Assembly (NCBI RefSeq): GCF_004010195.1
Contig: NC_057718.1
Coordinates: 8,706,859-8,726,858, forward strand
From: Chiloscyllium plagiosum
Lineage: Eukaryota
Reading direction: 5' to 3'
DNA length: 20,000 nt
Within the stretch, counting starts at the first letter, position 1; each line of letters starts with the position of its first letter. Shown piece by piece: positions 1 through 20,000 of the stretch. The position numbers and the translations under genes were made by a program. The notes beneath the pieces are model-generated. The model was not told the origin of the DNA. It saw only the letters and a program-made list of their open reading frames with translations, and did no database searches.

Positions 1-581
1 CTGTCACTTAAAAAAGGCTAGTTTGTCCTTGTTTTTTTTTCCAAAAGTGGTCCTAAAGCCAGCGGCCCCTGAAATGTCTACTTTTAACAATGGCAGGAGA
101 ATGATCACCTCTCCCAGTTCAGGTTTCTTTCTCGATTTGGTTGAGTTGTAACAGTGAGAAGCTGCTGGTTTTGCTGTAGCAGAGAAGCTGCTGCAATGTA
201 GAGAAAGTTTCCAAGCTTCAGCAGATGATTCCTGACTGACTTTTCTCTCTGAAATCTCTCCTGTGTATAAGAACCTGTGGTTGGATTTACCTTTTGCCAG
301 GATATGTATTTATGGGATGTAATGGGAACAACTCCTTAGTTAAGTTGCTGTGTCGGGTCAGTTAGGTTTTCCAATAGTTAAGTTATTCTAAATTCCGTTT
401 TCTTTTGGTCATGTTTCAACTGAAGTGTTTAAATAAATACTGTTTTGCTTAAAGCCGAGTGGTTTGACCAGCGCATCACGGCTGGAACACCCACTTCACA
501 TCTGCCTTTAAATTAAGAAAAAGTTAGGGTCTGGGCTACCTTCTTAAAATATTTTGAGGGGGTCTGGCCTGGTCCATAACA
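1..581 (+). mobile_element. 3' part of an LTR (probable solo Gypsy-type LTR), cut by the window edge
   Basis: Ends ...GGCCTGGTCCATAACA (LTR-type terminal CA) at 581; AATAAA at ~432; no PBS or internal sequence follows. Confidence 0.55.
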
Positions 582-1171
582 GCTATTTCACCATTTTCAG
601 TCTCCATTCTGGGTTGCCAGTATCTGCTGCATTGTATTTACAAATTAGCTGAAGTTTTTGATTCCTTTCATAGGAAACCTCAATTACAAACAGCCAGGTG
701 TTTTCAGGCACAGAAGTGGCACTGTAATCACACTTTCTTTAAGAGTGTGAAGTTACCATACTTCAGTTGATTCGTTTCAGGAAAATTCAAATAATTAGAA
801 CCCAAAGAGTGTCAAATATGTCTAGAAATTTAATAGGTGCAATTATAAAAATTTTTCTTTCTCACTTCTCACCTGACTCTAGCATATTCCATCCTGTTAT
901 GCTGGTTTGCGTGTTCCTTTGTGCAGACTACTTTTAACGCTTAAGGTTTACCCTGTCTTAGCTGTTAAAGGCTTTTGGTGATGTGTATCTCCAGGCACGT
1001 ACATATGCACCCATCAATACTCATACACACCCATAAACACACTATCTGCAGTCCTCACTTTTGCCGAGTTGATTTTAACCTTACTGCGAATCCTCTTGCA
1101 AGGATGCCTACCTTGAAGAAGTTCTCCTCCTCTCTCCACAAGAATCTCAGTGAGTCTCTCTCTCTCTCACT

Positions 1172-1234
1172 NNNNNNNNNNNNNNNNNNNNNNNNNNNNN
1201 NNNNNNNNNNNNNNNNNNNNNNNNNNNNNNNNNN
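1172..1234. other. Assembly gap (63 N)
   Basis: N run between (TC)n and (CA)n tracts. Confidence 1.
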
Positions 1235-1779
1235 ACACACCCAACGACACACATCCGAACCCACACACACACACACACACACAGAGCCACACCCACCTCA
1301 GATGCACACATACACCAGAAATACATACACAATACACTCACATACATACACACACAGAGACACACAGAGAAATACACACAGAAACACACACAGACACAGC
1401 CACACACACGCATCAAGACACACACTGACACACACACAGATGCACCGACACATACATAAACACACAGATACACATGCATATGCACAGGCACACATGCACA
1501 AACACACAGACTGACACACACAGACACATACATAAACACACCCGGACATAGATGCACATGGACACACAGAAACACATACAGATGCACCCACACATACATA
1601 CACATAAAAATACTCACAGACATACCTACATACTCTCACACACATACAGGTGCACGCACACACACACACATACAGGCGCACACACATTCACACACATCCA
1701 GGCGCACGCGTGCACACATACAGGCGTGCGTACACACGCACACGCGCACACACATTCACACATATACAGGCGAGCCGTG

Positions 1780-1811
<32 letters not shown>

Positions 1812-1833
1812 CACACAGACATTCACACACATA
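1235..1833. repeat. Degenerate (CA)n/(TG)n low-complexity tract
   Basis: Interrupted CA repeats; source of the spurious HT/CV-rich ORFs. Confidence 0.95.
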
Positions 1834-1917
1834 CTGTTCCCACTCAGGTGCAGCACTTCTGTGAGCGCCTGATAAAACTGGTCAACAAATCTCTGAGTCC
1901 GCTGAGAGGTGGCGCAC

Positions 1918-1941
1918 CTACCGGGTACTCAGTGTAGATGG
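1918..1941 (-). other. Candidate microexon (20 or 24 nt)
   Basis: Minus strand: gtgtgcccctttaatacAG|CCATCTACACTGAGTACCCG|GTAGGTGCGC; donors after 1922 or 1918; open as xIYTEYP(V). Confidence 0.3.
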
Positions 1942-3356
1942 CTGTATTAAAGGGGCACACATAGGAGTCACGGAGGTTGTGGTTTTAAACTCTCCTCCAC
2001 ACAACATGGACATGTGCTCCAGGCTGACGCTGCACAGCAATGGTGAGGGATTGCTGCACTGTCAGAGATGCTGGTGAATATTCCCTGTTGTACTGGTTAA
2101 CAATGTGGCATCTTGCTGCGTGGAAACTGGCAGCCACGTTTCCCATGTGACCAAGCACACTTCCAACGTATCGAATTGTCAAGTGTTTTGGGAAGTCCGA
2201 GGGATGTAAAAAGTGGTATATAAATCCAGTACTTACTTTAGTAGCTGCCCAGTGACCAACTCAGTGTGGTTCAGTAATGGTGTCATTGTTAGCTCTATTG
2301 TACTGGAGGTGTTGATTGGACTGATTGAGTCAGCATACACTCCACATTTGGTTCCAAAACCCTCTCGTGTTCCCACTCAGACTTATCAAATAACATTTAT
2401 CTTCATTAAATGACATCTGTCACTTGATGGTACAAACTTCTATCCAATTTATTGTGGTTGTCTGCCAAGAAGCAGTGGGCTTCAAGCACAGTACATCAAT
2501 CACTGCCAGAGAAATGATGCCACAGCATGTAACTGAACAGAGAAATGAGCAGCAACTCCTGCTGATCTGGCTACAGCTTTATTCTCAAAAGTCAATACAC
2601 TTCCCTGGTTACGATGTACATTCTGTGCCCACGAGATTTCAACAGATCATTGAAAACTACCAACAGCTTTGTAGCACACTTTATAAACTGCGGCATGAAT
2701 AGGGAGGGCTTATTCAGTGCGACTAGTAAGTCAGGGTTTCACCTTGAGTCTCGTTCTTCACTCAGTCACCCCCTCTCTCGATCACGTTTTTCAAACATTT
2801 TAAAAACCTGGATTCACTCACCCCTCACCCTCCTGTTCTCCAGGAAATGCACGGCACTGTCATACAAACTGCTCTTCTTCTACAATTGGGTTGAATGGCA
2901 CTAGAACTGGCATGATGGGCTGAATGGTCTTTGGTCAGTCAGTTTCCCATTGGAAAGGTCTGGGGACGGGTAGGATTTCAAGCGAAGAATGAGGTGGAAG
3001 TTTCTATAGTGATTGGTGAAGGGGGAGTGTGGGTGTGGTGGCAATGTGTGAGCAGGAGTAAGGTGGGAACTTGGTGGAACACTCAAACCCCTTCCGTTCC
3101 TGCGTTAGAGAGTCAGAAACGGAGAATTATTTTAAAAGGCAACCTCAATGGGCATCCTCTGACCTTGGCTCCATGTTGTAGTACAAGGAGCTTGGATCTG
3201 ATAGGTTAATAGCTAATGAATGCATTAAGTTCCAACTATTATGACAAGGTCATAAGAATTTGGGGAGAAAGTGAGGGCTGCAGATGCTAGAGATTAGAGC
3301 TGAAAATGTGTTGCTGGAAAAGCGCAGCAGGTCAGGCAGCATCCAAGGAACAGGAG

Positions 3357-3392
3357 GATCGACGTTTCGGGCATAAGCCCTTCTTCAGGAAT
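3357..3392 (-). ncRNA. Minimal hammerhead ribozyme motif (intact core)
   Basis: Minus strand ATTC-CTGAAGA-A-GGGC-TTAT-GCCC-GAAA-CG-TC-GATC: CUGANGA, stem II, GAAA, UH. Confidence 0.8.
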
Positions 3393-3519
3393 GAGGAAAG
3401 TGTGTCCAGCAGGCTAAGATAAAAGGTAGGGAGGAGGGACTTGGGGGAGGGGCTTTGGAAATGCGATAGGTGGAGGGAGGTCAAGGTGAGGGTGATAGGC
3501 CGGAGTGGTGATAGGCCAC

Positions 3520-3738
3520 CTACTTGCGGAACATTTCAGAGAACACCTCTGGGTCACCCGGACCAACCAACCCAACCACCCCGTAGCTCAACACTTTAAA
3601 TCCCCCTCTCACTCCACCAAGGACATGCAGGTCCTTGGACTCCTCCATCGCCAGACCATGGCAACATGACGGTTGGAGGAAGAGCGCCTCATCTTCTGCC
3701 TGGGAACCCTCCAACCACAAGGGATGAACTCAGATTTC
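3520..3738 (+). pseudogene. C-terminal fragment of a PLE GIY-YIG endonuclease
   Basis: Translates LLAEHFREHL...NHPVAQHFKSPSH...T*RLGEERLIFCLGTLQPQGMNSDF; RxxEH, HF and GxN motifs; one internal stop. Confidence 0.85.
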
Positions 3739-3961
3739 TCCAGTTTCCTCATTTCCCCTCCCCCCACCTTGTCTCAGTCAAATACCTCGAACTCAGCACC
3801 GCCTTCCTAACCTGCAATCATCTTCCTGACCTCTCCGCCCCCACCCCACTCCGGCCTATCACCCTCACCTTGACCTCCCTCCACCTATCGCATTTCCAAA
3901 GCCCCTCCCCCAAGTCCCTCCTCCCTACCTTTTATCTTAGCCTGCTGGACACACTTTCCTC

Positions 3962-3997
3962 ATTCCTGAAGAAGGGCTTATGCCCGAAACATCAATT
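3962..3997 (+). ncRNA. Minimal hammerhead motif (CpG-decayed copy)
   Basis: CTGAAGAAGGGCTTATGCCCGAAACATC. Confidence 0.7.
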
Positions 3998-4149
3998 CTC
4001 CTGCTCCTTGGATGCTGCCTGACCTGCTGCGCTTTTCCAGCAACACATTTTCAGCTCATAAGAATTTGGCTCAGGAAAACAGCTCTCATGTCAAAGGAGA
4101 TAGACTAATGATCTTGGCCACCTCATAGACATATTTTCAAACAATATGC

Positions 4150-4226
4150 CACACCTTTGGAGCTGCTCGGAACCTGTGCCTCCTGGCCAAGAAGTAGAGA
4201 CACTACCATTGTGCCAAAACAGACCT
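4150..4226 (-). mobile_element. Degenerate tRNA-derived SINE head
   Basis: GAACC...CTGGC..AGAAGTAGAGACACTACC pattern, similar to 7590-7650. Confidence 0.4.
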
Positions 4227-4241
4227 TATCATTTAGCTTGT

Positions 4242-5103
4242 ACCATAAGACCATAAAACAGAGAAATTAGGCCATTCAGCCCATTGATTCCACTCCACCA
4301 TTCAATCATGGCTGATATGTTTCTGAACACTAGTCTTCCACTTTCTCCCCGTAACCTTTGATCCCCTTGACAATCGAGAACCTATCTATCTCTGTTTTAA
4401 ATATCCTCAGTGACTTGGCCTCCACAGCCTTCTGTGGCAGTGAACTCCACAGATTCACCCCTCTCTGGCTGAAGAGGTTTCGCCTTATCTCCGTTCCATA
4501 GGATCTTCCCTTTATTCTATTAATGTGCCCTCAGGTCCTTGTCTCTCCTGCCAATGGAAACATCTCCCCAACCTCCACTCTCTCCAGGCTGTTCGGTATT
4601 CAGTCAAGATTAGAGTGGTGCTGGAAAAGCACAGCAGATCAGGCAGTATCCGAGGAGCAGGAAAAATCGATGTTTCAGGCAAAAGCCCTTCATCAGGAAG
4701 AGCTGAATTCCTGATAAACAGCTTTTGCCCAAAACATCGATTTTACTGCTCCTCAGATGCTGTCTGACCTGCTGTGCTTTTCCAGCACCACTCTAATCTA
4801 GACTCTAATCTCCAGCATCTGCAGCAGGAAGAGCTGAATTCCTGATAAAGAGCTTTTGCCCAAAACGTCGATTTTACTGCTCCTCAGATGCTGCCTGACC
4901 TGCTGTGCTTTTCCAGCACCACTCTAATCTAGACTCTAATCTCCAGCATCTGCAGTACCCACTTCTGCCTGTTCAGTATTCAGTTAGTATCAATTAGATC
5001 CCCCCCCTCATCCTTCTAAGTTCCATCATATATAGTCCCAGAGTCCTCAAATATTCCTCAGGTGTTAAACCTTTCATTCTCGGGAACATTCTCATGAATC
5101 TCC
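4242..5103 (-). mobile_element. CR1 LINE 3' fragment interrupted by a PLE derivative
   Basis: Repeated CCATAA tail, CR1 3'UTR and ORF2 C-terminus on the minus strand; split by the 4605-4968 insertion. Confidence 0.85.
4605..4968 (+). mobile_element. Non-coding fold-back PLE derivative with an internal 131-bp tandem duplication
   Basis: Inverted arm 4605-4700; direct units 4694-4824 and 4825-4955; TSD CTGTTC(G/A)GTATTCAGT at 4589-4604 and 4969-4984; three hammerhead-like motifs. Confidence 0.9.
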
Positions 5104-5350
5104 CTTTCACCGTTGTGCAACAAATACCTGCTCATTTAAAATACAAGGCATTTCCCATTAAGACTCTCCAGTGATTTTCTTTTACCATCATCATCCAAAT
5201 AGGCCCTTCGGCCCACTTAGAGAAAGAGAATGGTGCCAGCATACACACCAATCATGAGCTAATAGCATTGGCATCACAACACAAGCATCAGGTACTGCAG
5301 CCAATGTATAGCAAACCAGGGTATGAATCCAGTGCTCCACCAAGGGGTAG

Positions 5351-5669
5351 TTTTTATTTACTCATGGGGCATGGATGGCAGTGGCTGGGACAGCATTTAT
5401 TCCCCATCTCTACTTACCCTGGAGAAAGTGGTGATGAACTGCCTTCCTGAAACACTACAGTCCATCTACTGTAGGTATATTCCACCACGCCAATAGGGAG
5501 TGAATTCCAGGGTTTTGACCCAGTGACAATGAAAGAACAGCGAATTATTTCCCAGTCAGGATGGTGAGTGTGTTGGAGAGGAACTTGCAGTTGGGGGTGT
5601 TCCCACATATCTGCTGACCTTGTTCTTCTAGATGGTAGTGGCCATGGGTTTGGAAGGTGCTGTCTGAAG
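5351..5669 (-). mobile_element. 3' end of an L2/CR1-group LINE
   Basis: Minus strand reads GSKPWNSLP...; tail AATAAATGCTGTCCCAGCC...CCCATGAGTAAATAAAAA. Confidence 0.75.
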
Positions 5670-5957
5670 ATCTAGCTTAGTTGCCTCTTTCTTTTGATCG
5701 TCTTACGTTTGCCTCCTGTTGTCCTGTAGTCTGAGCACCAGTGTTGGGCGTGATGCTGAATTCAGAATTGCCAATGGTACATTCTTGATTATTTCCACCT
5801 TTATTTCAGCTCTGAACTGTTACCATCCTGGGAAAAATACTCGAAGGTTAGTGAAAGGATGGAGGCTTTCTTCTAACACACTGGACCAAGCAGGTCCTTT
5901 AGATCCCAACCTCAAAGGAGGTTGGTGGCAATCAACCAGCTTTCTGGTAATCAGTTA

Positions 5958-6189
5958 GGAAAAAGTGTGGACTGCAGATGCTGGAGATCAGAGTCGCAAG
6001 CGTGGTGCTGGAAAAGCACAGCAGGTCAGGCAGCATCAGAGGAGCAGGAGAATCAACGTTTCAGGCAGGAGTCCTTCATCAGGAATAGAGGCCTCATTCG
6101 TGATGAAGGGCTTATACCCGAAACATTGATTTTCCTACTCCTCAAGTGCTGCCTGACCTGCTGTGCTTTTCCAGCAAGACGCTGTTGAC
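5958..6189. mobile_element. Non-coding fold-back PLE derivative
   Basis: Inverted arms around a ~10-bp spacer at ~6087-6095; hammerhead motifs on both strands; TSD TTCTGGTAATCA(G/A)TTA at 5942-5957 and 6190-6205. Confidence 0.9.
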
Positions 6190-6424
6190 TTCTGGTAATC
6201 AATTATTCAACCAGCCTATACAACATGGTGAGCAGTGTTAAGGGTTCACTAGATAATGCATGCCTCAGTCCCTGTCTTGACTTGAAAACCCTGCTGGTTG
6301 CCCCAGTCAAGAACTACAGAAAAACTAGAGTTAAATCATAAAATCTCCCCCAGTAGAGATTTTTGATTGAAGAAGCCAGCTAACAATCTCAGCTGCAGAA
6401 AGGAACAACGTAGGTGACAAGAGA

Positions 6425-6850
6425 ATCATCCAAATCATAGAGATGTACAGCACAGAAACAGACTCTTCAGTCCAACCTGTCCATGCCAACCAGATATCCT
6501 AAATTAACCTAGTCCCATTTGCCAGCATTTGGCCCATATCCCTCAAAATCCTTTCTATTCATGTACCTATCCAGATGCCTTTTAAATGTTGCAATTGTAC
6601 CAGCCTCCATCACTTCCTCTGGCAGCTCATTCCATACAGACACCACCTTCTATGTGAAAATGGTCTCTTTCGTATATTTCCACTCTCACTTTAAACCTAT
6701 GCCCTCAAGTTTTGGACTCCCCTCTACTGGGAAAAAAGCCTTTGGCTATTCATCATATCTATGATTTGAAAACTTCTATAAGGTCACCGCTCAGCCTCCA
6801 GCACTCCAGGGAATAGCCCCAGCCTATTCAGCCTCTCCCTACAGCTCAAA
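6425..6850 (-). mobile_element. HER1-type CR1 LINE 3' fragment
   Basis: Colinear with 19301-19674; CATAGAGATGTACAGCAC.GAAACAGA tail. Confidence 0.85.
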
Positions 6851-6922
6851 TGGTGGGACTCTGGTGTATTCCCACCCTTGCAACTGTTGATCCTCATTGA
6901 TAATGGAGGTAGTGGCAGGGTT

Positions 6923-7217
6923 TTAGATTAGATTCCCTACAGGGTGGAAACAGGCCCTTTGGCCCAACAAGTCCACACCGACCCGCTGAAGACTAACCCA
7001 TCCCCCTCTGACTAATGCACCTAACAGCTTTGGACAATTTAGCATGGCTAATTCACCTGACCTGCACGTCTTTGGACTGTGGGAGGAAACCGGAGCACCC
7101 AGAGGAAACCCACGCAGACACAGGGAGAATGTACAAACTCCACATAGACAGTCACCCGAGGCTGGAACTGAACCTGGCGCTGTGAAGCAGCAGTGCTAAC
7201 CACTGAGCCATCATACC
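6923..7217 (-). mobile_element. HE1-type V-SINE
   Basis: (AGATT)n tail, V-domain GGAAACCGGAGCACCCAGAGGAAACCCACGCAGACAC, tRNA-like head. Confidence 0.92.
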
Positions 7218-7277
7218 AAATGACCTCCTTGGAGTGCTATAGCGCTTCTTTGATTCCTTAATTATTAAATTTGAATT

Positions 7278-8010
7278 TTACATGGGATATGGGTATCTCT
7301 GGTAAGGCCAGCATTTGTTGTCCATCTCTAATTACCCATAAACTGAGTGCTTTGCTATGATCTTTTCAATGGGCAGTTAACAGCCAGACCCATTACTGTG
7401 GGCCTGGAGTCACACATAGGCCATGTTGGGTAGGGATGGGAGGTTTCCTTCTGAAGTGAACCAAATGGATGTCAAACTGCTATTCCTGAAATCAGCTTTA
7501 AATTCCAGATTATTTTGAATGCTACCAGCTGCCTTGTTCCAGTTTGATCCAGGCTCTCTAATCAGAGAGTCCATTGTACATCTCTAGCACAGGTGGGAAT
7601 TGAGCCTGGATCTCTTGGCTCAGAGATAGGGACACTACCTCAGTAGCCCCCACCCAGTGATTAGATTTCTTACGGTGTGGAATCAGGCCTTTTGGGCCAA
7701 CAAATCCACACTGACCCTTCGAAGACCCATTCCCCCCTGACTAATGCACCTCACACTATGGGCAGTTAGCATGGCCAATTCGCCTGGCCTGCACATCTTT
7801 AGATTATGGGAGGAAACCGGAGCACCCACGCAGACACGGGGAGAACGTGCAAACTCCACACAGAGACAGCCACCCGTGGCGGGAATTGAACCCGAGTCCC
7901 TGGCGCTGCGAGGCAGCAGTGCTAACCACTGAGCCTCTATGCTACCCTAGTGTTGCCTGGACATTTGCCTGGGTCTCTAGATTACCAGGCAAGTAAAATT
8001 ATCACACCAA
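7278..8010 (-). mobile_element. Old tRNA-derived SINE with a LINE-shared tail, split by younger SINEs
   Basis: Tail 7281-7337 resembles the LINE tail at 5362-5419; body to ~7560; probable head remnant at 7961-8010. Confidence 0.6.
7659..7947 (-). mobile_element. HE1-type V-SINE
   Basis: Same tail, V-domain and head as the other copies; 11-bp deletion in the V-domain. Confidence 0.92.
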
Positions 8011-8513
8011 GTCACTCTTAAGACATCTCAGTTAGATCATACCTCAAATGTCCGCGCTCAGGGAAAGCCCCATTACAGTAGGCCTTATGATTTAACTCTT
8101 CTAGTCCTCAGATCATTCTGGTTAATTTAAACTGCACCCCTTCCAATTCACATCTTTAGATTATGGGAGGAAACCTGAGCACCCGGAGGAAACCCACGCA
8201 GACACGGGGAGAACGTGCAAACTCCACACAGACAGTCACCCGAGGCGGGAATTGAACGCGAGTCCCTGGCGCTGTGAGGCAGCAGTGCTAACCACTGAGC
8301 CTCTATGCCACCCTAGTGTTGCCTGGACATTTGCCTGAGTCTTAGATTACCAGGCAAGTAACATTATGACACCAAGTCACCCTTAAGACATCTCAGTTAG
8401 ATCATACCTCAAATGTCCGCGCTCAGGGAAAGCCCCATTACAGTAGGCCTTATGATTTAACTCTTCTAGTCCTCAGATCATTCTGGTTAATTTAAACTGC
8501 ACCCCTTCCAATT
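7792..8513. repeat. ~360-bp tandem duplication (7792-8148, 8149-8513) including the HE1 5' half
   Basis: Two colinear units, each starting CACATCTTTAGATTATGGGAGG and ending CCCCTTCCAATT. Confidence 0.95.
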
Positions 8514-8904
8514 CCTGTTTGCCAATGGGTTAATGTATTAGTGACAGCAGCTGATAGACTGAGAGACCAAATTGACCTGATGATAATTAATATTCCATAG
8601 CTTGTTGGCACCAAAGCACTGGTGTCTGACTATCCTGTCATGTTCCACTGTAAATGATTAGAATTGCCTACACTCTCACTAAAATTAGCAAAGTTCTCTG
8701 GCTCTGCCCCAGAATTGAAAAAAGGAAACAACAGATGGCAACCGAACAAAATTAGTGGATGAATTCACTGATCCCACGCTCTCAGTGGGGAGTCACATTC
8801 AGAGTCAGCATGGGTTGGAAATTCACACAAGTTCCAAGGTGCCTGTAAACACAGTAGGGCCAGTTTGCTATTACTCAGTGTATCCACTGGAACGAACACA
8901 GGAA

Positions 8905-9920
8905 CAGAAGAGAAATACAGAACTCAAGAAACAAGGCCAGGAATAGTCTATTGAGTTTGCTGCAGAAGGCAATATGATCATAAGAACTTAACAACATTAG
9001 AAATAAGCGGTCATCTGGCCTGCTCCGCCATTCAATAAGATCATGGCCTATCTTTTTGTGGACTCAGGCGAAAGTGAGGACTGCAGATGCTGGAGATTAA
9101 AGTCGAGAGTGTGGTGCTGGAAAAGCACAACAGGTCAGGCTGCATCCGAGGGGCTGGACAATCGACCTTTCTGGCTAAAGCCCTTCACCAGGAAGGCTTT
9201 TGTGGACTCAGGTTTTTGGGGGCTCAGCTCCACTTCCCCACCTGCTCACCATAACCCTTAACTCATTTACTGTTCAAAAATCTATCTTTGCCTTAAAAAC
9301 ATTCAATGAGCTAGCCTCAACTGCTTCACTGGGCGGGGAATTCCACAGATTCACAACCTTTTGGAAGAAGGACTTCCTCCTCAACTCTGTCCTAAATCTC
9401 CTCCCCCTTATTTTGATGTTCTTCCCCCTTAGTTCTCGTTTCACCCACCAATGGGAACAACCTCTCTGCTTCTACCTTATCTATTCCATTCATACGTTTT
9501 ATATTTCCACAAGATTCCCCCTCATTCTTCTAAATTCCAATGTATAGTCCCAGTCTATTCAATGTCTCCTTATAAGGCAATGAGGCTTCCAGTACTTACC
9601 CTCTCAAGCCAACTCTCTACATCCCTTGATTATCTGAAGCCTTAGATTCAATGATGGAACTTTCACAACCCTCCAGGGTAGATATTTCCAATGATTCACC
9701 TTGCGCTGCGTGAAGAAATCTCTCCTCATCTCAATGCCAATCATCCCCTTATCCAGAAGCTGAGTCCCCGTATTTTAGATTTCCCAATCATTGGAGACAA
9801 TCACTCAGCGACCACATTATCAAGCACCCCAGGGCTCTGCATAATCCATTGACATCACCTCTCATTTTTCAAAACTCCAGAGAACATGAATCCCATTTCC
9901 TCAGCCTCTTATTGTGGAGC
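8905..9920 (-). mobile_element. Nested CR1 3' fragments (younger ~8979-9581 inside older ~8905-8978 + ~9582-9920)
   Basis: Two successive CR1 C-terminal/3'UTR patterns (TTCCA.AGATTCAC...GAAGAA). Confidence 0.7.
9069..9197 (-). mobile_element. Single-arm PLE terminal fragment with a decayed hammerhead
   Basis: AAAGTGAGGACTGCAGATGCTGGAG end; TSD TTTTGTGGACTCAGG at 9054-9068 and 9198-9212. Confidence 0.88.
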
Positions 9921-10119
9921 AGTGCCCTTATTCCAAGGGACTATTTTAGGACAAAAGAACATAGAACCAGGAGAACACATCTCAACTCCTCCAGAAAATA
10001 TATAGCAATTACACAAACTCAGGATGTTGCAAACTGCTTTCCAAAGACTGAAATATCTATTCACCATAAAATCCTTACAGTGCAGATAGAGGCCATCAAC
10101 ACTGACCCTCAAAAGAGCA

Positions 10120-10335
10120 TCCAAGCCTCATATTTCCATATGGGGTCCTTTGGGTCTAATCTCTCCCTCAAGGGAAACATCCTTTCAGCATCAATTCTGT
10201 TATTTGCCTCAGGATCTAATACAATTCAATAAGATTCTTCTAAATTCCAATAGATAGAGGTCCAACCTATCCCTGTAAGATAAATATCTCTTCCTGGGAT
10301 CCATTTGAATAAAACATCTCTGACCTGCTTCGAAT
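10120..10335 (-). mobile_element. Ancient CR1 fragment (downstream half)
   Basis: Minus strand FEAGQRCFIQM...LSYRDRLDLYLLEFRR, resembling CR1 LEGVQRRFTRM...LSYEERL. Confidence 0.7.
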
Positions 10336-10648
10336 ACAATAGACAATAGACAATAGGTGCAGGAGTAGGCCACTCTGCCCTTCGAGCCAACACCACCATT
10401 CGTTATGATCATGGCTGATCATCCTCAATCAGTATCCTGCTCCTGCCTTATCCCCATAACCCTCGATTCCACTATCCTTAAGAGCTCTATCCAACTCTTT
10501 CTTGAAAGTATCCAGAGACTGGGCCTCCACAGCCTTCTGGGGCAGAGCATTCCATACACCCACCACTCTCTGGGTGAAGAAGTTTCTCCTCAACTCTGTT
10601 CTAAGTGGCCTACCCCTTATTTTTAAACTAAGTGGCCTACCCCTTATT

Positions 10649-11809
10649 TCAGGACTCACCCATCAGTGGAAACATGCTTCCTGTCTCCAGAATGTCCAAT
10701 CCTTTAATAATCTTATACGTCTCAATCAGATCCCCTCTAAACTCAAGCGTATACAAGCCCAGTCGCTCCAATCCTTCAGCGTAAGATAGTCCCGCCATTC
10801 TGGGAATTGACCTCGTGAACCTACATTGCACTCCCTCAATAGCCAGAATGTCTTTCCTCAAATTTGGAGACCATAACTGTGCACAATATTCCAGGTGTGG
10901 TCTCACCAGGGCCCTGTACAGCTGCAGAAGGACCTCTTTGCTTCTATACTCAATTCCTCTTGTTATGAAGGCCAGCATGCTATTAGCTTTCTTCACTGCC
11001 TGCTGTACCTGCATGCTCGCTTTCATTGACTGATGTACAAGAGCACCTAGATCTCGTTGCACTGCCCCTTTACCTAACTTGACTCCATTTAGGCAGTAAT
11101 CTGCCTTCCTGTTCTTGCCACCAAAGTGGATAACCACACATTTATCCACATTAAACTGCATCTGCCATGCATCTATCCACTCACCTAGCCTGTCCAGGTC
11201 ACCCTGTATTCTCCTAACATCCTCCTCACATTTCACCCTGCCACCCAGCTTTGTGTCATCAGCAAATTTGCTAATATTACTTTTAATAAATTCATCTATA
11301 TCATTAATGTACATTGTAAAAAGCTGCGGTCCCAGCACTGATCCCTGCGGCACACTATTGGTCACCGCCTGCCATTCCGAAGGGAAGCCATTTGTCACTA
11401 CTCTTTGTTTCCTGTCAGCCAACCAATTTTCAATCCATGTCAGTATTTTGCCCCTAATACCATGTGCCCTAATTTTGCTCACTAACCTCCTGTGTGGGAC
11501 TTCATCAAAAGCTTTCTGAAAGTCCAGGTATACTACATCCACTGGATCTCCCCTGTCCATCTTCAGAGTTACATCCTCAAAAAATTCCAGAAGATTAGTC
11601 AAGCATGATTTCGCCTTCATAAATCCATGCTGTCCCTGACCTATCCTGTTACTGTTATCTAGATGTGTCATAATTTCATCCTTTATAATTGACTGCAGCA
11701 TTTTTCCCACCACTGAGGTCAGGCTAACCCGTCTATAATTCTCTGTTTTCTCTCTCCCTCCTTTCTTAAAAAGTGGGACAACATTAGCCACCCTGAATCT
11801 ATAGAACAT
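10649..11809 (-). pseudogene. CR1 reverse transcriptase domain (open 386-codon stretch of a broken ORF2)
   Basis: PLFKKG, YLDFQKAFD, VPQGSVLGP, KFADD, WQMQFNVDKC, LVRPHLEYC. Confidence 0.97.
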
Positions 11810-11987
11810 TGGAAAATGATCACGAATGCATCCACGATTTCTAGAGCACCTCCTTCAGTGCCCTGGGATGTAGACCATCAGGTCCCAGGGACTTATCAGC
11901 CTTCAGACCTAACAGTCTCTCCAACACCTGGCAAATATAAATTCCCTCAGTTCAGGTCCTTCAGCCACTATTACATCTGGGAGATTG

Positions 11988-12307
11988 ATTAGATTAGATT
12001 ACTTACAGTGTGGAAACAGGCCCTTCGGCCCAACAAGTCCACCCCGACCCTCCGAAGAGCAACCCACCCAGACTCATTCCCCTACATTTACCCCTTCATC
12101 TAACATTATGGGCAATTTAGCATGACCAATTCACCTAACATGCACATTTTTGGACTGTGGGAGGAAACCGGAGCACCCGGAGGAAACCCACGCAGACACG
12201 GAGAGAATGTGCAAACTCCACACAGACAGTTGCCTGAGGTGGGACTTGAACCTGGACCTCTGGCGCTGTGAGGCAGTAGTGCTAACCATTGTGCCACTGT
12301 GCCGCCC
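11988..12307 (-). mobile_element. Full-length HE1-type V-SINE inserted in CR1 ORF2
   Basis: GGGCGGCAC start, A box TGGCACAATGG, B box GGTTCAAGTCC, V-domain, (AATCT)n tail; ATTG at both flanks. Confidence 0.96.
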
Positions 12308-12901
12308 ATTGCTCGTGTCTTCCCCAGTGAAGACAGATCTAAAGTACCAATTCAACTCTTCTGCCATTTCTTTGTTCCCCATAATAAATTCACCCGTTTC
12401 TGTCTTCAAGGGCCCAATTTTAGTCTTAACCATTTATTTTCTTTTATATACCTAAAAAAGCCTTTACTATCCTCCTTTATATTTTTGGCCAGTTTACCTT
12501 CGTACCTCATTTTTTCTTTGCATATTTCCTTTTTAGTTATCCTCTTTTGTTCTTTAAAAGCTTCCCAGTCCTCCGTTTTCCCACTTATCTTTGCTATGTT
12601 ATACTTTTTCACTTTTGTCTTTATATGGTCCTTAACTTCCCTCATTCGCCACGGCCACCCCTGCCTCCTCTTAGGATCTTTCTTCCTTTTTGGAATGAAC
12701 TGCATTATACCCAGAAATACCTGCCATTGTTGTTCCACTGCCATCCCTGCTAGGGTATTGCACCATTGAACTTTGGCCAGCTCCTCCCTCATAGCTCCAT
12801 AGTTCCCTTTATTCAACTGAAATATTGTCACTTCCGATTCTACCCTATCCCTTTCAAACTGGAGATCATTATATTGTGGTCACTACCTCCTAATGACTCC
12901 T

Positions 12902-13347
12902 TTACTTCAAGATCCCTGATGTGTTGCACAACACCAGATCCAGAATTGCCTTCTCCCTGGTCGGCTCCAGCACCAGCTGTTCTAAGAATCCATCTCGGAG
13001 GCACTCCACAAACTCCCTTTCTTGGGGTCCAGTACCATCCTGATTCTCCCAGTCCACCTGCATGTTGAAATCCCCCATAACAACTGTAGTAATATCTTTG
13101 CGACAGGCCAATTTCAGCTCCTTATTCAACTTACACACTACATCCAGGCTACTGTTTGGGGATCTGTAGATAACTCCCATTCGGGTCTTTCTACCCTTAG
13201 AATTTCTCAGTTCTATCCATACTGACTCTACATCCCCTGATTCTAGGTCTCCCTGTGCAGGGGACTGAATATCATTCCTTACCAACAGGACCACCCCACC
13301 CCCTCTGCCAGTCAGTCTGTCCTTACGATAGCACGTATAGCCTTGAA
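12902..13347 (-). pseudogene. CR1 APE-like endonuclease domain fragment
   Basis: ESVWIELRN, GVIYRSPNS, VVMGDFN, FLEQLVLEPTREKAILDLVL. Confidence 0.93.
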
Positions 13348-13495
13348 GTTATGTCCTTTTTAAAAATAACATGAACAAAATAGTCCACAGCACTCCAGCT
13401 GTGGTTTTGCCAATGCCCCTCACAACCAGAGTAAATCATGTCTACTTTTAAATTTAATTTTCCTTGCAATGTACATCAAAATTCCGTTGTTGATA
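13348..13495 (-). mobile_element. Ancient CR1 fragment (upstream half of 10120-10335)
   Basis: Minus strand IARKIKFKSRHDLLWL*GALAKPQLECC...KKDI, resembling IARGIEYKS.EVLL.LYRALVRP.LEYC...RKDI. Confidence 0.7.
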
Positions 13496-13859
13496 CCTCA
13501 CCTAAAGAAAGGTTATACCTTCACACTGGACTTTCAGTCCAGACTCTGGGATCAAGTCTGCACTGAGGCTGACACTGTTCTGAGCCAGAATCAGATCATA
13601 TGTGACGCAGTTTACATGGACCTGTCTGAGGAACAGACTAAACCAGGTGACCAGCTTGCCCCGTCAAAACCTCCAGTCATTGGTCAGATGACTGCCATTC
13701 CTGAGATAGCTAACTATCACTCTGAGGCAGGCTGTCTTATAACAGCAGCCTGTGGGACACAGTCCAGTCTTCACCGATTGATTGCGATTGCTGGGTAGAG
13801 GAATCCGTCAACCTTGACTTTCAGGGGAAGGCTAGCTGATTGGTATTCAATTCGACTGC

Positions 13860-13975
13860 CTAGCACTCACCTCCTCCAAAGTTAATCAATGCTGGATCAA
13901 TTGTTAATTGTAAGTCTGAGATTGACAGATGTTTCATCAGACACTGTTGTTATGTGGGGAATATGGATAGCATAA
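13860..13975 (+). mobile_element. Degenerate CR1 3'-end relic
   Basis: AAGTCTGAGATTGACAGATGTTT...GGAATATGGA (KSEIDRxF...GxYG). Confidence 0.5.
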
Positions 13976-14384
13976 TCATCACCTTCAGTTTCTACATTCC
14001 TAAAACTAAATCTTTCTAATATTTCTGAAAATAATGCTACCAAATTGGCATCTCAGTTCAATTAAATACACTTTCACTTTAAAATTGAACCAAGGCAGTA
14101 TGAAGGAAATCTAATTAAAGTGCCTCCCAGAGGTATAATTATGACAGTAGCTTTCCTTACCTGTTATTATAAAATAGAAATATCAATAATGTACACATTA
14201 ATTGTAAAAGCTGTCTCGAATTGGGCATATTTAATTGAAATCATATCCTTGAGATACACTGATGTACCGTCATTTAAATCGTTATTCTGCAATTACGTTT
14301 CTTAGTTTGATCATCAACTAATTAGCCACATCGTTCCAATTTATTCTCAGAAAGTGAAAATAAGCTAAACTTTTACTTAACACC

Positions 14385-14527
14385 ATTCAGAACCTTAAGA
14401 CCCCTCAAAGACGTCACAGTGAAGCACTCTTGAATCGTTGTCACTGTTAGAATGTAGGAAACACAGCATCCAATTTGCACACAGCAAGTTCCCACAATCA
14501 GTAATGTGTTAACAACCCTGATAATTA
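14385..14527 (-). mobile_element. Deu-domain SINE fragment (SacSINE1/AmnSINE1-like)
   Basis: GTCACTGTTAGAATGTAGGAAACACAGCATCCAATTTGCACACAGCAAGTTCCCACAA matches the recalled DeuSINE consensus. Confidence 0.75.
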
Positions 14528-14921
14528 CAGGGGAAATGAGCTATAAAAGTGGAGCTGTTTTGCTGCAATTAAACAGGGCATTGTTGAGACCACATCTGGA
14601 GCAGTGCATCAATTATGCTTCCTTCATTTAAGAAAGGATGTAAATGGGTTAACATTAGTCCAGAGAGAAGGAGAGTACTGGGGATGTGTGCGTTATGTTT
14701 CCAGGGAAGGTAGTGCAGGATAGGCTTGTATTAATTAGACAGTAGAAGAATATGAAATGATTTTATTAAAATATATAACATCTTGAAGGGACTTGACAGG
14801 GTGGATGCTGAAAGGATATTATCCCTGGTGGGAAAGATTAGAAGTAGGGGCTATGGTTCAACAATAAGGGAACTCCGAATTAAATGGTGGTGAAGACAAT
14901 TTTATTTTCTCTCAGTGGGTT
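14528..14921 (+). mobile_element. Old CR1 ORF2 C-terminal fragment
   Basis: YKSGAVLLQLNRALLRPHLE...LRKDV...YNILKGLDRVDAERI. Confidence 0.8.
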
Positions 14922-14939
14922 TTCACTCTGCAACTTTTG

Positions 14940-15257
14940 GAAGGGTGGAAAAGACAAAGTGTGGAAGGCAGGTAGGATAGAGGGAATGTGTGGCAGTTAG
15001 AGCGAGGGATGGAGGATAAGGAAAGGAATGGGGCAGAGGGGTGGGGATGGAGACAGCCAGAAGGAGAGAAGGAAGAGGGACAAGGAATGAACAGAGAGAG
15101 AGAAGGGAGAGGCAAGGCATGATAGATGGAAGGAAGAAAGACAGGATGAAAGAAGAGGGCGGGCAAGAAGAAAGAAAGAGAGAAGGAAGGAGTGTGGAAA
15201 GGGAAGCAGGTTGGAGAGGAGGGAAGGAGGAAGGGAGGGAGAAAAAAAAAGGACAAA
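14940..15257. repeat. Purine-rich (GA/GGAA) low-complexity tract
   Basis: Almost exclusively A/G on the + strand. Confidence 0.9.
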
Positions 15258-15689
15258 GTTTCTTGTCATTTTTAAGTTGGCAGCAAACACAGAGGCAGCA
15301 AAGTAGCATCCTGTGGCAGATAAAGCTGCATGCAGATAGCTTGACACGAGCAACCTCAGCATTCACAAACGGTCCTGATTTCAGACCATTGTACGTACAC
15401 CTGACAATCGATCTTTATAATCCATTATTAAAAACACCACCTGATTCGATGTAAGCAGCAACCAAGCTGCCAATTAATCTCAATTCTGCATCAATCTAAG
15501 TCATCAAATTAAGATTTATGAAATAAAATAATGGACCGAAGTTAACAACAGCAAAAATGTTGAATTATCCAACAAAACCAAGTAGTCAACGGAACAAAAC
15601 ATCTCATGATTTTACACACCATGCAAAATAACTCTTAATAATAATAGCACGATACAAAACTCTCCTTTTGATACCTCAATATTATCAAA

Positions 15690-16560
<871 letters not shown>

Positions 16561-16899
16561 CATTTTAAATGATTGAAATGTAAGATGTGAGGAAGAATTT
16601 GGCCAAGAAACTCTAAGTAAAATATTTAGTTCACTCATAAAAAAACCTCATGTACCATTGATGGCATTTAGTGCCATTGGCAGGGCAGAAAGTGAGGGCT
16701 AAATATGCATTCTACAGTCCTTGGCATCTCCCATTCTATACCTGGTAGGACTATTGAAGTAACCGGAATCTGGCAGCCATGTGTTATGCTGCCCAACCCA
16801 CATTCTGAATTAGGATATCTGTTTCTAAGATCAGGAATAGAGATCTTATTGCATTGCTGGAATTGATAACAAAGTGATTAAAATTTATATAAAAGATCT

Positions 16900-17795
16900 A
16901 CCTGTATCCTGTGCGATCCTGAGATTTTAACATCCATCACAAAGGCCATCTTCCAGTTTTGTAAAATGACCTTCCTCTGTCCTGGCTTCAGTGCAACTGC
17001 TGATGAAATACCAACCTGGGTTTCGCTAACTTGTCTATTCCAAGTTGCTTCTCGTTCCCAATTTCCGACCTTCTAAACCTCAGTTTATCCTATACCTTAT
17101 TCTGAACTAAGTCCCATTTGCCTGACAATACAGATTGAACGTTTCCATTATTGTGTTCAAATTCCTTCACAATACATTTTTGTAAACTCTTCCTGCCTTA
17201 CCACAAGCTAACAGCTCTGTCTTCCTTCACCTCTGGACTTTTGTATATGTTTCACCTCACTGCCGTTGGGCATATCTTAAACCATCCAAACCGTAAGCTG
17301 TGGAAAGCCTCCACTAAACCTCTCCCCTTCCTTACCACCGTGCTACCAAGGGCAGCACGGTGGTACAATGGTTAGCACTGCTGCCTCACAGCACCAGGAT
17401 CCCAGCCTCTGGTGACTGTCTGTGTGGAGTTTGCACGTTCTCCCTGTGTCTGTGTGGGTTTCCTCCGGGTGCTCCGGTTTCCTCCTAAAGTCCAAAATAT
17501 GTGCAGGTTAGTGAATTGGTCATGCTAAATTGCCCATAGTCAAGGGTGAATATGGGGAATGGGTCTGGGTGGGTAACTCTTCGGAGGGTCGTGTGGACTT
17601 GTTGGGCCGAAGGGCCTGTTTCCACACTGTAGGGAATCTAATCTAATCTAATGACCATGTTTTCCTTCATGAAGATGTTTCTTTGGACAATCTCTTCAGC
17701 CAACTGTTTTGTCTCCCTTCCCAATATCATTTGTTCTCCCTGGTGTCAAATCTTCCATATCTCCTGGGAATTTGCCATAGAAATGTTGTTATCTG
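16900..17795 (+). mobile_element. Highly decayed L2 LINE 3' part, split by HE1
   Basis: TCCATCACAAAG, CTGCTGATGAAA, CTATTCCAA, TGTGTTCAAATTCCT, TAAGCTGTGGAA...CTAAACCTCTC and GGTGTCAAA appear in L2 order. Confidence 0.65.
17350..17652 (+). mobile_element. HE1-type V-SINE (B box deleted)
   Basis: GGGCAGCACGGTGG head, V-domain, GGGCCGAAGGGCCTGTTTCCACACTGT, (AATCT)n tail. Confidence 0.95.
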
Positions 17796-18372
17796 TGCAT
17801 TTTCAACCACCAAATAATTAGCCACAACATCCACATTTTAGAGTTACTCACTTTCCTGAGAGATATGATTACGTCCTATTTACATACAGAAGGCTTCCTT
17901 TCCAAGTTAAATTTGATAAACCTTTGTAATGAATTTGTGAGAGCATTTATTGAACATTTTGAAAACTCAAACAATTGCTTGTATCAAATTTAAAATTGAG
18001 GCTGAAATGATGACTTTTCAAATAAGGAAAAGCAATTAAAGGATGTGACTTGCGCTCCTCTGACAAAGGGGAAGGAAGGCTTAACATTTATATTGTGGTG
18101 TTCTGAAATGATGTTTTTTTTTAAAGAAAATGACAACCTGGAAACCCTTAATTGATTTTTTTTTACGGCCATTTTTGTGTGTCTTGGGCCCACAGTCAAA
18201 CATTTGCATCACTACACATTTACATATATTTTCCAAATTCTAAAAGTTTGAAATGAAGATAATCTGAAAAATCACAAAGCTGACCCTAATCCTGATGCAG
18301 AAACAATGGCCTTGATGGGGTATGAATGGTGAACCATCTCCGACCCAATCAGCACAGCATCCAGCCAATTAC

Positions 18373-18435
18373 CTGGGTACTGAACTGGCTGCCAACAAAT
18401 CGTTCGGCAAAATCACTTGCATAATGGGACCCTAG
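18373..18435 (-). other. Candidate 63-nt phase-0/0 exon
   Basis: ttgctctcAG|CTAGGG...ACCCAG|GTAATT; reads LGSHYASDFAERFVGSQFSTQ. Confidence 0.25.
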
Positions 18436-18844
18436 CTGAGAGCAACATTCCCAGTTATAATCTAATCGAATTGGAATAAACTATTTGTTACCATATTTGG
18501 AGCCCTGAGCAACTGGACCGATAAGGTGCTGAATGAACAAGGTCTGGATTGGATTCCTTTTTCCCTTTCTTTTGTCACCCAACTTGGAATGGTTGGAATC
18601 ATGACTGTCGATTTTGATGACACAGGTCGAATTATACAGACGACAAAGCAACCAGAAATGTTTGAAAGAACTCAGCACAATGCTGCCGTCTCCAGAAAAG
18701 TAGATAAATCGAATGTCTATATCTTAAATCAACTTGATGACTAAATCAACAGCACCACCAAATCCAGCTGAAAACCAGCCTTTGAAGAGCTGTACGTTTA
18801 CTGGAATTGAAATCATATAACCTATCCTCCCATTTTGTAATCTA

Positions 18845-19060
18845 TTTGTGTGTGGCATGTGTATGTTTAGATGTGTGTATCTGCATCTAGGTGTATGTAT
18901 GTGTTTGTGTGAGTGTGGATGTGTATATATGTATACACATGTGCCTGAGTGTGTGAATGTATGTTTATACAGGTATGGGGTGTTTGTGTATGTGTAGTTG
19001 AATGTATGTGTGAATGTATCCATGTTTGTATACGTGTGTACAAACGTTGTATGTTATATA
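18845..19060. repeat. Degenerate (TG)/(TA) low-complexity tract
   Basis: Interrupted TGTG/TATG repeats. Confidence 0.9.
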
Positions 19061-19100
19061 TCATGCCATGGAGGTACTGATGCTGGACCAGGGTCGACAT

Positions 19101-19243
19101 AGTCAGAAGTCACACGACTCCAGGTTATAGTTCAACAGGTTTATTTGAAATCACAAACTTTCGGAGCGCTGCTCCTTCATCAGATGAAGCCTTCCGAAAG
19201 CTCGTGATTTCAAATAAACCTCTTGAACTATAAGCTGGTGTCA
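19101..19243. mobile_element. Fold-back derivative of a second PLE family, with hammerhead
   Basis: Inverted arms ~19119-19164/~19193-19240; minus strand CTGATGA-AGGAGC-AGC-GCTCC-GAAA at 19155-19183; flanking repeat CATAGTCA at 19098-19105 and 19242-19249. Confidence 0.85.
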
Positions 19244-19300
19244 TAGTCAACCCTTTATCCAAAATCCCAAAATCTGAAAAGCTCTGAAACCCAAAGGTTT
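19244..19300. mobile_element. Tigger/pogo-like DNA transposon end
   Basis: AGTCAACCCTTTATCCAAAATCCCAAAATCTGAAAAGCTCTGAAA, a CpG-decayed (TCCGAAA)n subterminal pattern. Confidence 0.45.
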
Positions 19301-19674
19301 TAGAGTCATAGAGTCATAGAGATGTACAGCATGGAAACAGACCCTTCGGTCCAACACGTCCATGCCGACCAGATATCCCAACCCAATCTCGTCCCATTTG
19401 CCAGCACTTGGCTCATATCCCTCCAAACCCTTCCTATTCATATACCCATCCAGATACCTTTTAAATCTTGCAATTGTACTAGCCTCCACCACTTCCTCTG
19501 GCAGCTCATTCCATACACGTACCACCCTCTGCGTGAAAAAGTTGCCCCTTAGGCCCCTTTTAAATCTTTCCCCTCTCACCTTAAACCTATGCCCTCTCGT
19601 TCTCAGCTCCCCACCCCAGAGAAAAGACTATCTATTTATCCTATCCATGCCCTTCATGATTTTATAAACTTCTA
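19301..19674 (-). mobile_element. HER1-type CR1 LINE 3' fragment
   Basis: RGERFKRGLRGNFFTQRVVRVWNELPEEVVEA; (CTATGACT)n tail. Confidence 0.93.
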
Positions 19675-19761
19675 CAGAGGAACCTTGATTATCCAGCATT
19701 CAATTATCCGAATATTGAATTTCCCAGCAAGGTCACATGGTCCCGATGCTCAGCTAGACTA
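19673..19761. mobile_element. Tigger/pogo-like MITE left end
   Basis: TA+CAGAGGAACCTTGATTATCC TIR-like start with repeated ATTATCC. Confidence 0.55.
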
Positions 19762-20000
19762 TTGTTGTGGTTCTGTTCGCCGAGCTGGAAATTTCTGTTG
19801 TAAACGTTTCGTCCCCTGTCTAGGTGACATCCTCAGTGCTTGGGAGCCTCCTGTGAAGCGCTTCTGTGGTGTTTCCTCCGGCATTTATAGTGGCCTGTCC
19901 CTGCCGCTTCCGGTTGTCAGTTTCAGCTGTCCGCTGTAGTGGCCGGTATATTGGGTCCAGGTCGATGTGTTTGTTGATAGAGTTTGTGGATGAGTGCCAT
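19762..20000 (-). mobile_element. 3' end of a third (Poseidon-type) PLE, running off the window
   Basis: Minus strand WHSSTNSINKHIDLDPIYRPL (GIY-YIG C-terminal N motif), followed by a hammerhead. Confidence 0.8.
19800..19839 (-). ncRNA. Minimal hammerhead ribozyme motif (intact core)
   Basis: GCA-CTGAGGA-T-GTCACCT-AGAC-AGGGGAC-GAAA-CG-TT-TAC. Confidence 0.78.

Follow-up and report, generated by a model that had tools for sequence, protein, structure and literature searches.

As we examined a 20,000-nucleotide stretch of the Chiloscyllium plagiosum genome (the window), we identified four insertions (E1 to E4) that, judged by their sequence, are the 3' ends of an endonuclease-bearing (EN+) Penelope-like element (PLE), probably of the Neptune type. 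The copies themselves are inert, decayed insertions of a known kind of element. Our favoured explanation, which we consider fairly probable, is that they are dead 3'-end modules, each built at its own site by priming from both target strands followed by run-off of the cDNAs.

A sequence-only reading had placed the insertions at 3264-4057, 4605-4968, 5958-6189 and 9069-9197, and these coordinates and the target-site duplications (TSDs) held when re-measured, with TSDs of 14, 16, 16 and 15 bp in E1, E2, E3 and E4 (Table 1). The same was true of the end sequence common to all four insertions, the inverted structure of E1, E2 and E3, and the lack of coding sequence in E2, E3 and E4. As a control, 300 pairs of 55-nt windows were drawn at random, and none contained a match of at least 14 nt with at most one mismatch. 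The uniform TSD length concerns four copies, all from the window, and on these four their geometry supports the proposed staggered cut of ~15 nt. A public run of organism A contains the left junction of E1 without a single difference, so this junction is no assembly artefact, and a public contig of organism B aligned to exactly 3263, the end of the left TSD, with other letters thereafter.

Table 1. Parts of the four insertions and their flanking duplications, in window coordinates
Feature	Position	Strand	Remarks
E1 left TSD	3250..3263		14 bp, exact match to right copy; 12-14 allowing overlap
E1 tail, left arm only	3264..3296	-	33 nt
E1 left arm, PLE 3' end module	3297..3508	-	98% complementary to right arm; 4 differences in 212
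Most intact minimal hammerhead (E1 left)	3359..3392	-	C3 at 3388, bulged A, 4-bp stem II, GAAA-CG-UC; predicted cut 3361/3360
E1 junction	3508..3517	+	10-nt copy of 3492-3501
GIY-YIG endonuclease ORF, C-terminal remnant	3513..3810	+	one in-frame stop at 3667-3669; 61/70 identical to P0002
E1 right arm, tail-less, with hammerhead	3846..4057	+	C3 at 3966, CpG-decayed
E1 right TSD	4056..4069		14 bp, exact; 2-nt overlap with E1 arm end
E2 left TSD	4589..4604		16 bp, 1 mismatch to right copy
E2 tail-less arm	4605..4699	-	end 3 nt 5' of hammerhead C3 (4696)
E2 spacer	4700..4706		7 nt
E2 tailed arm	4707..4968	+	start 4 nt 5' of C3 (4711); core boxes broken
E2 right TSD	4969..4984		16 bp, 1 mismatch to left copy
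E3 left TSD	5942..5957		16 bp, 1 mismatch to right copy
E3 tailed arm	5958..6091	-	end 4-9 nt 5' of C3 (6082)
E3 tail-less arm	6092..6189	+	start 8 nt 5' of C3 position (6100)
E3 right TSD	6190..6205		16 bp, 1 mismatch to left copy
E4 left TSD	9054..9068		15 bp, exact match to right copy
E4 single tailed arm	9069..9197	-	matches to 3 nt 5' of C3 (9191), then 3 extra nt; core A6 changed
E4 right TSD	9198..9212		15 bp, exact match to left copy

The PLE origin, also proposed earlier, is supported by an endonuclease C terminus in E1, where the ORF remnant is 87% identical to a Chiloscyllium RT plus GIY-YIG protein (P0002). Public contigs with a loose end at 3513, the E1 junction, continue this ORF upstream into a LYIG motif. 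EN+ PLEs are defined by one ORF that joins a telomerase-like RT to a GIY-YIG endonuclease at its C terminus. The E1 fragment alone matched no Pfam family, and the window copies contain no RT; in the relatives P0002 and P0003, GIY-YIG was matched with E values of 0.0046 and 0.00025, hits that fall below Pfam's cut-off, and in P0003 it follows RVT_1 (E 0.0077, again below the cut-off). The CCHH motif, whose two cysteines lie between GIY and YIG, could be read in P0002 and P0003, and its two histidines are present in the window remnant. The relatives, and not the window, also show a linker motif, CX4CxxC in P0003 and partial in P0002. A CX2-5CxxC linker between RT and EN is a Neptune trait common to Nematis, and its presence in P0003 thus points to a family of Neptune/Nematis type rather than Poseidon. 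Other EN+ PLE traits found were the inverted pLTR structure in which one side alone bears a tail of 30-40 bp (all three hairpins) and a hammerhead in the pLTR. A 42-aa frame behind the tail at 1044-1169, a candidate for the 5' part of the ORF, gave no matches in a protein search.

The three hairpins carry the tail on one arm only (33, 34 and 34 nt), and the extension is likewise one-sided in a hairpin of a second family in the window (19106-19242). This asymmetry was absent from the sequence-only reading, as was a 131-bp tandem duplication in E2 (4688-4818 and 4819-4949, five differences). The hairpin centres all differ: E1 has 337 nt of unique ORF sequence collinear with its tail-less arm, E2 a 7-nt spacer and E3 a near-zero, palindromic centre at about 6087-6096. 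As the E1 ORF resumes at 3513, the junction consists of ~4 nt of locally templated insert and 5 nt of microhomology. Subfamily markers are common to both arms within E1, and likewise within E2, and differ between copies. The 98% likeness of the E1 arms fits a younger age for this copy. Selection or gene conversion preserving the hairpins was ruled out for E2 and E3, whose own arms (83-88% alike) are no closer than arms from different insertions (76-88%).

The insertions had further been described as each including a CUGANGA/GAAA motif. Defining the minimal hammerhead by a CUGANGA core, bulge, stem II and GAAA-NN-UH (after Cervera and de la Pena 2014, PMC4209133, available text), we found the motif in all eight arms, but the E4 core reads CUGGUGA and several arms are damaged. 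The E1 left arm, with an exact core, supports the assignment to the known PLE type and alone combines an intact core with the CG palindrome and stem II, the other seven being decayed. The core boxes are kept in E1-right, E2-left and E3-left, which are damaged elsewhere, and core changes affect four arms, both right-hand arms of E2 being broken and C3 changed in the E3 right arm. As in the minimal hammerheads of metazoan PLEs (PMC4209133, available text), there is a bulged nucleotide before stem II, a G10.1-C11.1 pair, a palindromic 15.2-16.2 and no stem III, while stem II has 4 bp in comparison with 7-8 in Schistosoma; stem I is weak here, with three standard pairs and a U-U. The metazoan motifs are mostly solo, with some opposite-strand pairs 100-700 bp apart, and the available text does not name sharks among their hosts. 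Rfam returned ten matches at E ≤ 1, none of them a hammerhead and all far below gathering, and six motifs folded as monomers showed no advantage over shuffled sequences (z -0.75 to 1.44). In the minimum free energy dimer, pairing was via the overlapping UCGA palindrome and not in the catalytic register. Of the stem cells across the eight arms, 82% were paired, with no compensatory changes in the seven pairs, and none of the eight arms begins or ends at the predicted cut.

These observations bear on the non-autonomous mini-element offered by the sequence-only reading. In the form considered here, a hairpin unit would be propagated whole, possibly as a retrozyme-like RNA via a ribozyme-cut circle. 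The hairpins are compact and TSD-flanked, and public contigs contain joints from 3391/3392 to 3358-3361, beside the predicted cut (6 of the 12 joints listed, with 206 more joints outside the listing). Against it, identical spacers were looked for among the window copies, and three different centres and the one-armed E4 were found instead, with no shared unit structure; the subfamily markers differ, the units end where the RT starts, ~100-130 nt 3' of the motif, rather than at the cut, and the cores show the decay and lack of compensation described above. The window thus offers no support for such an element, and we regard it as very improbable. Known retrozymes (PMC4918200, available text) are likewise short, non-coding, hammerhead-bearing and TSD-flanked, but our copies lack tandem direct repeats bounded by cut sites and their sequence is a coding PLE end. 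The rare joints might be traces, left in the genome, of the ribozyme cutting the template in vivo; in the study of the Anolis carolinensis Poseidon element PAc, template cleavage was not detected in RNA-seq (Frangieh et al. 2024, PMC11167929, available text).

The earlier observation that the arms stop just past the hammerhead could be made more precise. Each of the five short arms terminates 3-9 nt 5' of C3, that is, 3-9 nt beyond the 5' edge of the motif and ~30 nt away from where the ribozyme is predicted to cut. Under a crude model of exponential truncation, the probability that an end falls within a 10-nt window is 0.016-0.032 for each end. In all three public runs aligned, position 3392 (4 nt 5' of C3) was among the six best-supported loose ends (best 18 of 1,939 entries), found in 293 of 11,353, 337 of 13,417 and 88 of 2,233 partly aligned contigs (about 3%). 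The sequences beyond the loose end agreed at 0.31-0.34 at 3392; at 3513 and 3779, beyond which the contigs have a single continuation in common, the agreement was 0.70-0.84. As the reference represents one subfamily, divergence upstream of the hammerhead may add to the 3392 peak. The contig data tabulated no positions where many molecules begin or end. A 3'-splice-site-like stretch seen by eye in E1, ~22-26 nt before C3, was discounted as an explanation, since the ends themselves lie at 3-9 nt. Against an RNA start at the hammerhead edge, transcription of D. virilis Penelope starts elsewhere, 46 nt ahead of an intron of 75 bp; the end of that intron abuts the hammerhead (PMC4209133, available text).

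A fixed 5' end is also what a non-autonomous stub family would give. Its unit would be a ~130-nt single arm from hammerhead to tail that has its own transcription start at the front edge and, in the manner of a SINE, depends on mobilisation in trans; copies would inherit the 5' end from stub masters, with the mirror arm still added at insertion. Penelope has an internal promoter, Chlamydomonas has non-autonomous PLE derivatives (PMC8557442, available text), and the summed depth (X1), which is not copy number, is 15.1M over the stub and 3.3M upstream. However, a 3-nt insertion separates E2 from both E3 and E4, and the 76-88% likeness between insertions comes with no private shared stub marker among the window copies. 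The second, unrelated family is broken at its own hammerhead too (19183), as if the break were due to the mechanism and not to one particular master. We therefore hold the stub family to be unlikely. If a promoter were retained in the stub, this explanation and the favoured one would overlap.

The two-strand priming that we favour, with run-off at the RNA 5' end, was not among the two options of the sequence-only reading. As judged from the TSD geometry of the four copies, the GIY-YIG endonuclease would nick both target strands ~14-16 nt apart, leaving two 3' overhangs. Each 3' end would pair with the element RNA over 0-3 nt and prime cDNA, a distal internal start site being used by one and a proximal one, 33-34 nt away, by the other, giving the two outward-facing arms observed, one tailed and one tail-less. 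With start sites near the RNA 5' end, the cDNAs would run off uncleaved RNA to give arms of 95-135 nt; the arm ends suggest a template that began a few nucleotides before the hammerhead, with a longer one used for E1. The cDNA ends would then be joined via microhomology or short inserts, as the observed junctions suggest, priming from one strand only would leave a single arm (E4), and the copies would subsequently decay neutrally. The unique centres and the templated insert in E1 support assembly at each site.

Two start sites and two-strand extension are known in vitro from Poseidon PAc and are carried over here to a presumed Neptune-type element. In the available text of PMC11167929, the tail is the stretch between two internal RT start sites, as it appears to be here, both strands are cut and extended, truncation of the RNA 5' end shortens the product, and the template is uncleaved and contains the ribozyme. 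The start sites lie ~100-135 nt 3' of the hammerhead in our copies, and the main PAc site lies 111-118 nt into an ORF beginning in the motif; hairpin stubs and TSD length are not described for PAc in the main text available.

The other option, RT halting at the ribozyme with the cDNA folding back and copying itself before the endonuclease trims at the tail boundary, agrees with the palindromic or short-loop centres of E2 and E3 and with both arms coming from one subfamily, and self-priming and endonuclease resolution have been published as suggestions (PMC8557442, PMC3846280, available text), palindromic inverted junctions being ascribed to self-priming by Arkhipova et al. 2013 (PMC3846280, available text). 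The stalling part is unsupported: an RT moving 3' to 5' should stop at the 3' side of the structure, whereas the arms hold the entire motif and reach its far (5') edge before ending, and the monomer folding result above speaks against a block. E4 has the same stop with no fold-back. As the unique 337 nt of E1 are collinear with the tail-less arm, a single folded-back cDNA cannot supply the E1 tail without the further assumption that the centre was later deleted on one side; snap-back fails as the sole route for E1 and could still have formed E2 and E3. Overall, we consider stalling with snap-back improbable.

A more specific form of two-strand priming, which we put forward as a doubtful but conceivable reading, is a fixed geometry in which one protein dimer nicks the target at sites ~15 bp apart and primes both ends on the same uncleaved RNA, the joints being cleavage footprints. 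The distal cDNA would displace the proximal one, and both would run off where the transcript begins, at the hammerhead front edge, so that the hairpin would be a "double strong-stop" product and the stubs a fossil record of the integration step. If true, this would account for a tail on exactly one arm in all three hairpins and the second-family hairpin, and for one subfamily being common to both arms.

In L1 twin priming, both nicked strands prime cDNA, giving outward-facing 3' ends and microhomology at the junction, as here. The two L1 pieces are different parts of one RNA, whereas here both arms copy the same sequence and are offset only by the tail.

The insertion architecture is already published. 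EN+ PLE units in the available text of Craig et al. 2021 (PMC8557442) and Arkhipova et al. 2013 (PMC3846280) share with ours head-to-head inverted 3' ends, TSDs, strong 5' truncation, an end-module hammerhead, palindromic inverted junctions and a 30-40-bp tail on the inverted 5'-truncated copy (31 bp in Pen2a_Av, 33-34 nt here). They differ in TSD length, 14-16 bp here and 8, 9 and 10 bp in A. vaga PLEs, and neither available text was found to describe what we see in the window, namely three of four copies reduced to the end module and 5' ends fixed at the hammerhead front edge. How PLEs form tandem and inverted insertions is termed undefined in PMC8557442 (available text). Our literature search, with most subscription papers outside its scope, found no description of shark PLE stubs, hammerhead-edge 5' ends or PLE twin priming. 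Pattern scans for further copies gave no matches in genome contigs, viral contigs or a first metagenome scan; two matches in a second metagenome scan were rejected as chance matches with no element context.

Since the copies are inert and their architecture published, these four loci are of modest mechanistic interest, and the value lies in a tally. The detail worth testing is that the short copies all stop just before the hammerhead, which may be where the copied RNA started. With its very large number of short copies, a shark genome is a large natural data set on PLE insertion, in which a tally of 5' ends, tail asymmetry, spacer and TSD length could separate twin priming from snap-back and show how far apart the GIY-YIG enzyme places its nicks.

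The four insertions located by the sequence-only reading (E1–E4) were confirmed at their positions, and the best flanking-duplication search bore out its lengths for the target-site duplications (TSDs), 14–16 bp in all four, with limits uncertain by 0–3 nt owing to letters common to target and element ends (2 nt at the right of E1, 3 nt at the left of E2). As a control, a match of at least 14 nt with at most one mismatch was found in none of 300 random window pairs. A 2,033-nt public contig from a second organism matches to exactly 3263 and then diverges, consistent with an empty E1 site. The TSDs are longer than the 8–10 bp given for rotifer Penelope-like elements (PLEs) in passages of PMC3846280, and parts of PMC8557442 describe PLE TSD length as variable; a second PLE family in the window has a TSD of ~8 bp, compared with the 14–16 bp of E1–E4. 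The uniformity is an observation on four copies in the window: pattern scans of genome contigs, viral contigs and metagenomes gave no true further copy, and BLAST of E1–E4 against the window gave no additional complete copy, its further matches being short stretches of tail at 1044–1065 and 16687–16708. The open frame behind the first of these is possibly element body downstream of the reverse transcriptase (RT) start sites; a protein search with it gave no match.

Features of the window and their coordinates
Feature	Position	Strand	TSD	Description
Tail sequence	1044–1170	+		18/18 to E4; runs into open frame as far as N gap
Assembly gap	1172–1234			N run separating (CT)n end from long CA-rich tract
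E1	3264–4057		14 bp, exact	Hairpin
E1 middle	3513–3810	+		Open reading frame
E2	4605–4968		16 bp, 1 mismatch	Hairpin
E3	5958–6189		16 bp, 1 mismatch	Hairpin
Tandem duplication	7780–8514			~365 bp; SINE-like repeat and flank, flank copies 98% alike
E4	9069–9197		15 bp, exact	Single arm
Broken LINE	10649–13348	-		Frames for RT (401 aa) and an endonuclease-like protein; resembles CR1/L2 by eye
SINE-like repeat	~11987–12307			Splits the LINE
Tail-end match	16683–16708			Weak (19/22, E 0.16); possibly chance
Second-PLE-family hairpin	19098–19249		8 bp, 19098–19105 / 19242–19249, limits ambiguous	Intact-looking minimal hammerhead on the minus strand with C3 at 19183; hairpin turns within the core; left-arm-only extension
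Apparent third PLE family, 3′ end	19755–20000	-		Open frame like endonuclease C-terminus (judged by eye), then minimal hammerhead at 19836 with longer stem II; continues beyond the window

On translation, the middle of E1 gives the terminal part of an endonuclease, interrupted by a single in-frame stop. Among 72 candidate longer proteins, two matched this frame, both from Chiloscyllium punctatum (87% and 62% identity). Both relatives have GIY-YIG and one (P0003) also RVT_1, with weak scores below the Pfam cut-offs; a CCHH motif is present in both (P0002 and P0003) and a CX4CxxC linker in P0003. Linkers of this type are described in parts of PMC8557442 as a mark of Neptune and Nematis PLEs, and judging from these sequence marks the element is likely a Neptune PLE. 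The proposal that it carries a minimal hammerhead held: the motif fits the type defined in the relevant passages of PMC4209133 (core, bulged A, 4-bp stem II, GAAA-CG-UC) and is by type a putative minimal hammerhead. All eight arms, the copies of the 3′ end module, can be aligned across ~90 nt, and the motif is intact in the left arm of E1 only, the core boxes being broken in E4 and both E2 right arms. Across the arms, 82% of the cells for the named stem pairs remain paired and compensatory changes are absent, as expected for decaying copies. Monomer folds of the motif were no better than shuffles, predicted dimer pairs fell outside the catalytic register, and an Rfam search of the window gave no hammerhead match.

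In all three hairpins the element 3′ ends point outward, and the last 33, 34 and 34 nt (the tail) of E1, E2 and E3, respectively, are found on one arm only. This matches the PLE pattern of an adjacent inverted 5′-truncated copy with a one-sided 30–40-bp tail, as set out in parts of PMC8557442 and PMC3846280. E2 contains a 131-bp tandem duplication that probably arose after insertion, and the E1 junction, where the open frame picks up at 3513 behind a 10-nt local repeat (3492–3501 equals 3508–3517), looks like end-joining. For anole Poseidon, sections of PMC11167929 report that the tail is the stretch separating two internal RT start sites, that cutting and extension by the protein take place on both strands, that a shorter RNA 5′ end gives a shorter product and that ribozyme cleavage is not required.

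The short arms end 3–9 nt 5′ of C3, a core hammerhead position, in five of five cases; with the opposite arm or the TSD lying no more than 7 nt beyond each of them, they are true ends. The five ends come from three of the four insertions, the arms of E1 continuing for at least 120 nt. A crude exponential model gave 0.016–0.032 per end for a 10-nt window, which was picked post hoc and with the arms of one insertion not independent. The hairpin of the second PLE family (19106–19242) also turns inside its own hammerhead.

By the geometry of target-primed reverse transcription, a TSD with outward-facing 3′ ends would imply two TSD-long 3′ overhangs, each able to prime. If the two strands were primed at different start sites, one distal and one proximal, the one-tailed asymmetry would result, and the cDNAs would run off the RNA 5′ end directly in front of the motif. 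Twin priming of L1 is a parallel process. On the sequence evidence, such run-off fits best, and its main rival is a stub master, a short end-module copy whose transcription from its own front edge would yield the same ends. A point against run-off is that, in passages of PMC2377424, the start site of D. virilis Penelope lies farther upstream than the RNA 5′ end proposed for the E1–E4 family. The earlier suggestion that RT halts at the ribozyme and the cDNA folds back was not supported as regards stalling, which predicts ends on the 3′ side of the motif, where the window has none. As for the fold-back, the 337 nt unique to E1 come after the tail-less arm; one cDNA folded back on itself would then lack a template for the tail, and snap-back would require an extra later deletion. 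A propagating hairpin, the mini-element suggested as the alternative to stalling, is unlikely because the centres of all three hairpins differ. Ribozyme cleavage as the source of the ends is not supported in the window: it would place them at the cut, where none lie.

Public data were aligned to 3000–3845 for 4 of 24 listed runs; three contig sets (103,890, 173,737 and 18,003 contigs) matched, and a raw RNA run gave 0 reads. In each of the three matching runs, position 3392 (4 nt 5′ of C3) ranked in the top six loose-end positions, with 293, 337 and 88 contigs, the counts of two runs being lower bounds; the ranking covers the 18 best-supported of 1,939 rows over all three runs. The sequence behind it is near-random, with agreement of 0.31–0.34 versus 0.70–0.84 at 3513 and 3779. 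Counting against this peak, its contigs are ~3% of those partly aligned (11,353, 13,417 and 2,233), the reference is a single subfamily, and the tabulation of positions where many molecules begin or end had no entries. Among the 12 listed joints with letters between, a further 206 rows lying outside the listing, 7 begin at 3391/3392, the front edge of the motif, and 6 reach 3358–3361, adjoining the predicted cut 3361|3360; in several contigs with this join the letters between number 1–13. The joints are listed without orientation and are only a lead.

E1–E4 are real and well explained 3′-end insertions of an already known kind of PLE. A fixed 5′ end, a one-tail rule and a long TSD for PLEs were not found in the literature searched, a scope that left out most subscription papers. 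The three features provide testable clues to PLE integration.
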